Source: Escherichia coli | GTDB lineage: Bacteria > Pseudomonadota > Gammaproteobacteria > Enterobacterales > Enterobacteriaceae | Assembly (NCBI RefSeq): GCF_017348835.2 | Contig: NZ_CP071375.1 | Length of the DNA: 64,000 nucleotides | Direction: 5' to 3' (one strand) | In this document: positions 1-64,000 of the stretch, piece by piece | Position numbering within the stretch: the stretch's first letter is position 1 | Layout of the letters: each line of letters starts with the position of its first letter | Notes under the pieces: model-generated | The model's input: the letters and a program-made list of their open reading frames with translations, nothing else | The model's database searches: none | What the model was told of the DNA's origin: nothing | Program-made: the position numbers and the translations under genes

Positions 1-143
1 AAACGTCGCTTTGATAGAGAGTTTTTATCAAATATGTGAATAATGCAGACAATGGCATTTTGGACTTTTCACAGGGTCTGGTTGCGCAGGTATAGTAATA
101 CTTACAGCGTATTAAAGACGTTACGGGAAGGAGTAGGTATAGA

Positions 144-1386
<1,243 letters not shown>

Positions 1387-1387
1387 A

Positions 1388-2311
1388 GTGAAAAAATTAC
1401 GTATCGGCGTAGTGGGATTAGGCGGCATTGCGCAAAAAGCGTGGTTACCGGTGCTGGCGGCAGCGTCTGACTGGACGTTACAAGGAGCCTGGTCGCCTAC
1501 GCGCGCGAAAGCCCTGCCAATTTGTGAAAGCTGGCGCATTCCTTATGCCGATTCGTTATCCAGCCTTGCCGCCAGTTGCGATGCGGTTTTTGTACATTCC
1601 AGCACCGCCAGTCACTTTGACGTGGTCAGTACGTTACTCAATGCGGGGGTACATGTCTGTGTCGATAAACCGCTGGCAGAAAATCTGCGCGATGCTGAAC
1701 GGCTGGTGGAACTGGCGGCGCGGAAAAAACTGACGTTGATGGTCGGTTTTAACCGTCGTTTCGCACCACTCTACGGTGAGTTAAAAACGCAACTCGCCAC
1801 CGCAGCCTCGCTAAGAATGGATAAACATCGTAGCAATAGCGTCGGGCCACACGATCTTTATTTCACGTTGCTGGATGATTATCTGCATGTGGTGGATACC
1901 GCGCTGTGGTTGTCGGGCGGCAAAGCCTCTCTGGATGGCGGTACGCTACTGACTAACGACGCTGGCGAAATGCTGTTTGCCGAGCACCATTTTTCGGCCG
2001 GTCCTTTGCAGATCACCACCTGTATGCATCGCCGTGCCGGAAGTCAGCGTGAAACCGTGCAGGCCGTGACTGACGGTGCGCTGATCGACATTACGGATAT
2101 GCGCGAATGGCGTGAGGAGCGTGGGCAGGGTGTAGTGAATAAACCGATTCCTGGTTGGCAGAGCACTCTTGAGCAACGTGGATTTGTCGGCTGTGCGCGG
2201 CACTTCATTGAATGTGTGCAAAATCAGACAGTTCCGCAAACCGCCGGCGAACAGGCAGTGTTGGCGCAACGTATCGTTGACAAGATCTGGCGCGATGCGA
2301 TGAGTGAATAA
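1388..2311 (+). CDS. yceM: Gfo/Idh/MocA-family oxidoreductase YceM (MviM)
   Basis: Rossmann motif GVVGLGGIAQKA near N-terminus; start moved to GTG at 1388 (VKKLRIG) directly after the yceH stop, giving 307 aa. Confidence 0.85.
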   Translation: MKKLRIGVVGLGGIAQKAWLPVLAAASDWTLQGAWSPTRAKALPICESWRIPYADSLSSLAASCDAVFVHSSTASHFDVVSTLLNAGVHVCVDKPLAENLRDAERLVELAARKKLTLMVGFNRRFAPLYGELKTQLATAASLRMDKHRSNSVGPHDLYFTLLDDYLHVVDTALWLSGGKASLDGGTLLTNDAGEMLFAEHHFSAGPLQITTCMHRRAGSQRETVQAVTDGALIDITDMREWREERGQGVVNKPIPGWQSTLEQRGFVGCARHFIECVQNQTVPQTAGEQAVLAQRIVDKIWRDAMSE

Positions 2312-2333
2312 ACCCTGTAACATCTGGCGGTAG

Positions 2334-3956
<1,623 letters not shown>

Positions 3957-3965
3957 CAATGCATT

Positions 3966-3986
3966 CCGGCCTGCAGTGCAGGCCGG
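3966..3986. terminator. GC-rich palindromic hairpin between convergent murJ and flgN
   Basis: CCGGCCTGCA-G-TGCAGGCCGG perfect 10-bp stem seen in sequence; no clear U-tract, so terminator function is inferred. Confidence 0.4.
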
Positions 3987-3995
3987 AGATAATCT

Positions 3996-4412
3996 TCAGA
4001 TCGAAATCTTTTTACCGCCGCGATGGGTTGTTGAGGTCTGACCGTTCGCCCCATATAGCGTCGGTTCCTGATGCGGTTTCAACATTTCCAGCGCCTGTTG
4101 ATTGCGCTCAATCTGTCCTTCCAGTAACCAGCCGTTATGTTGATTCATTTGGCGTAGTTGCTGCGTTTTCACAGCAATTTCCTGCCAGCGTTGACTAATA
4201 TCAATGCTATTTGCAGTATTGGGTTCTTTCCTGCGTAACTGTTCGAGGTAATCCAACGTTGCCAGCAGTGAGCTTTTTTGTTCTGTAATCCATTGCAACT
4301 GGCTGCCGTTGATCTGCCCCATAGAGAGATGTTGCTGCTCTTGATCCATTACCGTTTTGAGATCGTTAAGCACAGCGGACATCTGGTCGAGGATCTCTGC
4401 AAGACGCGTCAT
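3996..4412 (-). CDS. flgN: flagellar export chaperone FlgN
   Basis: 138-aa ORF recognised as FlgN; downstream of flgM in same operon. Confidence 0.92.
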   Translation of the reverse strand: MTRLAEILDQMSAVLNDLKTVMDQEQQHLSMGQINGSQLQWITEQKSSLLATLDYLEQLRRKEPNTANSIDISQRWQEIAVKTQQLRQMNQHNGWLLEGQIERNQQALEMLKPHQEPTLYGANGQTSTTHRGGKKISI

Positions 4413-4416
4413 ACGA

Positions 4417-4710
4417 TCAGTTACTCTGCAAGTCTTGCTGTGCTTCGTTGATCAGCGCATCGGCAATTTTGCCGGTGTCCATTTTTAGTTCACCGTTACG
4501 AATCGCCAGTTTTAACGCTTCGACACGTTCAAGATTGATATCACTGCTACCGGGTTGCATCAGTTTTGCTTGCGCGTCGCTTAACGTCACACTGGTACTG
4601 GTGGAGGCTGTTGTTTTTGCCGCCCGGGTGTTCGTTACCGGCGCGTCAGTGGTTTCGCGCGGTTGAACGGTGCTTACAGGCTTCAGAGGCGAAGTGCGAT
4701 CAATACTCAT
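4417..4710 (-). CDS. flgM: anti-sigma-28 factor FlgM
   Basis: 97-aa ORF recognised as FlgM. Confidence 0.93.
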
Positions 4711-4753
4711 GGTTTATTCCTCATTGAGGGCGCTTTTATCATGTGTTGCTTAT

Positions 4754-4780
4754 TTATCGGCAAGGGACGGGTAATCTTTA
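4754..4780 (-). promoter_or_regulatory. sigma-28 (FliA) class 3 promoter of flgMN
   Basis: Minus strand reads TAAAGATT-N11-GCCGATAA, a near-perfect match to the sigma-28 consensus TAAAGTTT-N11-GCCGATAA, about 45-70 nt upstream of the flgM start. Confidence 0.8.
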
Positions 4781-4785
4781 ACAGC

Positions 4786-5445
4786 TTACAGGTTTATAAG
4801 AATATTCCCATCTGCATCAACAACGCCGCTGACTACCTGTCCCGACACCATGCGCACCCGCGCATTCTGTGCGACGGCTGCATTGTTCAGCGCCTGACCT
4901 TCAGCATTGGCGCTAAACCCATCACCGCTGGCGATCACGTTGACGCGTTGTCCCGCTTTTACCCGCCATGCCTGGCGAAACTGGGTTAACTGGATAGGTT
5001 GATCGGGTGATAGATCGCGCAGGCTAACGGCATCAACAAGTTGATTGATATCCAGCACCGTACGCGGCGGCAGGGTATCCAGCCGTCCGCGTTTCAGTTT
5101 GACATTGCCAGCTTCCAGCTTTCCTCCCCGCACAATGGGCATCGCGGCAACCACATAATTTCCTGTGGCCTGCACATTAACCTGTAAATATCGTTTGTCG
5201 TTACCGCAGCGTGCCAACACATTCACATTGCCCCACAGGCGGGAATTATTGCTCATCGAAAGCAATGGCTGCTCGCACGGTGGTAGTAGATTGGGCGCTG
5301 TACGAATAGAAACACGAACCTCATCACTTATCCCTGCGAGCTGGGAGCTAAAAAAGGATTGCAATTGCGATGTGAGATTGCTCGCCGCACTTAACGGACT
5401 GAACAGTATCGCGATGATCGCCACGCTACGTTTTATTGCCAGCAT
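4786..5445 (-). CDS. flgA: flagellar basal-body P-ring assembly chaperone FlgA
   Basis: 219-aa ORF recognised as FlgA; divergent from flgB. Confidence 0.92.
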   Translation of the reverse strand: MLAIKRSVAIIAILFSPLSAASNLTSQLQSFFSSQLAGISDEVRVSIRTAPNLLPPCEQPLLSMSNNSRLWGNVNVLARCGNDKRYLQVNVQATGNYVVAAMPIVRGGKLEAGNVKLKRGRLDTLPPRTVLDINQLVDAVSLRDLSPDQPIQLTQFRQAWRVKAGQRVNVIASGDGFSANAEGQALNNAAVAQNARVRMVSGQVVSGVVDADGNILINL

Positions 5446-5599
5446 TTTCGCCCCCAGCCATTTCTACAACGTGAATTGTACCTGTCCGCAATGACGATCA
5501 ACGGCATAAATAGCGACCCATTTTGCGTTTATTCCGCCGATAACGCGCGCGTAAAGGCATTTAAGCTGATGGCAGAATTTTGATACCTGCGGAGGAGAT
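5446..5599. promoter_or_regulatory. divergent flgA / flgB class 2 (FlhDC-dependent) promoter region
   Basis: 154-bp intergenic region between divergent flgA and flgB; assignment from established flagellar regulon organisation, FlhDC boxes not individually mapped. Confidence 0.55.
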
Positions 5600-6016
5600 A
5601 TGCTCGATAAGCTCGACGCCGCCTTACGTTTTCAACAAGAGGCGCTCAATCTGCGCGCCCAGCGTCAGGAAGTGCTGGCAGCAAACATCGCCAATGCCGA
5701 TACCCCTGGTTATCAGGCGCGCGATATCGATTTTGCCAGTGAACTTAAAAAAGTCATGCAACGTGGACGGGATGCAACCAGTGTGGTTGCTCTGACGATG
5801 ACCTCAACGCAACACATTCCGGCGCAGGCGCTGACGCCTCCTACCGCAGAACTGCAATACCGTATTCCGGACCAGCCTTCGCTTGACGGTAATACCGTCG
5901 ATATGGATCGCGAACGCACCCAGTTTGCCGATAACAGCCTGCAATACCAGATGAGCCTTAGTGCGTTGAGCGGGCAAATCAAAGGCATGATGAACGTTTT
6001 ACAGAGCGGAAATTAA
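5600..6016 (+). CDS. flgB: flagellar basal-body rod protein FlgB
   Basis: 138-aa ORF recognised as FlgB. Confidence 0.93.
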
Positions 6017-6019
6017 CGG

Positions 6020-6424
6020 ATGGCACTGCTGAATATTTTTGATATCGCCGGATCGGCGTTAACTGCCCAGTCCCAGCGCCTGAACGTGGCGGCCAGTAAT
6101 CTGGCGAATGCTGATAGTGTGACCGGTCCCGATGGACAGCCATATCGGGCAAAACAGGTGGTATTCCAGGTTAACGCTGCACCAGGTGCTGCGACAGGCG
6201 GCGTAAAGGTTGCCGATGTTATAGAAAGTCAGGCCCCGGACAAACTGGTTTATGAACCGGGTAATCCGCTGGCGGATGCAAAGGGCTACGTAAAAATGCC
6301 GAACGTTGATGTTGTCGGAGAGATGGTTAACACCATGTCGGCGTCACGCAGCTATCAGGCCAATGTTGAAGTGCTCAACACGGTGAAAAGCATGATGCTG
6401 AAAACCCTTACGCTCGGTCAATAA
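6020..6424 (+). CDS. flgC: flagellar basal-body rod protein FlgC
   Basis: 134-aa ORF recognised as FlgC. Confidence 0.93.
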
Positions 6425-6435
6425 AGGAGAAAGCT

Positions 6436-7131
6436 ATGTCCATTGCGGTAACCACCACCGATCCGACAAATACCGGCGTCAGTACCACCAGCAGTAGTTC
6501 GCTGACGGGCAGCAACGCCGCAGATTTACAAAGCAGTTTTCTGACTTTGCTGGTGGCGCAGCTGAAAAACCAGGACCCGACCAATCCAATGGAAAACAAC
6601 GAGCTGACGTCGCAATTGGCACAAATCAGCACGGTCAGCGGGATTGAAAAACTCAATACCACGCTCGGATCTATTTCCGGACAGATTGATAACAGCCAGT
6701 CGTTACAGGCCAGTAACCTGATCGGTCACGGCGTGATGATCCCCGGCACCACTGTTCTTGCGGGAACCGGCAGTGAAGAAGGGGCTGTGACCACGACCAC
6801 GCCGTTTGGTGTTGAGCTGCAACAGGCGGCAGACAAAGTTACGGCCACCATCACCGATAAAAATGGCGCGGTTGTGCGCACCATTGATATTGGTGAACTG
6901 ACCGCCGGAGTCCACAGTTTCACCTGGGACGGTACGTTGACTGACGGCAGCACTGCGCCGAACGGTTCTTACAACGTAGCGATTAGCGCCAGTAACGGTG
7001 GTACACAACTGGTTGCCCAGCCGCTGCAGTTTGCTCTGGTGCAGGGTGTGATCCGCGGCAACAACGGTAATACGCTGGATCTCGGCACTTACGGCACCAC
7101 CACCCTCGACGAAGTACGGCAGATAATTTAA
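6436..7131 (+). CDS. flgD: flagellar hook capping protein FlgD
   Basis: 231-aa ORF recognised as FlgD. Confidence 0.93.
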   Translation: MSIAVTTTDPTNTGVSTTSSSSLTGSNAADLQSSFLTLLVAQLKNQDPTNPMENNELTSQLAQISTVSGIEKLNTTLGSISGQIDNSQSLQASNLIGHGVMIPGTTVLAGTGSEEGAVTTTTPFGVELQQAADKVTATITDKNGAVVRTIDIGELTAGVHSFTWDGTLTDGSTAPNGSYNVAISASNGGTQLVAQPLQFALVQGVIRGNNGNTLDLGTYGTTTLDEVRQII

Positions 7132-7155
7132 GCCTTCACATTTCAGGAGTCAGTC

Positions 7156-8361
7156 ATGGCCTTTTCTCAAGCGGTTAGCGGATTAAACGCTGCCGCCACC
7201 AACCTCGATGTTATTGGCAACAATATCGCCAACTCCGCCACCTACGGCTTTAAATCAGGCACGGCCTCTTTTGCCGATATGTTTGCCGGTTCGAAAGTGG
7301 GACTGGGGGTAAAGGTTGCCGGTATCACTCAGGACTTTACCGATGGCACGACCACCAACACCGGGCGTGGTCTGGACGTTGCTATCAGCCAGAACGGTTT
7401 TTTCCGTCTGGTAGACAGCAACGGTTCGGTGTTCTACAGCCGTAACGGACAATTTAAGCTGGATGAGAACCGTAACCTGGTGAATATGCAAGGTTTACAG
7501 CTGACGGGTTACCCGGCAACCGGTACGCCGCCGACTATTCAGCAAGGGGCGAATCCGACCAATATTTCGATCCCGAATACCCTGATGGCAGCGAAAACTA
7601 CCACCACGGCGTCGATGCAGATCAACCTGAATTCCAGTGATCCGCTTCCCTCTGTTAACGCATTCGATGCCAGCAATGCGGATAGCTATAACAAAAAAGG
7701 TTCGGTGACTGTTTTCGATAGTCAGGGTAATGCTCATGACATGAGCGTGTACTTTGTGAAGACCGGGGATAATAACTGGGAGGTCTACACCCAGGATAGC
7801 AGTGATCCAACAGGCACAGCTGACCGTGCAATGACGCTGGTGTTTAATGCCAATGGCGTTCTGACGTCAAATCCAACAGAGAATATTACAACTGGCGCAA
7901 TTAACGGCGCAGACCCCGCCACGTTTAGCCTGAGCTTCCTCAACTCCATGCAGCAAAATACCGGCGCTAACAACATTGTGGCAACCACCCAGAACGGATA
8001 CAAACCGGGCGATCTGGTGAGTTATCAAATCAATGATGACGGTACGGTTGTTGGCAACTATTCCAACGAACAAACCCAACTGCTGGGGCAGATTGTACTG
8101 GCGAACTTTGCCAACAACGAAGGTCTGGCATCCGAAGGCGACAACGTCTGGTCTGCGACGCAATCTTCTGGCGTGGCGCTGTTGGGGACAGCCGGGACGG
8201 GCAACTTTGGCACCCTGACCAACGGTGCGCTGGAAGCGTCCAACGTCGATCTCAGTAAAGAACTGGTCAATATGATCGTTGCCCAGCGTAACTATCAGTC
8301 TAACGCCCAGACCATCAAAACCCAGGACCAGATCCTCAACACGCTGGTTAACTTACGCTAA
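7156..8361 (+). CDS. flgE: flagellar hook protein FlgE
   Basis: 401-aa ORF recognised as FlgE. Confidence 0.93.
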   Translation: MAFSQAVSGLNAAATNLDVIGNNIANSATYGFKSGTASFADMFAGSKVGLGVKVAGITQDFTDGTTTNTGRGLDVAISQNGFFRLVDSNGSVFYSRNGQFKLDENRNLVNMQGLQLTGYPATGTPPTIQQGANPTNISIPNTLMAAKTTTTASMQINLNSSDPLPSVNAFDASNADSYNKKGSVTVFDSQGNAHDMSVYFVKTGDNNWEVYTQDSSDPTGTADRAMTLVFNANGVLTSNPTENITTGAINGADPATFSLSFLNSMQQNTGANNIVATTQNGYKPGDLVSYQINDDGTVVGNYSNEQTQLLGQIVLANFANNEGLASEGDNVWSATQSSGVALLGTAGTGNFGTLTNGALEASNVDLSKELVNMIVAQRNYQSNAQTIKTQDQILNTLVNLR

Positions 8362-8380
8362 TCGCTGACGGGATAGCTCA

Positions 8381-9136
8381 ATGGATCACGCAATTTATAC
8401 CGCGATGGGAGCAGCCAGTCAGACGCTGAATCAACAGGCGGTAACCGCCAGTAATCTGGCCAATGCCTCTACGCCCGGTTTTCGTGCGCAGTTAAACGCC
8501 TTGCGCGCAGTGCCGGTGGAAGGGCTTTCACTGCCTACGCGCACGTTGGTAACGGCGTCAACACCGGGTGCAGACATGACGCCCGGCAAAATGGATTACA
8601 CCTCGCGCCCGCTGGACGTTGCGTTGCAGCAGGATGGCTGGCTGGCCGTGCAGACCGCTGACGGCAGCGAAGGGTATACGCGTAATGGCAGCATTCAGGT
8701 TGATCCCACCGGGCAACTGACAATTCAGGGGCATCCGGTGATAGGCGAGGCGGGGCCAATTGCTGTGCCGGAAGGGGCGGAAATCACGATAGCTGCCGAT
8801 GGCACAATCTCGGCGCTGAATCCGGGCGATCCGGCAAATACGGTTGCGCCAGTGGGGCGTCTGAAGCTGGTGAAAGCCACGGGCAGCGAAGTCCAGCGCG
8901 GTGACGACGGCATTTTTCGTTTAAGCGCAGAAAGCCAGGCTACACGTGGACCGGTACTGCAGGCAGATCCAACCTTGCGTGTGATGTCGGGGGTTCTGGA
9001 AGGCAGTAACGTCAATGCCGTTGCGGCAATGAGCGACATGATTGCCAGCGCGCGGCGTTTTGAAATGCAGATGAAGGTGATCAGCAGCGTCGATGATAAC
9101 GCAGGCCGTGCCAACCAACTGCTGTCGATGAGTTAA
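8381..9136 (+). CDS. flgF: flagellar proximal rod protein FlgF
   Basis: 251-aa ORF recognised as FlgF. Confidence 0.93.
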   Translation: MDHAIYTAMGAASQTLNQQAVTASNLANASTPGFRAQLNALRAVPVEGLSLPTRTLVTASTPGADMTPGKMDYTSRPLDVALQQDGWLAVQTADGSEGYTRNGSIQVDPTGQLTIQGHPVIGEAGPIAVPEGAEITIAADGTISALNPGDPANTVAPVGRLKLVKATGSEVQRGDDGIFRLSAESQATRGPVLQADPTLRVMSGVLEGSNVNAVAAMSDMIASARRFEMQMKVISSVDDNAGRANQLLSMS

Positions 9137-9228
9137 TTGAAAGGATACATGACAAGTATAAGTTGCCCGATGCGCAAGTTTATCGGGTCTATGGGGGCAA
9201 TCGCAATTTATCGATTTTGCGAGCTCTT

Positions 9229-9265
<37 letters not shown>

Positions 9266-9289
9266 AAGACATATGCACTTTGTCACTAA

Positions 9290-10090
<801 letters not shown>

Positions 10091-10142
10091 GGCATAACCG
10101 GTGGCAGGTTCACCGGTTTATTGATTTTTGAAGATGATAGCC

Positions 10143-10841
10143 ATGCAAAAAAACGCTGCGCATACTTATGCCATTTCCAGCTTGTTGGTGCTTTCACTAA
10201 CCGGCTGCGCCTGGATACCCTCCACGCCGCTGGTGCAGGGGGCGACCAGTGCACAACCGGTTCCCGGTCCGACGCCCGTCGCCAACGGTTCTATTTTCCA
10301 GTCTGCTCAGCCGATTAACTATGGCTATCAACCGCTGTTTGAAGATCGTCGACCACGCAATATTGGCGATACGCTGACCATCGTGTTGCAGGAGAACGTC
10401 AGCGCCAGCAAAAGCTCCTCTGCGAATGCCAGCCGTGACGGTAAAACTAATTTTGGCTTTGATACTGTGCCGCGCTATTTGCAGGGGCTGTTTGGTAACG
10501 CTCGTGCCGATGTCGAAGCCTCCGGTGGTAACACGTTCAACGGAAAAGGCGGGGCCAATGCCAGCAATACCTTTAGCGGCACGTTGACGGTGACGGTTGA
10601 CCAGGTACTGGTCAACGGCAATCTGCATGTGGTGGGTGAAAAACAGATTGCCATTAATCAGGGTACCGAATTTATTCGCTTCTCTGGCGTGGTTAATCCA
10701 CGCACTATCAGCGGCAGCAATACCGTACCGTCTACTCAGGTGGCGGATGCGCGCATTGAATACGTAGGCAATGGCTACATTAACGAAGCGCAAAATATGG
10801 GCTGGTTGCAGCGTTTCTTCCTTAACCTGTCGCCAATGTAA
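10143..10841 (+). CDS. flgH: flagellar L-ring lipoprotein FlgH
   Basis: Start moved to ATG 10143 ([24 protein letters not shown], lipobox LTGC), 232 aa. Confidence 0.9.
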
Positions 10842-10852
10842 GTGAGGCTGTG

Positions 10853-11950
10853 GTGATTAAATTTCTCTCTGCATTAATTCTTCTACTGGTTACGACGGCG
10901 GCTCAGGCTGAGCGTATTCGCGATCTCACCAGTGTTCAGGGGGTAAGGCAAAACTCACTGATTGGCTATGGCCTGGTAGTGGGGCTGGATGGCACCGGTG
11001 ACCAGACAACCCAGACGCCGTTTACCACACAAACGCTTAATAACATGCTCTCACAGCTGGGAATTACCGTTCCGACGGGCACCAATATGCAGCTAAAAAA
11101 CGTTGCTGCGGTAATGGTGACGGCGTCACTTCCACCGTTTGGACGTCAGGGGCAAACCATTGACGTGGTGGTTTCTTCCATGGGAAATGCCAAAAGCCTG
11201 CGTGGCGGCACATTGTTGATGACTCCGCTTAAGGGCGTTGACAGTCAGGTGTATGCGCTGGCGCAGGGCAATATTCTGGTTGGCGGCGCAGGAGCCTCCG
11301 CTGGCGGTAGCAGTGTTCAGGTGAACCAACTGAATGGTGGACGGATCACCAATGGTGCGGTTATTGAACGTGAATTGCCCAGCCAGTTTGGCGTCGGGAA
11401 TACCCTTAATTTGCAACTTAACGACGAAGATTTCAGCATGGCGCAGCAAATCGCTGACACCATCAACCGAGTGCGTGGATATGGCAGCGCCACCGCGTTG
11501 GATGCGCGGACTATTCAGGTGCGCGTACCAAGTGGCAACAGTTCCCAGGTCCGTTTCCTTGCAGATATCCAGAATATGCAGGTTAATGTCACCCCGCAGG
11601 ACGCTAAAGTAGTGATTAACTCGCGCACCGGTTCGGTGGTGATGAATCGCGAAGTGACCCTCGACAGCTGCGCGGTAGCGCAGGGGAATCTCTCAGTTAC
11701 GGTAAATCGTCAGGCCAATGTCAGCCAACCAGATACACCGTTTGGTGGCGGACAGACCGTGGTAACGCCACAAACGCAGATCGATTTACGCCAGAGCGGC
11801 GGTTCGCTGCAAAGCGTACGTTCCAGCGCCAGCCTCAATAACGTGGTGCGTGCGCTCAATGCGCTGGGCGCTACGCCGATGGATCTGATGTCTATTTTGC
11901 AATCAATGCAAAGTGCGGGATGTCTGCGGGCAAAACTGGAAATCATCTGA
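10853..11950 (+). CDS. flgI: flagellar P-ring protein FlgI
   Basis: Start set at GTG 10853 ([18 protein letters not shown] signal peptide), 365 aa. Confidence 0.9.
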
Positions 11951-12891
11951 TGATCAGCGACAGCAAACTACTGGCAAGTGCGGCCTGGGATGCGCAATCA
12001 CTCAACGAACTAAAGGCGAAAGCGAGCGAAGATCCGGCGGCAAATATCCGTCCGGTGGCCCGTCAGGTGGAAGGGATGTTCGTGCAGATGATGTTGAAAA
12101 GCATGCGCGACGCTTTACCAAAAGATGGCCTGTTCAGCAGCGAGCACACTCGCCTGTATACCAGTATGTATGACCAGCAGATTGCCCAACAGATGACGGC
12201 GGGCAAAGGTCTGGGGCTTGCAGAGATGATGGTTAAGCAGATGACGCCAGAACAACCATTGCCAGAGGAGTCCACGCCAGCAGCACCGATGAAATTCCCG
12301 CTCGAAACCGTGGTGCGTTATCAAAATCAGGCGCTTTCGCAGCTGGTGCAAAAGGCCGTGCCACGTAACTACGATGATTCGCTGCCGGGTGACAGTAAAG
12401 CATTCCTCGCGCAACTCTCGCTGCCCGCCCAACTGGCAAGCCAGCAAAGCGGTGTGCCACATCATTTGATCCTCGCTCAGGCGGCGCTGGAATCTGGTTG
12501 GGGGCAACGGCAAATCCGCCGCGAAAACGGCGAGCCGAGCTATAACCTGTTTGGCGTCAAAGCCTCTGGCAACTGGAAAGGGCCAGTTACTGAAATCACC
12601 ACGACTGAATATGAAAATGGCGAAGCGAAGAAAGTAAAAGCGAAATTTCGGGTCTACAGCTCGTATCTGGAAGCATTGTCGGATTACGTTGGGCTTTTAA
12701 CCCGTAACCCGCGCTACGCTGCCGTGACGACCGCCGCGAGTGCGGAACAGGGGGCGCAGGCCCTACAGGACGCGGGCTATGCCACCGATCCTCACTATGC
12801 CCGTAAACTCACCAACATGATTCAGCAGATGAAATCGATAAGCGACAAGGTGAGCAAAACCTACAGCATGAACATTGATAATCTGTTCTGA
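11950..12891 (+). CDS. flgJ: flagellar rod-assembly protein / peptidoglycan hydrolase FlgJ
   Basis: Start at ATG 11950 overlapping the flgI stop by 1 nt ([13 protein letters not shown]), 313 aa. Confidence 0.9.
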   Translation: MISDSKLLASAAWDAQSLNELKAKASEDPAANIRPVARQVEGMFVQMMLKSMRDALPKDGLFSSEHTRLYTSMYDQQIAQQMTAGKGLGLAEMMVKQMTPEQPLPEESTPAAPMKFPLETVVRYQNQALSQLVQKAVPRNYDDSLPGDSKAFLAQLSLPAQLASQQSGVPHHLILAQAALESGWGQRQIRRENGEPSYNLFGVKASGNWKGPVTEITTTEYENGEAKKVKAKFRVYSSYLEALSDYVGLLTRNPRYAAVTTAASAEQGAQALQDAGYATDPHYARKLTNMIQQMKSISDKVSKTYSMNIDNLF

Positions 12892-12896
12892 ATAAC

Positions 12897-12923
12897 TCAA
12901 GTCCGGCGGGTCGCTGCCGATAA
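12897..12923 (+). promoter_or_regulatory. candidate sigma-28 promoter for flgKL
   Basis: TCAAGTCC-N11-GCCGATAA: perfect -10 element and 5/8 match in the -35 element, 34 nt upstream of flgK. Confidence 0.5.
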
Positions 12924-12956
12924 TACTCTGTAATTGAAGGCTTATAAGGAACCTCC

Positions 12957-14600
12957 ATGTCCAGCTTGATCAATAACGCCATGAGCGGACTGAACGCGGC
13001 CCAGGCGGCGTTAAATACGGCAAGTAATAATATCTCCAGCTATAACGTTGCCGGATATACCCGCCAAACCACTATTATGGCGCAGGCCAATAGCACGTTG
13101 GGTGCTGGCGGCTGGGTTGGCAATGGTGTCTACGTTTCTGGTGTGCAGCGCGAGTATGATGCGTTTATTACCAACCAGTTACGTGCGGCGCAGACGCAAA
13201 GTAGCGGCCTGACTGCCCGCTATGAGCAGATGTCGAAAATCGACAATATGCTCTCCACCAGTACCTCTTCGCTGGCAACACAGATGCAGGATTTCTTCAC
13301 CAGCCTGCAAATGCTGGTGAGTAACGCGGAAGACCCGGCAGCGCGCCAGGCGCTGATTGGGAAATCAGAAGGGGTGGTGAATCAGTTTAAAACCACCGAT
13401 CAGTATCTTCGCGACCAGGACAAACAGGTCAATATCGCGATAGGTGCCAGCGTTGATCAGATCAACAATTACGCTAAACAAATCGCCAGCCTGAACGATC
13501 AAATCTCCCGCCTGACAGGCGTGGGGGCAGGGGCGTCACCTAACAATCTGCTGGATCAACGCGATCAACTGGTGAGCGAATTAAACCAGATTGTTGGTGT
13601 AGAAGTCAGCGTTCAGGATGGCGGCACTTATAACATCACGATGGCCAATGGTTACTCACTGGTTCAGGGAAGTACGGCTCGGCAACTGGCGGCAGTTCCT
13701 TCCAGCGCTGACCCTTCTCGTACGACTGTCGCTTACGTTGATGGGACGGCAGGCAATATTGAGATCCCGGAGAAATTGCTGAATACCGGGTCGCTGGGCG
13801 GCATTCTGACATTCCGTTCTCAGGATCTGGACCAGACGCGTAATACGCTTGGACAACTGGCGCTGGCATTTGCCGAGGCTTTCAACACCCAACACAAAGC
13901 CGGATTTGATGCCAACGGCGATGCTGGTGAAGATTTCTTTGCTATCGGTAAGCCCGCGATTCTGCAAAACACGAAAAACAAAGGTGACGTTGCGATCGGT
14001 GCCACGGTAACTGATGCCTCCGGGGTACTGGCGACAGATTACAAAATCTCGTTCGATAATAATCAGTGGCAGGTCACCCGCCTTGCCAGCAATACCACTT
14101 TTACGGTGACGCCGGATGCCAACGGTAAAGTGGCATTTGATGGTCTGGAGTTGACGTTTACAGGAACGCCTGCCGTTAACGACAGCTTCACGCTGAAACC
14201 AGTAAGTGACGCCATCGTCAACATGGATGTATTAATCACCGACGAAGCGAAAATCGCGATGGCGAGCGAAGAAGATGCGGGTGATAGCGACAACCGCAAC
14301 GGTCAGGCCCTGCTGGATCTGCAAAGCAACAGTAAAACGGTGGGCGGTGCGAAATCCTTTAACGACGCTTATGCCTCGTTAGTGAGTGATATCGGTAATA
14401 AAACCGCGACGTTGAAAACCAGTAGCACCACGCAAGGTAATGTGGTGACGCAGCTTTCCAATCAGCAGCAGTCGATTTCCGGTGTCAATCTCGATGAGGA
14501 GTACGGAAATCTGCAACGTTTTCAGCAGTATTACCTGGCGAATGCGCAGGTTCTGCAGACGGCAAACGCGATTTTTGATGCGCTGATTAACATTCGCTAA
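12957..14600 (+). CDS. flgK: flagellar hook-associated protein 1 FlgK
   Basis: 547-aa ORF recognised as FlgK. Confidence 0.93.
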   Translation: MSSLINNAMSGLNAAQAALNTASNNISSYNVAGYTRQTTIMAQANSTLGAGGWVGNGVYVSGVQREYDAFITNQLRAAQTQSSGLTARYEQMSKIDNMLSTSTSSLATQMQDFFTSLQMLVSNAEDPAARQALIGKSEGVVNQFKTTDQYLRDQDKQVNIAIGASVDQINNYAKQIASLNDQISRLTGVGAGASPNNLLDQRDQLVSELNQIVGVEVSVQDGGTYNITMANGYSLVQGSTARQLAAVPSSADPSRTTVAYVDGTAGNIEIPEKLLNTGSLGGILTFRSQDLDQTRNTLGQLALAFAEAFNTQHKAGFDANGDAGEDFFAIGKPAILQNTKNKGDVAIGATVTDASGVLATDYKISFDNNQWQVTRLASNTTFTVTPDANGKVAFDGLELTFTGTPAVNDSFTLKPVSDAIVNMDVLITDEAKIAMASEEDAGDSDNRNGQALLDLQSNSKTVGGAKSFNDAYASLVSDIGNKTATLKTSSTTQGNVVTQLSNQQQSISGVNLDEEYGNLQRFQQYYLANAQVLQTANAIFDALINIR

Positions 14601-14611
14601 GGGGAGATAAG

Positions 14612-28689: not shown

Positions 28690-29712
28690 ATGAAAAAAGT
28701 GTTATTGATAATCTTGTTATTGCTGGTGGTACTGGGTATCGCCGCTGGTGTGGGCGTCTGGAAGGTTCGCCATCTTGCCGACAGCAAATTGCTTATCAAA
28801 GAAGAGACGATATTTACCCTGAAGCCAGGGACCGGACGTCTGGCGCTTGGTGAACAGCTTTATGCCGATAAGATCATCAATCGCCCACGGGTTTTTCAAT
28901 GGTTGCTGCGTATCGAACCGGATCTTTCTCACTTTAAAGCCGGGACTTACCGCTTTACACCGCAGATGACCGTGCGCGAGATGCTGAAATTGTTGGAAAG
29001 CGGTAAAGAAGCACAGTTCCCGCTGCGACTGGTAGAAGGGATGCGTCTGAGCGACTACCTCAAGCAATTGCGTGAGGCTCCGTATATCAAGCACACGCTG
29101 AGTGACGATAAGTACGCCACCGTAGCGCAGGCACTTGAACTGGAAAACCCGGAGTGGATTGAAGGTTGGTTCTGGCCAGACACCTGGATGTATACCGCCA
29201 ATACCACCGATGTCGCGTTACTCAAGCGAGCGCACAAGAAAATGGTGAAAGCGGTCGATAGCGCCTGGGAAGGGCGTGCGGACGGTCTGCCTTATAAAGA
29301 TAAAAATCAGCTGGTGACGATGGCATCAATTATCGAAAAAGAAACCGCCGTTGCCAGTGAACGCGATCAGGTTGCCTCGGTATTTATCAACCGTTTACGC
29401 ATTGGTATGCGCCTGCAGACCGACCCAACCGTGATTTACGGGATGGGAGAGCGTTATAATGGCAAACTTTCTCGTGCAGACCTGGAAACGCCGACAGCGT
29501 ATAACACCTATACCATTACCGGTTTGCCGCCGGGTGCGATAGCTACGCCGGGGGCGGATTCGCTGAAGGCTGCTGCGCATCCGGCAAAAACGGCGTATCT
29601 CTATTTTGTGGCCGATGGTAAAGGTGGTCACACGTTTAATACCAATCTTGCCAGCCATAACAAGTCTGTGCAGGATTATCTGAAAGTGCTTAAGGAAAAA
29701 AATGCGCAGTAA
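28690..29712 (+). CDS. mltG: endolytic murein transglycosylase MltG (YceG)
   Basis: 340-aa ORF with N-terminal transmembrane segment, recognised as YceG/MltG. Confidence 0.9.
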
Positions 29713-30343
29713 GTATATCGTCATTGAGGGGCTGGAAGGCGCAGGCAAAACTACCGCGCGTAATGTGGTGGTTGAGACGCTCGAGCAACTGGGTATCCGC
29801 GACATGGTTTTCACTCGGGAACCTGGCGGTACGCAACTTGCCGAAAAGTTAAGAAGCCTGGTGCTGGATATCAAATCGGTAGGCGATGAAGTCATTACCG
29901 ATAAAGCCGAAGTTCTGATGTTTTATGCCGCGCGCGTTCAACTGGTAGAAACGGTCATCAAACCTGCGCTGGCTAACGGCACCTGGGTGATTGGCGATCG
30001 CCACGATCTCTCCACTCAGGCGTATCAGGGCGGAGGACGTGGTATTGACCAACATATGCTGGCAACACTGCGTGATGCTGTTCTCGGGGATTTTCGCCCC
30101 GACTTAACGCTCTATCTCGATGTTACCCCGGAAGTTGGCTTAAAACGCGCGCGTGCGCGCGGCGAGCTGGATCGTATTGAGCAAGAGTCTTTCGATTTCT
30201 TTAATCGCACCCGCGCCCGCTATCTGGAACTGGCAGCACAAGATAAAAGCATTCATACCATTGATGCCACCCAGCCGCTGGAGGCCGTGATGGATGCAAT
30301 CCGCACTACCGTGACCCACTGGGTGAAGGAGTTGGACGCATGA
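29702..30343 (+). CDS. tmk: thymidylate kinase
   Basis: 213-aa ORF with P-loop GLEGAGKTT, recognised as Tmk; overlaps mltG by 11 nt. Confidence 0.93.
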
Positions 30344-31344
30344 GATGGTATCCATGGTTACGACCTGATTTCGAAAAACTGGTAGCCAGCTATCAGGCCG
30401 GAAGAGGTCACCATGCGCTACTCATTCAGGCGTTACCGGGCATGGGCGATGATGCTTTAATCTACGCCCTGAGCCGTTATTTACTCTGCCAACAACCGCA
30501 GGGCCACAAAAGTTGCGGTCACTGTCGTGGATGTCAGTTGATGCAGGCTGGCACGCATCCTGATTACTACACCCTGGCTCCCGAAAAAGGGAAAAATACG
30601 CTGGGCGTTGATGCGGTACGTGAGGTCACCGAAAAGCTGAATGAGCACGCACGCTTAGGTGGTGCGAAAGTCGTTTGGGTAACCGATGCTGCCTTACTGA
30701 CCGACGCCGCGGCTAACGCATTGCTGAAAACGCTTGAAGAGCCACCAGCAGAAACCTGGTTTTTCCTGGCTACCCGCGAGCCTGAACGTTTACTGGCAAC
30801 ATTACGTAGTCGTTGTCGGTTACATTACCTTGCGCCGCCGCCGGAACAGTACGCCGTGACCTGGCTTTCACGCGAAGTGACAATGTCACAGGATGCATTA
30901 CTTGCCGCATTGCGCTTAAGCGCCGGTTCGCCTGGCGCGGCACTGGCGTTGTTTCAGGGAGATAACTGGCAGGCTCGTGAAACATTGTGTCAGGCGTTGG
31001 CATATAGCGTGCCATCGGGCGACTGGTATTCGCTGCTAGCGGCCCTTAATCATGAACAAGCTCCGGCGCGTTTACACTGGCTGGCAACGTTGCTGATGGA
31101 TGCGCTAAAACGCCATCATGGCGCTGCGCAGGTGACCAATGTTGATGTGCCGGGCCTGGTCGTCGAACTGGCAAACCATCTTTCTCCCTCGCGCCTGCAG
31201 GCTATACTGGGGGATGTTTGCCACATTCGTGAACAGTTAATGTCTGTCACAGGCATCAACCGCGAGCTTCTCATCACCGATCTTTTACTGCGTATTGAGC
31301 ATTACCTGCAACCGGGCGTTGTGCTACCGGTTCCTCATCTTTAA
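30340..31344 (+). CDS. holB: DNA polymerase III delta-prime subunit
   Basis: 334-aa ORF recognised as HolB, including the Cys cluster CGHCRGCQ. Confidence 0.92.
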
Positions 31345-31354
31345 GAGAGACATC

Positions 31355-32152
31355 ATGTTTTTAGTCGACTCACACTGCCATCTCGATGGTCTGGATTATG
31401 AATCTTTGCATAAGGACGTGGATGACGTTCTGGCGAAAGCCGCCGCACGCGATGTGAAATTTTGTCTGGCAGTCGCCACAACATTACCGGGTTATTTACA
31501 TATGCGGGATCTGGTAGGCGAACGTGACAACGTCGTATTTTCTTGTGGCGTGCATCCACTCAACCAGAATGATCCCTACGATGTAGAAGATTTACGCCGT
31601 CTGGCGGCAGAAGAGGGTGTTGTAGCGCTGGGTGAAACCGGGCTGGATTATTATTACACACCGGAAACTAAAGTACGTCAGCAAGAGTCCTTCATCCATC
31701 ATATCCAGATTGGTCGTGAACTGAACAAGCCGGTTATCGTCCATACCCGTGACGCCCGTGCCGATACGCTGGCAATTCTGCGCGAAGAAAAAGTGACGGA
31801 TTGCGGTGGCGTACTACACTGTTTTACAGAGGACAGAGAAACGGCGGGTAAATTACTGGATCTCGGATTTTACATCTCCTTTTCCGGCATTGTGACCTTC
31901 CGTAATGCGGAGCAACTGCGCGATGCTGCGCGTTATGTCCCCCTGGATCGGTTACTGGTGGAAACTGACTCACCTTACCTTGCGCCGGTACCGCATCGAG
32001 GAAAAGAGAATCAACCTGCGATGGTTCGTGACGTTGCAGAATACATGGCTGTGTTGAAAGGTGTTGCCGTTGAAGAACTGGCGCAGGTAACCACCGATAA
32101 CTTCGCCCGTCTGTTTCACATCGACGCTTCCCGCCTTCAATCCATCCGTTGA
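31355..32152 (+). CDS. ycfH: TatD-family metal-dependent hydrolase YcfH
   Basis: Start moved to ATG 31355 ([11 protein letters not shown]), 265 aa. Confidence 0.9.
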
Positions 32153-32446
32153 ATGAGTTTTTTTAAAGCTCGTAATTAATGGCTAAAACGAGTAAAGTTC
32201 ACCGCCGAAAATTGGGCGGTGAATAACCACGTTTGAAATATTGTGACATATGTTTTGTCAAAATGTGCAACTTCTCCAATGATCTGAAGTTGAAACGTGA
32301 TAGCCGTCAAACAAATTGGCACTGAATTATTTTACTCTGTGTAGTAAATAAAGGGCGCTTAGATGCCCTGTACACGGCGAGGCTCTCCCCCCTTGCCACG
32401 CGTGAGAACGTAAAAAAAGCACCCATACTCAGGAGCACTCTCAATT
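32153..32446 (+). promoter_or_regulatory. ptsG promoter / leader region
   Basis: 294-bp non-coding region upstream of ptsG; regulation by Mlc, CRP and SgrS is established knowledge, individual sites not mapped here. Confidence 0.5.
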
Positions 32447-33880
32447 ATGTTTAAGAATGCATTTGCTAACCTGCAAAAGGTCGGTAAATCGCTGATGCTG
32501 CCGGTATCCGTACTGCCTATCGCAGGTATTCTGCTGGGCGTCGGTTCCGCGAATTTCAGCTGGCTGCCCGCCGTTGTATCGCATGTTATGGCAGAAGCAG
32601 GCGGTTCCGTCTTTGCAAACATGCCACTGATTTTTGCGATCGGTGTCGCCCTCGGCTTTACCAATAACGATGGCGTATCCGCGCTGGCCGCAGTTGTTGC
32701 CTATGGCATCATGGTTAAAACCATGGCCGTGGTTGCGCCACTGGTACTGCATTTACCTGCTGAAGAAATCGCCTCTAAACACCTGGCGGATACTGGCGTA
32801 CTCGGAGGGATTATCTCCGGTGCGATCGCAGCGTACATGTTTAACCGTTTCTACCGTATTAAGCTGCCTGAGTATCTTGGCTTCTTTGCCGGTAAACGCT
32901 TTGTGCCGATCATTTCTGGCCTGGCTGCCATCTTTACTGGCGTTGTGCTGTCCTTCATTTGGCCGCCGATTGGTTCTGCAATCCAGACCTTCTCTCAGTG
33001 GGCTGCTTACCAGAACCCGGTAGTTGCGTTTGGCATTTACGGTTTCATCGAACGTTGCCTGGTACCGTTTGGTCTGCACCACATCTGGAACGTACCTTTC
33101 CAGATGCAGATTGGTGAATACACCAACGCAGCAGGTCAGGTTTTCCACGGCGACATTCCGCGTTATATGGCGGGTGACCCGACTGCGGGTAAACTGTCTG
33201 GTGGCTTCCTGTTCAAAATGTACGGTCTGCCAGCTGCCGCAATTGCTATCTGGCACTCTGCTAAACCAGAAAACCGCGCGAAAGTGGGCGGTATTATGAT
33301 CTCCGCGGCGCTGACCTCGTTCCTGACCGGTATCACCGAGCCGATCGAGTTCTCCTTCATGTTCGTTGCGCCGATCCTGTACATCATCCACGCGATTCTG
33401 GCAGGCCTGGCATTCCCAATCTGTATTCTTCTGGGGATGCGTGACGGTACGTCGTTCTCGCACGGTCTGATCGACTTCATCGTTCTGTCTGGTAACAGCA
33501 GCAAACTGTGGCTGTTCCCGATCGTCGGTATCGGTTATGCGATTGTTTACTACACCATCTTCCGCGTGCTGATTAAAGCACTGGATCTGAAAACGCCGGG
33601 TCGTGAAGACGCGACTGAAGATGCAAAAGCAACAGGTACCAGCGAAATGGCACCGGCTCTGGTTGCTGCATTTGGTGGTAAAGAAAACATTACTAACCTC
33701 GACGCATGTATTACCCGTCTGCGCGTCAGCGTTGCTGATGTGTCTAAAGTGGATCAGGCTGGCCTGAAGAAACTGGGCGCAGCGGGCGTAGTGGTTGCTG
33801 GTTCTGGTGTTCAGGCGATTTTCGGTACTAAATCCGATAACCTGAAAACCGAGATGGATGAGTACATCCGTAACCACTAA
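32447..33880 (+). CDS. ptsG: glucose-specific PTS enzyme IICB
   Basis: 477-aa ORF recognised as PtsG (IIC membrane domain plus C-terminal IIB domain with CITRLRV). Confidence 0.95.
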
Positions 33881-33904
33881 TCTGTAAGACGTTGGGGAGA
33901 CTAA

Positions 33905-33928
33905 GGCAGCCAGATGGCTGCCTTTTTT
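33905..33928 (+). terminator. rho-independent terminator after ptsG
   Basis: GGCAGCCA-GAT-GGCTGCC hairpin followed by TTTTTT. Confidence 0.75.
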
Positions 33929-33939
33929 ACAGGTGTTAT

Positions 33940-36129
33940 TCAGAATTGATACGTGCCGGTAATGCTGAAATTACGCGGTGCGCCGTAGACGATAGAACCT
34001 TCCACGTTGGTATCGTAGGTTTTGTCGAACAGGTTATTGACGTTCCCCTGTAACGAGAAGTTTTTCGTCACCTGGTAGCGGGTGAAGAGATCCACCAACG
34101 CGTAGCTACCTTGCTCGGCGCGGAAGGTGCCATACGGTGTCACGGTGTTGGTATACACGCGATTTTGCCAGTTAACACCACCGCCGACCGTCAACTCTGG
34201 CATGACAGGCAACCGATAGCTGGTGAACATTTTAACCGTGGTGCGTGGCAGATTGGGATTGACGGCGTTTCCTTCGTTATCCTCTGCAATATAGCGCGTT
34301 GCGCCAAATGTCAGCTGCCAGTTGTCGGTAATTGCGCCGTTGAGTTCAAATTCCACCCCTTTACTGACTGTCCCATCCACCGCTTTATAGGCGGTTTCGC
34401 CGTTGCTGCCGGGGATAGGTGTACCGGTGGACTGAGCGACATTATCCTGCTCAATACGGAAGATGGCTAACGTGGTGGTCAGACGGCTATTCATCCAGTC
34501 CGACTTCAGACCCAGCTCGTAGTTGTTACCGGTGATTGGAGCCAGATATTTGCCTGAACTGTCACGATCATTTTGCGGCTGGAAAATAGAGGTATAGCTG
34601 GCGTAGGTCGACCAGTTGTCATTGATGTCAAACACCAGACCAGCGTAAGGCGTGGTGTGGTTTTTCTCCATGCTGTAAGTCAGCGTATCAACCCGCCAGT
34701 TGGTATAACGTGCGCCGAGGATCAGATGCAGCGGATCGGCAAGGGTGACACGAGTGGCAGCATATAACGATTTCATATGTGTGGTATCGTCCTGCGCCAG
34801 GCTCTGTGGTGACCAGTCGGTTTGTGGGAAATTGCCATTAAAGTTGTAGAAACTGCCAATTTCATCCGGGAAGATGTTGGCCCATGAACTGAAGTAACGA
34901 TTGTTTTGTTTGCTGTAACTGCCACCAAACATTAGATTGTGCTGACGACCAAACAATTCATAACTACCGTCAGCGAACAAATCCAGCGCATCAACTTTAC
35001 GTTTGCCACTGTTCCAACCGGTGCCGCCGACATAATCAAAGCCAGGTCCATAATTACTGTATGGCCCAACCAGCATACCATCCGCTTTGTTTACATAGGC
35101 ATCGACATACATCATTTTGCTGTCAAATTCGACTTCAGAGTGGGTGGCATTCAGTGTCGCTTGCCAGGTAGCAGCAAACCGCTGCTTCAGGGTCATAAAG
35201 ACCTTGTTGATCTCTTTATCGTTGTACGCCCAGTCAGGTGCGGTACTGCGTGCGCGATCGTAACTGTTGCTGCTGCCATCAGTATTCCAGCGCGGTAAAC
35301 CGCCCCAGGTTGGGCTATTAACATCAATGCGCTGATATTCGTAACCGGCTGAAAGCGTCGTAAGATCGCCTAAATCAGCATCGACAATGCCGGAGAAGAA
35401 GGTCTTTTCACTGTTGTAGCGGTCCAGCCATGAGTCGTTATTCTGGTAGCCGCCGACAATTCGCGCGCGGATTTTACCGTCTTCGGTGAGTGGGCTTTGT
35501 AAATCCGCCACATACCGTTCTTTGTTCCAGCTACCGTATTCCGCCGAGATATCGCCTTTAAATTCACGACTGGTCGCGTGTTTTCGAACCATATTAATTG
35601 CCGCAGATGGATTACCCGTCCCGGTCATGAGTCCTGTCGCGCCACGCACTACTTCTACGCGTTCAAAGAGTGCCATATCAGAAAGTGCGTCGCCCAGATT
35701 CCAGCGCGATTCAAAATAGGTGGGGATACCATCAACCATATAGTTATCGATCTGGAATCCGCGGGAATAATAAAGAGCACGATCGGAATCCGCCTGACTT
35801 TTGCTGATCCCCAGCGTGTTTTCCATCACTTCGCCCAGCGTTTGTAACTGCTGATCTTCCATCCGCTGCTGGCTAACAATAGTGACCGACTGAGGAATAT
35901 CACGTTGAGTCATCTGCATTTTGGTACCCGCAGAGGTAGACGTTACGCTGTAATCATTTTCGCCATCATCTGGAGCTGTGGCTGAACCCTCAACAATCAC
36001 CGTTTCTTCAGTGGCTGGTGCAGCAAAAGAGGCGGCAGGTAATAGTGCCAGTGCTATGCAACCGGCAAGGAGTGACGGTTTGATGATGGCTTGATGTTGA
36101 TTATCCCTGTTAAATTGTGTTGAAAGCAT
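33940..36129 (-). CDS. fhuE: TonB-dependent ferric coprogen / rhodotorulic acid receptor
   Basis: 729-aa ORF with signal peptide and C-terminal aromatic residue (ends TGTYQF), recognised as FhuE. Confidence 0.93.
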   Translation of the reverse strand: MLSTQFNRDNQHQAIIKPSLLAGCIALALLPAASFAAPATEETVIVEGSATAPDDGENDYSVTSTSAGTKMQMTQRDIPQSVTIVSQQRMEDQQLQTLGEVMENTLGISKSQADSDRALYYSRGFQIDNYMVDGIPTYFESRWNLGDALSDMALFERVEVVRGATGLMTGTGNPSAAINMVRKHATSREFKGDISAEYGSWNKERYVADLQSPLTEDGKIRARIVGGYQNNDSWLDRYNSEKTFFSGIVDADLGDLTTLSAGYEYQRIDVNSPTWGGLPRWNTDGSSNSYDRARSTAPDWAYNDKEINKVFMTLKQRFAATWQATLNATHSEVEFDSKMMYVDAYVNKADGMLVGPYSNYGPGFDYVGGTGWNSGKRKVDALDLFADGSYELFGRQHNLMFGGSYSKQNNRYFSSWANIFPDEIGSFYNFNGNFPQTDWSPQSLAQDDTTHMKSLYAATRVTLADPLHLILGARYTNWRVDTLTYSMEKNHTTPYAGLVFDINDNWSTYASYTSIFQPQNDRDSSGKYLAPITGNNYELGLKSDWMNSRLTTTLAIFRIEQDNVAQSTGTPIPGSNGETAYKAVDGTVSKGVEFELNGAITDNWQLTFGATRYIAEDNEGNAVNPNLPRTTVKMFTSYRLPVMPELTVGGGVNWQNRVYTNTVTPYGTFRAEQGSYALVDLFTRYQVTKNFSLQGNVNNLFDKTYDTNVEGSIVYGAPRNFSITGTYQF

Positions 36130-36260
36130 TTGAAATCTCTTGGTTTATGTTGTCGTCAGGCTCATGCCGGAGGAGGGTGATGAGCGGTTATATTTAGTGT
36201 GCGAATAATTTTGTATGTAAATACAAATGAGAAATATACGCATTCATATTTGACGTGTAA
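36130..36260 (-). promoter_or_regulatory. fhuE promoter region (Fur-regulated by established knowledge)
   Basis: AT-rich segment upstream of fhuE; I could not align a convincing 19-bp Fur box by eye. Confidence 0.35.
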
Positions 36261-36462
36261 ACCAAACAGAGAATGTCTTTTCAGCGCATTCGCAGGCAGA
36301 AATGGGAATAATGGCGATATATACGGCAGCAAAACGATTTTTTGCTTAAGAAATCGTGAGTTAAGGTTGAAAGAGCAGGTTTAACTCGACCATACTCTAT
36401 ACTCGCAGTGTGGCGCGGCGTAGCATGGCGCAACGCATGGCTATTTGAAAAAGGAAAATGTC

Positions 36463-36822
36463 GTGGCAGAAGAAACTATATTCAGCAAAATTATTCGTCG
36501 TGAGATCCCCTCCGATATCGTCTACCAGGATGATCTGGTAACGGCGTTTCGCGATATTTCGCCGCAAGCGCCAACGCATATTCTGATCATTCCGAATATC
36601 CTCATTCCGACTGTGAACGACGTGTCAGCTGAGCATGAGCAGGCGCTGGGACGTATGATCACCGTAGCGGCAAAAATTGCTGAGCAAGAAGGTATTGCCG
36701 AAGATGGCTATCGTCTGATCATGAACACCAACCGCCATGGCGGACAAGAGGTTTACCACATCCATATGCACTTGTTGGGTGGCCGTCCGCTGGGACCAAT
36801 GCTGGCGCATAAAGGTCTGTAA
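36463..36822 (+). CDS. hinT: purine nucleoside phosphoramidase HinT (HIT family)
   Basis: HIT motif HIHMHLLGG; start moved to GTG 36463 ([15 protein letters not shown]), 119 aa. Confidence 0.88.
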
Positions 36823-36824
36823 CG

Positions 36825-37202
36825 ATGAGAAAAGGATGCTTTGGGTTGGTGTCTCTGGCGTTGTTACTGCTGGTGGGCTGTCGTTCACATCCGGAAATTC
36901 CGGTGAATGATGAGCAATCGCTGGTGATGGAGTCATCTTTATTGGCTGCGGGCATCAGTGCAGAAAAGCCGGTCCTTTCGACGTCTGATATTCAACCTTC
37001 AGCATCCTCAACGCTTTATAACGAAAGGCAAGAACCCGTTACCGTTCATTATCGTTTTTACTGGTATGACGCCAGAGGGCTGGAGATGCATCCTCTGGAA
37101 AGGCCACGCAGCGTTACCATTCCCGCACATTCGGCGGTAACGCTGTACGGCAGCGCCAATTTTCTGGGGGCGCACAAAGTCAGACTTTATCTATATTTGT
37201 AA
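36825..37202 (+). CDS. ycfL: lipoprotein YcfL
   Basis: 125-aa ORF with lipobox LLVGC. Confidence 0.85.
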   Translation: MRKGCFGLVSLALLLLVGCRSHPEIPVNDEQSLVMESSLLAAGISAEKPVLSTSDIQPSASSTLYNERQEPVTVHYRFYWYDARGLEMHPLERPRSVTIPAHSAVTLYGSANFLGAHKVRLYLYL

Positions 37203-37215
37203 GGGGTGAATCTTG

Positions 37216-37837
37216 ATGACAAAAATGAGTCGCTACGCCTTGATTACTGCGCTGGCGATGTTTCTCGCCGGGTGTGTGGGGCAACGTGAACCTGCACCGG
37301 TAGAAGAAGTGAAACCAGCGCCGGAACAACCAGCCGAGCCACAACAGCCTGTCCCCACAGTGCCCTCGGTGCCGACGATCCCGCAGCAGCCAGTCCCAAT
37401 TGAGCACGAAGATCAAACTGCACCGCCTGCGCCGCATATTCGCCATTATGACTGGAATGGCGCAATGCAGCCGATGGTCAGTAAGATGCTTGGGGCTGAC
37501 GGGGTGACTGCGGGTAGCGTCCTTCTGGTTGATAGCGTTAACAACCGTACTAACGGTTCGCTGAATGCCGCAGAAGCGACCGAAACGCTGCGAAATGCGC
37601 TGGCTAATAACGGTAAATTTACCCTGGTTTCCGCCCAGCAGCTGTCGATGGCTAAGCAACAGTTAGGTTTGTCGCCGCAGGACAGTTTAGGTACCCGTAG
37701 TAAAGCCATAGGCATTGCCCGCAATGTCGGCGCTCATTACGTGCTGTACTCCAGCGCCTCTGGCAACGTTAACGCTCCGACCCTACAAATGCAGCTGATG
37801 CTGGTGCAGACGGGCGAAATTATCTGGTCAGGTAAAG

Positions 37838-37857
<20 letters not shown>
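37216..37857 (+). CDS. lpoB: PBP1b activator lipoprotein LpoB
   Basis: Start moved to ATG 37216 ([20 protein letters not shown]), Pro-rich linker, 213 aa. Confidence 0.88.
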
Positions 37858-39698
<1,841 letters not shown>

Positions 39699-39720
39699 CC
39701 CTGGCTTATGTGAGGAAGCG

Positions 39721-40263
39721 ATGATTATCTATTTACACGGTTTTGACTCTAACAGTCCGGGTAACCACGAGAAAGTCTTACAATTGCAGTTTATTGACCC
39801 GGATGTACGCTTGATAAGCTACAGTACGCGGCATCCGAAACATGATATGCAGCATCTGCTTAAAGAAGTGGACAAAATGTTGCAACTAAACGTCGACGAG
39901 CGTCCGCTAATTTGCGGCGTTGGTCTGGGCGGATACTGGGCGGAACGGATTGGTTTTCTTTGCGATATCCGCCAGGTGATCTTCAACCCTAATTTGTTCC
40001 CTTATGAGAACATGGAAGGCAAGATTGATCGCCCGGAAGAGTATGCCGATATTGCCACTAAGTGTGTGACCAACTTCCGCGAGAAGAATCGCGATCGTTG
40101 TCTGGTTATTTTGTCGCGTAATGATGAAGCACTTAACAGCCAGCGGACATCTGAAGAGCTGCATCATTATTACGAGATTGTCTGGGACGAAGAGCAGACG
40201 CACAAATTCAAGAATATCTCCCCGCATTTACAGCGCATTAAAGCGTTCAAAACCCTCGGGTAA
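39721..40263 (+). CDS. ycfP: alpha/beta-hydrolase-fold protein YcfP
   Basis: Start moved to ATG 39721 ([14 protein letters not shown]), 180 aa. Confidence 0.85.
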
Positions 40264-40265
40264 AT

Positions 40266-40390
40266 GCCCTCGTCGCATCAGGTAACCTTGCCGGTACCTG
40301 ATGCGTTCCGGATTCTGTGGGTCGGATAAGGCGTTTACGCCGCATCCGACAGTCGAGCATCAATGCCTGATGCGATGCTGCGCATCTTAT
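40266..40390. repeat. REP / BIME cluster
   Basis: Several palindromic units, e.g. GTCGGATAAGGCGTTTACGCCGCATCCGAC and GCATCAGGTAACCTTGCCGGTACCTGATGC. Confidence 0.8.
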
Positions 40391-40670
40391 GAGGACGACC
40401 AAACGCCCTCCATATACGCGTCACCCTATATCACCCTTCCGGACTTGCTCAAATAATAAACAATAAACTCTGTTTTTTGATCTCACCCGGTAAAGTCGCC
40501 TATCTTTTCAGCAACAAAACTTGATTAACATCAATTTTGGTATGACCAATGCACCATTCATGTTATTCTCAATAGCGAAGAACATTTTCATTGCTGTAAC
40601 CTGTTGTTAATTAAGAGCTATGTTAATAACCATTAATTAACAATTGGTTAATAAATTTAAGGGGGTCACG
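40391..40670 (+). promoter_or_regulatory. ndh promoter region
   Basis: AT-rich region with TTAATTAA-containing repeats immediately upstream of ndh; FNR/Fis control is established knowledge, sites not mapped. Confidence 0.45.
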
Positions 40671-41975
40671 TTGACTACGCCATTGAAAAAAATTGTGATT
40701 GTCGGCGGCGGTGCTGGTGGGCTGGAAATGGCAACACAGCTGGGGCATAAGCTGGGACGCAAGAAAAAAGCCAAAATTACGCTGGTCGATCGTAACCACA
40801 GCCACCTGTGGAAACCGCTGCTGCACGAAGTGGCGACTGGCTCGCTTGATGAAGGCGTCGATGCGTTGAGCTATCTGGCCCATGCGCGCAATCATGGTTT
40901 CCAGTTCCAGCTGGGTTCCGTCATTGATATTGATCGTGAAGCGAAAACAATCACTATTGCAGAACTGCGCGATGAGAAAGGTGAACTGCTGGTTCCGGAA
41001 CGTAAAATCGCCTATGACACCCTGGTAATGGCGCTGGGTAGCACCTCTAACGATTTCAATACGCCAGGTGTCAAAGAGAACTGCATTTTCCTCGATAACC
41101 CGCACCAGGCGCGTCGCTTCCACCAGGAGATGCTGAATCTGTTCCTGAAATACTCCGCCAACCTGGGCGCGAATGGCAAAGTGAACATTGCGATTGTCGG
41201 TGGCGGCGCGACGGGTGTAGAACTCTCCGCTGAATTGCACAACGCGGTCAAGCAACTGCACAGCTACGGTTATAAAGGCCTGACCAACGAAGCCCTGAAC
41301 GTAACGCTGGTAGAAGCGGGAGAACGTATTTTGCCTGCATTACCGCCACGTATCTCTGCTGCGGCCCATAGTGAGTTAACGAAACTTGGCGTTCGCGTGC
41401 TGACGCAAACCATGGTCACCAGTGCTGATGAAGGCGGCCTGCACACTAAAGATGGCGAATATATTGAGGCTGATCTGATGGTGTGGGCAGCCGGGATCAA
41501 AGCGCCAGACTTCCTGAAAGATATCGGTGGTCTTGAAACTAACCGTATCAACCAGCTGGTGGTGGAACCGACGCTGCAAACCACCCGCGATCCAGACATT
41601 TACGCTATTGGCGACTGCGCGTCATGCCCGCGTCCGGAAGGGGGCTTTGTTCCGCCGCGTGCTCAGGCTGCACACCAGATGGCGACTTGCGCAATGAACA
41701 ACATTCTGGCGCAGATGAACGGTAAGCTGCTGAAAAATTATCAGTATAAAGATCATGGTTCGCTGGTATCGCTGTCGAACTTCTCCACCGTCGGTAGCCT
41801 GATGGGTAACCTGACGCGCGGCTCAATGATGATTGAAGGACGAATTGCGCGCTTTGTATATATCTCGCTATACCGAATGCATCAGATTGCGCTGCATGGT
41901 TACTTTAAAACCGGATTAATGATGCTGGTGGGGAGTATTAACCGCGTTATCCGTCCGCGTTTGAAGTTGCATTAA
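40671..41975 (+). CDS. ndh: type II NADH:quinone oxidoreductase
   Basis: FAD-binding motif [10 protein letters not shown]; start at TTG 40671 ([10 protein letters not shown]), 434 aa. Confidence 0.92.
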
Positions 41976-41978
41976 TCG

Positions 41979-42075
41979 ACGTACACTGGCGGATGTGGCA
42001 TAAACGCCTCATCCGCCCTGGACAAATGGTACGATCGGTAGGCCTGATAAGACGCGTTAAGCGTCGCATCAGGCA
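41979..42075. repeat. REP elements
   Basis: GGCGGATGTGGCATAAACGCCTCATCCGCC and GGTAGGCCTGATAAGACGCGTTAAGCGTCGCATCAGGC. Confidence 0.8.
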
Positions 42076-42201
42076 TTCCTTCAGACTCCTCCGAATCCTT
42101 AAGTATTTCCAGCCATTCCCGCGCTTTTCATCTTCTGTCTGATAGCTGCTTTTCTCCTTCGCTTGCATGATTGGCATAACTGCAAAGAAGGAGGTGTTCC
42201 C

Positions 42202-42741
42202 GTGAATAAATCAATGTTGGCGGGTATCGGGATTGGTGTCGCAGCTGCGCTGGGCGTAGCGGCAGTGGCCAGTCTGAACGTGTTTGAACGGGGCCCGCAA
42301 TACGCTCAGGTTGTTTCTGCAACCCCAATCAAGGAAACGGTTAAAACACCGCGTCAGGAGTGTCGCAACGTCACAGTGACCCATCGTCGACCGGTGCAGG
42401 ATGAAAATCGCATTACCGGGTCGGTGCTCGGCGCTGTTGCTGGCGGCGTGATAGGGCATCAGTTTGGTGGTGGTCGCGGTAAAGATGTCGCCACTGTTGT
42501 GGGGGCGCTGGGTGGTGGATATGCCGGTAACCAGATCCAGGGCTCTCTCCAGGAAAGCGATACTTACACGACTACGCAACAGCGTTGTAAAACGGTGTAT
42601 GACAAGTCAGAAAAAATGCTCGGTTATGATGTGACCTATAAGATTGGCGATCAGCAGGGCAAAATCCGCATGGACCGCGATCCGGGTACGCAGATCCCGC
42701 TAGATAGTAACGGGCAACTGATTTTGAATAACAAAGTATAA
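42202..42741 (+). CDS. ycfJ: glycine-zipper membrane protein YcfJ
   Basis: Start at GTG 42202 (NKSMLAGIGIGVAAALG), Gly-rich GxxxG repeats, 179 aa. Confidence 0.85.
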   Translation: MNKSMLAGIGIGVAAALGVAAVASLNVFERGPQYAQVVSATPIKETVKTPRQECRNVTVTHRRPVQDENRITGSVLGAVAGGVIGHQFGGGRGKDVATVVGALGGGYAGNQIQGSLQESDTYTTTQQRCKTVYDKSEKMLGYDVTYKIGDQQGKIRMDRDPGTQIPLDSNGQLILNNKV

Positions 42742-42802
42742 CAAGGCTGTACTCTGCAATTTGGCCCCTCATTCGCTCAGGCTGAGGGGCTTTTTTTGCG
42801 AC

Positions 42803-43435
42803 TTATTTCACCAGTTCGGGCCATAAACGCAAAGTCGTTCCGGCAATCTGCATCAGTTTTTCCAGCGATGCACCTTCGCGTGCGCTGATCGACATCCCCT
42901 GAATAATACAATTAAGGAATTCTGCCAGATGTGTCACGTCACAGTGGGTCGGGATTTCCCCGCGCGCTTGTCGTTGACATAAAAACTGCTGCAAAGTGCG
43001 CTCTTGCATCGCATGGCGTGATTTCAACGTATTGGCGATATCTCCTGAATCTGGGGAGAGGGTGGTGCAGTTGTTGATCATGAAGCAGCCTGCCGGGGTG
43101 TCTTTGCTGGTAAAGCAGTTGGCGATGGCAGCAAAATAGTCAGCCAGCGCAGACTCCACGCTTTTCTCTTCACAAAACAGCTGTGCTTCATGCTTAGCGG
43201 CAAAACGATCGATATAGCGGTCGAGAACGGCACGAAATAACCCCTCTTTGTTGGTAAATTCCGCGTATAGCGTGGGCGCTTTGGCTCCGGTCGCTTCGAC
43301 GAGGTCCGCAAGAGAAGTCGCTTCATAACCGTGTTGCCAGAACAATTTCATGGCCTTATCAAGCGCGGCATCCCTGTCGAACACTTTTGGGCGGCCACGG
43401 CTTTTTTTTACACATTGTGTTGAGTCAGTTGCCAT
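42803..43435 (-). CDS. comR: TetR-family repressor ComR (YcfQ)
   Basis: Start moved to ATG at 43435 (MATDSTQCVKKSRGRPK), TetR-type HTH, 210 aa. Confidence 0.85.
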   Translation of the reverse strand: MATDSTQCVKKSRGRPKVFDRDAALDKAMKLFWQHGYEATSLADLVEATGAKAPTLYAEFTNKEGLFRAVLDRYIDRFAAKHEAQLFCEEKSVESALADYFAAIANCFTSKDTPAGCFMINNCTTLSPDSGDIANTLKSRHAMQERTLQQFLCQRQARGEIPTHCDVTHLAEFLNCIIQGMSISAREGASLEKLMQIAGTTLRLWPELVK

Positions 43436-43589
43436 GATGCCGTTGTACCTGGTGACTGTGAATGAAAGGTTATTATAAAAATAATCACCTCCGTTCACCA
43501 GTCCAGATCCCATAAAAATAATTGCTTTCTATTTAACTGAAATTTAAAGATTTTTAAATTAATTAATGATTGTTATAAAAATATCTTGT

Positions 43590-43607
43590 ATGTGATCCAG
43601 ATCACAT
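43590..43607. promoter_or_regulatory. inverted repeat in comR-bhsA intergenic region (candidate ComR operator)
   Basis: ATGTGATC-CA-GATCACAT perfect 8-bp inverted repeat, 68 nt upstream of bhsA; operator role inferred. Confidence 0.45.
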
Positions 43608-43674
43608 CTATCATTTAGTTATCGATCGTTAAGTAATTGCTTGCGACGTCATTCATCTGCATAAGGCCACTATT

Positions 43675-43932
43675 ATGAAAAACGTAAAAACCCTCATCGC
43701 TGCGGCGATTTTAAGCTCCATGTCATTTGCCAGCTTTGCGGCTGTCGAAGTTCAGTCAACGCCAGAAGGCCAACAAAAAGTCGGTACAATCAGTGCTAAC
43801 GCGGGGACAAATCTGGGATCGCTGGAAGAGCAGCTGGCGCAAAAAGCGGATGAGATGGGCGCAAAATCTTTCCGTATTACTTCTGTAACCGGTCCGAATA
43901 CCCTCCATGGAACAGCAGTAATTTATAAATAA
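43675..43932 (+). CDS. bhsA: stress / biofilm protein BhsA (YcfR, DUF1471)
   Basis: 85-aa secreted protein ending TAVIYK, recognised as BhsA. Confidence 0.9.
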   Translation: MKNVKTLIAAAILSSMSFASFAAVEVQSTPEGQQKVGTISANAGTNLGSLEEQLAQKADEMGAKSFRITSVTGPNTLHGTAVIYK

Positions 43933-43971
43933 GCATTAACCCTCATTAATGCCTGCTACTGCTGATTTTTT

Positions 43972-44005
43972 CCCCGCGACATGCCGTGTCGCGGGGATTT
44001 TTTTT
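43972..44005 (+). terminator. rho-independent terminator after bhsA
   Basis: CCCCGCGACA-TGCCG-TGTCGCGGGG followed by ATTTTTTTTAT. Confidence 0.8.
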
Positions 44006-44014
44006 ATCCAGGAT

Positions 44015-44977
44015 TTACAGAGTTTGTGGGCTCACTTGATGACGGCGGACATCCACCGGCATCCCGGAACGGACATCCATCACATGTTGCATCACTTCAG
44101 CGTCAGTTTGTGCTGCATCTTTAAATGATTGCATTGCGCTATTCAGCGTAATTGGCAGCAACTGCGGATCGTCATCAATCTTCTCTGACAGCGGCTGATG
44201 TACTTCAACCAGACGTGCACCGTTTGGTTCGGCAGAGACTTTTTTCGGAGTGTTGATGATATTTACTTTGGTGCCTGGGGTGACCTGGCTAAAGAGTGTT
44301 TTGATATCGTCATCCCGCAGACGAATACAGCCAGAACTTACCCGCATGCCAATGCCGAAATCGGCGTTCGTACCGTGAAGCAAATAAACGCCACTATAGG
44401 CCGCCAGACGAATCGCATGATGGCCCATTGGGTTATCCGGTCCAGCCGGCACTACCGCAGGCAACTCAATTCCCTGTGCTTTATAACGGGCGCGGATGTT
44501 TGCCGTTGGCGTCCAGGTTGGGTTTGCACGTTTGTCTGAAACGGTGGTCACCATTGTCGGTGTCAGCGTGTCACCACCTAACTGACCAATACCTATTGGA
44601 TACACGGTTACCGAATTTTTACCCGGCGGGTAGTAATAGAGACGCAGCTCCGCAATGTTGATCACAATGCCTTCGCGCGGCGCGTCTGGAAGTAGGGTTT
44701 GCAACGGGATCGTTAACACGCTGCCCGCGCGCGGTACGTAAGGATCAACGCCGGGGTTAGCCTGTAACAGAGCGAGAAAGCCGACGTTATATTTTTTGGC
44801 GATGGCTTCCAGAGAACCACCGTCATTTTCCACCACATGAAATTTGTTTTCGCCAACCAGACGACTGCCCGCTGGCGGCAGCGGCCAGGTGTTGGCTTTT
44901 GCCGGTAGCGCCAGCGCCACGGCAGCGGCGAACGTAAAAAACGTTAGCCAGCGAGAAAAACGCGTTTTGATCATCAC
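44015..44977 (-). CDS. ldtC: L,D-transpeptidase LdtC (YcfS)
   Basis: YkuD domain with catalytic SSGCIRL; start at GTG 44977 (second codon of the listed ORF), 320 aa. Confidence 0.88.
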   Translation of the reverse strand: MMIKTRFSRWLTFFTFAAAVALALPAKANTWPLPPAGSRLVGENKFHVVENDGGSLEAIAKKYNVGFLALLQANPGVDPYVPRAGSVLTIPLQTLLPDAPREGIVINIAELRLYYYPPGKNSVTVYPIGIGQLGGDTLTPTMVTTVSDKRANPTWTPTANIRARYKAQGIELPAVVPAGPDNPMGHHAIRLAAYSGVYLLHGTNADFGIGMRVSSGCIRLRDDDIKTLFSQVTPGTKVNIINTPKKVSAEPNGARLVEVHQPLSEKIDDDPQLLPITLNSAMQSFKDAAQTDAEVMQHVMDVRSGMPVDVRRHQVSPQTL

Positions 44978-45120
44978 CAAAAATCCATAATAAATATAAG
45001 GTTATTGTAATAAACAGATAAGCCTGAATTATGGATGGTGACAGTGTCGGATAGTGCAGGGAAGTGCAAAGAATTTGTAAATGTTGCAGATGGGGGCGCA
45101 GAAACGCCCCCGATTTACCA

Positions 45121-48100
45121 TTAAGCGATCGCGTTTTCTTCCAGTTCACGCATAAACTGGCGTACCCATTCGATACGCGTTTTCCGCTCACTCAAATCCT
45201 GAATAAATTTCAGGCGCGTCGGACCATCAAGGCGGTAATGCTGCGGCTGTTTTTGCAGCAAACCAATCAACCAGGCCGGATTAACGTGATTCTTCTCGGC
45301 AAATTCGATCACCCCGCCTTTCTCATTACCTTCCAGCTTCCTGATCCCCAGTTTCTGCGCTTGCTGGCGTAGACGGGCAATATCCAGCAGGGTACGCGCC
45401 GGATCCGGCAGCAGGCCGAAGCGATCGATAAGCTCGACTTTGATCTCTTCCAGTTCGTTTTCCGTTTTGGCGCTGGCAATACGTTTATAGAACGACAAAC
45501 GCGTGTTCACGTCAGGAATGAAATCATCTGGCAATAGCGACGGCATCCGCAGCTCGACTTCTGTTTGCTGGCTGGTGAGATCTTCCAGCGACGGCTCGCG
45601 TCCGGCTTTCAGTGCATCGACGGCGTTTTCCAGCAACTCCATATACAGCGAGAAACCGATGGTTTCCATTGAGCCGCTTTGTTCTTCGCCAAGCAGTTCA
45701 CCCGCGCCGCGAATCTCCAGATCGTGCGTTGCCAGCGCAAAACCTGCCCCGAGATCTTCCAGCGAGGCAATTGCTTCAAGACGTTTTTGTGCATCGGTAG
45801 TCATCGCTTTTGGATGCGGTGTCAGCAACCATGCATATGCCTGATGATGCGAACGTCCGACGCGACCGCGTAACTGATGCAGCTGCGCCAGACCGAAGTG
45901 ATCCGCGCGTTCAATGATAATGGTGTTGGCTGTCGGGATGTCGATCCCGGTTTCGATAATGGTTGTACAAACCAGCACGTTGAAACGTTGATGATGGAAA
46001 TCATTCATTACCCGTTCCAGTTCGCGCTCGCGCATCTGCCCGTGACCGATGGCGATCCGCGCTTCTGGCACCAGTTCTGCCAGCCGTTCGGCGGCTTTCT
46101 GAATGTTTTCCACATCATTGTAGAGATAATAAACCTGTCCTCCGCGCAAAATTTCACGCAGGATCGCCTCCCGGACCACCAGGCTGTCATACTCACGGAC
46201 AAAGGTTTTAACTGCCAGACGACGGGCGGGCGGCGTGGCGATAATCGACAGGTCACGCATTCCGCTCATTGCCATATTCAGCGTACGTGGGATCGGCGTT
46301 GCAGTAAGCGTCAGAATATCCACGTTCGCGCGCATCGCTTTAATGCGCTCTTTATGACGCACCCCGAAGCGGTGTTCTTCATCGACAATCAGCAGGCCTA
46401 AATCTTTAAACTTGACGTCACTTTGCAGCAGTTTGTGCGTACCGATCAGAATATCGATTTTCCCTTCCGCCACTTCCGCAAGGATTTGCGTCTGCTCTTT
46501 GGCGCTGCGGAAACGGGAGATCATTTCGATACGTACCGGCCAGTTGGCGAAACGGTCGCGGAAGTTGTCGTAATGCTGCTGCGCGAGAAGGGTGGTAGGC
46601 ACCAGCACCGCCACCTGCTTGTGGTTATCTACTGCCAGGAAAGCGGCGCGCATCGCCACTTCTGTTTTACCAAAGCCAACATCGCCGCACACCAGACGAT
46701 CCATTGCCAGCGGCTGACACATGTCGCTAAGTACCGCATTAATGGCCTGCGCCTGATCCGGCGTGGTTTCAAACGGGAAGCTGTCGCAGAACAACTGATA
46801 CTGCTCACGATCGTGTTTAAACGCGAAGCCCTCTTTGGCGGCGCGTTGCGCGTAGATATCCAGCAATTCCGCCGCCACATCACGCACTTTTTCCGCCGCT
46901 TTCTGCCGCGCGCGTGACCACGCATCGCCGCCAAGTTTATGCAGCGGGGCGTTTTCTTCCGCGCCACCTGCGTAACGGCTAATCAGATGCAGTGACGACA
47001 CCGGAACATACAGTTTGGCGTCGTTGGCATAGGTGAGCATCAGGTACTCGCCAGTAATGCCGCCAGCTTCCAGCGTGGTCATTCCGGCATAGCGACCGAC
47101 GCCGTGCTCCAGATGGACCACCGGCTGGCCAATATGCAGCTCTGCGAGGTTGCGGATCAGTGTATCGGGGTTGATGGTGCGGCGAGAATCCTGACGACGG
47201 CGGGCAACACGTTCACCGAGCAGATCGCTTTCGCAAATCAGCGCCAGGTTACGCACCGTATCGACAAAACCATGTTCGGCAGCGCCAATCATCAGATAAC
47301 GCCCACGGTCGCTGGCTTCATCAAGACGCATAATGCGTTGCGGAGCAATTTTAATTCGTGCGAGCAGTTCACCCAGCGCTTCACGGCGACCTTCACTTTC
47401 TACCGAGAACACCACCGGACCATCGAAAGACTCGAGGAACTTACGCAGCGCATCCAGCGGCGCTTTTTGCTGCGCCTGAACGGCCAGGTCTGGCAGTTTC
47501 TGGAAACCTAAATTGGCATTCGCGGCTTTTGTCGGTAAATGTTCAGTTTTTAGCTGCACTCGGGGCCAGTTTTTCAGCTCTGAGAAGAGCTCGTCCACCC
47601 GCAGCCAGAGCGATTGTGGTGGCAACAGTGGGCGCATCGGATCGACGCCGCGATTCTCAAAACGCGCCAGCGTGTCAGCCTGGAAACGTTCGGCACTGTT
47701 TTCCAGATCGCCAGTATTCACGAGCAAGGTATTGGCAGGGAAATAACTGAACAGCGGCGGCAGTGGTTCGCTGAAAAACAATGGCTGCCAGTACTCGATC
47801 CCGGCAGGTAATGTGCCTTTACTCACTTGCTGGTAAATATGTTCCGGATCGCGCTTCACTTCGAAGGTATCGCGCCACTGGCTGCGGAACAGTTCAATTG
47901 CCGTTTTATCGGTCGGAAATTCGTGCGCGGGCAGCAGATTGATCGCTTCTACTTCCTCCAGCGTGCGCTGGCTGTCGACGTCAAACACCCGCAGGCTGTC
48001 GATTTCATCATCAAAGAAATCAAGACGATAAGGCAGCTCACTCCCCATCGGGAAGAGATCCAGCAACGCGCCGCGCGTGGCGTATTCGCCGTGCTCCATC

Positions 48101-48567
48101 ACCTGGTCAACATGGCGATAACCGGCGCTGTCCAGTTGGGTTCGTAATGCATCTCGTGACAGGCGCTGACCTTTTTTCATCACCAGCGCATGACCGTGGA
48201 GAAAACTGTGTGGGCAAACGCGCTGCATAAGCGTATTCACCGGAACAATCAGTACGCCACGCTGCATCGTCGGTAGCTGGTAAAGGGTGGAAAGGCGCGA
48301 GGAGATAATGTCCTGATGAGGCGAAAAACTGTCGTAAGGGAGGGTTTCCCAGTCCGCCAGATTCATCACCATCTGATCGGTGAACTGGCTGATTTCATCA
48401 TGCAAACGCAGAGCATTTTGCATATCTGGTGCAATGAGTACCACCGGACCGGCGTGAAGTTCGGCAATTTCCGCCACCAGCGTCGCGCAGGCAGCGCCGG
48501 TTAGCTCGCCCAGCAGACGCTGCTCACCCGCTTTGACGGGCAGCGTATAACGATATTGTTCAGGCAT
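45121..48567 (-). CDS. mfd: transcription-repair coupling factor
   Basis: Helicase motifs GDVGFGKTEVA and DEEHRFG; start moved to ATG at 48567 (MPEQYRYTLPVKAGEQ), 1148 aa. Confidence 0.94.
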   Translation of the reverse strand: MPEQYRYTLPVKAGEQRLLGELTGAACATLVAEIAELHAGPVVLIAPDMQNALRLHDEISQFTDQMVMNLADWETLPYDSFSPHQDIISSRLSTLYQLPTMQRGVLIVPVNTLMQRVCPHSFLHGHALVMKKGQRLSRDALRTQLDSAGYRHVDQVMEHGEYATRGALLDLFPMGSELPYRLDFFDDEIDSLRVFDVDSQRTLEEVEAINLLPAHEFPTDKTAIELFRSQWRDTFEVKRDPEHIYQQVSKGTLPAGIEYWQPLFFSEPLPPLFSYFPANTLLVNTGDLENSAERFQADTLARFENRGVDPMRPLLPPQSLWLRVDELFSELKNWPRVQLKTEHLPTKAANANLGFQKLPDLAVQAQQKAPLDALRKFLESFDGPVVFSVESEGRREALGELLARIKIAPQRIMRLDEASDRGRYLMIGAAEHGFVDTVRNLALICESDLLGERVARRRQDSRRTINPDTLIRNLAELHIGQPVVHLEHGVGRYAGMTTLEAGGITGEYLMLTYANDAKLYVPVSSLHLISRYAGGAEENAPLHKLGGDAWSRARQKAAEKVRDVAAELLDIYAQRAAKEGFAFKHDREQYQLFCDSFPFETTPDQAQAINAVLSDMCQPLAMDRLVCGDVGFGKTEVAMRAAFLAVDNHKQVAVLVPTTLLAQQHYDNFRDRFANWPVRIEMISRFRSAKEQTQILAEVAEGKIDILIGTHKLLQSDVKFKDLGLLIVDEEHRFGVRHKERIKAMRANVDILTLTATPIPRTLNMAMSGMRDLSIIATPPARRLAVKTFVREYDSLVVREAILREILRGGQVYYLYNDVENIQKAAERLAELVPEARIAIGHGQMRERELERVMNDFHHQRFNVLVCTTIIETGIDIPTANTIIIERADHFGLAQLHQLRGRVGRSHHQAYAWLLTPHPKAMTTDAQKRLEAIASLEDLGAGFALATHDLEIRGAGELLGEEQSGSMETIGFSLYMELLENAVDALKAGREPSLEDLTSQQTEVELRMPSLLPDDFIPDVNTRLSFYKRIASAKTENELEEIKVELIDRFGLLPDPARTLLDIARLRQQAQKLGIRKLEGNEKGGVIEFAEKNHVNPAWLIGLLQKQPQHYRLDGPTRLKFIQDLSERKTRIEWVRQFMRELEENAIA

Positions 48568-48694
48568 AACGGTTGTCAGATTCTCGTTAGGATATGCCTC
48601 AACATATGGGGGCATATCTCTGATAAGCAATGCTGTTCATTATCCGTAATCGACATGGTTTAGCAAATTGAATCGCCCCGGCTGGGGCGATGGC

Positions 48695-49768
48695 TTAGCG
48701 GGAGTAACTGACGGCAGCGGGCAGTGAAGGCGGGGAGAACAACAGATCGCTGAATGCACGCTGTGAAAGTTTTCTTACCAGCAAGCCCGCAACAGTACAG
48801 ATGAACAAACTGACAAAGGGATAAACCAGCAGGAGTGTCAGTTCGACTTGCGGCGACCAGCGTGCTGCGTTCATTTTCGCAAGCAGAGTTAAGCTGAATA
48901 TTTCAACCAGAATGCGATGGGTGGTGTAGATAGCAATGGTGTTGGAGCCAATCACATTCAGCAGGCTGGTGGAGCGCATACCGAATCGTTGCTCGTATTG
49001 ATAAAACAGCTTCATGATCACCACAATCGATACCAGCGACAACAGCAGCGAGATAGTAAATAACCAGGCACCGACCGCCAGAACGGTAAGCAAAGAAGCC
49101 ATCAGCAGATGGCGGCGCAACGGCACCTCTTTAACACAGGTCATTATTGTTGCGCCAAACCATGCGCCAAGGCTGTAATAAGGCAAATTGCGGATCACAC
49201 TGTTCATTCCCCACCACGGCGTGGGAACGAAATTAACCGCCACACTCAGCAGTACAAACAAGGCGAATAGTGGCAGCGCCAGACGGCTAAAAATTTTACA
49301 TACCACGAAATAGACAATTAACGCATACAGATACCACAAGCTGGTGCTGGCGGTGATCATCCCGTGCAGGAACTCACCGGTGGAATCGGCATACGCGGCA
49401 TTGGAAGCGTTGCTTAAATCGCGCTCAGGTGCCAGCCACTGGTTCAGCGCACTTAACGCCAGCCACTGCACCACGCCCCAAAGCGCCAGCACCCAGAAGA
49501 TGTTCCAGATGCGTTTATCGAGACAATTTCCCCACGGTACGCTGTCGATATAGCGGCGAATCAAATAGCCGGAAATAAAGAAAAAAACCGGCATACGAAA
49601 GGGGGCAAGGTAAAGATTGAAATAGATCCAGCATTTGCTCAGGACTTCCGATAACGGATGCTGAAAAGTGGTCATATGCGGATAAAAGGTAATGACCGAG
49701 TGATAAATCACGACCAGACAAATACATAACCCTTTGATCTGGTTAATCCATAGCTCTTTTTGTTTCAT
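48695..49768 (-). CDS. ycfT: inner-membrane acyltransferase-family protein YcfT
   Basis: 357-aa polytopic membrane protein recognised as YcfT. Confidence 0.85.
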   Translation of the reverse strand: MKQKELWINQIKGLCICLVVIYHSVITFYPHMTTFQHPLSEVLSKCWIYFNLYLAPFRMPVFFFISGYLIRRYIDSVPWGNCLDKRIWNIFWVLALWGVVQWLALSALNQWLAPERDLSNASNAAYADSTGEFLHGMITASTSLWYLYALIVYFVVCKIFSRLALPLFALFVLLSVAVNFVPTPWWGMNSVIRNLPYYSLGAWFGATIMTCVKEVPLRRHLLMASLLTVLAVGAWLFTISLLLSLVSIVVIMKLFYQYEQRFGMRSTSLLNVIGSNTIAIYTTHRILVEIFSLTLLAKMNAARWSPQVELTLLLVYPFVSLFICTVAGLLVRKLSQRAFSDLLFSPPSLPAAVSYSR

Positions 49769-49918
49769 CAGGACAACACGCTCTTTTTTAATTTACATGC
49801 GGTTGATCCTGCGGGTTATGACCCGAGGTGTAATGGGTATCTGTCTGTATTGGATGATTTTTCAGATTAAGATCAGGCGGCAAGATTGATGATAAAACAT
49901 GGCAATTTAGCCGATTGA

Positions 49919-53167
<3,249 letters not shown>

Positions 53168-53195
53168 AGGCAGTACATTAAAACAAGGAGCGGCA

Positions 53196-54107
53196 ATGTA
53201 TTACGGGTTTGATATTGGTGGAACAAAAATTGCGCTTGGCGTGTTTGATAGCGGTCGGCAGTTGCAGTGGGAAAAGCGGGTGCCGACACCGCGTGACAGC
53301 TATGACGCATTTATAGATGCAGTGTGTGAGCTGGTAGCTGAAGCTGACCAACGTTTTGGCTGTAAAGGTTCTGTCGGCATCGGTATTCCGGGAATGCCGG
53401 AAACAGAAGATGGTACGCTGTATGCCGCCAATGTCCCCGCTGCCAGCGGTAAACCGCTGCGTGCCGACCTGAGCGCACGTCTTGATCGCGATGTACGCCT
53501 TGATAACGATGCCAACTGTTTTGCCCTTTCAGAAGCCTGGGATGATGAATTTACTCAATATCCACTGGTGATGGGGTTGATTCTCGGCACCGGCGTTGGC
53601 GGCGGGCTGATTTTCAACGGCAAACCGATTACCGGTAAAAGCTACATTACCGGCGAGTTTGGCCATATGCGTCTGCCGGTTGATGCGTTAACCATGATGG
53701 GGTTGGATTTCCCGTTACGCCGCTGCGGCTGTGGTCAGCATGGCTGCATTGAAAATTATCTGTCTGGTCGCGGTTTTGCGTGGCTGTATCAACACTATTA
53801 TCATCAACCGTTGCAGGCTCCCGAAATTATTGCGCTTTATGATCAAGGCGATGAGCAGGCAAGGGCGCACGTTGAGCGTTATCTGGATTTATTAGCGGTT
53901 TGTCTGGGAAATATCCTGACCATTGTTGACCCTGACCTGGTCGTCATTGGTGGTGGCTTATCGAATTTCCCGGCAATCACAACGCAACTGGCGGACAGGC
54001 TGCCTCGTCATCTCTTACCTGTAGCTCGTGTTCCGCGCATTGAACGCGCGCGCCACGGTGATGCGGGAGGAATGCGTGGTGCAGCCTTCCTACATCTAAC
54101 CGATTAA
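53196..54107 (+). CDS. nagK: N-acetyl-D-glucosamine kinase
   Basis: ROK-family kinase; start moved to ATG 53196 ([15 protein letters not shown]), 303 aa. Confidence 0.9.
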
Positions 54108-54122
54108 ACAACAGAGGTTGCT

Positions 54123-54944
54123 ATGCTGTCGCGTCGGGGTCATCGGTTAAGTCGTTTTCGTAAAAATAAACGCCGCCTGCGCGAGCGTTTGCGTCAGCGT
54201 ATTTTTTTCAGAGATAAAGTGGTGCCGGAAGCAATGGAAAAACCAAGAGTACTCGTACTGACAGGGGCAGGAATTTCTGCGGAATCAGGTATTCGTACCT
54301 TTCGCGCCGCAGATGGCCTGTGGGAAGAACATCGGGTTGAAGATGTGGCAACGCCGGAAGGTTTCGATCGCGATCCTGAACTGGTGCAAGCGTTTTATAA
54401 CGCCCGTCGTCGACAGCTGCAGCAGCCAGAAATTCAGCCTAACGCCGCGCATCTTGCGCTGGCTAAACTGCAAGATGCTCTCGGCGATCGCTTTTTGCTG
54501 GTGACGCAGAATATAGACAACCTGCATGAACGCGCAGGTAATACCAATGTCATTCATATGCATGGGGAACTGCTGAAAGTTCGTTGTTCACAAAGTGGTC
54601 AGGTTCTCGACTGGACCGGAGACGTTACCCCAGAAGATAAATGCCATTGCTGCCAGTTCCCGGCACCCTTGCGCCCGCACGTAGTGTGGTTTGGCGAAAT
54701 GCCACTCGGCATGGATGAAATTTATATGGCGTTGTCGATGGCCGATATTTTCATTGCCATTGGTACTTCGGGGCATGTTTATCCGGCGGCTGGGTTTGTT
54801 CACGAAGCGAAACTGCATGGCGCGCACACCGTGGAGCTGAATCTTGAACCAAGTCAGGTCGGTAATGAATTTGCCGAGAAATATTACGGCCCGGCAAGCC
54901 AGGTGGTGCCAGAATTTGTTGAAAAGTTGCTGAAGGGATTATAA
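54123..54944 (+). CDS. cobB: NAD-dependent protein deacylase (sirtuin) CobB
   Basis: Sirtuin motifs [14 protein letters not shown] and HGEL; long isoform listed, an internal Met (MEKPRVLVL) would give the short isoform. Confidence 0.9.
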
Positions 54945-54957
54945 AGCAGGAAGCATT

Positions 54958-54988
54958 GCCTGATGCGCTACGCTTATCAGGCCTACAA
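54958..54988. repeat. REP element
   Basis: GCCTGATGCGCTACGCTTATCAGGCCTAC between cobB and potD. Confidence 0.75.
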
Positions 54989-55099
54989 GCGGACCACAAT
55001 ACCAACGAAAGAGCGGGATAAAACTTTACTGTCCTGACTCATTAGCCACATCCTTGCTAACTAAAAAACGGGCGGTAATACCACCGCCCGCTTGCTGAA

Positions 55100-56146
55100 T
55101 TAACGTCCTGCTTTCAGCTTCTGATAATACTCTTCATAAATGCTGCTGGCTGCGCCAACGTCATTCTGCCATTCGCCATTTTTAATGGTTTCAGCATCCG
55201 GGTAGAGCGTCTTATCGTTCGCCACTTCTGGACTTAACAGCTTACGCGCCGCAAGGTTTGGCGTTGGATAACCGATAGTTTCAGCAACCTGTTTTGCCAC
55301 ATCCGGGCGCAGCAGGAAGTTGATCAATTTCAGCGCGCCTTCTTTGTTTTTGGCATTTGCCGGGATCGCCAGGCTGTCCATCCAGAATATGCCGCCTTCT
55401 TTCGGCCACACCACGTCAATAGGCGTACCCGCCTGGCGTGCAACGAAAGCAGAACCGTTCCAGATCATGCCGAGGTTAACTTCGCCTTCCATGTACGGGT
55501 TAGCCGGGTTATCGGAGTTAAACGCTGCGACGTTTGGCATCAGTTTTTTCAGCTCGTTATATGCAGCTTCAATCTCTTTCGGATCGGTGGTGTTACCGGA
55601 GTAGCCCAGCTTACGTAGCGCCATCTGGAACACTTCACGGGCATCGTCGGTCAGCAGCAGGCTGCCTTTGTACTCAGGCTTCCACAAATCGGCCCAGCTG
55701 GTGACAGATTTCGGATCCACCGCATCACCGTTAACGCCAATCGCCGTCGCACCCCAGATATACGGAATGGAGTAATCGTTATTCGGGTCAAACGGCTTAT
55801 TGAGCATGTCTGGATCGAGATTGCTGAAGTTCGTTAACTTCGACTTGTCGATCTTCTGGATCATCCCTTCTTTACGCATTTTATCGACGTAATAGGTTGA
55901 AGGAACCACCAGGTCATAGGCACCGTCTTTGTACGTTTTCAGCTTGGCATACATGGTTTCGTTCGACTCGTAAGTCGAATAGATAACCTTAATACCGGTT
56001 TCTTTGGTGAACTGTTCAAGCAGTCCTGGCGGCACGTACTCGGTCCAGTTGTAGAAATACAGCGTGTTGTTGTCATCGGCGTGAGCGGCGCTCATGCCCA
56101 GTGCCAGAGCACCCGCCGCGAGCAGGTGGCGTGACCATTTTTTCAT
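55100..56146 (-). CDS. potD: spermidine/putrescine ABC transporter periplasmic binding protein
   Basis: 348-aa ORF with signal peptide, recognised as PotD. Confidence 0.94.
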   Translation of the reverse strand: MKKWSRHLLAAGALALGMSAAHADDNNTLYFYNWTEYVPPGLLEQFTKETGIKVIYSTYESNETMYAKLKTYKDGAYDLVVPSTYYVDKMRKEGMIQKIDKSKLTNFSNLDPDMLNKPFDPNNDYSIPYIWGATAIGVNGDAVDPKSVTSWADLWKPEYKGSLLLTDDAREVFQMALRKLGYSGNTTDPKEIEAAYNELKKLMPNVAAFNSDNPANPYMEGEVNLGMIWNGSAFVARQAGTPIDVVWPKEGGIFWMDSLAIPANAKNKEGALKLINFLLRPDVAKQVAETIGYPTPNLAARKLLSPEVANDKTLYPDAETIKNGEWQNDVGAASSIYEEYYQKLKAGR

Positions 56147-56937
56147 TTAACGTCCCCTGTGTTACCTTTCGTTTTATCACGAGCAATAAGCTGGCTGGCA
56201 ATAACCATCACCAGCGACAGCACCAGTAATATGGTTGCCAGCGCGTTAACTTCCGGCGATACGCCGACTTTGACCATCGAATAAATTTTTAACGGCAGAA
56301 TTTCATAACTCGGCCCAGTGACGAACGAAGAAACAACCACATCGTCCATCGACAGGGTAAAGCTTAACACCCAGCCCGCCGCCACCGCTGGCATTGCCAG
56401 TGGCAGAATGATTTTTCGCAGAATGGTAAATTCGCTGGCACCGAGATCTTTCGCCGCTTCCAGCATTCGCACGTCAAAACCTTTCAGGCGCGAATACACC
56501 GTCACCACCACAAATGGCAGGCAGAAGGTGATATGCGAGAACAGCAGCGACCAGAAGCCAAGCTGAATACCCAGCAGCATAAACAGCACCAGCAGCGAAA
56601 TTGCCATCACGATATCTGGTGACATCATTACCACAAACAGCATTCCGCTAACGAACGGCTTACCACGAAAGCGATAACGGTACAGTGCAACTGCCGTCAG
56701 TGAACCGATAAGCGTAGCAAACGTCGCTGAAAACACCGCCATCGTCAATGAATGCTGAGCTGCCTGCAACAGACTGTCGTTGTTCATCAGCAGGCTATAC
56801 CATTTAGTGGTAAAACCCTGCCAGTTGATGCCAAAGCGCGAGCTGTTGAAAGAGTTCACAATCAAAATAATGATTGGAATATACAGGTACGCGTAGATAG
56901 CGGTCATAAAACCGCCGCGAAGCAGTCGACCGATCAT
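56143..56937 (-). CDS. potC: spermidine/putrescine ABC transporter permease
   Basis: 264-aa ORF recognised as PotC; 4-nt overlap with potD. Confidence 0.94.
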   Translation of the reverse strand: MIGRLLRGGFMTAIYAYLYIPIIILIVNSFNSSRFGINWQGFTTKWYSLLMNNDSLLQAAQHSLTMAVFSATFATLIGSLTAVALYRYRFRGKPFVSGMLFVVMMSPDIVMAISLLVLFMLLGIQLGFWSLLFSHITFCLPFVVVTVYSRLKGFDVRMLEAAKDLGASEFTILRKIILPLAMPAVAAGWVLSFTLSMDDVVVSSFVTGPSYEILPLKIYSMVKVGVSPEVNALATILLVLSLVMVIASQLIARDKTKGNTGDVK

Positions 56938-56969
56938 TCGAGTTCCACCTTTTTATTCATAAGGCGGGA
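56934..56969 (-). pseudogene. potB: 3'-terminal remnant of potB, cut off by the prophage junction
   Basis: Minus-strand frame ending in TGA that overlaps the potC ATG (ATGA) encodes ...SRLMNKKVELE; this matches my recollection of the PotB C-terminus, and the frame is open for only 37 codons (to 57047) with no membrane-permease body upstream. Confidence 0.45.
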
Positions 56970-57245
56970 CACTTTCAGGTTTTTGAATTTATTCAATTTT
57001 TTCCTTTCTCCAAAATCTCTCCAAAACTTTTCCCCAAAACAGGACCACGCATTTTACAGCATTTTTATACATGGGTGAGCTTACTAGGACAGAAAAGTAT
57101 TCCAGTTTGTTTACCCATATCGCTTTCCGAATGAGATTTTTGATGTGATTTCTTCGTGTTGAAAAACCACATAATGTGGTATTAGAATTAGCTATCAAGA
57201 TTCACTTTGAATCCGTTTTGAATCCCATTGAACTCAGGAGTGACT

Positions 57246-57449
57246 ATGAAGCGTAAAAGTGTGGCTTTGTTACAAGCCATTGGCTCGGTTATAGCCCTGA
57301 GCCCGACGGTCGTTTCAGCAAATGGCATGCCAGCGAATCCAGTTTCCGCTTTGCGTCAGGATGCTGCGGCTATCAGAGGCGATTTCCAAAAAGCAATGGT
57401 ATCCGTTAACGTTGAAAAGCTGAACAATGCCAGATCAAAAAGAAAGTGA
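57246..57449 (+). CDS. small secreted protein, unknown function (prophage cargo)
   Basis: 67 aa, MKRKSVALLQAIGSVIALSPTVVSA is a signal peptide with a likely cleavage site after VSA; AGGAG Shine-Dalgarno 5 nt upstream; the listed ORF starts at an in-frame TTG at 57228. Confidence 0.55.
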   Translation: MKRKSVALLQAIGSVIALSPTVVSANGMPANPVSALRQDAAAIRGDFQKAMVSVNVEKLNNARSKRK

Positions 57450-57534
57450 GAACACCAAACTCACTTGTGAATAACAAAAGGATAATGAACTGGTTTCTCG
57501 AGTAATCGAAAATCCAGAGGTCTTAAACAGGGTT

Positions 57535-57894
57535 TTGGATAGTCCGCAGGTGCGGGCTATTGTTTGCCAGCATTTTCAGGGGCCTGTTCCGCCACCTTCA
57601 ATGCTTAAAAAGTATGATCAACTGGTGCCTGGGCTTGCAAATCGACTTGTTGAGTTGACCGAAAAAGAGCAGGCTCATCGCCATAAAACAGTGGCTGATA
57701 GCATTGATATTGCCAGAGATGGTCAAACAAAGGCTTTTTGGTTGGCAATATTGATCATCTTAGCTGCCACTGTCTTTGGCGTCATGGGGGAGACAGTTCT
57801 TGCCGGAACTCTCGTTTCAATAGATCTTGTTGCATTGGTTACGGCATTTATTGTTGGAAAACATTATTCTAAGCAGGAACCTGATCAAGATTAG
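57535..57894 (+). CDS. DUF2335-like two-transmembrane-helix membrane protein (prophage cargo)
   Basis: N-terminal PVPPPSMLKKYDQLVPGLANRLVELTEKEQAHRH followed by two hydrophobic helices; start uncertain (TTG 57535 or ATG 57601), no strong Shine-Dalgarno. Confidence 0.5.
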   Translation: MDSPQVRAIVCQHFQGPVPPPSMLKKYDQLVPGLANRLVELTEKEQAHRHKTVADSIDIARDGQTKAFWLAILIILAATVFGVMGETVLAGTLVSIDLVALVTAFIVGKHYSKQEPDQD

Positions 57895-57902
57895 TCTCCG
57901 AA

Positions 57903-57925
57903 CCCCGGTTGATGCCGGGGTTTTT
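57903..57925 (+). terminator. rho-independent terminator after the cargo cassette
   Basis: CCCCGG-TTGATG-CCGGGG followed by TTTTT, 9 nt after the stop codon. Confidence 0.8.
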
Positions 57926-57970
57926 ACACTAGCAAAGCAATATCAACATTTTTCAGCTGCATTTATTTCG

Positions 57971-59089
57971 TCAAACAACCAATTTAACCCATTCCTGACC
58001 ACGAGTATCGTTATAACGATCGGTGGTTGCTTGGACTTTATGTCCCAGTAATGTTTTTGTATCAATACCCTGCGCGCGGTACAGTCGTTCTGACAGGGAG
58101 CGTTGTTCATGAAATGTTGGCGGAGTTTTTCCTGCTGGTGGAGTTATCCCAGCCAGATCCCGTGCTTTGGCAAAGTAGTCGCTCAGGTTGTCTTTACTCA
58201 TCGGCTTTGGTTGTTTCTGGTGCCGACTATGGATTAGATATGGACTTAATATTCTGTCTCGGCACCCATCAATAACTTCTTTTAACGTTATCCCAATGGC
58301 ATCACAGCGTAGTGTAAGCGGTAACGCCAGACGCATTCCGGTTTTTCCCTGGGTGATATGCAAGTGTTCGTTCCACACATCTGAAAAACGCATGTGGCAA
58401 ATGTCATCACGGCGCTGACCAGTAACAATCGCAAGAAGCATTGCGTTACGGATAAAGTGTTTTTCAGGCGTTGCGTTGTAAATTTTTTGCCAGTCTTCCA
58501 GGGTGAGCCTGGCTCTAGTTACTTTAGGGATCGGTTTACGGGTAGCCTCCGGAGGATTCCATCCAGGAGGAACTTCCCCTGCATGCTGTGCTTCTTTATA
58601 AATATCAACCCATAATCCACGATTTACTCTCGCTGTGCTGACCATGTCTTTATCCAGCCACTCATCCAGTATTAATGCAAAGTCTCTTACTTCCAGTTCT
58701 TTCAATGGGTGGTTTCCCAGACGGGAAACCAGGTATGCAGCCATTCGGGCTTTTTCTTTGTGAGTTGTAGCTGCAATATCTCCATTTTTCAGTCGCGTGT
58801 CCTGTATTTTCAGATATCGATCAACCCATGCCTTTAATCTGATACCCCGACGCTTTGTTGCTGACGGACTTTCATCAATTTTGCGCATGAAATATTCAGC
58901 CTCTGCTGCAGCTATTCGCTGATTGGCTGTGGAAGCGATTTTTTCTGCCTTACCTTTGTCTGTTCCGAGCCCGTGAAATTTTCCAGTCACAGGGTTTTTA
59001 TACTGGTAGTAAACTCTGCCAGTTCTGCGATCAAATTTTTCGTAAAGTCCGGCTACGTCAGTGCTGTTTTTTCGTGGCCTCGGTGACAT
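57971..59089 (-). CDS. int: phage integrase (tyrosine recombinase, lambda Int family)
   Basis: 372 aa; lambda-Int-like C-terminal catalytic region (VTGQRRDDICHMRFSDV, PPTFHEQRSLSERLY, LLGHK, conserved Tyr in TDRYNDTRGQEW). Confidence 0.9.
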   Translation of the reverse strand: MSPRPRKNSTDVAGLYEKFDRRTGRVYYQYKNPVTGKFHGLGTDKGKAEKIASTANQRIAAAEAEYFMRKIDESPSATKRRGIRLKAWVDRYLKIQDTRLKNGDIAATTHKEKARMAAYLVSRLGNHPLKELEVRDFALILDEWLDKDMVSTARVNRGLWVDIYKEAQHAGEVPPGWNPPEATRKPIPKVTRARLTLEDWQKIYNATPEKHFIRNAMLLAIVTGQRRDDICHMRFSDVWNEHLHITQGKTGMRLALPLTLRCDAIGITLKEVIDGCRDRILSPYLIHSRHQKQPKPMSKDNLSDYFAKARDLAGITPPAGKTPPTFHEQRSLSERLYRAQGIDTKTLLGHKVQATTDRYNDTRGQEWVKLVV

Positions 59090-59336
59090 GAGTTAAAATC
59101 TCCTTCAGTGCATCATCATCGCCAGTATGAATTTCCGGCGCAATTCCTGTTTCACCAGGTCCAACAAATACTGCTCGGCGATCTATCAGCCAACGCCCAC
59201 GAATTTTTTGTGGTCTTGGAACGATGTATCCTAGTTTTCCGTATTTCACCAGGGTAGTGTTTGTTATTGGGAGACTGAACCGTTTTGGCTTCCACTCATC
59301 GAGCGTTATCAGGTACTGTTCGCTCATGGCTATCAC
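59058..59336 (-). CDS. xis: excisionase (Xis)
   Basis: 92 aa; YLITLDEW...GRWLIDRRAV resembles lambda Xis (MYLTLQEW...); 32-nt overlap with the int start as in lambda; start could be Met1 or Met4. Confidence 0.75.
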   Translation of the reverse strand: MIAMSEQYLITLDEWKPKRFSLPITNTTLVKYGKLGYIVPRPQKIRGRWLIDRRAVFVGPGETGIAPEIHTGDDDALKEILTHVTEATKKQH

Positions 59337-59388
59337 TCCGGAACGCGCCAGTTGCAGAATACCAACGACAACTGGCGACGGTTGAACA

Positions 59389-61860
59389 TTAAAAATCAGC
59401 CTGACTCGGGATCAGTTTTTGCCAGATAACTGAAACGTATTTTGCCTGATAACGGGCGTCATCAAGTGCATTATGGCGCTCACCTTCGAATGGAATAGCC
59501 GTTCTGGCATCGAAGTCTATGGCTTTCCCCAGCTCAACGATTGTGCGTACATCGCGATCGTTGTAGTAACGCCACGGGCAGGGGATCCCCTGCCGTTCGT
59601 ATGAACGGCGCAAAATCGTGTTATCGAAGTTGGCTCCATTTCCCCAGACCTGAACAAAAAATTCACCGGAGTTTTCGTCGATAAATTCCCGCAATTGTAA
59701 CAGTGCATCATCTAACGGGATTTCATCGGTCATAATGGCAGATTGCGCTTCGCGTGATTGCTTAAGCCACCATTTAATGGTGTCCCGATCAATGACTCCG
59801 CCAGCAGTTTCCAGATCGATAGTCTTACTAAATTCCGGTCCCATATCTCCGGTTTGCGGATCGAAAAATATTGCACCTATTGAGATGATCGGGGCATCAG
59901 GATTTTTTCCCATGGTTTCAAGGTCGATCATTAGATGGTCACACGTCCTGCTGGTGGATGTGATTTCTTGATGACCGTTCACCTTAATTGAGTGATCTGC
60001 CGTCTCGCCAGTTTCACTATCGCTGGCATGATGCTGATTGCCGCCAGTGTTCTCCTTGTGTGGATGTTCAGCGCCTTCCATTTTCTCCGGATCATCTTCC
60101 TGAACTTCAACCTGATACTCTTCATCGAATGTTTCCTGGTATGTTGCGTCGCCCATCACCGCGCCACAATCAGGGCAGTTGCCGCCGCCGGTCTGACCGC
60201 AGGCGGTGCAGGCTTTTTCCACTTCCTGTTGCGCCACTGGTTCAGGCTGTTTCGTTTCTGGCTCGTTTTGTAACGCATTTGGGCTGTTTTGTTCCGCTTT
60301 TTGGTAGTTCCGTTCCGATTCATGCTGGTTCTGGTTTACAGAATCGCGGGTCTGGATCCCCTTAACCCATTTCGGATCATTCGGGTCGCTAATCCCTGCA
60401 ACAAATTCTCCGCGAGAGGCAGCAAGCAACTTATCGGCGTCAGGCTGGCTGATATTGGCTGCCTGCATAATTTTGTTTACTTCGTCAGCGGTAACTTTTA
60501 CCGGCTCTGGTTGTGCGGTCGTGTCAGATGCACCAGTATTTTGTTGTGAACCTGAGTATGTACTGTTTTTGCGGGCGAAATATTCTTCTTTCGTGATTTC
60601 AGTAGCCCCGGCAGCCAGTGCCTTATCCAGACCAGAAAGTTTGTTTGCGCGACCGTATTTTTCGCCATCCTTGTCGGTGAAGAGGAAGTAGAACGGCCCC
60701 TCACGCTCTACAGATGGTTCGACTTCCACTTTGCATTCGGTTTTTTCGTTGTCCGGAATTGCCGTTTCCACTGCATCAGTTTCTGGTACTGGCGACGAGA
60801 GAGTATCAGTTGCGCTCTGATTTGTTCCTTCATCTTCAAACACGCCCTTTGTAGTCAGGTATTCAGTAATGTATTTGTTCAGTGCCACAGGGTCTTTGTG
60901 AATGTCGATCGGACGTTCACGGACAAGGCCAAAAATAGTCTGGCGGTCGTAGCGAAGGGCATCAGGCTGTTTGCGCATTGATGCCGAGATACGCTTCCAG
61001 TCTTCGCGGTCGTTGTCGATAACTTCATTTTTTGCCCAGCGATGGATGCTGCCGTCAATGTTTCCGGCATCCACATCACCAGGCCAGAGAGCGTAGGCCA
61101 GTTCGTCATCCAGTGTTTTCCATGTCTGCTTGTATTCGCGATGAATGGCAGCAATGACCGGGCTGATTTTTCCTGTTGAATTTTCAGTGTGCTGTTGATT
61201 GGTTCTGGCGCGGGCGAGATCAACAACAGACGTGTATTTTCCGGTTTCCTTGCGTTCACCTTCGCGACGTTTTTTCCAGATGCGCATCTCTGCCTGAATT
61301 TCGGGCCATTTGGCACCAGGCTTACATTTATGCTTAACCCACCCGATGGCATGCAGCTTAAGCTCCGGATACATGGCGTTAACTTCTGGCATTTTCATCA
61401 ACGCTTCAACGATATGTCCGTCGAATGTTGCCATGTCTTCCTGCAACAATTCCTGTGCGCTAATAACCATATCAACGGTGATGTTTTCACATGTGTCGAA
61501 CTTAACCATGACAGCGTTCTGTACTTCAGGGGCCAGCTTGTCAAAAGTGACGTTCATCGGATCTGATTCAGTCTCAACCGGAACAAAGGAAGCAGACTCC
61601 TCATCCCAGCGGTTTTCCTGCATATATTCAGCATCCCATGAATCGAGGGCAGGGCGGGGTATGCCAGGTTTATCCTCGCAGATAATAAATTTATAAGCGC
61701 AGTCCTGAGCAGCCGGATAATGTTCCAGGAATTGCCAGTGAAATTTTGCTCGAGCACGGCGTTCGTCGCCAGCTTCAATAGCTGTGGCTACAGCCACAGC
61801 GCCTTCTTCCCTTGTTGCCAGTTCGTCAGGAATGGCGGCGCAAATAAAGACTTTACTCAT
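59389..61860 (-). CDS. phage exonuclease of the family often annotated exodeoxyribonuclease VIII, with C-terminal DnaQ-like DEDDh 3'-5' exonuclease domain
   Basis: 823 aa; C-terminus carries Exo I (MIDLETMG), Exo II (VWGNGANFDNTIL) and Exo III (HNALDDARYQAKY) motifs; central acidic/Gln-Pro-rich segment with Zn-ribbon-like CTACGQTGGGNCPDCG; sits in the exo/recE slot of a lambdoid early-left operon. Confidence 0.75.
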   Translation of the reverse strand: MSKVFICAAIPDELATREEGAVAVATAIEAGDERRARAKFHWQFLEHYPAAQDCAYKFIICEDKPGIPRPALDSWDAEYMQENRWDEESASFVPVETESDPMNVTFDKLAPEVQNAVMVKFDTCENITVDMVISAQELLQEDMATFDGHIVEALMKMPEVNAMYPELKLHAIGWVKHKCKPGAKWPEIQAEMRIWKKRREGERKETGKYTSVVDLARARTNQQHTENSTGKISPVIAAIHREYKQTWKTLDDELAYALWPGDVDAGNIDGSIHRWAKNEVIDNDREDWKRISASMRKQPDALRYDRQTIFGLVRERPIDIHKDPVALNKYITEYLTTKGVFEDEGTNQSATDTLSSPVPETDAVETAIPDNEKTECKVEVEPSVEREGPFYFLFTDKDGEKYGRANKLSGLDKALAAGATEITKEEYFARKNSTYSGSQQNTGASDTTAQPEPVKVTADEVNKIMQAANISQPDADKLLAASRGEFVAGISDPNDPKWVKGIQTRDSVNQNQHESERNYQKAEQNSPNALQNEPETKQPEPVAQQEVEKACTACGQTGGGNCPDCGAVMGDATYQETFDEEYQVEVQEDDPEKMEGAEHPHKENTGGNQHHASDSETGETADHSIKVNGHQEITSTSRTCDHLMIDLETMGKNPDAPIISIGAIFFDPQTGDMGPEFSKTIDLETAGGVIDRDTIKWWLKQSREAQSAIMTDEIPLDDALLQLREFIDENSGEFFVQVWGNGANFDNTILRRSYERQGIPCPWRYYNDRDVRTIVELGKAIDFDARTAIPFEGERHNALDDARYQAKYVSVIWQKLIPSQADF

Positions 61861-61953
61861 TTTGTTTTAACCTCATGACAGATTTAAGGATGAACAAATC
61901 CCTGCCATTGCTGGCATATAAGAATGAAACCGGATATTTATTACGGAACTGTT

Positions 61954-62145
61954 TTAAAGACCTGCCGGGATTTCGATATTATCCTGGTGAATAACTTTAT
62001 CGACCGGGTAACAGTTACCGGGAATTTTCTGTTCGGTTGCTGCAGTCATACACTCCTGCATTGTCCTGTGAACACTGACTGCAATATCAACTGGCTCTCC
62101 GGAAACAAGAAAAACTGTCAGAACAAGTGCAAATGCTGTATTCAT
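61954..62145 (-). CDS. YdfD-like small membrane protein
   Basis: 63 aa from Met19 of the listed ORF (MNTAFALVLTVFLVSGEPVD...); its ATG overlaps the dicB-like stop as ATGA; hydrophobic N-terminus; resembles my recollection of Qin prophage YdfD. Confidence 0.55.
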   Translation of the reverse strand: MNTAFALVLTVFLVSGEPVDIAVSVHRTMQECMTAATEQKIPGNCYPVDKVIHQDNIEIPAGL

Positions 62146-62330
62146 TGCCAGCATCCTTTTTGTATCGGACGTAAACGGGCCAACATTGAAAGAATGCATA
62201 TTTTATTTAATAGCTCCCGTTCGTGTTTTCTCTTGTTAATGGCATCTTCAGTAAATACAGGGTTACTGATAGTGACACCAATTTCAAAACAACCTTCAGA
62301 CGTATTAACGTTTGGTAATAACGTTTTCAT
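62142..62330 (-). CDS. dicB: DicB-like cell-division inhibitor
   Basis: 62 aa from the internal Met of the listed ORF (MKTLLPNVNTSEGCFEIGVTISNPVFTEDAINKRKHERELLNKICILSMLARLRPIQKGCWQ); GAGGG Shine-Dalgarno 8 nt upstream; closely matches remembered DicB; lies directly downstream of the DicF-type sRNA. Confidence 0.65.
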   Translation of the reverse strand: MKTLLPNVNTSEGCFEIGVTISNPVFTEDAINKRKHERELLNKICILSMLARLRPIQKGCWQ

Positions 62331-62499
62331 TATCGCGCCCTCAACAATGAGTTTTGTGATGCGGTGCCTGGTGCCTCCAGGTGACGTTAACCAGTTAACA
62401 ACTAACGCCGGATACAGAGAATCCAACCATAACACTGTTTTTGGTTTTAACTGTTCCGCGTGCGCTTAGCCGCATTCACCGCATCACAAAATTCACTTT

Positions 62500-62557
62500 A
62501 AAAAGGGCGGCAGAGCAGTCACGGAGTAAAACTGATACCGCCAAACGTCACCAGAAA
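62500..62557 (-). ncRNA. dicF: DicF-type small RNA with 3' terminator
   Basis: Minus strand reads TTTCTGGTGACGTTTGGCGGTATCAGTTTTACTCCGTGACTGCTCTGCCGCCC followed by TTTTT; I recognise this 53-nt sequence as DicF; position immediately upstream of the dicB-like gene fits. Confidence 0.75.
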
Positions 62558-62819
62558 ATTGATAACAGAGGGCGTTGCAGCGGGGTTGTCACTTAAGCGT
62601 ATGGTCAACCTGACAACCCGGTGTCCTCAACGGGGGAAGGAATAACCCCGCCATACTTACCGCCGCGCCATTTCGCGGATTGCCACAACCAGAAGCGCAC
62701 GGTCGAAGAAATTTAACGACAAGACTTATATGCAAAGGGATCTCGCCGTGCGCTTTCGTGTTATGCCCTGACTTTTCAGGGTAAATTAACCTGTGGAAAC
62801 CTGTTTTTACTGGCGCTAA

Positions 62820-63059
62820 TCAGTTAGCGTTTCTGGCTAACCAGCGATGCGCGGCAGCTTCGGTTTTAAACGTTTTACTTTTGGTATACGTCATCGCGGT
62901 AAACGTGCCGTCCTGATTGGGAAACACGCCACATACCAGAGATTCGTTGTTGCCAAGCTCGATAGTATCCATGCTGACCTCATTTCCCCTTAACGCTGGG
63001 GTAGCGGAACTAAAAACCTGCTGCGCTGTTATACAAAGTGTTCCCGCCGTCATGTTCAT
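62820..63059 (-). CDS. DUF1391 protein (YdfA / YdaF-like)
   Basis: C-terminal 50 aa (MDTIELGNNESLVCGVFPNQDGTFTAMTYTKSKTFKTEAAAHRWLARNAN) resemble the prophage YdfA/YdaF family; an internal ATG at 62972 has a good Shine-Dalgarno (GAGG, 6 nt), so the true product may be the 50-aa form. Confidence 0.55.
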   Translation of the reverse strand: MNMTAGTLCITAQQVFSSATPALRGNEVSMDTIELGNNESLVCGVFPNQDGTFTAMTYTKSKTFKTEAAAHRWLARNAN

Positions 63060-63153
63060 ACGCCTCGGGCTGGCTACTTAATCCCTGACCACAGCCGGGT
63101 AACTCTAGGTATTGCCCTGTATTGTGTGGGACGGGATGGGTTGGTATGGGAAA

Positions 63154-63195
63154 ACTATAGGAAATGCCTAATTGCTTGTCAATAGGCCATGCCTA
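63154..63195 (-). promoter_or_regulatory. PL-like early-left promoter with repressor operators
   Basis: Minus strand TTGACA (63182-63177) -17 nt- TATAGT (63159-63154); flanked by TAGGA-AAT-GCCTA (63158-63170) and TAGGC-CAT-GCCTA (63183-63195), the same TAGGC-N3-GCCTA motif found at the PR-like promoter. Confidence 0.6.
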
Positions 63196-63290
63196 ATGAT
63201 TTGGGTGCGACCTAATAGGTGATGGTTTGTGGGAGAGATAGTAGGAGTTAACTAACGGGAACTAGGAATTTCCCGTCGGACCATATAAGT

Positions 63291-63767
63291 TTAAGTTCCT
63301 GTCTTGGTGATGTTCTGGCTTTTCCGTTTTGATTCTTGATTTTTCAGATAGTTAGCTACCTTCATTTCCATTGCGGCAATGTAGGCGCGAACGTCATGAT
63401 CAACCCAACTAGGCTCCGTAGCATTTCCAGATAAGAGGAAAGCCACAATTGCTCTTTTTTCATCAGAGGCGGCTTGATAAAGGCTGTTTATGTCTAAAAG
63501 TTCACTTTTTGTATCTGAAGTGGATGGGGTTGGTATGGGGTATTCGTTAAGCCCCCAATGCTCTGGACCAACCACATCAGAAAAGAAACGCCATAGTTCT
63601 GGAAGTTTGTCTTTACTTATCGAACCTTTCTTAATCCAGTCATGGATTGATGGTGGTTGGACTTTGAAATGACGTGCGATTTCCGCCTTTGATTTGACGG
63701 CTCCTGATGCAATTTTTTTGTTAATGGCCTGCTCTATCGCTCGGCCTAAGTCTTTACCACTAAGCAT
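63291..63767 (-). CDS. prophage repressor (CI-equivalent; RacR-like)
   Basis: 158 aa; HTH-like segment SKAEIARHFKVQPPSIHDWIKKG; located between PL-like and PR-like promoter/operator regions and divergent from the Cro-like gene; AGGAG Shine-Dalgarno. Confidence 0.65.
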   Translation of the reverse strand: MLSGKDLGRAIEQAINKKIASGAVKSKAEIARHFKVQPPSIHDWIKKGSISKDKLPELWRFFSDVVGPEHWGLNEYPIPTPSTSDTKSELLDINSLYQAASDEKRAIVAFLLSGNATEPSWVDHDVRAYIAAMEMKVANYLKNQESKRKSQNITKTGT

Positions 63768-63794
63768 TGCTTAATAGTCTCCTATGCGCATCGC

Positions 63795-63864
63795 GTTAGG
63801 CAATCCCTACTCTCGAAGCGTTAGGCATAGCCTATTGACAATCGCATTAGGCTAAGCCTAATAT
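63795..63864 (+). promoter_or_regulatory. PR-like promoter with three operator sites
   Basis: TTGACA (63835-63840), 18-nt spacer, TAATAT (63859-63864); operators TAGGC-AAT-CCCTA (63797-63809, imperfect), TAGGC-ATA-GCCTA (63822-63834) and the 17-bp perfect palindrome ATTAGGCT-A-AGCCTAAT (63846-63862) overlapping spacer and -10. Confidence 0.6.
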
Positions 63865-63891
63865 TATTGTGTGTTTTTTGGAGTTCATTCG

Positions 63892-64000
63892 ATGAAAAAA
63901 GATAACTATTCATTCAAACGAGCTTGTGCTGTTGTCGGTGGGCAATCAGCAATGGCTAGGCTTTTAGGTGTATCTCCTCCAAGCGTAAATCAATGGATCA
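63892..64000 (+). CDS. Cro-like / YdaS-like HTH protein (5' part only; truncated by window end)
   Basis: MKKDNYSFKRACAVVGGQSAMARLLGVSPPSVNQWI, HTH motif, GGAG Shine-Dalgarno about 9 nt upstream, divergent from the repressor. Confidence 0.6.
   Translation, partial: MKKDNYSFKRACAVVGGQSAMARLLGVSPPSVNQWI

Follow-up and report, generated by a model that had tools for sequence, protein, structure and literature searches.

Does the direct adjacency of cobB and potD in an Escherichia coli chromosome record a site that never held any genes between them, or the loss of genes that were once there? The question is raised by a stretch of 64,000 nucleotides (the window, to which all positions given below refer unless a fetched locus is named). 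A preliminary description of this stretch had stated that cobB and potD are separated only by a REP element in a spacer of 155 bp, that K-12 has two small genes (ycfZ and ymfA) at this position, and that the difference is a strain-level indel, which marks the window as not being K-12 itself. It left open both the direction of the indel and the spread of the allele. Here, we present evidence that the spacer very probably goes back to one old deletion of ~1.29 kb, whose scar it is, and which came after an older insertion of the two genes in Escherichia and was then passed on by vertical inheritance and recombination.

The cobB–potD spacer in the window

The region of the window around cobB and potD belongs to the E. 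coli core chromosome. The cobB ORF (54123–54944, + strand) codes for a 273-aa Sir2-family NAD+-dependent deacylase (Pfam SIR2, E = 4e-54), and the potD ORF (55100–56146, − strand) codes for the 348-aa periplasmic binding protein of the spermidine/putrescine ABC transporter (Pfam SBP_bac_8, E = 3.5e-39). Both carry these names, cobB (WP_000952736.1) and potD, in the annotation of the genome nearest to the window, that of the pig isolate PE164 (NZ_CP114128.1), which is colinear with it and 99.99% identical. The two genes are convergent, with the cobB stop codon ending at 54944 (+ strand) and that of potD occupying 55100–55102 (− strand), and the spacer (54945–55099) is, thus, exactly 155 bp long. 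While the adjacency stands to the base, the description of the spacer holds only in part. The REP is there and fills about 29 of the 155 bp, but it is not alone: the spacer also contains the truncated 5′ end of ymfA, ribosome-binding site included (54992–55055 in all) and the intrinsic terminator of potD (55066–55093).

The REP elements of E. coli are imperfect palindromes of ~30–40 bp of the type GCC(G/T)GATGCG...CTTATC(A/C)GGCCTAC, ending in GTAG/CTAC. The element at 54958–54986 (+ strand), GCCTGATGCGCTACGCTTATCAGGCCTAC, is a palindrome of this consensus type and folds as the expected hairpin, with 8+2 pairs; its sequence is matched once in the window against zero matches expected by chance. 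It is extragenic and situated at the 3′ end of a gene, beginning 13 bp past the cobB stop codon. It is also dispersed across the chromosome: on account of the REP that it contains, a 1156-bp query matches E. coli genomes at several places each (median, 9), and the REP by itself accounts for a 33-bp match (query positions 510–542, hit H30) at unrelated chromosomal loci of other genomes. Downstream of cobB in K-12 there is a pair of REPs, of which the element in the window is the sole survivor; the second member of the K-12-type pair, which is inverted, is absent. A further consensus-type REP is found elsewhere in the window, at 42038–42074 (− strand) in the ndh–ycfJ intergenic region.

The 5′ end of ymfA was recognized at 54992–55042 (− strand) by its similarity to intact alleles. 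It consists of an ATG (55040–55042) and about 16 codons, MSQDSKVLSRSFVGIV..., whose frame continues to a TAG at 54983–54985, inside the REP, to give an ORF of 19 codons. The ribosome-binding site, AAGGA, was read from the sequence at 55051–55055 (− strand) and is identical to that found upstream of ymfA in K-12. In BLAST comparisons, the remnant together with its upstream region displays 95–97% identity to the ymfA 5′ end of the strains EF7-18-58 and CX15. Over its first 30 coding nt there is no difference from the CX15 allele, and comparison of the remnant with the closest of the sampled intact alleles shows 3–4 mismatches in 26 positions. A full-length ymfA product has ~153 aa, with the DUF3592 domain at residues ~40–112 in K-12, and the part coding for DUF3592 is entirely deleted in the window. 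This stretch is a remnant, a dead stub of 19 codons, rather than a gene. Alignment with K-12 and with the intact alleles found no ycfZ-derived sequence in 54945–55099.

The predicted terminator of potD (55066–55093, − strand) was recovered by a terminator scan and by folding. It begins 6 nt past the potD stop codon and comprises a 12-bp GC-rich stem with a 4-nt loop, followed by a T run (TTTTTT), as is typical by sequence of rho-independent terminators. Its fold has an energy of −20.3 kcal/mol (z = −4.7), and 0 of 200 shuffled sequences were as stable. The terminator is identical in K-12, where it lies between potD and ymfA. An Rfam scan of 50000–64000 found no RNA family in the spacer, the only hit being DicF in the neighboring prophage.

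Loss of ycfZ and ymfA in the lineage of the window

The corresponding region of K-12 MG1655 (b1120–b1123) is colinear with the window in its flanks, which are 98% identical, and has the same first REP, the same potD terminator and the same ymfA ribosome-binding site and start codon. In addition, K-12 has the second REP, ycfZ (b1121; TPM domain, 262 aa) and a full-length ymfA (b1122; DUF3592, 153 aa), with both genes on the potD strand. The K-12 gene order as first described was, thus, accurate, and K-12 lacks the direct cobB–potD adjacency that the preliminary description had named as its own refutation. The pairwise alignment against the K-12 interval that it had proposed shows that homology breaks off at 54994 and is taken up again at 55020, K-12 having ~1.3 kb more. 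The difference is, as had been claimed, a strain-level indel and serves as a valid means of telling the window apart from K-12.

The two sequences also differ at the end of cobB, where a 1-nt indel at the stop codon makes the K-12 gene 6 codons longer (279 versus 273 aa). In the interval 54939–54962, the window has TTATAA where K-12 has TTAAAA, and the K-12 frame continues with KAGSIA to a stop within the REP. Contigs carrying YcfZ clusters of E. marmotae and E. albertii (labels that are the source names of the protein clusters) have the 273-aa form, and the CobB proteins of most other genera align only to residue 273. On the strength of this distribution, the 279-aa CobB of K-12 looks derived.

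With respect to the spacer itself, the window might represent the ancestral empty site, with K-12 and most other E. coli having gained ycfZ–ymfA by insertion. That an insertion happened at some time is indicated by the low GC content of the pair (43% compared to 51–52% for cobB and potD) and its restriction to Escherichia; moreover, cobB and potD are direct neighbors in the majority of the other Enterobacterales sampled. However, the window retains the ymfA ribosome-binding site, its ATG and ~16 codons, and is therefore not an empty, never-occupied site. Further, the pair is present at the locus in contigs whose YcfZ cluster is source-named as E. marmotae or E. albertii, which dates the insertion to before E. 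coli. Given the ymfA remnant, we reject insertion in K-12 as the explanation of the difference between K-12 and the window, for which we hold it to be highly improbable; it is true only of the older, genus-level event. Because the translation start of ymfA survives, the direction of the change is that of a deletion in the lineage of the window.

Anatomy of the deletion and its likely mechanism

Alignments by BLAST against the intact non-K-12 alleles of EF7-18-58 and CX15 end at 54994 on the left and at 54999 on the right, and 1290–1291 bp are missing relative to intact strains. The lost stretch comprises the second, inverted REP, the whole of ycfZ, and ymfA codons ~17–153, i.e., ~90% of the latter gene. 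The junction occupies 54992–54998. In both manual and global alignments, the join features a microhomology of 3 bp, GAC on the + strand or GTC on the strand of the genes (54992–54994), which is common to both sides. The 4 nt beside it (CACA, 54995–54998) match neither parental sequence exactly, which amounts to an irregularity of 2–4 nt. We found no repeat or IS end at the break points and no REP at the break point on the ymfA side.

This signature does not appear to be that of site-specific or homologous recombination. We infer that the deletion brought codon 16/17 of ymfA up to a position 8 bp beyond the first REP, probably through microhomology-mediated illegitimate recombination or replication slippage. 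The event left both neighbors whole, cobB with its stop codon and one REP, and potD with its own terminator. Since cobB, potD and the potD terminator are intact, the deletion is predicted to be without effect on the neighboring genes.

Clusters of REPs are known join points for some rearrangements. The deletion could, in principle, have been made by REP/BIME-associated recombination, either as an exchange between REPs or through cleavage by a REP-associated tyrosine transposase (RAYT), and the left break point, being 8 bp from a REP and between both REPs of the K-12-type pair, is where such a process might leave it. The right break point, in contrast, lies inside the ymfA coding sequence, without a REP or a REP-like palindrome, and the closeness of the left one to a REP may be a coincidence, given that REP sequence makes up most of this 120-bp intergenic region. 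A second, independent deletion allele also speaks against the involvement of these elements, in that it keeps both REPs and breaks elsewhere. This allele, found in 15 genomes (Z0117EC0005 and 14 others), resembles that of the window in having cobB beside potD through the loss of ycfZ–ymfA. It differs in its 213-bp spacer, in which both REPs remain, as does the very end of the ycfZ coding sequence (its last few codons), and ymfA is lost up to its ATG. With its different break points, it represents a separate event. REP–REP recombination was rejected because no REP-like sequence is present at the ymfA-side break point in the three intact alleles examined, and we allow a REP-associated origin of either kind only a very slim chance.

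Distribution of the deletion among E. coli

In searches with the 1156-bp query, cobB and potD were found to be contiguous in 576 of 5426 complete E. coli genomes, i.e., in about a tenth of them. The prospect that the arrangement is an artifact of assembly or sampling peculiar to the window is negligible: these 576 complete genomes were assembled independently, PE164 is 100% identical over the 1156-bp query and 99.99% identical over 63 kb, and we found nothing to count in favor of such a reading, which is refuted by these matches. A 50-bp probe confined to the junction was matched in at least 390 complete genomes, a lower bound given the 28-bp word requirement of megablast. These are mostly O157:H7, O55:H7 and O145 strains; the other carriers are scattered isolates from humans, pigs, poultry and wild birds with genomes of 4.7–5.0 Mb. 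An 80-bp probe spanning the junction was dropped because, under a coverage rule of 80%, it did not tell the alleles apart: the intact ymfA of non-K-12 type extends over 83% of its length. The allele of the window is, hence, neither rare nor private.

In common with the window, the O157:H7, O55:H7 and O145 genomes have a spacer of 155 bp, a junction that agrees at every base, and the 273-aa allele of cobB. Within the remnant, the window differs from O157:H7 by one base (A instead of G at 55004), and over the surrounding 1.1 kb it has diverged from O157:H7 by ~0.6%. Not one base of the junction, GGACCACAATACC, differs between the window, O157:H7 C1-057, 81EVA and ECN24. In 81EVA it is paired with the K-12-type cobB end, and in the window, C1-057 and ECN24 with the 273-aa type. 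Taken by itself, the identity of the junction argues for one event, with the allele having later moved between backgrounds or the flanks having recombined afterwards. As the identical junction is combined with different flanking alleles, entry into unrelated backgrounds was most likely by homologous recombination. Following the deletion, the allele may, then, have been passed on vertically in the O55:H7/O157:H7 and O145 lineages, and may have spread to unrelated backgrounds, including this pig-strain-like genome, via homologous recombination through the conserved flanking genes.

The pair is also found in states of decay short of its removal. In EF7-18-58 and CX15, where both genes are still present, ycfZ is a pseudogene, with an internal stop in the former and a frameshift in the latter (1298–2086 of the fetched locus L003 and 1290–2077 of L004). 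Many truncated YcfZ clusters were likewise recovered in a search of a protein collection. At the N-terminus of ymfA, we observed two clearly diverged allele classes, the K-12 type MSQDSKVFFRIFLG... versus MSQDSKVLSRAFLG... Natural E. coli can clearly dispense with the ycfZ–ymfA pair, which is decaying by several routes.

Was this loss favored by selection rather than being neutral? The basis for such a reading is the existence of at least two independent deletions, the inactivation by point mutation elsewhere, and the presence of one allele across unrelated backgrounds, including the enterohemorrhagic O157/O55/O145 strains; nevertheless, we regard it as unlikely. If it were true, the two envelope proteins YcfZ and YmfA would carry a cost in certain niches, perhaps because phages or colicins target them or because the host recognizes them. 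More broadly, the convergent cobB–potD gap would, under the same reading, be a recurrent cargo slot across Enterobacterales.

Probable origin of ycfZ–ymfA in Escherichia

Using a degenerate potD DNA pattern and one genome per species, we fetched 47 loci from Enterobacterales, one of them from E. coli and 46 from other species. The E. coli locus has ymfA and ycfZ, and neither gene was found at any of the others. In ~25 of the 46 others (including Chimaeribacter), cobB lies within roughly 300 bp of potD; several of the 47 loci end before cobB and are uninformative on the gap. In Pantoea, Serratia, Shimwellia, Cedecea and others, cobB and potD are convergent across a spacer of ~70–300 bp, as they are in the window. 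Unlike the window, these are primary empty sites, in which no ymfA or ycfZ sequence could be detected.

In other species the gap holds cargo of a different kind. A dlt-like D-alanylation cluster, assigned by eye on the basis of translated ORFs, is found in Enterobacteriaceae bacterium RIT691 and Enterobacter sp. CC120223-11, an amidase-like gene in Dryocola and Buttiauxella warmboldiae, and a gene for a 174-aa membrane protein in several Buttiauxella. In the fetched loci, the cargo occupies 3687–8700 of L013, 2051–7457 of L018, 10050–11655 of L053, 365–2036 of L047 and 11874–12587 of L019. The cobB–potD gap looks like a recurrent insertion slot in Enterobacterales.

A shared-word search of 5.8 billion proteins, a method that would miss distant TPM-domain relatives, found no relatives of YcfZ below ~68% identity. 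Where the YcfZ clusters are source-named, the names are E. coli, Shigella, E. albertii and E. marmotae, with none from outside Escherichia/Shigella. The contigs with the clusters source-named as E. marmotae and E. albertii have the order potABCD–ymfA–ycfZ–cobB–nagK, i.e., the pair is at the same locus. Salmonella, Citrobacter, Klebsiella and E. fergusonii are not among the loci recovered, and the node at which ycfZ–ymfA was inserted is only bracketed. A plasmid origin was also considered and rejected: tblastn of YcfZ against plasmids gave 10 matches, all to non-mobilizable E. coli “plasmids” of 0.3–4.9 Mb, which are probably mislabeled chromosomal sequence, and this search yielded no trace of a true plasmid source.

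The best reading of these patterns is that ycfZ–ymfA entered a primary cobB–potD junction by horizontal insertion early in Escherichia and was secondarily lost in parts of E. coli. The loss found in the window is the commonest of these, and it superficially restores the gene order that preceded Escherichia.

A neighboring prophage in potB

The homology of the window to K-12 ends at 56959. From 56960 up to 64000, and running past the end of the window, there is a lambdoid prophage inserted in the last ~8 codons of potB, with a core of about CCTT(C/T)TTATTCA and its integrase gene at 57971–59089 (− strand). The potB gene is a published site of prophage integration in O157:H7 and O145:H28 (PMC9997748, PMC7067040). 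O157:H7 C1-057 shares with the window a related lambdoid prophage in potB, two genes away, with a closely related integrase. In C1-057, the integrase gene lies 167 bp from potC. The window has ~900 bp (57067–57966) between the prophage end and the integrase gene, holding a hypothetical ORF (57228–57449) and a DUF2335 gene (57535–57894), and this segment is absent from the prophage end of C1-057. The prophage of the window also features a full-length gene for the antisense sRNA DicF (62505–62556, − strand; Rfam RF00039, 76.7 bits), beside genes of the dicB/ydfD type.

In PE164, the prophage measures ~53 kb, carries genes for NleG-family and EspW type III effectors, and splits potAB from potCD; potB survives there with an altered C-terminus (...NKKATEIDD). 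PE164 has a 1.3-kb IS3-family element at window position ~62978, which is missing from the window; aside from this element, ~6 single-base differences separate the two over 63 kb. A contig with a YcfZ cluster source-named as E. marmotae (GCA_036175105.1; positions 1–1150 of the fetched locus L058) lacks potB beside potC and has a Fic-domain gene in its place, which suggests that potB serves as an integration site beyond E. coli as well.

Functional implications

The Pfam domains recognized are TPM in YcfZ and DUF3592 in YmfA, and both proteins are annotated in K-12 as putative inner-membrane proteins. A literature search, including by the identifiers b1121 and b1122, found no paper assigning a function to either of them. 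A virulence microarray for E. coli already includes b1121 (ycfZ) as a marker that is variably present among strains (PMC2749873), and YmfA is present in only a part of the E. coli pangenome (PMC8788219).

The arrangement in the window is ordinary and already known, as it is the standard one in all the published O157:H7, O55:H7 and O145 genomes examined. The scar offers a typing marker of a size suited to PCR, with ~1.4 kb from cobB to potD in K-12-like strains against 155 bp in O157:H7-like strains and some others, and it has very little importance beyond strain typing. A mildly useful point for the biology of E. coli is that two uncharacterized inner-membrane proteins are dispensable and are undergoing repeated loss in natural populations of this species.

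Follow-up and report, generated by a model that had tools for sequence, protein, structure and literature searches.

The potC-potD junction

The window analyzed here comprises 64,000 nucleotides of an Escherichia coli genome (RefSeq assembly GCF_017348835.2, contig NZ_CP071375.1), and the DNA beyond its end was read in NZ_CP114128.1 (E. coli PE164), which matches the window at 100%. The junction between the pot genes and a prophage contains the following features:

55100-56146, minus strand: potD, spermidine/putrescine-binding periplasmic protein, intact (ORF list, RefSeq annotation)
56143-56937, minus strand: potC, ABC transporter permease, intact (ORF list, RefSeq annotation)
56934-56947, minus strand: displaced native 3' end of potB on the potC side, VELE plus a stop overlapping the potC ATG (K-12 junction alignment, translations)
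56948-56959: attL core CCTTTTTATTCA (three-way alignment with K-12)
56960-57065: conserved phage arm of attL (P'-like), common to all prophages examined at this site
57005-57039, plus strand: three tandem direct repeats TYTCYCCAAAA, spaced by 11 and 13 nt, candidate arm-type integrase sites (repeat search)
57971-59089, minus strand: lambda-type tyrosine integrase on the same strand as potC (Arm-DNA-binding domain PF09003, 3.7e-21; catalytic domain PF00589, 4.1e-19)
59058-59327, minus strand: excisionase (RefSeq annotation; PF07825, 7.1e-5)

Annotation and junction alignment placed a defective lambdoid prophage of 53.1 kb between potB and potC. The 12-bp core was found once in K-12 and twice in the window genome by alignment, at 56948-56959 and, as CCTTCTTATTCA, at the far prophage end adjoining potB (L002 8550-8561). 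It lies within the last codons of potB, with the insertion 11-22 nt upstream of the potC ATG. Because the prophage sits at this core, potC-potD are separated by approximately 53 kb from potA-potB, which lie past the window end in the annotation of NZ_CP114128.1.

An earlier note on this DNA had described potA and the potB body as displaced. The displacement, which could only be inferred from the window because neither gene is visible in it, was borne out, but potB is still a complete ORF, in which the last four codons (VELE) are swapped for six phage-encoded codons (ATEIDD), giving the tail NKKATEIDD* in PE164 versus NKKVELE* in K-12. No host ORF was destroyed at the insertion site, potB being repaired and potC and potD intact. 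Compared with K-12, potD carries 20 and potC 19 nucleotide differences, with 0 amino-acid differences in either protein. The Shine-Dalgarno sequence of potC, AAGGTGGA at about 56944-56951, is retained. The potC-proximal 11 bases upstream of the ATG (56938-56947 plus core), which include it, are native or core sequence; the statement that only phage DNA lies upstream of potC is thus accurate beyond 56959 and not for these bases. A mini-ORF of 8 codons (MNKKVELE) was also present at the junction, its stop codon overlapping the start codon of potC.

These arrangements show that a lambda-type tyrosine integrase inserted the phage at the 12-bp core in the last potB codons. The phage gave potB a substitute tail on the far side of the prophage, and the last four native potB codons, the potC Shine-Dalgarno sequence, and potC-potD stayed on the near side.

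Identity and distribution of the prophage

The core at both prophage ends, its single copy in unoccupied genomes, and the adjacent Arm-domain integrase are features of an attL site. The same core was confirmed in five other lysogens. The phage arm (56960-57065) shows approximately 96% identity to the int-potC spacer of LAU-OXA, aligns with the junctions of O157 strain 9000, O22:H8, and O111:H8, and contains the palindrome TTGAAT-TT-ATTCAA at 56983-56996. The shorter motif TCYCCAAAA had only three matches in the 64-kb window, all at 57005-57039, and a single match in 15 kb at the far end, approximately 120 bp from the other core copy. No free-phage attP was obtained from the phage collection, in which the sole matches, vB_EcoS-640R1 and 813R8, were prophage-derived and carried potC and potD. 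An Rfam scan of 55000-60000 gave nothing meaningful (single match at E = 0.86, far under the gathering score). A 69-aa minus-strand ORF at 56989-57198 was rejected as a gene, being unannotated, unsupported, and spread across the att arm and the promoter region.

In lambda, attL has the structure B-O-P', and the int transcript leaves the prophage because tI/sib lies across attP. The window junction resembles this arrangement in its Arm-domain integrase, in the three tandem arm-type-like repeats on the int side of the core, and in an int gene directed outward at the host chromosome; in the common form of the prophage, no terminator separates int from the junction. Unlike in lambda, what follows in the host is the second half of an operon and not an unrelated gene; the proposed arm sites, and any counterpart of tI/sib, are putative.

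In entering the 3' end of potB and placing int beside potC, the prophage matches the group named PP_potB or phi-CFT073-potB in the literature, where the site is also termed 'potC' and listed as a Stx-phage insertion site. The attB core is the same, the window int shares 97.7% nucleotide identity with that of CFT073, and the int-xis-exo order and orientation are the same, with the three genes on the potC strand; in the window they lie beyond the attL arm and a cassette. What sets the window copy apart is this 0.9-kb cassette in the int-attL interval, its decay through IS3 insertions and pseudogenes, and the presence of T3SS effector genes at its far end. Judged from its sequence, the region is where the int-side end of a defective lambdoid prophage of this type meets the chromosome (attL).

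The unsplit potB-potC junction was found in 3,800 of 5,425 complete E. coli genomes. The remaining ~1,625 (~30%) were all broken at the same 12 bases in a BLAST search with the K-12 junction, the matches ending at query position 224 and starting again at 213, which is a 12-base overlap. The common form, with int 166 bp from potC, accounted for 1,405 genomes, and CFT073 shows the same 166-bp arrangement; the form with the 0.9-kb cassette between int and attL was found in 210 of 5,426 genomes. The split-operon structure is already known, and the integration site is an ordinary one that has been catalogued before.

The cargo cassette and its promoter

Between the attL arm and int, the window prophage contains the following features:

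57066-57964, plus strand: cargo (moron-like) cassette of 0.9 kb (BLAST homology break points versus the common form)
57159-57188, plus strand: strong sigma-70-like promoter TTGAAA-18-TAGAAT directed away from potC, 10 of 12 consensus matches
57163-57183: palindrome with the perfect core CCACAT-A-ATGTGG at 57167-57179 (inverted-repeat search)
57171-57198, minus strand: TTGATA-16-CATTAT (57198 to 57171), the sole consensus promoter-like site facing potC in the upstream region, 9 of 12 matches
57246-57449, plus strand: 67-aa ORF with a signal-peptide-like N-terminus and a good Shine-Dalgarno sequence, AGGAG (RefSeq CDS)
57535-57894, plus strand: DUF2335 membrane protein (PF10097, E = 7.8e-13; PHROG 3996, moron, E = 2.9e-39)
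57901-57925, plus strand: GC-rich hairpin AACCCCGG-TTGATG-CCGGGGTT followed by a T run (read from the sequence; missed by the consensus scan)

The 67-aa protein had no family match in Pfam, PHROG, or NCBIfam. The plus-strand promoter was the best promoter-like site in the region (PWM 13.6 versus a window 95th percentile of 10.1), points at the 57246 ORF and the DUF2335 gene, and was unchanged in three cassette variants. The hairpin, directly 3' of the DUF2335 stop, reads as a plus-strand intrinsic terminator for the cassette; folded on the minus strand it is followed by UUCGGAGAC, a poor U tract. An own promoter and terminator, variable presence at a fixed slot, and a PHROG 'moron' category are the properties of a moron cassette, and in strain A8 the slot holds a small ORF and an ORF6N gene. 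In the window genome, the cassette is arranged for transcription away from potC.

Lysogenic-conversion (moron) cassettes between int and attP are exemplified by the gtr genes of P22 and Shigella phages. The window cassette is similar in occupying a variable cargo slot beside int, empty in most prophages at the site, and in having its own promoter and terminator. It differs in its cargo, a small ORF matching no family and a DUF2335 gene, which is a putative moron by sequence.

The palindrome reported in the earlier note was recovered: its perfect core extends to arms of 10 nt (57163-57172 and 57174-57183) with 90% complementarity. One inverted repeat with 10-bp arms versus 0.06-0.14 expected for the region size is modestly unusual. 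The palindrome fills the spacer of the plus-strand promoter, and one of its arms carries a substitution in ETEC1717. It probably belongs to the cassette promoter or to an operator of that promoter.

Promoters and terminators upstream of potC

The earlier note had also described the region upstream of potC as AT-rich and had proposed that this segment and the palindrome supply outward promoter activity. The base composition was confirmed (GC 0.36-0.41 in 56900-57300 versus 0.45-0.56 in potCD), as was the requirement that potC transcripts begin in, or cross, prophage-derived sequence, because the insertion lies 11-22 nt upstream of the ATG. The promoter proposal itself gained no support from the sequence, since the best site in the segment faces away from potC and the potC-facing site is weak and unconserved. 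The palindrome and the larger part of the AT-rich segment also belong to the cassette, which only 210 lysogens carry.

Consensus and PWM scans with sigma-70 models, which miss many real promoters, found 5 promoter-like sites in 56000-59400 versus 4.6 +/- 2.1 in shuffled sequences, which is chance level. The site at 57198-57171 scored 9.0; among random 320-bp tiles of the window the median score was 7.25, and the 90th percentile lay at 9.6. The site is thus background-like, and no above-background promoter-like element was found on the potC strand. ETEC1717 and A8 have ATGTTA or CTGTTA in place of its -35 hexamer, whereas the promoter on the opposite strand does not vary. Other weak minus-strand sites were located at 57079-57051 and 57014-56986. 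In the common form, no consensus promoter-like site was found in the spacer, int, or xis, and no minus-strand terminator-like site was found between int and potC in either the common or the cassette form.

Two further candidates for a potC promoter were set aside. An in-int site of CFT073 (TTGCCA-19-GATAAT with TG, score 10.3) was rejected as a general potC promoter for the window strain, where the corresponding hexamer is GATAAC and so differs at the decisive final base. The 'internal promoter' of potABCD reported by Shimada et al. sits at the potA/potB boundary, which lies beyond the prophage in a lysogen, and therefore would be unable to serve potC.

Source of potC-potD transcripts

Taken together, the most probable reading, to which we assign a probability of roughly 0.7, is that the region is the attL of a PP_potB-type prophage, that potCD mRNA comes from non-dedicated transcription, and that there is no outward promoter at the palindrome. 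Under this reading, potCD mRNA would most likely arise from low-level minus-strand transcription, begun at weak promoter-like sites in the AT-rich phage DNA and/or running on into potC from int and the early-left operon, with no convincing intrinsic terminator on the way. Since the common form has neither a promoter-like site nor a terminator from int to potC, weak initiation or int read-through is the likelier source. With potCD uncoupled from the potA promoter, their expression would probably differ from that of potAB and likely be lower, rising on derepression of the early-left operon; a dedicated outward promoter would not have evolved at the palindrome.

In the cassette form, convergent transcription from the strong cassette promoter, along with the 57901-57925 hairpin, could stop transcripts coming from int, leaving potC dependent on the weak sites at 57198-57171, 57079-57051, or 57014-56986.

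It is also conceivable that the insertion is simply polar, with potC and perhaps potD essentially silent and PotABCD non-functional in lysogens; we consider this unlikely. E. coli could bear such a loss, since it synthesizes polyamines itself and can also import them through PotFGHI, PuuP, and PlaP. The common-form spacer without a consensus promoter and the background-level sites of the window fit a polar insertion, as does the usual repression of int and the early-left genes in lambdoid lysogens. A site occupancy of ~30% and the frequent gain and loss of PP_potB seen in an O157 study would likewise fit a low fitness cost. However, the text of a CFT073 RNA-seq study (PMC8716947; reads aligned to NC_004431.1) reports significant differential expression of potD, approximately 2.5-fold; the mRNA is thus measurable, which indicates potD mRNA in one PP_potB lysogen. 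This result covers potD only, and a promoter inside potC could also drive potD. Also at odds with silence, the potC Shine-Dalgarno sequence is kept, no terminator cuts potC off from upstream transcription, and both proteins are also intact in six further lysogens, so that no decay was seen in the seven lysogens examined; this conservation does not prove current expression, because it is mostly pre-prophage history.

Two other expression data sets were not used. A transcriptome table for O26 and O145 strains with potC/potD fold changes was set aside, the genomes being drafts with unconfirmed prophage carriage, and a microarray of lambda lysogens, in which potCB was slightly down, is irrelevant here because lambda integrates elsewhere.

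That TTGATA-16-CATTAT at ~57160-57200 acts as an outward promoter, starting near 57164, driving potC-potD, and placing polyamine uptake under the control of the prophage end, is very unlikely: the site agrees with the sigma-70 consensus at 9 of 12 positions on the strand that reads into potC, shares bases with the palindrome, is the highest-scoring minus-strand site in 56938-58000, and lies in an AT-rich region with an excess of small palindromes (4 versus 0.45 expected), but promoter-like sites are not enriched there, the -35 is lost in two of the variants, the cassette's own promoter accounts better for these bases, as its spacer and -10 region, and the element is missing with the cassette from 1,405 of ~1,615 prophages at the site, so that it cannot be a general answer to polar insertion.

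Possible implications for polyamine uptake in E. coli

Prophages are known to alter host genes, as in the loss of curli through a Stx phage in mlrA/yehV and in the comK phage switch of Listeria. The reading of non-dedicated potCD transcription would resemble these cases in that a prophage at a fixed site changes the expression of a host function, and excision would restore the wild-type arrangement. It differs in that the effect, if any, would be transcriptional uncoupling within an operon whose ORFs all survive. No evidence was found for regulated excision of the window prophage.

A more specific version, which we regard as quite unlikely, is that in ~30% of sequenced E. coli PotC and PotD are transcribed via int/early-left read-through, that spermidine uptake follows the prophage state, and that the 8-codon mini-ORF at the junction keeps potC translationally coupled. 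If this were true, spermidine uptake might go up on SOS derepression or after excision.

Polyamines influence stress resistance, biofilm formation, and virulence gene expression. If the insertion alters potCD expression, a large share of E. coli lineages, including many STEC, O26, O103, O121, and ST73-type ExPEC, would differ in spermidine/putrescine uptake, a phenotype that would be set by prophage occupancy of one site and reversed on excision. The locus would then provide a useful and easily tested case in which a prophage rewires a core operon while all its genes survive.

Integration of the prophage at the potB-potC junction

The window contains potC and potD next to the int-proximal junction (attL) of a prophage, with the following features.

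55100-56146, minus strand: potD, intact
56143-56937, minus strand: potC, intact
57005-57039: three tandem repeats TYTCYCCAAAA in the attL arm
Upstream of potC, plus strand: two small ORFs (the next two entries), annotated as prophage genes
Cassette, ATG at 57246, plus strand: 67-aa protein with a signal-peptide-like N-terminus
Cassette, plus strand: DUF2335 membrane protein (PHROG 3996, category moron)
57901-57925: GC-rich hairpin and T run, 7 nt past the DUF2335 stop codon
57971-59089, minus strand: integrase (int), annotated prophage gene
Beyond int, upstream of potC: excisionase (xis), then a RecE-like exonuclease, annotated prophage genes

The region past the window was read in the E. coli PE164 record NZ_CP114128.1 (100% identity to the window). 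By its annotation, the prophage beyond the window is lambdoid and carries two copies of IS3 as well as several pseudogenes; T3SS effector genes (NleG family, EspW) at its far end adjoin potB. The earlier note had placed potA and potB beyond the prophage, and the source record agrees: both are minus-strand genes past the far end, about 53 kb away from potC, and neither is within the window. Additionally, the prophage is degraded: one IS3 starts at about 63033 (window 63033-64000), the second interrupts the tape-measure gene, and several genes are frameshifted or partial; dicB, ydfD, and a racR-type repressor are also carried.

The 12-bp attachment core was defined by aligning the two ends of the prophage to the potB-potC junction of K-12. 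Its copies, 53.1 kb apart, are CCTTTTTATTCA on the potC side (window 56948-56959) and CCTTCTTATTCA on the potB side (8550-8561 of L002, the source-record stretch past the window that holds the far prophage end and potB); the latter sequence occurs identically once in K-12. Insertion fell within the last potB codons. The earlier observation was confirmed in part, with its core position corrected as well as its description of potB, which is still a full ORF with a tail changed from ...RLLNKKVELE-stop to ...RLLNKKATEIDD-stop. The potC side retains the Shine-Dalgarno sequence of potC (AAGGTGGA), the potB stop, which overlaps the ATG of potC, and the four native codons displaced from the potB end. 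A single base distinguishes the two copies of the core: the potC-side copy has T (window 56952) and the potB-side copy has C (L002 8554); the potC-side base of other lysogens is T in four (9000, O22:H8, O111:H8, A8) and C in two (LAU-OXA, ETEC1717). This variable base may mark the strand-exchange point within the core.

A phage A and the core TG form a new ATG, which opens the eight-codon mini-ORF MNKKVELE (56960-56934, minus strand; ATG AAT AAA AAG GTG GAA CTC GAA TGA). Its stop lies on the native ATGA overlap with potC, as the native potB stop does, and its ATG was found in 7 of 7 junctions examined, with no obvious Shine-Dalgarno sequence for the mini-ORF. It might keep potC translationally coupled. 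On the potB side, following the direction in which potAB is transcribed, an inverted repeat GGCATGC...GCATGCC (L002 8464-8497, outside the window) lies 33-66 nt past the new potB stop. When the phage is circular, this segment would sit downstream of int across attP; it could now serve as a tI/sib-like element, ending or destabilising the potAB mRNA.

Frequency of the site and conservation of potCD

Among 5,426 complete E. coli genomes searched with a 401-bp K-12 junction probe, 3,800 had an uninterrupted junction. In the remaining approximately 1,625 genomes, probe matches ended at position 224 or began at 213, the ends of the 12-bp core; because the collection is biased towards pathogens, this 30% split describes the database rather than the species. 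The common form, without the 0.9-kb cassette, was found in 1,405 genomes (e.g., LAU-OXA, O157 strain 9000, O22:H8, O111:H8, and CFT073), in which the same int gene is co-oriented with potC and ends 166 bp upstream of it. The cassette form of the window was found in 210 genomes, including O103:H2 12009, ETEC E24377A, and O121 strains. Both the integration site of the prophage and its type of integrase are already known: the site has been published as phi-CFT073-potB, as PP_potB, often gained and lost, in O157 clade 8, and as a "potC" prophage in UK O157 strains, and "potC" is listed in the literature as a Stx-phage insertion site.

The PotC and PotD proteins match those of K-12 exactly, despite 19 and 20 nucleotide differences in potC and potD, respectively, and both genes are intact in six further lysogens. 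There is no decay of PotC or PotD, but this conservation mostly mirrors history preceding lysogeny. K-12, CFT073, and several further strains carry ycfZ and ymfA in the cobB-potD interval; both genes are missing from the window (54945-55099) and O157 strain 9000, leaving a cobB-potD gap of only about 155 bp.

The attL arm and the cargo cassette

In BLAST comparisons, window 56899-57065 was about 96% identical to the common form, over a stretch that starts inside potC and covers most of the int-potC spacer, and homology restarted at 57965, just ahead of the int stop. Since the homology extends to 57065, positions 56960-57065 can be assigned as the conserved phage arm of attL. The TYTCYCCAAAA repeats of this arm are plausible arm-type integrase sites, given that the adjacent integrase carries a lambda Arm-binding domain. 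TCYCCAAAA has only three matches in the 64-kb window, all in this cluster, and 15 kb of sequence around the far end contain a single match, about 120 bp away from the second copy of the core. The arm also holds a perfect palindrome with 6-bp arms, TTGAAT-TT-ATTCAA (56983-56996), 24 bp from the core, which may be a site for Int or a host factor.

Between these homologous segments, a 0.9-kb cassette (57066-57964) stands where the common form has about 33 bp. It is an ordinary moron-like insert, and its 67-aa protein had no family match. In ETEC1717, the cassette is 94% identical and the DUF2335 ORF is longer (155 aa, overlapping the small ORF, versus 119 aa with a TTG start in the window). Across genomes, this slot is a variable cargo site, empty in 1,405 and holding the small ORF and DUF2335 in about 209; in one genome, A8, it holds the small ORF and an ORF6N-domain gene pointing to potC.

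Promoter-like sites upstream of potC

The earlier note had proposed that a palindrome at 57167-57179 and an AT-rich segment supply an outward promoter for potC-potD. The palindrome exists, with the perfect core at these positions and 10-nt arms (57163-57172 and 57174-57183, 90% complementary), and is modestly unusual (1 seen versus 0.06-0.14 expected for a region of this size). The promoter role was unsupported. The palindrome exactly fills the 18-bp spacer of a plus-strand site, TTGAAA (57159)-18-TAGAAT (57188), the top consensus match in 56000-59400 (10/12), with a PWM score of 13.6; for the best score per 320-bp tile across the window, the median is 7.25 and the 95th percentile 10.1. This site points away from potC, and about 50 nt past it AGGAG precedes the ATG at 57246. 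Just one consensus site upstream of potC faces that gene: TTGATA (57198)-16-CATTAT (57171), which shares bases with the palindrome and the plus-strand promoter and scored 9.0, inside the background range. In ETEC1717 and A8, the plus-strand promoter is invariant and the potC-facing -35 is changed to ATGTTA or CTGTTA; ETEC1717 also has a substitution in one palindrome arm. Promoter-like sites were not enriched in 56000-59400 (5 seen versus 4.6 +/- 2.1 expected), and none was found in the common-form spacer, int, or xis. From the sequence, we conclude that the palindrome is probably part of the promoter or operator of the cassette itself; no dedicated outward promoter towards potC is evident. 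A further perfect palindrome, GATTCA-CTT-TGAATC (57199-57213), lies at the predicted cassette transcript start, and a 313-bp region holds four such 6-bp-arm palindromes versus 0.45 expected.

Source of potCD transcripts

The topological argument of the earlier note, that any potC transcript must start in or cross phage DNA, is sound. In the common form, int, xis, and exo run in the potC direction, and the int-potC interval showed no same-strand terminator-like site; transcription reading through from int or the early-left operon is therefore the simplest source. The sole expression evidence found was indirect: a CFT073 RNA-seq study (aligned to NC_004431.1) reported potD as about 2.5-fold lower in a kguR mutant, which indicates that potD mRNA is measurable in one common-form lysogen. 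In the window, a search of the minus strand for terminator-like sites found none from int to potC, and the cassette hairpin is followed on that strand by UUCGGAGAC, a poor U tract. Read-through into potC is possible there, but it would face the opposing strong cassette promoter. Weak sites (57198 to 57171, 57079 to 57051, and 57014 to 56986; PWM 8.3-9.0) could also contribute to potC transcription.

Physiologically relevant control of potCD that depends on the prophage state seems unlikely (probability roughly 0.15). The hypothesis that, in many E. coli lineages, a PP_potB prophage leaves potCD uncoupled from potAB is of some interest.

Follow-up and report, generated by a model that had tools for sequence, protein, structure and literature searches.

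We are confident that positions 56948 to about 57066 of the window (the whole 64-kb stretch of E. coli DNA analyzed here) are the attL site (BOP′, the int-proximal end) of a lambdoid, Rac-like prophage that was inserted into the last codons of potB by a lambda-family tyrosine integrase. The first-pass annotation had put the insertion point of a prophage at the very 3′ end of potB, and our comparisons bear this out, as similarity to the K-12 potC-potB locus is unbroken to 56959 and then ends, with phage DNA beyond. The insertion as such is already known, since potB has been documented as a hot spot for prophages in pathogenic E. coli, and a very common one; the base-level anatomy of the att site is a routine refinement. 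The exact form of the prophage is found in 210 complete genomes, including the reference O103:H2 12009. An att site resolved to the base (core, probable overlap, and candidate arm sites) is of use for calling prophage boundaries and for typing. Annotating the insertion as a potB knockout would be wrong, since the ORF of potB stays complete. The features of the region are collected in Table 1.

Table 1. Features of the potB junction and of the adjoining prophage DNA, with att sequences (positions are those of the window)
Feature	Position	Strand	Basis or remark
potD	55100-56146	-	Intact ORF
potC	56143-56937	-	Intact ORF; first gene downstream of attL, separated from potA-potB
Host potB tail at attL	56934-56959	-	Last ~7-8 codons, (N)KKVELE, plus TGA overlapping the potC ATG; identical to uninterrupted potB-potC loci to 56959
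Common att core CCTT(T/C)TTATTCA, 12 bp	56948-56959		Three-way alignment of attL, attB (K-12), and attR (PE164, O157:H7 SS52, Stx1a phage records)
Probable 7-bp overlap (crossover) TTATTCA	56953-56959		Host or phage origin of 56952, and lambda-like geometry
Candidate C′ core-type Int site AAGGC	56961-56965		Inverted partner of GCCTT on the attP P side; read from the window and PE164 attR
Candidate P′ arm-type Int site TCTCCAAAA (P′1-P′3 set)	57007-57015	+	Sequence repeat
Candidate P′ arm-type Int site TCTCCAAAA (P′1-P′3 set)	57018-57026	+	Sequence repeat
Candidate P′ arm-type Int site TCCCCAAAA (P′1-P′3 set)	57031-57039	+	Sequence repeat
Cargo ("moron") module, ~0.85-0.9 kb	57067-57968	+	Absent from most potB prophages
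Promoter-like sigma-70 site	57159-57188	+	10/12 consensus match; the region holds no more such sites than shuffled sequence
Small ORF, 67 aa	57246-57449	+	Signal-peptide-like N-terminus
DUF2335 membrane-protein gene	57427-57894	+	PHROG 3996 and Pfam DUF2335; broken by TAA at 57472-57474
Strong hairpin plus T-run	57900-57925		-20.5 kcal/mol, z = -4.5
Lambda-family tyrosine integrase, 372 aa	57971-59089	-	PHROG integrase families; lambda Int structure alignment
Excisionase (xis)	59058-59336	-	RefSeq start 59327; PHROG 629 at E = 5e-26; annotated in PE164
RecE-like exonuclease (exodeoxyribonuclease VIII), 823 aa	59389-61860	-	Annotated in 640R1 and in the identical part of PE164
racR	63291-63767		In the Rac-like early region, which starts with the RecE-like exonuclease and runs past the window end
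attB (K-12)			...GTTCCA CCTTCTTATTCA GCAAACGAG...
attB core context with polymorphic base			...TTCCACCTT(T/C)TTATTCAGCA...
attL (window)			...GTTCCA CCTTTTTATTCA TAAGGCGGG...
attR			...CTGTTG CCTTCTTATTCA GCAGACGAG...
attP across the core (reconstructed)			...CTGTTGCCTTCTTATTCATAAGGCGGG...

The host-phage junction and the att site

In K-12, potB is the next gene upstream of potC. In the window potC is intact, as had been described; in the PE164 locus, which is 100% identical, RefSeq annotates its product as WP_000580316.1, a protein that K-12 and O157 SS52 also encode. The minus-strand frame upstream of it ends at 56934, has 39 codons, and reads NAWSCFGEKFWRDFGERKKLNKFKNLKVSRLMNKKVELE before its stop; its tail is KNLKVSRLMNKKVELE, followed by a TGA that forms an ATGA with the start codon of potC, in keeping with the original description. 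Of the SRLMNKKVELE tail, the "SRLM" is coded by the P′ arm of the phage and roughly NKKVELE alone comes from the host; the Shine-Dalgarno sequence of potC, AAGGTGG, lies within this host-derived part. Alignment to an uninterrupted locus, which had been proposed as a check, put the breakpoint at 56959, and beyond that position a BLAST search of all 64 kb of the window with the K-12 locus found no other K-12 potB sequence. A longer phage-borne copy of potB was considered as the source of the "SRL" likeness of the P′ arm and was rejected, since the match to SRLL is just 5 of 9 nt, a level that cannot be told apart from chance or from shared core-type site needs.

When a 601-bp junction probe was compared with complete E. 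coli genomes, 5424 of 5426 matched, and they fell into three classes. In about 3,900 of the 5,426 genomes potB lies directly beside potC and the match runs to 56959 only; in O157:H7 and many others it runs to 57066; and in 210 genomes it extends along the whole probe. The first 107 bp of the P′ arm are present in 1,514 of the 5,426 (~28%), at 90% identity or higher in 1504 of the 1514 carriers, and the segment 57080-57960 is present in just 210. The sequence past the potB tail had been called unrelated DNA, and indeed the segment 56960-57970 does not belong to the conserved DNA of the host: the ~3,900 genomes in which potB adjoins potC lack it.

The att core had been predicted to lie in 56.94-57.05 kb, and comparison of attL, attB, and attR places it at 56948-56959. 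A matching core was expected at the other prophage end, where the 5′ part of potB should lie, and was found there, in the attR of PE164 and SS52. One position within the core is polymorphic: 56952 is T in the attL of the window, PE164, and SS52, and C in that of 640R1, which has a K-12-like host; up to and into int, the P′ arms of SS52 and 640R1 differ at no other base. The equivalent base of attR is always C (PE164, SS52, and seven Stx1a-phage records were compared), also in genomes that have T at attL. Many prophage-free genomes (BL21, for example) match 56925-56959 perfectly, including the T at 56952, and this T is therefore a host polymorphism; the idea of a post-integration core mutation locking the prophage in was dropped on the same grounds. 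The base at 56952 is host-side at attL and phage-side at attR, which argues for an exchange to its right, in TTATTCA. The crossover thus placed within 56953-56959 is probable, based as it is on one polymorphic position in few genomes and on the lambda analogy.

An attP was reconstructed from attL and attR, and in it the 7-mer would be flanked on either side by a single base and then by one half of a perfect 5-bp inverted repeat (GCCTT-C-TTATTCA-T-AAGGC). The layout of the lambda core, with its 7-bp overlap, is the same (AGCTT-T-TTTATAC-T-AAGTT). A search of the phage collection with 299 nt of the reconstructed attP returned no contiguous free-phage attP, and the matches were all prophage-derived, comprising the right ends of Stx1a phages with attR, the attL of 640R1 and 813R8, and a Klebsiella attL. 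The window prophage is not a Stx1a phage, a candidate that was ruled out because the left ends of the Stx1a records share nothing with the window.

Three tandem direct repeats of the P′ arm (57007-57039), spaced 11 and 13 bp, are candidates for the arm-type sites of the integrase. Exact copies of TCTCCAAAA number just two in the 64-kb window, a count reached in 8 of 100 shuffles, and a further exact copy lies in the P arm of the PE164 attR, ~120 bp from the core. The block of three repeats is kept in the attL of a Klebsiella prophage at the 3′ end of dcp, where the flanks differ and the Int is 43% identical. This conservation, which we take as a footprint, supports the reading of the repeats as putative arm-type Int sites.

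The junction had been described as an attL with a lambda-type int whose 3′ end faces it, and both points stand; the integrase, of 372 aa, is encoded on the minus strand. The alignment with lambda Int (PDB 1z1b) has an E value of 2e-54 and covers nearly the full length, query residue 26 being paired with lambda residue 22 at its start. R226, K249, H327, R330, H350, and Y359 of the integrase all align with the lambda Int catalytic set, whose members we take to be R212, K235, H308, R311, H333, and Y342. The integrase has an N-terminal arm-DNA-binding domain, and the RefSeq name of the identical protein is "phage integrase Arm DNA-binding domain-containing protein." The xis gene overlaps the start of int.

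The junction may also have an older origin, with homologous recombination, instead of integration in the lineage of the window, having brought in the integrated prophage and its flanking chromosome from a divergent E. coli donor. Such an arrival would fit a cluster of 13 substitutions in ~190 bp of potC (56686-56878), which ends ~70 bp from the att core, leaves the PotC protein unchanged, and sets the window apart from K-12, 640R1, and O157; it would also fit what is described for PP_potB, namely repeated loss or regain as well as replacement (PMC9997748, PMC7067040). However, a prophage-free genome has a 98.5%-identical potC allele, and the allele may belong to the host lineage. We consider this history possible, though on the whole unlikely; it concerns the past of the locus alone and leaves the structure of the attL unchanged.

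The other prophage end and the fate of potB

The other end of the prophage is outside the window, and attR and the state of potB were read from two proxies, PE164 and SS52. PE164 (NZ_CP114128.1) is 100% identical to the window over 56099-62978 and then has an IS3 that the window lacks. Its element is 53.1 kb long and has a complete lambdoid map, with a Rac-like early region (int, xis, exonuclease, dicB, and racR), a middle part with replication, antitermination, and lysis genes as well as HK97-type head and lambda-type tail genes, and a right end where type III effector genes (NleG family, EspW) form a block; potB and potA lie beyond it. The prophage in PE164 has IS3 insertions and frameshifted structural genes, making its present-day mobility doubtful.

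The earlier view that potB is reduced to a stub does not hold in these lysogens. At attR, potB is a complete ORF of 287 aa ending in SRLLNKKATEIDD before its stop (...LLNKKATEIDD in PE164), compared with 285 aa and ...SRLLNKKVELE in K-12. The last four PotB codons, VELE, are exchanged for six codons of the phage P arm, ATEIDD in PE164 and ATEIDN in O157:H7 SS52, and the rest is identical to K-12; RefSeq annotates both ORFs as PotB. In all, three lysogen records show an intact PotB at attR. Judged from these sequences, potB is remodelled at its last four codons and not truncated. Insertional inactivation, with potB cut to a 5′ fragment at the far end and the PotABCD transporter abolished, would agree with the presence of just the last ~8 potB codons at attL and with a split operon in which potCD has lost the potA promoter. 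It is at odds, however, with the full 287-aa ORF that PE164 and SS52 both carry, with a PotC protein that is identical in lysogens and K-12, and with the sharing of the arrangement by ~28% of complete E. coli genomes, and we find it hardly credible.

We propose that integration brought together a phage attP (...GTTG CCTTC TTATTCA TAAGGC...) and a host attB (...TCCA CCTT(T/C) TTATTCA GCA...), with the exchange taking place within TTATTCA. At attL, this would leave the end of the host potB, with the ribosome-binding site of potC, fused to a phage P′ arm that carries the three tandem candidate arm-type sites. At the far end, the body of potB would be joined to the P arm, which would supply six codons and a stop and give a near-native, open potB. 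A self-contained cargo unit would have been inserted later, between the arm sites and the end of int.

The proposed splitting of the potABCD operon is physically real, as potAB and potCD lie at opposite ends of the prophage (the far end seen through PE164 and SS52), and potCD is left without the potA promoter. Under the integration proposed here, potCD may be transcribed only from inside the prophage. Read-through on the int strand would be the simplest source of the transcript, because only attL parts int from potC in the common form of the prophage; a promoter scan found no promoter facing potCD above chance, that is, no more sites than in shuffled sequence. In a microarray study of EDL933, potABCD are listed jointly, not gene by gene, as raised in rpoS mutants (PMC2907692), and the papers on potB prophages cited here do not address the expression of potC-potD once a ~50-kb prophage parts them from their promoter. 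It could be imagined that, in the ~28% of E. coli with a prophage here, potCD are transcribed only by int-strand read-through and polyamine uptake is tied to the state of the prophage, so that excision would restore potABCD and the whole would act as a reversible switch akin to "active lysogeny"; where the cargo is present, the convergent moron would modulate the read-through further. We regard this scenario as speculative and improbable.

A cargo module between the attL arm and int

The integrase gene had been reported 1 kb from the junction, and this distance is correct, but a gap of that size is unusual for potB prophages, most relatives having an int that ends ~166 bp from potC. Such is the case in 640R1 and O157:H7 SS52, which are without the cargo. 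Compared with 640R1 and O157:H7, the window departs from the common form of the prophage at ~57067, and the two run together again shortly before the int stop. The 210 of 5426 genomes with the cargo form include O103:H2 12009 and ETEC E24377A.

Morons usually consist of a promoter, small ORFs, and a terminator, and the predicted layout of the cargo, with a promoter-like site, two small genes, and a terminator, is that of a moron. PHROG 3996, the family matched by the DUF2335 protein, is itself placed in the category "moron." Relative to O103:H2 12009, the DUF2335 gene of the window carries a G-to-T nonsense change at 57472. Searches of PHROG, PADLOC, and NCBIfam gave no family match for the 67-aa ORF, NCBIfam gave none for the cargo proteins, and Rfam returned only chance-level matches on 56800-59500. 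A role of the DUF2335 protein in defence was considered, and the sole PADLOC match, PD-T4-6, was marginal (E = 0.0014) and was not taken as evidence.

A module that most potB prophages are missing could also be a separate small integrative element or satellite (56960-57970) sitting in tandem with the prophage, particularly as a core-like TTTTTATACAT occurs at 57062-57072, where the arm begins to diverge. This 11-mer was rejected as a secondary att site, being no better than other chance repeats in the AT-rich kilobase. The segment has no recombinase of its own; it is located past the three P′ arm sites and runs up to the stop codon of int, and hence is inside the attL-int unit; and its content of a promoter-like site, two small ORFs, and a terminator matches the usual moron layout. 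A separate element is thus very improbable, and we retain the reading of the segment as cargo of the prophage.

Relation to known prophages

Prophages at this site have been reported repeatedly. Sp6 of O157:H7 Sakai has potC and potB as its flanks (PMC8190617), a prophage flanked by potC/potB is present in a second O157 strain (PMC7609406), PP_potB is variably present in O157:H7 clade 8 (PMC9997748), and potB is a site of prophage replacements in O145:H28 (PMC7067040). The insertion point of Sp6/PP_potB between potC and potB in O157:H7 clade 8 and O145:H28 is the same as in the window. The potB prophage of O157 (SS52) has an integrase that is 99% identical, the same excisionase protein, and a P′ arm that is 94.5% identical to that of the window, and the two have in common a Rac-like early region and T3SS-effector cargo at the right end. 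The effectors there differ, with NleG and EspW in PE164 vs NleL, EspN, and EspK in O157, and the window form has the extra ~0.85-0.9 kb module (small, putatively secreted ORF and DUF2335) between the arm sites and int.

The closest form is that of O103:H2 12009 (NC_013353.1), whose potB prophage has the same attL, cargo, int, and xis; a single base out of 891 distinguishes the two cargo modules, and 55608-62786 is 98.5% identical. In that strain the DUF2335 gene is intact and encodes 155 aa, whereas the window has the nonsense codon at 57472-57474, and the region left of racR differs from the window. Phi-CFT073-potB of uropathogenic CFT073 lies in potB and has Rac-like structural and recE genes (PMC4632033), and it is listed elsewhere as a 44-kb island under the name Phi-potB (PMC3573123); its likeness to the window prophage in insertion site and Rac-like genes is taken from the published description.

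The Rac prophage of K-12, at ttcA, has a similar early region with a recE-like exonuclease, dicB/ydfD-type genes, and racR, and its integration likewise alters the C-terminus of the target protein (PMC4632033). Its integrase specificity and its target gene are different, and the target of the window prophage lies in the middle of an operon.

Lambda shares with the window prophage an Int with an arm-binding N-terminus and the RKHRHY set, an xis upstream of int, and an int beside attL. Likewise, both have a short T-rich core with an inverted repeat round a 7-bp overlap (a probable one in the window prophage), and the three tandem P′ sites and at least one P-arm site of lambda have their counterparts in the candidate sites described here. 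The two differ in core sequence and in target, which is the intergenic DNA between gal and bio for lambda and the 3′ end of potB for the window prophage; the candidate arm-site motif, TCTCCAAAA, is also different from that of lambda. Unlike lambda, the window prophage carries cargo between attP and int.

The DUF2335 gene and the relation of the window to PE164

In the cargo-bearing prophage of O103:H2 12009, the DUF2335 gene encodes 155 amino acids, whereas in the window codon 16 is changed from GAA to TAA by a single G-to-T substitution, and RefSeq annotates a 119-amino-acid ORF downstream of this stop, starting at a TTG. Among the 210 genomes with the cargo, full (100%) identity to the window is limited to a few (PE164, 2013C-4974). 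PE164 carries one IS3-family element next to the stretch it shares with the window and a second inside the tape-measure gene. The first of these insertions is absent from the window, and the window strain is therefore related to PE164 but different from it.

Coordinates of features in the window and in related sequences
Feature	Position	Remark
DUF2335 cargo gene	57427-57894	stop codon at 57472-57474
RefSeq ORF start	57535	TTG
First IS3-family element, PE164	L004 (PE164 locus) 6881-8190	equivalent to window ~62978
cobB-potD interval	54945-55099	
potC substitution cluster	56686-56878	5′ part of potC
Inverted repeat	56983-56996	TTGAAT-TT-ATTCAA, perfect
TTTTTATACAT	57062-57072	
TTTGAATCC pair	57206-57225	
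Klebsiella phage ST13-OXA48phi12.4	MK422450.1 (L008, its locus) 2440-2606	integrated at dcp 3′ end

Host flank and the far prophage end

Between cobB and potD, K-12 has ycfZ and ymfA, whereas the window has neither; both are also missing in PE164 and O157 SS52. Because 4849 of the 5426 complete genomes have the two genes, the arrangement in the window is a minority form. Closer to the prophage, potC differs from K-12, 640R1 and O157 SS52 at 13 sites in ~190 bp, and despite this dense cluster the PotC protein is identical in all four. The cluster, which stops ~70 bp short of the att core, may be a recombination tract brought in with the prophage.

Seven database entries named as Stx1a-converting phages, LC744186.1 (loci L006 and L007) and six sister records, close with 5.7 kb of sequence at 99.6% identity to PE164, made up of the right arm, attR and the beginning of potB. 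Their left ends share no sequence with the attL or int of the window. These mixed ends suggest that the prophage is a hybrid, or that the chromosome was inverted between two prophages.

Repeats around attL and comparison with known integration systems

The TTTGAATCC pair, two exact tandem copies 11 bp apart, follows the promoter-like site and precedes the small cargo ORF, and may be an operator. TTTTTATACAT, which falls exactly where the P′ arm begins to diverge from the common form, differs at one of 11 positions from TTTTTATTCAT, the core extended by one base, a likeness that is probably due to chance in AT-rich DNA.

A perfect inverted repeat separates the core from the first of the arm repeats, a place that in lambda is occupied by the H′ IHF site. 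The Klebsiella prophage ST13-OXA48phi12.4 has the same three CCAAAA arm repeats as the window, and the integrase adjoining them is 43% identical to the window Int; it represents a related Int lineage with another target gene, dcp.

Follow-up and report, generated by a model that had tools for sequence, protein, structure and literature searches.

The window (the whole 64,000-nucleotide stretch analysed) comes from an Escherichia coli chromosome and matches strain PE164 with 100% identity. A lambdoid prophage of approximately 54 kb, with an early region that is Rac-like, genes for type III effectors (NleG, EspW) and IS3 insertions, sits in the 3′ end of potB. One of its attachment sites, attL, lies in the window and the other, attR, lies outside the window in PE164. 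In prophage-free genomes potB directly follows potC in the orientation used here, with its stop codon overlapping the potC start. The features at the attL end are listed in Table 1; coordinates preceded by an L number refer to loci in our own numbering.

Table 1. Features at the attL end of the potB prophage and in the adjoining bacterial flank (window coordinates)
Feature	Position	Strand	Comment
potD	55100–56146	−	bacterial flank
potC	56143–56937	−	bacterial flank of attL; separated from potAB by the prophage
att common core, CCTT(C/T)TTATTCA	56948–56959		within the last potB codons; attB/attL/attR identity stops here
P′ arm of attL	56960–57066	+	phage DNA common to all prophages of this family at potB
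possible weak IHF (H′-like) site, between core and P′1	56991–57003	+	ATTCAATTTTTTC; 2 mismatches to WATCAANNNNTTR
putative arm-type site, P′1-like	57005–57015	+	TTTCTCCAAAA; invariant in six E. coli arms and Citrobacter
putative arm-type site, P′2-like	57016–57026	+	TCTCTCCAAAA; invariant in six E. coli arms and Citrobacter
putative arm-type site, P′3-like	57029–57039	+	TTTCCCCAAAA; 8-mer invariant in E. coli arms; Citrobacter has CGCCAAAA
moron, 904-bp insertion	57067–57970	+	small hypothetical protein and DUF2335 protein (Pfam); splits P′ arm from int
int, lambda-family tyrosine integrase, 372 aa	57971–59089	−	N-terminal arm-DNA-binding domain; presumed reader of the repeats
xis, excisionase	59058–59327	−	RefSeq annotation; Pfam Exc, E 7.8e-5

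Comparison of attL in the window with attB in a K-12-like genome and attR in PE164 identified a 12-bp common core, CCTTCTTATTCA, that is located 11–22 bp upstream of the potB stop codon. Prophage-free genomes align to the window only as far as 56959, and phage DNA starts at 56960. By analogy with lambda, the 7-bp overlap would be TTATTCA (56953–56959), flanked in the reconstructed attP by the core-type half-sites TGCCTTC and TAAGGCG. With the putative half-sites assigned in this way, the attP core as reconstructed (TGCCTTC-TTATTCA-TAAGGCG) does not resemble the TYTCYCCAAAA motif of the phage arm that is described below. Position 56952 of attL, directly left of TTATTCA, is a T in the window and in strains 9000 and 96_1414P, whereas attB, the attR of the same strain and other lysogens have C at the equivalent position. 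This polymorphism could be a resolved heteroduplex that marks the limit of the overlap region, or it could be a recurrent SNP in the B core-type site.

Integration gives PotB a phage-encoded C-terminus, so that the 287 aa product ends in LLNKKATEIDD, compared with LLNKKVELE in the 285 aa protein (window 56937–56959; L005 4530–4561). The potC gene retains its Shine–Dalgarno sequence and loses both the overlap of the potB stop with its own start (ATGA) and the potA promoter. The prophage is carried by 28% of E. coli genomes, and candidates for potCD transcription in these lysogens are read-through from int and a weak promoter-like site on the minus strand (57198–57171).

Of 5426 complete E. coli genomes, 1514 contain the P′ arm, which RefSeq never annotates. 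Lysogens without the 904-bp insertion match the window exactly to 57066 and then enter int almost directly. In O145:H28 RM13516 and others that lack the moron, the int stop codon is approximately 37 bp past the arm and approximately 64 bp past the third repeat unit, while in the window int is 931 bp from the array owing to the moron. The insertion point is 27 bp beyond the last repeat and the array was left intact. Judged from matches that span longer queries, the moron is in only about 210 of the 1514 genomes that have the att arm. It is in the opposite orientation to int and encodes a 67-aa protein (57247–57450), which begins like a signal peptide and does not match Pfam, and a DUF2335 membrane protein (57535–57894) that is followed by a hairpin at about 57900–57925. 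A promoter-like site, TTGAAA-18-TAGAAT (10/12 matches), lies within 57159–57225. Its spacer contains a perfect palindrome, CCACATAATGTGG (57167–57179), that looks like an operator, and two TTTGAATCC repeats, 11 bp apart, are present in the moron leader (57206–57225).

Residues 1–64 of the prophage Int match Pfam PF09003 (Arm-DNA-bind_1) with an E value of 3.7e-21 and 75 bits against a cut-off of 22, and a Phage_integrase match is also present. The protein aligns over its full length with the lambda Int structures 1Z1B and 5J0N (E 2e-54). Its sequence identity is 35% with lambda Int and 44–45% with the Int of phage 21 and with IntE of the ompW prophage PPompW. The xis gene overlaps the start of int, and its product is 31–46% identical to the Xis proteins of phage 21 and PPompW, making Xis homologous in all three elements compared.

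An earlier, sequence-only reading of the window had described three CYCCAAAA repeats, each about one helical turn from the next, just inside the end of a prophage. The octamers are as described, with CTCCAAAA at 57008–57015 and 57019–57026 and CCCCAAAA at 57032–57039, all on the + strand, and the core defined by the attB/attL/attR comparison places them just inside the prophage end. The start-to-start spacings are indeed 11 and 13 bp, but this is slightly more than one helical turn and out of phase with 10.5 bp. A repeat search extended the unit to the 11 nt TYTCYCCAAAA, with copies starting at 57005, 57016 and 57029 (local context tttcctttCTCCAAAAtctCTCCAAAActtttCCCCAAAAcagg). The array starts 46 bp from the core into phage DNA, and occupies about +49 to +83 relative to the centre of the putative overlap.

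CYCCAAAA is found four times on the two strands of the 64-kb window, where approximately five copies are expected by chance, and three of the four form the array. The fourth, CTCCAAAA on the minus strand at 63876–63883, is isolated in the prophage early region and fits chance. By a Poisson estimate, same-strand triples within 32 bp are expected approximately 2e-6 times per window, and when the 107-bp arm was shuffled 200,000 times, no shuffle yielded even two CYCCAAAA copies. The array is non-random. It is located in DNA of low complexity: the + strand is free of G for 56 bp (56986–57041), every unit ends in A4, and there are further T-tracts in the flanks.

Among six E. coli arms 19 of the 107 columns vary, and none of the 19 falls in the three octamers (hypergeometric P 0.005, relatedness ignored). 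When the Citrobacter arm was added, one of 34 variable columns was in the octamers (P 0.0004, relatedness again ignored). A scan of IMG/VR with Int returned 80 loci, all at least 98% identical and most ending at the int stop codon, and was uninformative on divergence; the nine loci that reach the arm all retain the three 8-mers.

The P arm of attR includes one exact copy of the unit, GTTCTCCAAAAT (L005 4421–4431), the end of which is 119 bp short of the core; no other CYCCAAAA occurs in 20 kb. The motif is therefore present in the other arm of the prophage, where the sequence-only reading had suggested looking for it in inverted orientation, but the copy is direct, as is lambda P1 relative to P′1–3. 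Corresponding P-arm copies are found in phage 21 and PPompW, 119 bp and 121 bp, respectively, from the start of the duplicated host segment. TTCTCCAAAA does not vary among five P arms whose overall identity falls as low as about 86%. In this prophage, phage 21 and PPompW, a perfect IHF consensus, WATCAANNNNTTR, lies 9–20 bp past the P-arm copy, against a background of approximately one per 19 kb, and substitutions in this site across the five P arms are confined to N or R positions. The consensus sequences (L005 4440–4452, L007 435–447 and L126 482–494) adjoin the P1-like site in all three elements; phage 21 and PPompW have the consensus on one strand and the potB prophage has it on the other. 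The core, three P′ sites, one P site and the IHF consensus bring the total span of attP to approximately 221 bp.

A search of the P arm for an inverted, P2-like site returned a sole candidate, TCTATCCATAA (L005 4453–4463), with two mismatches and approximately 0.3 such matches expected by chance. Although it is 32 bp from the P1-like copy, as in lambda, it is at chance level and has no counterpart in phage 21 or PPompW, and we do not claim it as P2. No match to WATCAANNNNTTR with up to one mismatch was found anywhere in 56948–57080. The segment at 56991–57003 is a possible weak IHF site, and the Citrobacter sequence aligned to it, AATCAACTTTTTC, has one mismatch to the consensus. Between the IHF site and the core of attR there is also a conserved hairpin or palindrome, GGCATGC..TTTACT-CGAC-AGTAAA..GCATGCC (L005 4464–4497), that folds as RNA on the int-sense strand with −18.9 kcal/mol (z = −5.3). 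Diverged P arms include changes that perfect its stem. It could act on int transcripts in the attP state as a sib/tI-like element, or it could be a palindrome to which a protein binds.

Among the closest described counterparts of the array are the dodecamer arm-type sites of the icd-integrating lambdoids phage 21 and e14. The phage 21 GenBank entry OL657228.1 carries the annotation 'attP ... 3 subsites P1P2P3; consensus YYTTCCCCAAAA', 11 bp from the int stop codon. The subsites, TCTTCCCCAAAA CTTTCCCCAAAA C CCTTCCCCAAAA, are likewise three tandem same-strand units at the 3′ end of int, with spacings of 12 and 13 bp (11 and 13 bp here), and phage 21 shares the single P-arm copy in the same orientation, followed by an IHF consensus. 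The phage 21 Int is 44% identical to the Int of the potB prophage overall and 50% identical in the arm-binding domain. When the window was compared with YYTTCCCCAAAA, the third unit (57028–57039, TTTTCCCCAAAA) fitted exactly, the first (CTTTCTCCAAAA) had one mismatch and the second (ATCTCTCCAAAA) had three; the first two window units have CTCC where phage 21 has CCCC. The elements also differ in host target, which is the 3′ end of potB here and icd for phage 21 and e14, and in the distance from core to repeats, which is 46 bp here and about 230 bp in phage 21, where the phage supplies a replacement icd 3′ end. Unlike phage 21, the window has the 904-bp insertion between array and int, but the sister prophages that lack it share the phage 21 architecture. 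The P-arm copy and the last P′ copy delimit a segment of 397 bp in the phage 21 sequence. Wang et al. reportedly proposed in 1997 that the 'repeated dodecamers' of phage 21 are arm recognition sites, and the minimal phage 21 attP in vitro is said in the same work to be 366–418 bp, just enclosing the outermost dodecamers. The 397-bp span fits this range.

PPompW, an STEC prophage with IntE and XisE, has the three units TCTCTGCAAAA, CCTCTGCAAAA and CCTCTGCAAAA, spaced 11 and 13 bp and located 7 bp from the int stop codon. It also has one P-arm copy followed by an IHF consensus. Its motif, CTCTGCAAAA, has G in place of C, and it differs from the potB prophage in host target and in the clade of the Int N-domain (GLSPYFD...VYWRY).

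The lambda sites P′1, P′2 and P′3 all lie on one strand, at +54, +64 and +75 relative to the core centre (+54 to +84 in total), and abut the int stop codon, with spacings of 10 and 11 bp rather than the 11 and 13 bp seen here. Lambda P1 shares this orientation and occupies −142 to −133, compared with −137 to −127 for the P-arm copy of the potB prophage. Lambda P2 is inverted, at −111, and has no clear inverted equivalent here. The two systems share a heterobivalent Int with Arm-DNA-bind_1, the gene order xis-int-P′ arm-core and an IHF site after P1, and the attP of lambda spans about 240 bp. However, the lambda arm consensus, C/AAGTCACTAT, is unrelated or only faintly similar to the motif found here, as in lambda P′2 CAGTCAAAAT compared with TCTCCAAAAT.

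To define the wider family, an alignment of three integrases was used in a scan limited to one genome per species, and 36 loci were obtained. We then looked in the 400 bp that follow int for any 8-mer occurring three times at 9–15 bp spacing, with the motif left free, and (C/T)NCCAAAA-type triples emerged in almost every full-length relative. The same array adjoins int in 23 of 25 relatives, as three YYTCNSCAAAA units spaced 11–12 then 13–14 bp and 0–67 bp from the int stop codon. In addition to E. albertii, the relatives are from Citrobacter, Superficieibacter, Edwardsiella, Providencia, Hafnia, Erwinia, Rosenbergiella, Pantoea, Mangrovibacter, Buttiauxella, Kosakonia, Trabulsiella and Enterovibrio. 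On the far side of the array there is an icd 3′ end and terminator in eleven, ompW in one, potB in Citrobacter, where Int is 76% identical, and other sequences elsewhere. As the DNA beyond the array differs among relatives, we conclude that the array travels with int and not with the host target.

When the sites of the relatives were anchored on CAAAA, the C three bases upstream was invariant in 75/75 sites, and the two bases that precede this C were pyrimidines in 75/75 and 74/75 sites. The two bases between the invariant C and CAAAA occur as three variants that track clades of the Int N-domain. CCCC is found in phage 21-like elements, CTCC in this prophage and the Citrobacter relative (L090), and CTGC in IntE-like elements, where all three units carry it. 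Elements of the CCCC and CTCC types often have one deviating unit, and the window, with CTCC/CTCC/CCCC, is one of these. The distance from core to array is about 46 bp here and over 100–200 bp in ompW and icd elements. As this distance varies widely in the family, the geometric match of the potB prophage to lambda is not general.

The two relatives without a canonical triple downstream of int are those in Erwinia phyllosphaerae (L099) and Providencia alcalifaciens BIGb0506 (L110). In L110 int is truncated and there is only a weak TATCAAAA-type repeat, and in L099 no repeat was found within 450 bp. These may be decayed elements, or a moron-like insertion may be present.

Taken together, the comparisons indicate that the array very probably represents the P′1-P′2-P′3 arm-type sites of the potB attachment site, recognised by the N-terminal domain of the prophage Int. 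The sequence-only reading had proposed arm-type sites beside an att core, and this is supported by the attR copy, the arrays in the relatives and the phage 21 annotation. It had left open whether the sites serve integrase or an accessory factor such as Xis, IHF or Fis, and here Int is favoured by the position of the array, which is that of lambda P′1–3. The motif variant in an element tends to be common to its copies and tracks the clade of the Int N-domain, which we also count in favour of Int. If so, the array is an ordinary new example, hitherto unannotated, of a trio that is already annotated in phage 21.

The alternative that the array binds an accessory factor and not Int appears improbable, although some observations suit it. 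Lambda Xis also binds three phased direct repeats, X1-X1.5-X2, and Xis of the potB prophage might likewise form a head-to-tail filament on the array. Moreover, covariation alone cannot separate Int from Xis because Xis is also homologous across the elements compared, and the motif could covary with either protein. The positions of the repeats argue against Xis. Lambda has its Xis and Fis sites in the P arm, the Xis array being between P2 and the core, while the array described here belongs to the P′ arm of attL and lies beside int, where lambda has Int sites. The one extra copy at a P1-like position in the other arm is again an Int-like and not a Xis-like distribution. IHF and Fis are disfavoured by the repeats themselves: no IHF consensus is found within or overlapping them, and with no G on the + strand from 56986 to 57041 the G-N13-C frame of Fis cannot be placed in them on either strand.

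If Int is the ligand, the lambda paradigm suggests how the sites would be used. Each TYTCYCCAAAA unit would be bound by the N-terminal arm-binding domain of an Int molecule (residues about 1–64), and the C-terminal (central and catalytic) domains of the arm-bound molecules would hold the core sites at 56948–56959. DNA bending would allow arm-bound Int to reach the core and form an intasome for integration or, with Xis, for excision. The bends would come from IHF in the P arm and perhaps also at the weak site between the core and P′1, where IHF is presumed to act. The attR copy, in the same orientation as the array, would take the role of lambda P1. In lambda, integration relies on P1, P′2 and P′3, and excision on P2, P′1 and P′2. 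Binding, the use of the sites in integration and excision and the position of the overlap are all modelled on lambda.

A second alternative, which we consider very unlikely, is that the phased A-tracts produce an intrinsic bend or are part of an UP element or promoter that restores potCD transcription. The A4 ends of the units and the flanking T-tracts would suit such a role, and the prophage splits potABCD with potC on the minus strand only 70 bp downstream. However, the same array is found in relatives at icd, ompW and other 3′ ends, where no downstream host gene needs a promoter. The positions other than A (the invariant C and the pyrimidines) are as well conserved as the A-tract, and the 11–13 bp spacing does not keep phase with the helical repeat. 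A promoter scan found no sigma-70-like site overlapping the repeats, the nearest minus-strand site being the one at 57198–57171 inside the moron, and no terminator overlapping the repeats was found. Finally, it is extremely improbable that the array arose by replication slippage or chance in pyrimidine-rich DNA and has no function, for which the low complexity and lack of G could be cited, or that it is an RNA element in the int 3′ UTR: the array and its spacing are kept across genera and att sites, substitutions avoid the 8-mers, the shuffles never reproduced the array, Rfam returned no credible match (E 0.29 and 0.6, far below gathering scores), and the predicted RNA structure of the minus strand was no better than that of shuffled controls (z = 0.02).

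Returning to Int as the reader of the array, we suggest tentatively, as a possibility that falls short of being probable, that the arrangement is the fixed layout of an integrase subfamily that would include phage 21, e14, the ompW and potB prophages and their relatives in many Enterobacterales and in one member of the Vibrionaceae. This layout would consist of three units spaced 11–12 then 13–14 bp and a P1-like unit 119–121 bp from the core. The two central bases (CC, TC or TG before CAAAA) would act as a specificity code for arm recognition that prevents cross-reaction between co-resident prophages. The P′ array also tolerates distances of about 46 to 230 bp from the core, and this would imply a more flexible intasome than that of the lambda model. 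What is modestly new is the '11–12 then 13–14' architecture across genera and the clade-specific two-base variants; the array in the window adds an example and not a principle. The attP anatomy could be used for exact calls of prophage boundaries, prediction of excision competence and the design of vectors that integrate at the potB site.

Genomes that carry the arm include STEC of serogroups O157, O145, O121 and O111 and EPEC, and potB prophages can carry type III effectors, as with NleG and EspW in PE164. The PE164 prophage itself has several pseudogenes and two IS3-family insertions (L002 6536–7749 and 36281–37494), and its tape-measure gene is interrupted by one of the two insertions; it is therefore probably defective. 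Its type III secretion effector cargo (NleG family, EspW and DUF1076 proteins) is located just inside attR (L005 288–4256).

Follow-up and report, generated by a model that had tools for sequence, protein, structure and literature searches.

The window, a stretch of 64,000 nt from Escherichia coli contig NZ_CP071375.1, carries a lambdoid prophage whose integration site is the overlap of potB and potC. Between the attL arm of this prophage and the 3' end of int lies a cassette of ~770 bp consisting of a promoter-like element, two overlapping genes and an intrinsic terminator, and we are highly confident that it forms an autonomous accessory unit. Its parts and surroundings, in window coordinates, are as follows.

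56938-56959, no strand: host/phage junction, the final 22 nt before the potC ATG with a match to the uninterrupted potB-potC of K-12; K-12 homology stops at 56959
56960-57066, no strand: phage att arm, common to potC-integrated prophages without the cassette; as far as 57066 it shares 96% identity with the prophage of O157:H7 TW14359
57067-57156, no strand: left part of the 900-bp insert, missing from the O157 prophage and not in common with the Salmonella cassette
57159-57188, plus strand: candidate sigma-70 promoter, TTGAAA-18 nt-TAGAAT, with 10 of 12 consensus matches
57166-57180, no strand: perfect 15-bp palindrome ACCACATAATGTGGT, inside the promoter spacer
57246-57449, plus strand: gene 1, 67 codons, encoding the 67-aa partner protein WP_000824186.1 and preceded by the Shine-Dalgarno sequence AGGAG at 57236-57240
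57427-57894, plus strand: gene 2, encoding a DUF2335 inner-membrane protein; the intact allele has 155 codons (WP_001113310.1) and a 23-nt overlap with gene 1
57472-57474, plus strand: premature stop TAA (E16*) in gene 2, the base at 57472 being T instead of the G of most carriers
57535-57894, plus strand: residual 119-codon ORF starting at TTG, annotated as WP_001432301.1 in an identical strain, which keeps the entire conserved core and is without a convincing ribosome-binding site
57900-57928, plus strand: intrinsic terminator with a GC-rich stem of 10 bp and a U run behind it; an analogous hairpin stands at the same place in the Salmonella copy
57971-59089, minus strand: integrase gene of the prophage, convergent with the cassette; its product has an Arm DNA-binding domain
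59058-59327: excisionase, coming after the integrase gene

A first-pass annotation of this DNA took it as the lambdoid norm that little lies between att and int, and the comparison bears this out: the same arm and the same int are 33 bp apart in O157:H7 and 900 bp apart in the window. The 22 nt at 56938-56959, the 3' end of potB, are probably the att core, and three 11-nt direct repeats in the arm (57005-57039, repeat family D1) are candidate arm-type Int sites. The potB-potC junction is uninterrupted in K-12, and the insert is also missing from most other genomes sampled. The att-int module was found in 1625 E. coli genomes, most of which, as the sampled rows suggest, carry it uninterrupted. 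Of 5426 genomes 210 carry the cassette, which puts it in ~4% of complete E. coli genomes; set against the roughly 1625 with the module, carriers number ~210, and they include O103, O121 and other Shiga-toxin-producing lineages. The identical strain 2013C-4974 has a frameshifted int.

Morons are the store of genes with which temperate phages alter host biology, and the cassette had been proposed to be a self-contained one. It proved to be real and to lie where it had been placed. Window positions 57157-57906 are homologous, at 76% identity, to a Salmonella copy (L011); the homology starts 2 nt before the -35 box and ends inside the terminator, with the promoter, Shine-Dalgarno sequence and hairpin kept and the flanks unrelated. 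Because the unit is conserved from the -35 box to the terminator in Salmonella prophages, which carry it at positions other than att-int, we regard it as a true moron. It is present or absent among close relatives with sharp boundaries (33 versus 900 bp; ~210 of 1625), and it is placed differently in different phages. As to a promoter and terminator of its own, the hairpin is strong, and the promoter is a 10 of 12 consensus match that has been kept with the unit, such matches occurring at chance frequency. Over the E. coli and Salmonella copies dN/dS is 0.07-0.42 for the two genes (0.19-0.42 for gene 1 and 0.07-0.20 for gene 2), and by this measure both are under purifying selection. That the genes might be a conserved host pair unrelated to the prophage is excluded by the uninterrupted K-12 junction.

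The proposed control elements fared unevenly. TTGAAA at 57159, previously offered as part of a candidate promoter, is there as described; both hexamers are kept in the E. coli and Salmonella L011 copies, with the TATTAGAAT -10 region in every aligned copy, but promoter-like sites are no more frequent than chance would give (2 versus 2.2 +/- 1.7 in shuffles). The palindrome CCACATAATGTGG at 57167-57179, suggested as a possible operator, likewise exists and falls within the longer perfect 15-mer. Perfect palindromes as such are not above chance (3 versus 1.1 +/- 1.2, with 12% of shuffles reaching 3). The arms decay to 5+5 bp in ETEC1717 and to 4+4 bp in Salmonella, and no second copy was found within the window, so the operator role is unsupported and we have dropped it. 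The strong terminator, by contrast, was confirmed: the hairpin folds at -20.5 kcal/mol (z -4.5), and 0 of 200 shuffles were as stable. A terminator scan scored 0 sites at this hairpin because the stem uses part of the T run, although folding displays it clearly. An Rfam scan of 56800-58100 returned nothing near threshold.

Gene 2 had been called DUF2335-like from the letters alone, and profile search of the intact form agrees, with a Pfam DUF2335 (PF10097) match at E 1.8e-12 over residues 55-89. The protein also matches PHROG 3996, 'membrane protein', at E 6.5e-43, a family filed under 'moron'. Both families are without an assigned function and neither records an upstream partner. DUF2335 is large (7272 clusters at 50% identity, from many phyla), and AFDB50 matches with E at or below 0.01 were DUF2335 proteins or unnamed membrane or uncharacterised proteins, again from many phyla. 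At nine positions (G52, P53, P55, P57, Y63, P68, R73, E79 and R85) conservation reaches 90% or more among 145 homologues, and the N-domain motif reads GP(L/V)PPP..L..Y....PG..R.....E..Q.HR. The AlphaFold model (pLDDT 85.7) has two C-terminal helices, 70-119 and 123-149, consistent with the two transmembrane helices that had been predicted. The layout suggested by the model is a cytosolic N-domain and a long helix that continues from the cytosol into TM1; a turn of 2-4 residues in the periplasm leads to TM2, and a short basic tail ends the protein. An N-in/C-in topology is inferred from the flanking basic residues, and the most conserved part of the protein would then be the cytosolic one. The likeness to CorA/Mrs2 and MCU-type channels is in architecture only.

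The first-pass annotation gave gene 2 as a protein of roughly 100-120 aa. A 119-codon ORF exists, but the gene proper has 155 codons and is interrupted here. O103:H2 strain 12009 has GAA at the codon that is a stop in the window, and the alignments of natural DUF2335 proteins 113-118 aa long begin at query residues 47-48. Among 205 carrier genomes, 22 are identical to the window over 71 nt around the E16* site, which puts the nonsense allele in about 11% of carriers and the intact allele in about 89%. A deletion in strain A8 likewise hits the membrane gene and leaves gene 1 in place. Both loss alleles fit a dispensable, possibly costly accessory function. With E16* in its DUF2335 gene, the window strain probably has an inactive or strongly under-expressed system, and the interrupted window copy is unsuitable for experiments. 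The concern that the frames are non-expressed remnants therefore holds in part for this strain, owing to a nonsense mutation that the annotation had not seen, but is largely refuted for the family.

Gene 1 is, on sequence comparison, a member of a conserved family of small proteins outside Pfam that accompany DUF2335 genes. The members are helical, 60-90 aa long, and share the motifs GS(V/I)(L/M)D(I/L)xP and LRxDxxx(I/V)GxDFxKA. A Pfam search with all 46 partner sequences found no family, PHROGs place the partner in at least five families, all of unknown function, and the partner profile matched only 'hypothetical' names in a large protein database. Gene 1 also has no match in PADLOC-DB v2. 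When partner, linker and DUF2335 protein were modelled as one fused chain from a paired alignment, AlphaFold returned pLDDT 68 and pTM 0.46, with the N-helix of the partner at pLDDT ~50; the partner is predicted as two helices, and a recognisable DNA-binding fold is absent.

The association of the two genes is the central finding. Using a set of 52 non-redundant viral loci and a cut-off of E<1e-3, we found a partner homologue directly upstream of DUF2335 in 49. A control ORF set 3.4 times larger contained 0 partner homologues (best control E-value 0.4-1.3), and four further independent loci also have the partner. The partner's stop codon overlaps the DUF2335 start in 43 of the 49 loci, five more have a gap of 0-3 nt, and one locus is a natural in-frame partner-DUF2335 fusion. 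Divergence in the partner goes along with divergence in DUF2335 (Mantel rho 0.18, p 0.001). In the phage collection, megablast with the cassette gave no hits and tblastn gave 17 phage records, and a degenerate DNA pattern search for DUF2335 loci gave 120 true hits. The neighbourhood survey that the annotation had called for places the pair at unrelated phage positions. It lies near the cI repressor in three relatives: in Pantoea it is directly downstream of cI and before N, which is the rex position of lambda, and L083 has a second repressor-adjacent pair. In Staphylococcus phage IME-SA4 it follows holin and endolysin, between endolysin and a convergent int, as it does in L035. In L139 and Klebsiella phage RAH1 it sits between the tail chaperone and tape-measure genes; other relatives lie after tail-fibre genes, in the nin/Q region or beside terminase or portal genes. 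One adjoins a Doc-like toxin and a PAPS-reductase moron, HicAB modules are also among the neighbouring morons, and at least one relative is in a non-phage chromosomal context. On these comparisons the two genes are a widespread, uncharacterised phage-borne pair found across many phyla; the two move together as a single unit in the temperate phages of Proteobacteria, Firmicutes and Actinobacteria. The result of general use is that DUF2335, with more than 7000 clusters, is nearly always accompanied by a small partner, translationally coupled to it and recorded in no database. An anonymous domain thereby becomes a two-gene system with defined parts, open to cloning for tests of exclusion, toxicity and membrane effects.

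Similarity searches offer little guide to function. Pfam, NCBIfam, PADLOC, PHROGs, PDB and fold searches gave no known-function family for either protein, with no match in NCBIfam and nothing in the PDB for sequence searches with both family profiles. The sole match in PADLOC-DB v2 was of gene 2 to PD-T4-6 (E 0.002, 15.6 bits, 49 residues). As PD-T4-6 is a Ser/Thr kinase, we set this weak match aside as probably due to chance.

Our best guess, which we hold tentatively and at somewhat under an even chance, is that the pair would be a two-component membrane system, expressed in the lysogen, by which other phages are excluded or aborted; it would be an analogue of RexAB with no relation to it in sequence. 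The lysogen would transcribe the pair from its own promoter, independently of the lytic programme, and the two proteins would be produced in coupled amounts. The small protein would bind and control the cytosolic stalk of the DUF2335 protein, which on superinfection might oligomerise or change state in the inner membrane, so that the incoming phage would be excluded or its infection aborted. Exclusion or abortive infection is plausible as the function; expression in the lysogen is suggested by the orientation of the unit and by a consensus match no better than chance. The likeness to lambda RexA/RexB is that in each case a temperate phage carries, side by side, one gene for a soluble protein and one for a small polytopic protein of the inner membrane, at a site suited to expression in the lysogen; in the Pantoea relative and L083 the pair stands directly downstream of a cI-type repressor, as rexAB does. 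However, RexB has 4 TM segments and is without a large cytosolic domain, RexA is 279 aa long against 67 aa for the gene 1 product, and the family profiles show no homology to lambda RexA and RexB (E 0.15-0.87, negative bit scores). The broader proposal, that DUF2335 and its partner are a previously unrecognised cross-phylum system, absent from defence catalogues, in which a regulated effector with two TM segments protects lysogens by excluding other phages or aborting their infection, we consider possible but doubtful. Should it be a defence or exclusion system, a widespread family would be added to the known repertoire; if not, it is an ordinary hypothetical moron.

Several other readings deserve weighing. 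The pair could act at DNA entry, with the DUF2335 protein, aided or stabilised by the small protein, blocking genome injection without cell death in the manner of HK97 gp15, T4 Imm or P22 SieA. The predicted inner-membrane location fits this, positions and orientation suggest lysogenic expression, and the pairs of L139 and RAH1 occupy the very tail chaperone/tape-measure gap that holds the HK97 gp15 moron, itself a self-contained unit with its own terminator and a small inner-membrane protein. Lactococcal Sie2009-type proteins are similarly small membrane proteins that temperate phages encode beside int and that the prophage expresses. Yet the predicted periplasmic exposure is only a 2-4-residue turn and the most conserved part is cytosolic. 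Sie2009 has an extracellular domain and a single TM segment, at the N-terminus; gp15 works as one protein of 62 aa and has one hydrophobic segment. Neither is related in sequence: gp15 scored E 0.056 with a negative score and is unrelated to either protein of the pair, Sie2009 against the DUF2335 profile gave E 0.8, no match, and lambda SieB reached only E 0.11. Single-protein injection blockers are moreover not known to have a conserved cytosolic partner. We judge a block at DNA entry unlikely.

The gene order invites comparison with type II toxin-antitoxin modules. Under such a reading a toxic membrane protein would be neutralised by the small upstream protein, and the pair would mainly stabilise the prophage or mobile element and not serve in anti-phage defence. 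A small upstream gene overlapping a larger downstream one, as in 43 of 49 loci, is the classic antitoxin-toxin layout; E16* and the A8 deletion strike the membrane gene in particular, Doc and HicAB modules are among the neighbouring morons, and the pair also occurs outside phages. Neither protein, however, has a toxin or antitoxin match in Pfam or NCBIfam, and the partner, with its two predicted helices, is without a recognisable DNA-binding fold for autoregulation. We regard an addiction pair as rather improbable.

The first-pass annotation saw gene 1 as a 67-aa protein with a cleavable signal peptide and named an envelope-modifying pair among its hypotheses. Spelled out, this reading would mean Sec export with cleavage after VSA (residue 25), the product acting in the periplasm or envelope and, together with the membrane protein, modifying the envelope or masking receptors. 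The ORF and Shine-Dalgarno sequence stand, and the N-terminus (MKRK, 21 uncharged residues with mean hydropathy about 1.8 and a best 19-residue value of 1.79, then VSA|NG) is scored as signal-peptide or membrane-anchor-like by a simple n/h/c heuristic, which is not a trained predictor. What does not hold up well is secretion. The segment aligns with the GS(V/I)LD(I/L)xP motif, which in 39 of 49 homologues has Asp or other charges or is too short for a signal peptide; since only 10 of 49 pass the same heuristic and are of like character, secretion of the gene 1 product is doubtful. The conserved C-terminal helix should share one compartment in all homologues, and the DUF2335 surface available to a partner is predicted to be cytosolic, with just 2-4 periplasmic residues. 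An exported, envelope-modifying gene 1 product seems quite improbable.

We give little credence to a role in the phage's own cycle, such as lysis timing, holin regulation or a membrane anchor for a phage process. Class II holins have two TM segments with both ends inside, the topology predicted here, and the pair does lie in or beside late or lysis operons on the same strand (holin-endolysin in IME-SA4, tail genes in RAH1 and L139, terminase or portal genes elsewhere). It is nevertheless dispensable, since most prophages that are near-identical in other respects lack it. In the window the pair is convergent with int and outside the lytic operons, with its own promoter-like element and terminator, in three relatives it is near cI, and it has no holin-family match in Pfam or PHROGs.

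That the frames are non-functional, a host gene pair or a decayed remnant, can scarcely be entertained: the premature stop in gene 2 and the frameshifted int of 2013C-4974 would be in keeping with it, but for the family it is largely refuted by the lack of an insert at the intact potB-potC of K-12 and most sampled genomes, by dN/dS values, by cross-phylum conservation and by the intact allele in most carriers.

Two T6SS papers treat DUF2335 as a phospholipase, most likely a slip for DUF2235, and we do not adopt that assignment. Searching the literature that names DUF2335 or PF10097, we found one phenotype for a DUF2335 gene and none beyond it: a Dickeya zeae deletion mutant showed reduced plant maceration (PMC8809351).

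The match of the window to the uninterrupted K-12 potB-potC junction ends at 56959, 22 nt upstream of the potC start, and prophage DNA begins after that position. Insertion has taken place exactly at the potB/potC overlap (window 56937-56960), with the consequence that the whole prophage separates potC/potD from potA-potB and their promoter; the core carries a second copy of the final potB codons, so that both ORFs remain intact. The features concerned are:

55100-56937, minus strand: potD and potC
56960-57066: att arm, 107 bp, common to other prophages at the potB/potC site
57005-57039: three tandem 11-nt direct repeats inside the att arm, TTTCTCCAAAA, TCTCTCCAAAA and TTTCCCCAAAA
57159-57188: promoter-like TTGAAA-18-TAGAAT, matching the consensus at 10/12 positions
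57166-57180: perfect 15-mer palindrome, extending the shorter one noticed earlier
57246-57449, plus strand: gene 1, 67 codons, its start preceded at five bases by an AGGAG Shine-Dalgarno
57535-57894, plus strand: residual 119-codon TTG ORF of gene 2, annotated in strain 2013C-4974, whose cassette has the same sequence
57971-59089, minus strand: integrase

The expectation in the first-pass annotation that little normally lies between att and int is borne out by O157:H7 TW14359, in which the att arm is followed by 33 bp and then the stop codon of a 95% identical integrase, whereas 900 bp (57067-57966) separate the two here. Of 5426 complete E. coli genomes, 1625 have the module of att arm, int and xis and 210 have the cassette, and among sampled modules carriers were ~867 bp longer than uninterrupted ones; together these differences identify the region as an insertion. 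The att-arm repeats are candidate arm-type integrase binding sites. The att arm that holds them is shared with the O157 prophage, and the prophage integrase carries an Arm DNA-binding domain. Beyond the integrase, on the minus strand, follow an excisionase and then an 823-aa exonuclease.

The cassette is a mobile, self-contained unit, and the earlier proposal of a moron is supported. Nucleotide homology with a Salmonella copy (76% identity) begins at 57157, 2 nt ahead of the -35 box, and stops within the terminator at 57906; the flanks of the two are unrelated. In Salmonella the unit lies either behind tail-fibre assembly genes at a prophage end or with the nin/Q region on one side and an M78-peptidase gene on the other; the Pantoea copy sits directly downstream of a cI-type repressor and before N, the position occupied by rex in lambda. 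The dN/dS ratios (0.19-0.42 for gene 1, 0.07-0.20 for gene 2) point to purifying selection on both genes.

The -10 region, Shine-Dalgarno and terminator hairpin are retained in the Salmonella and Pantoea copies compared. The terminator on the plus strand is as strong as had been thought: a U run follows its 10-bp GC stem, and the folding energy is -20.5 kcal/mol (z -4.5). Promoter-like sites were not above chance in our scan (2 versus 2.2 +/- 1.7 in shuffled sequence), nor were perfect palindromes of this class significantly enriched, the observed count being reached by 12% of shuffles. An operator role for the promoter palindrome is unsupported, since its arms shrink to 5+5 bp (ETEC1717) or 4+4 bp (Salmonella) and the window has no second copy of it. 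A second perfect palindrome, GATTCA-CTT-TGAATC, lies just 3' of the -10 box (57199-57213), and TTTGAATCC recurs about 12 nt beyond it (leader 57199-57225); the Salmonella copy is without part of this leader. An Rfam scan of the cassette region gave no match.

The locus itself is an ordinary hypothetical pair, already annotated; what reaches further is that throughout its family DUF2335 is paired with a partner not on record, and the two thereby define a testable two-gene phage system. A search with a degenerate DNA pattern for GPLPPP..L..Y....P yielded 120 loci on viral contigs, every one a true DUF2335 gene; dereplication at 85% identity left 52. Using an iterated gene 1 family profile (E<1e-3), a homologue was found in the same-strand ORF immediately upstream of DUF2335 in 49/52 loci; a 3.4 times larger control set of opposite-strand and downstream-flank ORFs gave no match (best control E-value 0.4-1.3). 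Four further loci reached by other routes also have the partner. Among the 49, the partner stop and the predicted start of DUF2335 overlap in 43 and are 0-3 nt apart in five, and in one IMG/VR contig (L108) about 33 nt stand in place of the stop codon, fusing the two in a single reading frame. Pairwise distances of the two proteins show a weak but significant correlation (rho 0.18, p 0.001). As judged from these comparisons, gene 1 is a conserved partner of DUF2335. The partner family has no entry in Pfam, is scattered over at least five unknown-function PHROGs, and is labelled 'hypothetical' in every source with a credible name, one cluster bearing a misassigned WalK name. The layout recurs in E. 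coli phage ZX5, Klebsiella phage RAH1 and Staphylococcus phage IME-SA4, in the last as a 71-aa gene overlapping the DUF2335 gene between endolysin and a convergent int. In RAH1 (L009, about 3280-3953) the small ORF is unannotated, and there and in locus L139 (1129-1825) the pair lies among tail genes, with the tape-measure gene coming directly after it; the L139 pair follows the tail assembly chaperone, the site of the gp15 exclusion moron in HK97.

DUF2335 itself forms 7272 clusters at 50% identity (E<=1e-3), almost exclusively of stand-alone proteins of 110-240 aa, in Proteobacteria, Firmicutes, Actinobacteria, Bacteroidota, Fusobacteria, Spirochaetes and others. After two poorly conserved N-terminal helices, the AlphaFold model (pLDDT 85.7) shows the invariant GP.P.P segment and then a short helix; next, a 50-residue helix passes from cytosol into membrane and is joined by a turn of 2-4 residues to a second membrane helix. 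The Tle1 effector phospholipase family is DUF2235. The listing of 'DUF2335 (phospholipase)' in two T6SS effector papers (10.1101/2023.07.16.549128; PMC6267618) looks like a misprint for DUF2235, and could mislead annotation. The one experimental phenotype known for DUF2335 is a screen-level virulence phenotype in Dickeya zeae (PMC8809351).

The gene 1 protein had been described as secreted, and by simple heuristic its start (MKRK, 21 uncharged residues, VSA|NG) is export-like. In the alignment it coincides with the conserved motif GS(V/I)(L/M)D(I/L)xP, and in 39/49 homologues the motif segment is charged or too short for a signal peptide or membrane anchor. A helix is predicted for the second motif, LRxDxxx(I/V)GxDFxKA, which should occupy one compartment across all homologues, and the conserved DUF2335 surface is predicted to be cytosolic; on these grounds secretion is unlikely. 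The first reading was largely right and its moron is supported, its secreted protein and operator are unsupported, and the window copy proves to be interrupted.

We tentatively favour, at somewhat less than an even chance, a pair that would be expressed in the lysogen and would act at the membrane against other phages, with the membrane protein under the control of the small one. The grounds are circumstantial: the unit is autonomous and has a terminator to itself, its orientation does not depend on the lytic operons, it uses classic lysogenic-conversion and exclusion sites (by cI, by int, the HK97 gp15 site), other morons are its neighbours, and loss alleles recur. Neither protein fell in any defence, exclusion or toxin-antitoxin family among those tested; injection blocking by the pair is unlikely, and a toxin-antitoxin-like addiction pair more unlikely still. 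An exported envelope-acting pair, with the export-like heuristic on one side and the charged or short segments on the other, is marginally less probable again. Least probable of these, given orientation independent of lytic operons, is that the pair serves lysis or assembly of its own phage. PADLOC gave a weak match (E 0.002, 15.6 bits), probably by chance, between residues 44-92 of the intact DUF2335 protein (window 57556-57702) and model positions 219-265 of PD-T4-6, which is a defence protein of the Ser/Thr kinase type.

In O103:H2 12009 RefSeq annotates a 155-aa DUF2335 protein whose ATG corresponds to window 57427, within the end of gene 1. Over 851 bp the sole difference is T in the window for G at 57472, which converts GAA (E16) to TAA and leaves only the 119-codon TTG ORF. 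This retains the entire conserved core, and natural DUF2335 members of 113-118 aa begin at the equivalent position; translational coupling is lost and there is no convincing ribosome-binding site, and the residual ORF is probably inactive. Of 205 carrier genomes, 22 gave a perfect match and 183 an imperfect one to a 71-nt probe with this site at its centre, making the nonsense allele a minority variant and probably a clonal one. In 2013C-4974 (L004, 3872-4991), 100% identical over the cassette, the integrase is frameshifted; the window integrase ORF is intact, so that the window comes from another carrier of the allele. In E. coli A8 (L003, 6147-6966) the DUF2335 gene is deleted and gene 1 kept, with an ORF6N-domain gene beside the remnant. 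The Salmonella cassette (L012 and L013, 5514-6101) is also flanked by an ORF6N gene, which suggests that the two recur together or share a hotspot for insertion.

Follow-up and report, generated by a model that had tools for sequence, protein, structure and literature searches.

Protective stem-loops of E. coli mark steady-state 3' ends and the borders of operon segments that decay differentially (PMC6061677, PMC5927463). The PeSL cassettes of T4-type phages are intergenic stem-loops at the borders of exchangeable genes, and break points map there (Arbiol et al. 2010, PMC2839356). The mosaic borders of temperate phages bear traces of homologous recombination, with exchange at short conserved patches (PMC3945230). 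In lambda, the sib / tI structure governs int and xis post-transcriptionally via 3'-5' decay. Some 30 nt ahead of the xis start codon, lambda (29109–29128, minus strand; L300 310–329) and 933W (L212) also share a hairpin of terminator-like form, AAGCCGCC-TGAT-GGCGG, with T6-7 directly behind it.

Here, we describe a stem-loop ahead of xis in a prophage located within a 64,000-nt stretch of E. coli contig NZ_CP071375.1 (referred to as the window). The kind of element is well known and the hairpin is a further member of it, although we found no description of this hairpin in the literature or in Rfam (searched for an exo-xis stem-loop, EHEC Term-seq at the locus and the Sakai locus tags). As in the protective intercistronic stem-loops, a stable helix without a U-run directly follows a cistron, at a border of segments that are expected to differ in expression; the differences are that it resides in a phage early operon at a joint between modules, is not a REP, and is confined to a single site. 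The hairpin resembles the PeSLs in that a stem-loop motif with G·T pairs lies at the border of exchangeable genes, with recombination break points at that position. The PeSLs, in contrast, come with a strong sigma-70 early promoter and in many copies per genome, whereas the hairpin has no promoter and is found once per prophage, at one junction. Lambda sib, a long substrate of RNase III located downstream of int on the far side of att, promotes decay; the hairpin is upstream of xis, short, and would limit decay. The lambda/933W hairpin occupies the same slot ahead of the xis ribosome-binding site in a leftward early operon and has a similar GC-rich core stem (GCCGCC/GGCGG), but its loop is 4 nt, it is followed by a U-tract, and it scores as an intrinsic terminator, whereas the hairpin of the window belongs to a family with loops of 8–14 nt and no U-tract, and is not called. 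Lambda also has tL3, a characterised terminator downstream of exo, and our scan reports a terminator-like site at lambda 31265–31287.

The right end of the window is a lambdoid prophage, inserted beside potC. The gene exo (59389–61860, minus strand; stop codon at 59389–59391) encodes a protein of 823 aa that ends in a Rv2179c-like 3'-5' exoribonuclease domain (PF16473, C-terminal); this "exonuclease" is not lambda Exo. It is followed on the same strand by xis (59058–59327, minus strand), which encodes an 89-aa lambda-type excisionase (PF07825), and by int (57971–59089, minus strand), which overlaps xis by 32 nt and encodes a tyrosine integrase with a lambda-type arm-binding domain. No promoter-like site separates these genes; a scan of positions 58800–60000 returned none on either strand. 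Counted to the ATG at 59327, the gap between exo and xis is 61 nt long; this start agrees with RefSeq homologues, in which the excisionase is annotated as 270 nt. An earlier note on this DNA gave the gap as 52 bp, a figure that applies solely to a GTG start at 59336.

Upstream of exo are ydfD- and dicB-like ORFs and then DicF, which identifies the prophage as one of the Qin/DicF type. The DicF sRNA is full length (62505–62556, minus strand; Rfam RF00039, 76.7 bits with a gathering score of 48). Adjacent to it, an STnc100-like match (62353–62493, minus strand) scores 37.6 bits, under the threshold for that family (47). About 27 nt upstream of the DicF 5' end, in the transcript sense, there is an inverted repeat with perfect 9-bp arms, GGGTTGTCA-N19-TGACAACCC (62583–62619), which may be linked to DicF processing. 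On the other side of int, the interval to potC (56938–57970) is 1,033 nt long in the window, compared to about 166 nt in Sakai Sp6 and in strain OkiPb01694. The extra DNA contains an ORF on the opposite strand (57535–57894, 119 aa) encoding a DUF2335 predicted membrane protein, followed by a hairpin with a T-run (arms 57901–57908 and 57915–57922); its position beside the attachment site makes this unit resemble a small cargo gene.

In O157:H7 Sakai, this module bears the annotation prophage Sp6, and the copy of the hairpin there is located at about 1,543,142–1,543,173 of NC_002695.2 (minus strand). The Sakai Sp6 exo is cut down to a 345-nt remnant (ECs_1503; L299 3153–3497), with the exo 3' end, hairpin, xis and int intact. 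Term-seq and dRNA-seq datasets exist for this strain (PMC7547250).

The hairpin consists of the inverted repeat CGCCAGTTG-N14-CAACTGGCG, and both reading of the sequence and a repeat finder confirmed the 9-bp stem that the earlier note had placed between the exonuclease gene and xis. The core stem-loop (59346–59377, minus strand) has arms at 59346–59354 and 59369–59377 that are complementary at 9/9 positions (100%) and spaced by 14 nt. The order on the transcribed strand is exo UAA, 11 nt, CGCCAGUUG, the 14-nt loop, CAACUGGCG, 6 nt, GGAG, 8 nt and xis AUG. An extra U·G pair is possible between the first and last loop bases (U at 59368 and G at 59355), and folding predicts a further helix of 2 bp (CG/CG) on the outer side of a 1-nt bulge, which extends the full predicted structure to 59344–59380 (minus strand). 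On its 5' side, the stem is preceded by a conserved linker, TAATGTTCAACC, comprising the exo stop codon and 9 nt (59380–59391, minus strand; 92–100% identical in all junction classes), and a U-rich stretch just upstream of the stem, GAUUUUUAAUGUU, is invariant. On its 3' side, the Shine-Dalgarno sequence of xis (GGAG, 59336–59339, minus strand) is left unpaired.

A 44-nt RNA containing the hairpin is predicted to fold with a ΔG of -18.9 kcal/mol (z = -4.75), and 0/200 shuffles are as stable; this is the fold prediction that the earlier note had proposed as a check, and it bears out the claim of a stable stem. The mean pair probability in a 350-nt mRNA context is 0.94. Folding of the whole 121-nt context gives a z of -0.97, indicating that the folding signal is restricted to the hairpin. 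Perfect inverted repeats of at least 9 nt with loops of 3–20 nt occur 19 times in the window, compared to 3.95 ± 2.1 times in Markov-1 random sequence, so that the chance of one falling in a given 60-nt gap is ~0.004 (about 0.4%), which is unlikely. Just 1.2% of the 45-nt windows in these prophages are as stable as -17.5 kcal/mol or better. Neither flank of the hairpin contains a U/T run (3' flank, CGUUCCGGAGUG), and a terminator scan did not call the site, in keeping with the remark in the earlier note that the stem lacks a U-tract and does not look like a terminator.

Several other identities were considered and rejected. A canonical intrinsic terminator would share the GC-rich stem (9–10 bp, -18.9 kcal/mol), but the U-run is missing, and the plus strand has no T-run that would make the hairpin an antisense terminator. 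The hairpin is too short to be attC-like, and lacks the 5-bp stem and pentaloop of boxB/nut-like sites. A REP/BIME element is rejected since no related copies are found off the junction in 2.3 Mb and there is no Rfam match; other TCGCC...GGCGA hairpins in these 2.3 Mb of related prophage DNA are only unrelated coding palindromes. The Rfam covariance models gave no match at 59300–59420 even at E <= 10. No CII box like that of lambda pI (TTGC-N6-TTGC) was found near the hairpin, and the count of this box in the window is below chance.

Of 5,426 complete E. coli genomes, 4,065 contain the 3' end of exo, frequently in multiple prophages; complete E. coli genomes hold at least 7,982 junctions. For comparison, we assembled 282 exo/xis junctions from IMG/VR and GenBank phages, which represent 47 distinct variants; most of the complete phage-genome records are prophage-derived with host flanks. 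A stem-loop is present in 46 of the 47 variants, always in the same slot. The one variant that lacks it (L239) is also the sole one without xis-int downstream, and a deletion derivative that kept just the last ~40 nt of exo retained the hairpin together with xis-int. Across the variants, the stem starts 9–12 nt past the exo stop and the structure ends at +47 to +50, with predicted ΔG values of -17.5 to -22.4 kcal/mol. The stems are 9–14 bp and the loops 8–14 nt long, and pair probabilities in a 350-nt context range from 0.5 to 0.96 across all junction classes. The end of the stem is 12–28 nt from the xis start codon in all classes, and the Shine-Dalgarno sequence is never inside it. A U-tract is absent from every class. 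Searches for related loci with the Xis alignment recovered identical copies only, and tblastn of the window Xis recovered just the two classes already known.

The slot is occupied by four types of hairpin that are unrelated in sequence. Type I, which includes the hairpin of the window, is CGCC(A/G)GUUG-N14-CAAC(U/C)GGCG. Type II is AUCGCCGCC(C)AC-CAGCUAUA-GUGGCGGCGGU, type III is URAUYGCCGCUAAC-CGYAUAUA-GUUAGCGGCGGUUA, and type IV is GAUCGCCGUC-N13-GGCGGCGGUC. The stems of types II–IV have a common GCCGCC/GGCGGC core with the lambda/933W hairpin. CATG follows directly after the stem in types II–IV, and a conserved mini-ORF (ATG-CTG-TAA) is found right after the 3' arm, at +47 to +55 past the exo stop, in classes D and E (L056, L057 and relatives). 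The four types precede six xis-int modules with three unrelated Xis families (PF07825, DUF1233 and DUF4224), type I being found ahead of PF07825 and DUF1233 Xis, and type II ahead of PF07825, DUF4224 and DUF1233 Xis. The integration sites of these modules also differ, and include potC, tRNA-Ser near mtfA, ompW and the Qin site.

Covariation was analyzed in two separate alignments, one for type I and one for types II–IV, since a joint MAFFT/RNAalifold run misregistered type I and under-called the helix. In type I, 92.2% of cells are paired, compared to 31–45% with the partner slid, and at the fifth stem pair 9 variants have A-U, 5 have G-C and 2 have G·U. In types II–IV, 91.0% of cells are paired and 5 pairs are altered on both sides; the covariation score is 0.314, compared to 0.243 in shuffles, and 0/500 shuffles reach it. 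A minimum-spanning tree of the variants contains 28 substitution events in the stem, of which 20 preserve pairing (14 Watson-Crick to G·U and 6 G·U to Watson-Crick); the remainder are divided equally between A·C and other mismatches (4 each). The pairing is thus conserved, with compensatory changes, in related prophages, where the earlier note had named the lack of such conservation as an outcome that would tell against its proposal. Part of the conservation could reflect mere recent spread. Judging by the compensatory and wobble changes, and by the four unrelated sequences in the slot, the hairpin behaves as a selected structure.

The substitutions also differ between the strands. In the sense strand, 91–92% of cells are paired, compared to 81–84% in the antisense strand. 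The G·U pairs are internal to the helices, and the A·C cells are at helix ends. Changes from Watson-Crick to G·U outnumber those to A·C by 14 to 4 (p = 0.015 in an event test, in which the events are not fully independent since the variants are related by descent and recombination); the corresponding asymmetry at the level of alignment columns is 11 to 5 (p = 0.105). G·T is the best tolerated mismatch in single-stranded DNA hairpins too. We regard the covariation and strand results as moderate evidence, short of decisive, that selection has acted on an RNA structure, or at any rate on one in a single strand with sense polarity.

The junction is also a place where phage sequences change abruptly, a role of the hairpin that the earlier note missed. 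The last 300 nt of exo are 88–99% identical between any two classes and the 12-nt linker UAAUGUUCAACC is 92–100% identical, but identity is at the random level (17–35%) in the 60 nt past the hairpin. The hairpin itself is 71–82% identical between classes with unrelated xis (A/A', C/D, C/F and D/F) and unrelated to the other types, placing the break points at its 3' edge where hairpins are shared or at its 5' edge where they are unrelated. The homology of the window junction to types II–IV stops right after the linker, and types II–IV go with the xis-int side of the junction. Consistent with this, the matches of a BLAST query spanning the junction end at discrete points, including one just before the hairpin and one exactly at its xis-side end. 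Crossovers appear to have occurred within the hairpin as well, as suggested by chimeric hairpins ahead of the same xis that combine the stem base of one type with the loop of another (L228 and L272). Based on these comparisons, we conclude that the hairpin is a mosaic joint where integration modules are swapped, a pattern in agreement with the proposal that short patches of conserved sequence serve for homologous exchange (PMC3945230).

Hairpins in this slot are not restricted to the exo/xis junctions. In K-12, the Rac prophage contains GGGCGUCAAU-N11-AUUGGCGCCU between rcbA and xisR (about 1,413,468–1,413,498 of NC_000913.3, minus strand; L301 1969–1999), a 10-bp stem that includes two G·U pairs, lacks a U-tract and ends 4 nt before the xisR Shine-Dalgarno sequence. 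It has the same architecture and slot as the hairpin of the window, but its sequence is unrelated and the upstream gene, rcbA, is different. We found no description of it, the K-12 3'-end tables (eLife 2021) contain no entry at the xisR/rcbA site, and its relatives are too uniform for an analysis of covariation. ST64B, Flotzy, phiNP, PhiR47_1 and mEp460 have a small conserved hairpin, CCGG-GUGCAG-CCGG, just before the Shine-Dalgarno sequence of the next gene. More distant homologues of the gene with the exonuclease domain (L127 (ST64B), L126, L128, L129 and L130) are followed by (C)CCGG-GTGCAG-CCGG(G), which directly precedes the ribosome-binding site ATGGAGAA of xis or of a PrtN-like gene; the invariant loop of these hairpins suggests sequence-specific recognition. 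BP-4795, SaltyDalty and a Yersinia phage have no hairpin in the slot before xis. Thus, an RNA hairpin upstream of xis, with or without a U-tract, is frequent in lambdoid phages, although not universal.

The reading that we favor, tentatively and with a probability of about 0.4, is that the hairpin acts as a decay boundary, so that the xis-int message and the early-left genes upstream would have separate fates. This action on decay is inferred from the position and the shape of the hairpin. It would be an intercistronic RNA stem-loop on a leftward early transcript through dicB, ydfD, exo, xis and int. The stem would form just past the reach of a ribosome halted at the exo stop, as the constant distance from that codon places it just beyond the terminating ribosome, and would end right before the xis ribosome-binding site. 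Such a helix, stable and lacking a U-tract, could then block 3'-5' exonucleases (PNPase and RNase II) that degrade the distal xis-int segment. Alternatively, or in combination with this exonuclease block, the stem may cap the 5' side of xis-int once an endonuclease has cut the U-rich stretch that precedes the stem. How much xis-int message is present, and how long it lasts, would thereby be set separately from the upstream genes. As the sole constrained non-coding patch between the conserved exo and the divergent xis-int-att modules, the same element would serve as a crossover point. The hairpin agrees with the known protective stem-loops in being a stable stem-loop without a U-run between two cistrons of one transcript, and in having a structure conserved among its homologues. 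Two observations fit the decay boundary less well: the ~17 unpaired nt that cleavage in the U-rich stretch would leave ahead of the stem are a long overhang by the standard of classic 5' protective hairpins, and a hairpin before xis is not universal.

Since lambda and 933W have a hairpin with a U-tract in this slot, transcriptional control is a serious alternative. The hairpin could be a non-canonical pause site or terminator, a U-less relative of theirs that stops or slows unmodified RNA polymerase ahead of xis-int, which would allow excision functions to be expressed only from antiterminated early-left transcription. Types II–IV retain the core of the lambda/933W stem (GCCGCC-TGAT-GGCGG in those phages), and a location directly after a stop codon is typical of terminators. 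Intrinsic termination in E. coli relies strongly on the U-run, however, and none of the classes has one, while loops of 8–14 nt are long for a terminator. We therefore consider this explanation rather unlikely. Cleavage of the early-left transcript by RNase III between exo and xis, in the manner of the T7 intercistronic sites or lambda sib, would suit the intercistronic place in a phage early transcript and the missing U-tract, and the earlier note had proposed it on that basis. RNase III substrates normally span about two helical turns, ~20 bp or coaxial helices, whereas the stems here are merely 9–14 bp with loops of 8–14 nt and no extended flanking helix is predicted, which makes such processing very unlikely. 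The helix might instead serve translation, as an insulator that keeps the xis ribosome-binding site unpaired and independent of upstream sequence, or tunes 30S access. Such a role is suggested by the stem end 12–28 nt ahead of the xis start with the Shine-Dalgarno sequence excluded in all classes, and by the small hairpins directly before the xis Shine-Dalgarno sequence in K-12 Rac and ST64B-type phages, which have other upstream genes. Yet it is the distance to the upstream stop that is nearly constant (9–12 nt), whereas that to the start codon ranges over more than a factor of two, and several relatives have no hairpin; we regard an insulator as quite unlikely.

The remaining alternatives place the function in DNA. 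The hairpin may be a linker without any RNA function, a palindromic patch where homologous or structure-stimulated recombination joins exo to the integration modules. The homology breaks at its 5' or 3' edge and the chimeric hairpins agree with such a linker, as do the T4-type PeSL stem-loops that mediate shuffling at module borders (PMC2839356) and the recombination traces at mosaic borders (PMC3945230). What a crossover requires is sequence identity, without any need for self-complementarity; nevertheless, a helix of much the same length and energy is retained in four unrelated sequences. The compensatory changes, and the G·U pairs within the stems, point to selection for pairing in one strand, and a mere linker is thus unlikely. 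An improbable alternative is that the hairpin is to temperate phages what the PeSL is to T4, a recombination joint that is dedicated to this role and specific for the structure. In that case, a phage nuclease or recombinase, such as the 823-aa exonuclease-domain protein or a factor of the Rap/Orf type, might recognize the extruded or single-stranded stem-loop; crossovers would be targeted there, and whole xis-int-attP cassettes would be exchanged cleanly together with the chromosomal integration site. The other protein-based possibility, raised in the earlier note as a protein-binding site, is an operator in double-stranded DNA for Xis, Int or another DNA-binding protein encoded by the module. 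An inverted repeat that adjoins recombination genes, of which types II–IV travel with the xis-int side, would be a natural place for it. However, the hairpin type does not follow the Xis family (type I is found with two and type II with three unrelated families), the spacing of the arms is 8 nt in some types and 13–14 nt in others that have the same stem base, and the asymmetries between the arms are mainly G·T and not A·C, the internal G·U pairs favoring RNA. An operator is accordingly the most improbable of these explanations.

Overall, the interpretation in the earlier note is partly supported. Its notion of a retroregulation-type element is acceptable if taken loosely, to mean a barrier to 3'-5' decay, but not in any stricter sense. 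Its suggestion that the hairpin could set int/xis expression relative to the early-left transcript is compatible with the location, and the effect itself is what the decay boundary would provide.

The 3' end of exo, with which the hairpin is associated, is carried by Sp6-type and Stx-associated prophages of EHEC, among others, and the stem-loop directly precedes the genes that decide prophage excision. The hairpin gives the exchange of integration modules among lambdoid phages a precise, sequence-defined and conserved "linker", which makes the idea of modular evolution testable at a single joint. Mutating the hairpin and assaying it are straightforward. If the stem does set the level or the lifetime of the xis-int message, it would affect the stability and mobilization of prophages, including those of toxin-carrying phages.

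What the first reader, a model, noticed from the sequence alone, without database searches (positions are those of the whole stretch)
61954..62557. Complete DicF sRNA - dicB - ydfD-like cell-division and lysis module inside the early-left operon
The 53-nt sequence I recognise as DicF, with its U-tract, is followed by a DicB-like 62-aa ORF and a translationally coupled (ATGA) 63-aa membrane ORF. This is the Qin-type division-inhibition module, but here it sits in a prophage whose immunity region looks Rac-like (different repressor, TAGGC-N3-GCCTA operators), so the prophage is a mosaic. If derepressed, the module is expected to cause filamentation.
Basis: partly seen in the sequence, partly recalled or inferred. 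Interest (0 to 1): 0.4.

Follow-up and report, generated by a model that had tools for sequence, protein, structure and literature searches.

The report
DicF–dicB–ydfD module in a lambdoid prophage
This stretch holds a well-known prophage cassette (the small RNA DicF, the division inhibitor DicB and the lysis protein YdfD), here placed under a Rac-type repressor instead of the K-12 Qin one, which is an ordinary and already annotated arrangement in E. coli.

Summary
All features lie on the minus strand.

- **DicF:** 62557..62505, followed by a U-tract at 62504..62500. It scores 76.7 bits against Rfam RF00039 (threshold 48) and is 100% identical to K-12 DicF.
- **dicB:** 62330..62142, 62 aa, 56/62 identical to K-12. 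It passes the Pfam and NCBIfam DicB cut-offs.
- **ydfD:** 62145..61954, 63 aa, 61/63 identical to K-12. Its start overlaps the dicB stop as ATGA.

The interpretation also holds.

- From 61094 to 63011 the operon body is Qin-like (96.6% identity over most of it), without ydfB-ydfC.
- From about 62985 onward the promoter, operators and repressor are Rac-like. RacR is 92% identical to K-12 RacR.
- TAGGC-N3-GCCTA palindromes flank both a PL-like and a PR-like promoter, exactly as in K-12 Rac. The motif is the published RacR operator consensus.
- The prophage sits at the potB/potC junction.

None of this is new.

- The cassette is found in 3793 of 5426 complete E. coli genomes and in viable phages.
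- The dicF–racR joint occurs in 252 genomes.
- RefSeq already names these genes in a 100% identical copy of the module.

Function (ftsZ repression, MinC recruitment, IspG-linked lysis) is inferred from K-12 work and was not tested here. Interest is low.

The parts
62505..62557 (-). DicF small RNA (53 nt); the 3' hairpin doubles as a Rho-independent terminator
   Evidence: Rfam RF00039 at 76.7 bits against a threshold of 48. It is 100% identical to K-12 DicF. Hairpin fold shown.
62500..62504 (-). U-tract after the DicF hairpin
   Evidence: Read directly. Identical in K-12 Qin, and also conserved in K-12 Rac upstream of kilR.
62558..62705 (-). Conserved upstream part of the DicF precursor. It corresponds to the ~190-nt RNase III product described in K-12, whose 5' end would fall near 62690.
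   Evidence: Nearly identical to K-12 from about 62705 down through DicF. It is predicted to pair with the 3' half of DicF in a long duplex (-79.1 kcal/mol, z = -2.5). The 190-nt and 53-nt species and their processing are taken from PMC10448788. Their positions here are inferred by homology.
62331..62499 (-). Leader between the DicF terminator and dicB
   Evidence: 97-100% identical to Qin and about 80% identical to the kilR leader of K-12 Rac.
62142..62330 (-). dicB, a 62-aa division inhibitor
   Evidence: Pfam PF05358 at 126.9 bits. NCBIfam NF049927 at 131.8 bits, cut-off 100. 56/62 identical to K-12. A GAGGG motif lies 8 nt before the ATG. RefSeq annotates dicB in an identical copy.
61954..62145 (-). 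ydfD, a 63-aa lysis protein (DUF1482); its start overlaps the dicB stop (ATGA)
   Evidence: Pfam PF07358 at 92 bits. 61/63 identical to K-12 YdfD. Overlap read. RefSeq calls it 'lysis protein YdfD'.
62820..62972 (-). ydfA-like DUF1391 gene, first gene of the leftward operon (50 aa; the 79-aa ORF is an upstream extension)
   Evidence: Pfam PF07151 at 97.5 bits. 89.6% DNA identity to K-12 ydfA. A GAGG motif lies 6 nt before the ATG at 62972. RefSeq annotates the 153-nt version.
63154..63182 (-). PL-like promoter of the leftward operon (TTGACA, 17-nt spacer, TATAGT)
   Evidence: 11 of 12 consensus positions. A consensus match only; no transcription data.
63158..63195 (.). Two RacR-operator-like palindromes (TAGGAAATGCCTA and TAGGCCATGCCTA) bracketing the -35 box of the PL-like promoter
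   Evidence: K-12 Rac has the same pair in the same position downstream of racR. The consensus is from PMC9638921.
63291..63767 (-). racR-type repressor gene (158 aa)
   Evidence: 92% identical to K-12 RacR. NCBIfam RacR equivalog at 246.8 bits, cut-off 200.
63761..63864 (.). racR–ydaS intergenic control region. It holds palindromes at 63797-63809, 63822-63834 and 63848-63860, plus TAAGCATTGCTTA over the racR ATG, and a PR-like promoter (TTGACA at 63835, 18-nt spacer, TAATAT).
   Evidence: Same layout in K-12 Rac. RacR footprint and operator consensus are in PMC9638921.
59389..61860 (-). Next gene of the leftward operon: an 823-aa exonuclease with a C-terminal Rv2179c-like 3'-5' exonuclease domain. 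K-12 keeps only a truncated N-terminal remnant next to IS2.
   Evidence: Pfam PF16473 at 226.8 bits. The K-12 copy is annotated as incomplete. Qin homology starts at 61094.

Best explanation
This is an intact copy of the dicBF-type early-left cassette of lambdoid prophages, carried by a prophage integrated at the potB/potC junction.

**Proposed mechanism**
1. A leftward PL-like promoter (63182..63154) is flanked by two RacR-operator palindromes. In the lysogen it is probably kept off by the RacR-type repressor encoded just upstream.
2. When repression is lifted, one transcript runs through ydfA-like, DicF, dicB and ydfD, and possibly on to the exonuclease, xis and int genes.
3. [quoted passage not shown]
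4. With Hfq, DicF pairs with the ftsZ ribosome-binding site and with other mRNAs (xylR, pykA, manX) and blocks their translation.
5. Read-through past the DicF terminator gives DicB. DicB binds MinC and takes it to ZipA at the septum, where it dismantles the FtsZ ring. DicB also blocks ManYZ-dependent phage DNA entry.
6. YdfD is translationally coupled to dicB. It inhibits IspG and lyses dividing cells unless division is already blocked.

**Shown here:** the identities of all parts, their order and strand, the 4-nt overlap, the promoter and operator motifs, and the mosaic Qin/Rac origin.

**Inferred from K-12 literature:** processing, targets, filamentation and lysis, and repression by RacR at the left promoter.
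For: - **Identity of the parts:**
- **Existing annotation:** RefSeq names ydfD, dicB, DUF1391, racR and a YdaT-family gene in a 100% identical copy of the module (99.85% identity over the 4.7 kb compared).
- **Promoter and operators:**. The operator consensus is in PMC9638921.
- **Mosaic map:**
- **Precursor:** conserved and predicted to form a long duplex with DicF. This fits the 190-nt RNase III and 53-nt RNase E products reported in K-12 (PMC10448788).
- **DicF-ftsZ pairing:** DicF pairs in silico with ftsZ -29..+26, including the GGAG of the ribosome-binding site, at -38.5 kcal/mol. This is only weakly better than shuffles, 33 of 500 of which were as good. The genetic proof is in PMC5069750.
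- **DicB, MinC, ZipA and ManYZ:** PMC6832061.
- **YdfD, IspG and lysis offset by DicB:** PMC8835842.
- **Derepression of the Qin operon causes DicF- and DicB-dependent filamentation:** PMC10448788.
- **Spread of the cassette:** present in 3793 of 5426 complete E. coli genomes and in isolated phages such as Tritos and mEp460_ev081. PMC5069750 reports it in different prophages.
Against: - No expression or phenotype data exist for this locus.
- DicB differs from K-12 at six positions (Q36H, V47L, L55P, M56I, P57Q, A61W), four of them in the last eight residues. The effect on MinC binding is unknown.
- ydfB and ydfC are absent, so the upstream part of the transcript differs from the one studied in K-12.
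- RacR binding to the two palindromes at the left promoter has not been shown. The RacR papers consulted deal only with the racR-ydaS intergenic region.
- The in-silico DicF-ftsZ duplex is not strongly better than chance.
Confidence: 0.93

Rival explanations
1. The DicF element acts here mainly in cis, as a leaky terminator and processing site that limits how much dicB-ydfD message is made. Its trans-acting small-RNA role would be secondary.
For: K-12 Rac carries a diverged DicF-like element in the same place upstream of kilR (39.1 bits, below the threshold of 48). That element keeps the GGCGG...CCGCCC stem base, the U-tract and the downstream leader, but not the loop that pairs with ftsZ. The conserved core is therefore the terminator and leader. 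In K-12 the main transcripts end at DicF or after ydfD.
Against: [quoted passage not shown] The two roles are not exclusive.
Confidence: 0.3
2. The cassette's selected role in the lysogen is superinfection exclusion and metabolic tuning, not division block or lysis. In this view, low-level DicB blocks ManYZ-dependent phage DNA entry and DicF represses manX.
For: DicB gives about 100-fold resistance to lambda and other ManYZ-dependent phages (PMC6832061). The cassette is kept in about 70% of complete E. coli genomes, often in several copies, even though it is toxic when overexpressed.
Against: Nothing in the sequence separates this role from the division and lysis role. The operon appears to be repressor-controlled like other early-left genes, which suits a function after induction.
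Confidence: 0.3
3. The cassette is a silent relic: intact in sequence but never expressed, because the prophage is defective or the left promoter is dead.
For: A 99.85%-identical copy of this region in strain 2013C-4974 lies in a prophage with frameshifted integrase, capsid and portal genes. The O157:H7 prophage at the same site has lost the whole cassette, so it is dispensable.
Against: All ORFs are intact with plausible ribosome-binding sites. The promoter matches 11 of 12 consensus positions. DicF is unchanged. The integrase ORF in this window is full length at 372 aa. The equally 'cryptic' K-12 copy is expressed in stationary phase.
Confidence: 0.08

Closest known systems
dicBF operon of the Qin cryptic prophage, E. 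coli K-12 (ydfABC-dicF-dicB-ydfDE)
   Same: Same gene order and strand logic. DicF is 100% identical, DicB 90% and YdfD 97%. The dicB/ydfD ATGA overlap is the same, and the DicF precursor and dicB leader are conserved.
   Different: ydfB and ydfC are missing: about 500 bp of Qin is replaced by about 44 bp. The repressor is RacR-type rather than DicA, and Qin has no TAGGC-N3-GCCTA sites. The downstream exonuclease is full length here but truncated by IS2 in K-12. The chromosomal site differs: potB/potC here, next to rspB in K-12.
Immunity region of the Rac prophage, E. coli K-12 (racR / ydaS-ydaT)
   Same: RacR is 92% identical. The operator palindromes have the same 2+3 layout around the left and right promoters. 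A ydaS-like gene starts at 63893, and a YdaT-family gene follows it in the identical copy.
   Different: Rac's early-left operon carries ydaG-ydaF, sieB, kilR, ydaE, racC and recET. Here the division inhibitor is DicF/DicB/YdfD, and there is no sieB and no kilR. DNA identity to Rac is only 86.5%.
dicBF copies in other lambdoid prophages and phages (CP-933O/M/P of O157:H7; phages Tritos, mEp460_ev081)
   Same: The same cassette moves between prophages with different immunity regions. This is reported in PMC5069750. Viable phages carry it at 94-96% identity, with DicF annotated in Tritos.
   Different: This copy is paired with RacR-type immunity and sits at potB/potC. That pairing is itself seen in 252 complete genomes, so it is not unique.

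Membership tests
DicF RNA (Rfam RF00039) | Score at or above the family's gathering threshold over the full model | tested here: met
   76.7 bits against 48, model positions 1-52 of 52. K-12 DicF gives the same score.
DicF RNA (Rfam RF00039) | 3' stem-loop followed by a U-tract (intrinsic terminator) | tested here: met
   Hairpin of -15.9 kcal/mol followed by UUUUU. Note that the hairpin energy alone is not exceptional (z = -1.4).
DicF RNA (Rfam RF00039) | Located inside a prophage early-left operon, directly upstream of dicB | tested here: met
   Gene order ydfA-like, DicF, dicB, ydfD on the minus strand.
DicF RNA (Rfam RF00039) | Hfq-dependent repression of ftsZ translation by base pairing; RNase E and RNase III processing | not testable with these tools
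   Only an in-silico duplex with the ftsZ leader (-38.5 kcal/mol; 33 of 500 shuffles as good). The sequence is identical to the RNA tested in PMC5069750 and PMC10448788.
DicB (Pfam PF05358 / NCBIfam NF049927) | Full-length match above the curated cut-offs; about 62 aa | tested here: met
   126.9 bits against 27. 131.8 bits against 100. 56/62 identical to K-12.
DicB (Pfam PF05358 / NCBIfam NF049927) | Binds MinC and blocks division through ZipA | not testable with these tools
   Literature only (PMC6832061). Six substitutions relative to K-12, four of them in the last eight residues.
YdfD / DUF1482 (Pfam PF07358) | Match above the cut-off; 63 aa; directly downstream of dicB and overlapping it | tested here: met
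   92 bits against 25. 61/63 identical. ATGA overlap. No NCBIfam model matched.
YdfD / DUF1482 (Pfam PF07358) | Causes lysis through IspG inhibition | not testable with these tools
   Literature only (PMC8835842).
RacR repressor (NCBIfam NF049929, equivalog) | Score above the equivalog cut-off | tested here: met
   246.8 bits against 200. 145/158 identical to K-12 RacR.
RacR repressor (NCBIfam NF049929, equivalog) | Cognate (T/A)TAGGC-n3-GCCTA(T/A) operators between racR and ydaS | tested here: met
   Sites at 63797, 63822 and 63848, plus TAAGCATTGCTTA over the racR ATG. Consensus from PMC9638921. Actual binding was not tested.
Qin prophage (as a whole element) | DicA/DicC immunity region and the K-12 Qin chromosomal site | tested here: not met
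   The repressor is RacR-type and there is no DicA or DicC. The site is potB/potC rather than rspB-adjacent. Only the cassette is Qin-like.
Rac prophage (as a whole element) | kilR, sieB and recET in the early-left operon | tested here: not met
   None of these is present between racR and int. Only the immunity region is Rac-like.

The most novel reading that the evidence does not exclude
RacR may directly control the DicF/DicB/YdfD cassette through a left-operator pair (63158-63195). The RacR papers I consulted do not mention such a pair, and it is also present downstream of racR in K-12 Rac. If RacR does act there, three things follow. A resident Rac prophage could cross-repress this cassette in trans. 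RacR loss or titration, for example by the reported cross-talk with restriction-modification C proteins, would release three more toxic products in the roughly 5% of E. coli that carry this joint. And kilR in Rac and dicBF here would be interchangeable payloads behind one RacR-controlled terminator-leader unit.
Probability: 0.5. Interest if true: 0.25.

Novelty: already known. Interest (0 to 1): 0.08.

Why it matters
It matters little beyond correct annotation. The cassette, its products and their mechanisms are well studied. Its presence in prophages other than Qin is published, and RefSeq already names these genes in an identical copy.

Two modest points of value remain:
- The cassette here is paired with RacR-type control, which gives a natural system for asking whether RacR governs a left promoter as well as ydaS-ydaT.
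- The DicB variant differs at its C-terminus and could be compared with K-12 DicB for MinC binding.

Tried and rejected
- **Longer ORFs as the real genes.** I considered the 97-aa GTG ORF (62435..62142) and the 81-aa ORF (62199..61954). I rejected them. The family models and K-12 proteins align to the 62-aa and 63-aa versions, these have ribosome-binding sites or a coupled start, and RefSeq uses them. The 81-aa frame is also open in K-12 (read), but nothing supports it.
- **The 79-aa form of the DUF1391 ORF.** Rejected in favour of the 50-aa form (ATG at 62972, GAGG 6 nt upstream).
- **A second small RNA or gene between DicF and the DUF1391 gene (62558-62819).** Rfam found nothing else. The short ORFs there have no support. 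The stretch is the conserved DicF precursor plus a short junction.
- **The simple terminator scan.** It did not flag the DicF hairpin, because the interior mismatches and long loop fall outside its rules. The fold and Rfam settle that point.
- **The duplex energy test for DicF-ftsZ.** It was only marginal, so I do not use it as evidence of function.
- **A DicF hit in an Aeromonas phage record.** It looked like a host jump. The end of that record is a patchwork of short E. coli fragments, so I treat it as a probable assembly artefact.

Full report
**Observation**

The finding spans 61954-62557, and everything in it reads on the minus strand.

A scan of the whole window against Rfam gives a single DicF match at 62556..62505. 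It covers the full model at 76.7 bits (gathering score 48) with E = 3.6e-15. Adding the 5' U gives the 53-nt RNA at 62557..62505, followed by UUUUU at 62504..62500. The RNA folds into the expected 3' hairpin.

Downstream lie two short ORFs:
- The 62-aa ORF at 62330..62142 matches Pfam DicB end to end at 126.9 bits. It passes the NCBIfam DicB model at 131.8 bits against a cut-off of 100.
- The 63-aa ORF at 62145..61954 matches DUF1482 at 92 bits.

The ydfD ATG and the dicB TGA share the tetranucleotide ATGA at 62145..62142. The stated start and end of the finding are exactly the ydfD stop codon and the DicF 5' end.

**Comparison with K-12**

I aligned the region to the Qin prophage of a K-12-lineage genome.
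- DicF and about 150 nt around it are identical. This stretch includes the upstream hairpin, the U-tract and the first part of the dicB leader.
- K-12 DicF gives the same Rfam score.
- DicB is 56/62 identical, with four of the six changes in the last eight residues.
- YdfD is 61/63 identical.

**Surroundings**

Upstream of DicF on the minus strand there is a ydfA-like DUF1391 gene at 62972..62820. Next comes a leftward sigma-70 promoter match, TTGACA-17-TATAGT, at 63182..63154, with 11 of 12 consensus positions. Beyond it is a 158-aa repressor gene at 63767..63291. This gene is 92% identical to K-12 RacR and passes the NCBIfam RacR equivalog model.

The pattern TAGGC-N3-GCCTA, allowing one mismatch, occurs five times in this 700-bp stretch. 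Chance predicts 1.2 matches in the whole window.
- Two sites bracket the -35 box of the left promoter.
- Three lie between racR and the rightward ydaS-like gene, around a PR-like promoter.
- A fourth, weaker site, TAAGCATTGCTTA, covers the racR start codon.

K-12 Rac has the same 2+3 layout and K-12 Qin has none. The motif is the RacR operator consensus deduced from footprints in PMC9638921.

**Mosaic map**

Pairwise BLAST shows the following:

| Window region | Best match | Identity |
|---|---|---|
| 61094-62784 | K-12 Qin | 96.6% |
| 62829-63011 | K-12 Qin ydfA | 89.6% |
| 62985-64000 | K-12 Rac | 86.5% |

- ydfB and ydfC (about 500 bp) are missing between the two Qin-like blocks.
- The joint between Qin-like and Rac-like DNA lies just upstream of the first gene of the operon.
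- The body of the operon is therefore Qin-like. The 5' end of the transcript, the promoter, the operators and the repressor are Rac-like.

Below ydfD the operon continues with an intact 823-aa exonuclease, an excisionase and an integrase. Homology to genomes with an uninterrupted potB-potC junction ends at about 56959, inside the 3' end of potB.

**How common it is**

- The 901-bp cassette is found at 80% coverage or more in 3793 of 5426 complete E. coli genomes. The median is two copies per genome that has any.
- Isolated phages such as Tritos and mEp460_ev081 carry it. Tritos has DicF annotated.
- The stretch joining DicF to racR is found in 252 genomes.
- In strain 2013C-4974 the 901-bp module is 100% identical, and the surrounding 4.7 kb is 99.85% identical. 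RefSeq there already annotates ydfD, dicB, DUF1391, racR and a YdaT-family gene.
- PMC5069750 reports the dicBF locus in several different prophages and in multiple copies in O157:H7.
- PMC8630535 notes that kil or dicB genes lie downstream of the repressor gene in lambdoid prophages.

**Mechanism**

The roles below come from K-12 experiments, not from this window.
- DicF is cut out of the operon transcript by RNase III (190 nt) and RNase E (53 nt) (PMC10448788).
- DicF represses ftsZ, xylR and pykA by base pairing, with help from Hfq (PMC5069750).
- DicB binds MinC and takes it to ZipA at the septum. It also blocks ManYZ-dependent phage entry (PMC6832061).
- YdfD binds IspG and lyses dividing cells. 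Co-expressing DicB prevents this lysis (PMC8835842).
- Derepression of the Qin operon causes filamentation that depends on DicF and DicB (PMC10448788).

Two results here are consistent with this picture. The 190-nt precursor region is conserved and is predicted to form a long duplex with the 3' half of DicF, which would suit RNase III. A duplex prediction with the ftsZ leader covers the ribosome-binding site but is only marginally better than shuffled controls.

Repression of the left promoter by RacR is my inference from the operator motifs. The RacR papers I checked deal only with the racR-ydaS intergenic region.

**Family membership**

The three elements are members of DicF, DicB and YdfD/DUF1482, and the repressor is a RacR. 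The prophage as a whole is neither Qin nor Rac:
- It has no DicA or DicC and sits at a different chromosomal site from Qin.
- It has no kilR, sieB or recET.

**Verdict**

The feature is already known and already annotated, so interest is low. The only mildly open point is whether RacR governs the left promoter. If it does, a resident Rac prophage could control this cassette in trans.

Noticed in passing
L003:2561-2616 (K-12 Rac, between sieB and kilR); compare window 62346-62557: K-12 Rac carries a diverged DicF-like element upstream of kilR (Rfam DicF 39.1 bits, below the threshold of 48). It keeps the stem base, the U-tract and an ~80%-identical downstream leader, but its loop differs. kilR and dicB therefore sit behind the same terminator-leader unit.
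   Followed up: partly
window 63154-63195; L003:3781-3818: A strong leftward promoter match is bracketed by two RacR-operator-like palindromes downstream of racR. It is present both here and in K-12 Rac. The RacR operator papers I consulted describe only the racR-ydaS intergenic sites.
   Followed up: partly
L004:3847-4998 (O157:H7 strain Z866); window 59787-62818: The O157:H7 prophage at the same potC site has the same integrase, excisionase and RacR region. In it, about 3 kb (most of the exonuclease, plus ydfD, dicB and DicF) is replaced by about 750 bp holding a 516-bp ORF on the other strand.
   Followed up: partly
window 56959-57970: Homology to uninterrupted potB-potC ends at about 56959, inside the potB 3' end. 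This leaves potC-potD cut off from potAB. About 900 bp with two small plus-strand ORFs (57228-57449; DUF2335, 57535-57894) lies between the attachment site and int. It is present in 209 genomes and absent from the O157:H7 version.
   Followed up: partly
L005 (strain 2013C-4974, beyond the window's right end): In a genome whose copy of window 59300-64000 is 99.85% identical, the prophage carries the type III effector genes nleL, espN and espK. It ends next to tRNA-Ser and hyaA rather than potB, which suggests a rearrangement between two prophages. Several of its structural genes are frameshifted.
   Followed up: no
L006:3001-3247 (Aeromonas phage AP1, MT713136.1, last ~8 kb of the record): This Aeromonas phage record contains a DicF region 97.6% identical to the E. 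coli one (Rfam 72.5 bits). It is embedded in a patchwork of short E. coli fragments (IS903B, pdeF, tRNAs). This is probably an assembly artefact, not a host jump.
   Followed up: partly
window 59389-61860 (-): The 823-aa exonuclease has a C-terminal Rv2179c-like 3'-5' exoribonuclease domain and a partial match to exodeoxyribonuclease VIII. The K-12 copy of this gene is an N-terminal remnant cut off by IS2.
   Followed up: no
window 18970-19306 (-), 21167-21335 (+), 40320-40396 (+): Other Rfam matches in the window are the rne 5' UTR element, SraB and naRNA4. They place the window in the rne to potABCD part of the E. coli chromosome.
   Followed up: no
window 61903-61916 (-): A weak hairpin lies between ydfD and the exonuclease gene. 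It might correspond to the end of the ydfABC-dicFB-ydfD transcript seen in K-12, where no longer species was detected.
   Followed up: no

Follow-up and report, generated by a model that had tools for sequence, protein, structure and literature searches.

The question raised by this locus is what lies in the 262 bp (positions 62558–62819) that extend from the stop codon of a DUF1391 (YdfA-like) gene to the small RNA DicF in a 64,000-nt stretch of Escherichia coli DNA (NZ_CP071375.1), which is referred to here as the window. DicF, one of the bacterial small RNAs that have been known longest, has effects on cell division, metabolism, phage resistance and EHEC virulence. The DUF1391 gene (62820–62972, minus strand; Pfam PF07151, E = 9e-29) is positioned directly upstream of the stretch, and its product is 86% identical to K-12 YdfA in a tblastn search; the RefSeq version of the gene comprises 153 nt, and a longer ORF of 79 aa reaches position 63059. 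On the other side, DicF and its Rho-independent terminator occupy 62505–62557 on the minus strand, with a 5′ end at 62557 that begins UUUCUGG. A Rfam scan matched DicF at 62505–62556 (RF00039, 76.7 bits, E = 3e-16, gathering score 48), and this 52-nt covariance model matched nothing within 62558–62819; the stretch is a neighbour of DicF and stands outside the RF00039 family itself.

The genes around the stretch are arranged on one strand in the order repressor, promoter, DUF1391, gap, DicF, dicB, ydfD and a gene with an exonuclease domain, in which the racR-type repressor gene lies at 63291–63767, the sigma-70-like promoter sequence (TTGACA-17-TATAGT) at 63182–63154 on the minus strand, and dicB, downstream of DicF, at 62142–62330 on the minus strand. 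This gene order on one strand supports the view that the stretch would be co-transcribed within one leftward operon and, together with the promoter-like site, bears out the assignment to an early-left operon made in the original prediction. GCCTAAT-type motifs are repeated at 63150–63240 and 63780–63865, on either side of the two promoter-like sites, leftward and rightward, of the racR-type immunity region; they are probably operators. The distal ORF with a 3′–5′ exonuclease domain (823 aa, 59389–61860, minus strand) is intact in the window; the same ORF carries a RefSeq-flagged frameshift in the otherwise identical locus of O103 strain RM8385 and is truncated by IS2 in K-12.

The stretch is present in 4316 of 5426 complete E. 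coli genomes searched by megablast and, given this recurrence, is far from chance sequence; in nearly all sampled genomes, RefSeq has no annotation under the match. The locus of O103 RM8385 is 100% identical to the stretch, and the YdfA-like gene is annotated there. Positions 34–262 of the stretch match K-12 with 91.4% identity over 229 nt (megablast), and the match falls in the untranslated ydfC–dicB spacer, downstream of ydfC, and not in ydfB or ydfC. The proposal that genes of the ydfB/ydfC type sit here conflicts with this position of the match and with a tblastn search of the whole 64-kb window using YdfB (42 aa) and YdfC (72 aa), which returned only chance matches with E > 2 and by which remnants of the two genes were ruled out. 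The spacer match, the YdfA homologue and the missing YdfB and YdfC indicate, at the level of sequence comparison, that this prophage joins a ydfA-like gene directly to a K-12-type dicF leader, without ydfB and ydfC. In the K-12 Qin prophage, the homologous ydfC–dicF region has the same place directly 5′ of DicF and has been called in the literature the “long untranslated region containing dicF”. The Qin leader has the same linker, RNase E site, H2 stem and core as described below; it differs in that K-12 has ydfB, ydfC and 111 nt of spacer, all of which are missing here, and in that hairpin H1 is intact here and weakened in K-12. By homology, the stretch can be solidly identified as the untranslated leader of the DicF precursor, encoded on the minus strand and homologous to the K-12 ydfC–dicF spacer. 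As an RNA region, the DicF precursor leader was known already, and the present copy is unannotated; what is new here is a conserved four-helix fold, a strand with two alternative partners that coincides with the RNase III cut known from the literature, and the recurrence of the folded domain with many different small-RNA modules.

The longest ORFs in the stretch encode 48 aa (TTG start, 62589–62735, minus strand) and 34 aa (plus strand), in agreement with the claim that the gap contains no ORF of 60 aa or more. The short GTG and ATG frames that had been seen by eye also exist, as a GTG frame of 31 aa (62605–62700, minus strand) and an ATG frame of 21 codons (62654–62589, minus strand). The occurrence of frames of 21–48 codons on both strands, and the hypothetical proteins that some phage records annotate over the homologous region, are consistent with a stretch that encodes one or more micro-proteins, as had been suggested; however, each of these frames is intact in only 2–36 of the 62 distinct homologues that span the whole leader (48-aa TTG frame, 2; 31-aa GTG frame, 34; 21-codon ATG frame, 36; plus-strand frames, 2–20), which means that the small ORFs are broken in 40–97% of homologues. 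Most of the breaks are frameshifts, which arise where the 3′ arm of the P2 hairpin, a C-run, varies in length. In addition, no Shine-Dalgarno sequence was found before the small frames of the stretch, their start codons lie within helices, conservation peaks where a protein would not need to be highly conserved, and the region is unannotated in nearly all sampled genomes. The stretch is non-coding, given the disruption of its small ORFs in most homologues and the lack of YdfB and YdfC; micro-proteins were ruled out as a candidate, and a coding role is very improbable. Conservation among homologous regions, which had been proposed as the check, was found for the RNA structure and not for the protein frames. 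In the phage records, genes for a “hypothetical protein” are placed antisense to the core at loci L005 (2545–3000), L141 (4545–4739) and L004 (2295–2867, Salmonella phage F1055); the window does not conserve these frames, which have probably been called in error over a non-coding RNA. Both the gap and the overlying phage “hypothetical proteins” should be labelled as non-coding leader RNA.

Conservation of the stretch at the nucleotide level is highly uneven: among 63 distinct homologues, mean identity is 96% in a central segment, termed here the core or “pro-domain”, and 98% in the linker that follows it, compared with approximately 40% in the apical insert of the upstream stem H2 and 42% in the junction next to the DUF1391 gene. 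A sub-segment at approximately 62566–62692 also matches lambdoid phages without DicF, including cdtI, Ayreon, Stx2c phages and Salmonella phage F1055, as well as the “dicF-like region” that phages P1 and P7 carry in the leader of their ban operon. Sampling by a two-motif pattern search of IMG/VR yielded the core at at least 120 prophage loci. When one genome per species was searched, the core was found only in Enterobacterales, namely in E. albertii, Citrobacter, Serratia symbiotica, Trabulsiella and Izhakiella, and in a few metagenome-bin contigs, which are probably phage DNA; it is also conserved in Salmonella and occurs in 510 plasmid records that correspond to P1-like phage-plasmids.

The core (62574–62689, minus strand, approximately 115 nt) is modelled as a four-helix junction with a probable pseudoknot, all of its elements being on the minus strand. 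Its closing helix P0 pairs GUUGUGGC (62689–62682) with GCUGCAAC (62581–62574); within it, P1 pairs 62678–62674 with 62667–62663, the outer part of P2 pairs 62662–62659 with 62622–62619, the variable inner hairpin of P2 pairs 62650–62646 with 62635–62631, and P3 pairs 62618–62608 with 62598–62584. The pseudoknot would be formed between GUAUGG (62656–62651) and CCAUAC in the P3 loop (62604–62599). A covariance model of this fold, R1, scores the core at 155 bits; it detects the core once in the window and once at each locus. The proportion of paired cells was 96.9% in a model-fitted alignment of 93 loci (81 distinct), with 13 pairs changed on both sides, and 94.9% in a MAFFT alignment of 36 diverse sequences, with 11 pairs changed on both sides; the core sequences are closely related, and these compensatory changes represent few independent events. 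In both alignments, none of 500 shuffles reached the pairing values, and shifted controls were 31–53% paired. P1, P2 and P3 were found independently by RNAalifold, and all four helices also appear when the core alone is folded by minimum energy. The structure is assigned to the operon strand because many of its pairs are G-U.

Compensatory exchanges were observed in several of the helices. The P3 pair GGGUUGUCA/UGACAACCC is replaced by GGGUAACCA/UGGUUACCC in Izhakiella and by GAGUUGCCA/UGGCAAC in phage P1; the P2 hairpin occurs as CGGGG/CCCCG, CUGGGG/CUCCAG, CAGGG/CCCUG and CCCGGG/CCCGGG; and the last pair of P0 is either C-G or U-A. In the pseudoknot, one compensated change was found (GCAUGG/CCAUGC, in the P1 lineage), together with wobble intermediates; three more scans of IMG/VR yielded no further compensated pseudoknot variant and only three uncompensated single changes, that is, natural variants that each break one pseudoknot pair. 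The stability of the core is not unusual (z = −0.7), and in a 190-nt context a nested minimum-energy fold (−69.9 kcal/mol) lies close to the core fold with the pseudoknot (about −67.6 kcal/mol), a difference that energy alone does not decide. Two permissive scans against Rfam 15, which covers riboswitches, ribozymes and other families, gave no match to the core at E ≤ 10, and ARAGORN made no tRNA-like call on it, by which known RNA families were ruled out. Taken as a structural model, the core is a probable conserved four-helix fold with a probable pseudoknot.

A different setting of the core is the ban leader of phage P1 (NC_005856, 68791–68892), which shares P1, P2, P3 and the pseudoknot, including the compensated pair mentioned above, and scores 86–89 bits with model R1. 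As in the window, a repressor-controlled promoter lies upstream of this copy and a terminator hairpin follows the core. The P1 copy differs from the present one in that DicF is missing (no Rfam match at E ≤ 1), as are H1 and H2, the closing helix is different, the flanks are unrelated to the stretch, and the core lies approximately 40 nt from the transcript start.

The half of the leader upstream of the core starts with a junction of 33 nt after the DUF1391 stop codon (62787–62819, minus strand), which is lineage-specific and unconserved; homology to K-12 begins at position 34 of the stretch, that is, after this junction. Hairpin H1 (62766–62781, minus strand; CCCUGA-AAAG-UCAGGG in the transcript) coincides exactly with the hairpin CCCTGA-CTTT-TCAGGG of the original prediction, and the structured RNA that had been considered possible proved to comprise far more than this hairpin alone. 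H1 is the least conserved of the structured elements: its 6-bp form occurs in approximately 34 of the 63 distinct homologues, one compensatory form (CUCUGA/UCAGAG) was found, it is reduced to four pairs or fewer in K-12-type sequences, and other lineages have different hairpins in its place (GCCUG...CAGGC and CCUGG...CCAGG).

H1 is followed by a predicted, interrupted stem of approximately 22 bp, H2 (62690–62765, minus strand). The 5′ strand of H2 is CAUAAC.CG.AAGCGCACGGCGAG (62765–62742), in which CAUAAC comes right after H1, and the 3′ strand is UUCG.CCGUGCGCUU.UG (62707–62690), from which the stem extends into GUUGUG (62689–62684); the partners in the stem are AAGCGCACGG and CCGUGCGCUU, and CAUAAC and GUUGUG, the last of which also forms the 5′ strand of P0. 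A variable apical insert (62741–62708) separates the two strands. Minimum-energy folding of the leader yields H2 in seven of eight lineages, and the middle of the stem changes from lineage to lineage yet remains complementary (GAGAGCA/UGCUCUC in phages of the Salmonella type, GAGGGCA/UGCUCUC in cdtI and Citrobacter). In the alignment of the DicF lineage (A4), 96.6% of the H2 cells are paired, compared with approximately 33% in shifted controls, and there is little covariation. Within the variable insert, a segment of 12 nt, GUCGUUAAAUUU (62709–62720, minus strand), is 99% conserved in the DicF lineage. A near-copy of the 5′ strand of H2, AAGCGCACGCGG, is found further downstream, in a segment of the DicF–dicB interval (62353–62493, minus strand) that resembles Rfam STnc100 below the threshold (37.6 bits; gathering score, 47); STnc100 has been related to the PasD prophage small RNAs (2026 preprint).

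The GUUGUGG strand at the border of H2 and the core is invariant and can pair either with an upstream or with a downstream partner, but not with both at once. The upstream partner occurs as CAUAAC, CACAAC or GCAAC, and the downstream partner as GCUGCAAC, GCUACAAC, GCCACAAC, ACCACAAC or GCCACAAU, and all of these variants keep the pairing. Natural deletions at loci L080 (4483–4613) and L055 (93–222) remove the 3′ strand of H2 and the 5′ strand of P0 and fuse an upstream CAUAACGCGAAA to the P1 hairpin; the segment upstream in these two loci looks like the beginning of the core and may go back to an old partial tandem duplication.

Between the core and DicF lies a single-stranded linker of 16 nt, GCCCUCUGUUAUCAAU (62558–62573, minus strand), which ends at the RNase E cut and DicF +1. 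The linker is 98% identical among homologues and has the same sequence as in K-12; the cut site, AUCAAU/UUUCUGG, is likewise identical, and cleavage in the present strain is predicted from this identity. In K-12, DicF exists in forms of 53 and 190 nt, of which the former requires RNase E, while the 5′ end of the latter is made by RNase III and the form is absent in a Δrnc strain (Ragunathan et al., bioRxiv 10.1101/2023.04.14.536235). The same study describes the 190-nt form as stable, increased when RNase E is inactivated (rne-ts) and accumulating in stationary phase, and reports that bands of the upstream ydfA mRNA are lost in Δrnc (bioRxiv 10.1101/2023.04.14.536235). The two DicF cuts are termed “alternative” in the literature, not strictly sequential. 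The difference between the two forms, 137 nt upstream of DicF +1, corresponds to position 3093 of the K-12 locus and to approximately 62695 in the window, a site that is placed by length arithmetic, within about 3 nt either way, and not from primary mapping. A 1990 study by Faubladier and colleagues reportedly contains the primary mapping of the 190-nt species. By the same arithmetic, a 5′ end at approximately 62695 falls in the 3′ strand of H2, 5–6 nt before P0, and the 190-nt RNA consists of the core, the linker and DicF. As modelled, the stem of approximately 22 bp formed by H2 is a plausible substrate for RNase III. The idea that processing sites of the DicF precursor lie in the stretch was thus upheld, by arithmetic for the RNase III stem and by identity with K-12 for the RNase E site. 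No fold of the 137-nt 5′ domain is described in the K-12 DicF literature that was found, and the Rfam model is confined to the 52-nt DicF.

The explanation of the stretch that is favoured overall, with a probability of roughly 0.55, is that of a DicF-precursor leader that also serves as a platform for two-step processing. The following course of events is proposed. During transcription, GUUGUGG would be captured first by CAUAAC, an upstream look-alike of its final partner, which would complete H2 and lock the 5′ strand of P0. RNase III would then cut H2 at approximately 62695, leaving a short 5′-monophosphate tail on the downstream piece, and leaving H1 on the upstream mRNA, probably as a protective 3′-terminal stem-loop, a role that would fit the loss of ydfA mRNA in Δrnc. 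The freed GUUGUGG would pair with GCUGCAAC to form P0 and close the core, and the closed core would set the 5′-monophosphate end beside the linker, where 5′-end-sensing RNase E could cut AUCAAU/UUUCUGG precisely and free DicF. The chance that this scheme of H2 capture, RNase III cleavage, P0 refolding and RNase E cleavage is right in its essentials is judged to be slightly below even, and the role of the core as a processing platform is likewise a proposal that goes beyond the fold itself. The P1-type copies, which have neither H1, H2 nor the canonical P0 and lie near the 5′ end of the transcript, count against the scheme as a general one, so that refolding triggered by RNase III cannot be what the core does everywhere. 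Moreover, platform duty may not explain the strong conservation of loops and junctions, because simple hairpins suffice for RNase E processing in other 3′-derived small RNAs.

The proposed maturation follows, by analogy, the same logic as two better-known systems, in which a duplex is cut and a fold then guides RNase E. In rRNA precursors, RNase III cuts a long flanking duplex and thereby releases a structured RNA, and in MicL-like 3′-derived small RNAs, folded elements beside a single-stranded site set the exact RNase E cut. Unlike in those systems, one strand of the RNase III stem would here be reused as part of the closing helix, and the released domain would be discarded, the functional small RNA being the short 3′ tail.

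A further property of the core is the regularity of what follows it. At approximately 130 loci, a GGCGG...CCGCC hairpin and a U-run always come 12–57 nt behind the P0 helix of the core, and the seed or loop between the core and this terminator exists in at least nine versions, of which DicF is one and the sole one in Rfam. Distinct modules are found, for example, at the IMG/VR loci L005, L021, L023, L052, L111, L124 and L135, and judged by sequence the non-DicF modules look like unnamed prophage small RNAs. The core may accordingly act as a reusable processing platform, behind which prophages would put different seed-plus-terminator modules. A link to the Pas small RNAs and AgvB was considered and ruled out, these being located in late-gene regions or missing from the variant loci. 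An attenuator in which the 3′ strand of P0 would pair with the 5′ arm of the terminator was likewise rejected; the two are complementary in the DicF lineage, and no covariation was found in cdtI, Serratia and F1055.

The constant position of the core raises the possibility that it acts on transcription instead of processing, as a cis-acting element comparable to HK022 put or to the nut/Nus system, in which the nascent RNA would modify RNA polymerase at the following terminator and so control dicB and the recombination and excision genes in lambdoid phages lacking N. The core occupies the same niche as HK022 put and lambda nut: in every repressor-controlled early operon that carries it, it is the conserved element that comes first, behind the leftward early promoter and before terminators, with an intrinsic terminator always 12–57 nt behind it and a long operon downstream; a search next to the core in Ayreon, cdtI, F1055, an Stx2c phage and the window gave no N-like protein, and its retention in both P1 and lambdoid phages points to a host machine that recognises it. 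In addition, H1 resembles lambda boxB (CCCUGAAAAGUCAGGG compared with GCCCUGAAAAAGGGC), and the 9-mer GCGCGGCGG is common to the core and to the functionally critical part of HK022 putL. However, HK022 putL and putR, which were located by reading the genome, resemble the core neither by BLAST (chance 13-mers only) nor by model R1 (no match at E ≤ 10), so that homology to put was ruled out; put (approximately 70 nt, two stem-loops) also differs in architecture from a four-way junction, and the shared 9-mer, whose structural context differs, is treated as a chance match. Compared with lambda nut, there is no boxA upstream of H1, no N-family gene was detected, and each phage has one copy of the core, with none on the rightward operon; the boxA-like UGCUCUC just 5′ of P0 is the 3′ strand of H2, by which a nut/boxA assignment was rejected. 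No covarying complementarity links the core to the arms of the terminator, which, with only five U residues, may just be leaky. Taken together, a transcription element is an improbable reading of the core.

Somewhat less probable still is an independent function of the 137-nt 5′ domain, which would bind a host protein, act as a decoy for one or sense a ligand, with DicF as a 3′ passenger. The near-invariance of the loop and junction nucleotides, as in aptamers, would suit such a domain, as would the mere three variant loci in three scans of IMG/VR, the stable 190-nt species that accumulates in stationary phase, and the P1 copy near the 5′ end of its transcript with hardly any seed behind it; on the other hand, it matches no riboswitch or ribozyme family in Rfam, it has no obvious expression platform, and no candidate for the ligand or the protein has emerged. 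The simplest account, in which the leader is only a spacer, conserved by recent descent and by hitch-hiking with DicF and folding as any GC-rich sequence would, draws on the identity of more than 90% among most copies, the non-significant z-score of the core and the few covariation events. It is unlikely in view of conservation that drops sharply from 96–98% in the core and linker to approximately 40% in the H2 insert, of the persistence of the core in P1 and in five other genera despite different flanks and a different downstream small RNA, and of helix changes that are compensatory or compatible with wobble pairing, well above shuffled and shifted controls. The DicF-precursor leader with two-step processing is preferred to these readings, and it has consequences for the annotation of the region. 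Databases model only the last 52 nt of DicF, whereas the preceding 137 nt would form a fold whose conservation extends over approximately 80% of the complete E. coli genomes and beyond them to P1-like phage-plasmids and several other genera. The fold offers a concrete structural hypothesis for the 190-nt species and for maturation by two nucleases, and the core is a candidate for a new Rfam family.

A broader and tentative extension, which we consider doubtful, is that the core represents an undescribed class of structured RNA that serves temperate enterobacterial phages, lambdoid and P1 alike, as a universal “launch pad” before interchangeable seed-plus-terminator cassettes, its RNase III-switched fold (H2 to P0) recruiting a host machine, either RNase E by way of the 5′ monophosphate or RNA polymerase. 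If this were true, the machine recruited would decide between an ending as a small RNA and read-through into toxic early genes, and DicF would be one member of a larger family of phage small RNAs processed from a pro-domain. The position of the core before at least nine mostly unnamed modules resembling small RNAs also offers a simple route to new prophage small RNAs. At five of the loci, L004 (Salmonella phage F1055), L011, L132 (Serratia), L133 (Trabulsiella) and L136 (Izhakiella), the terminator hairpin behind the core holds AGGAG-N6-8-AUG, from which a mini-ORF of approximately 11 codons (AUGUUCUACCG...) runs through the 3′ arm of the terminator and the U-tract, an arrangement that looks like a translation-coupled attenuator.
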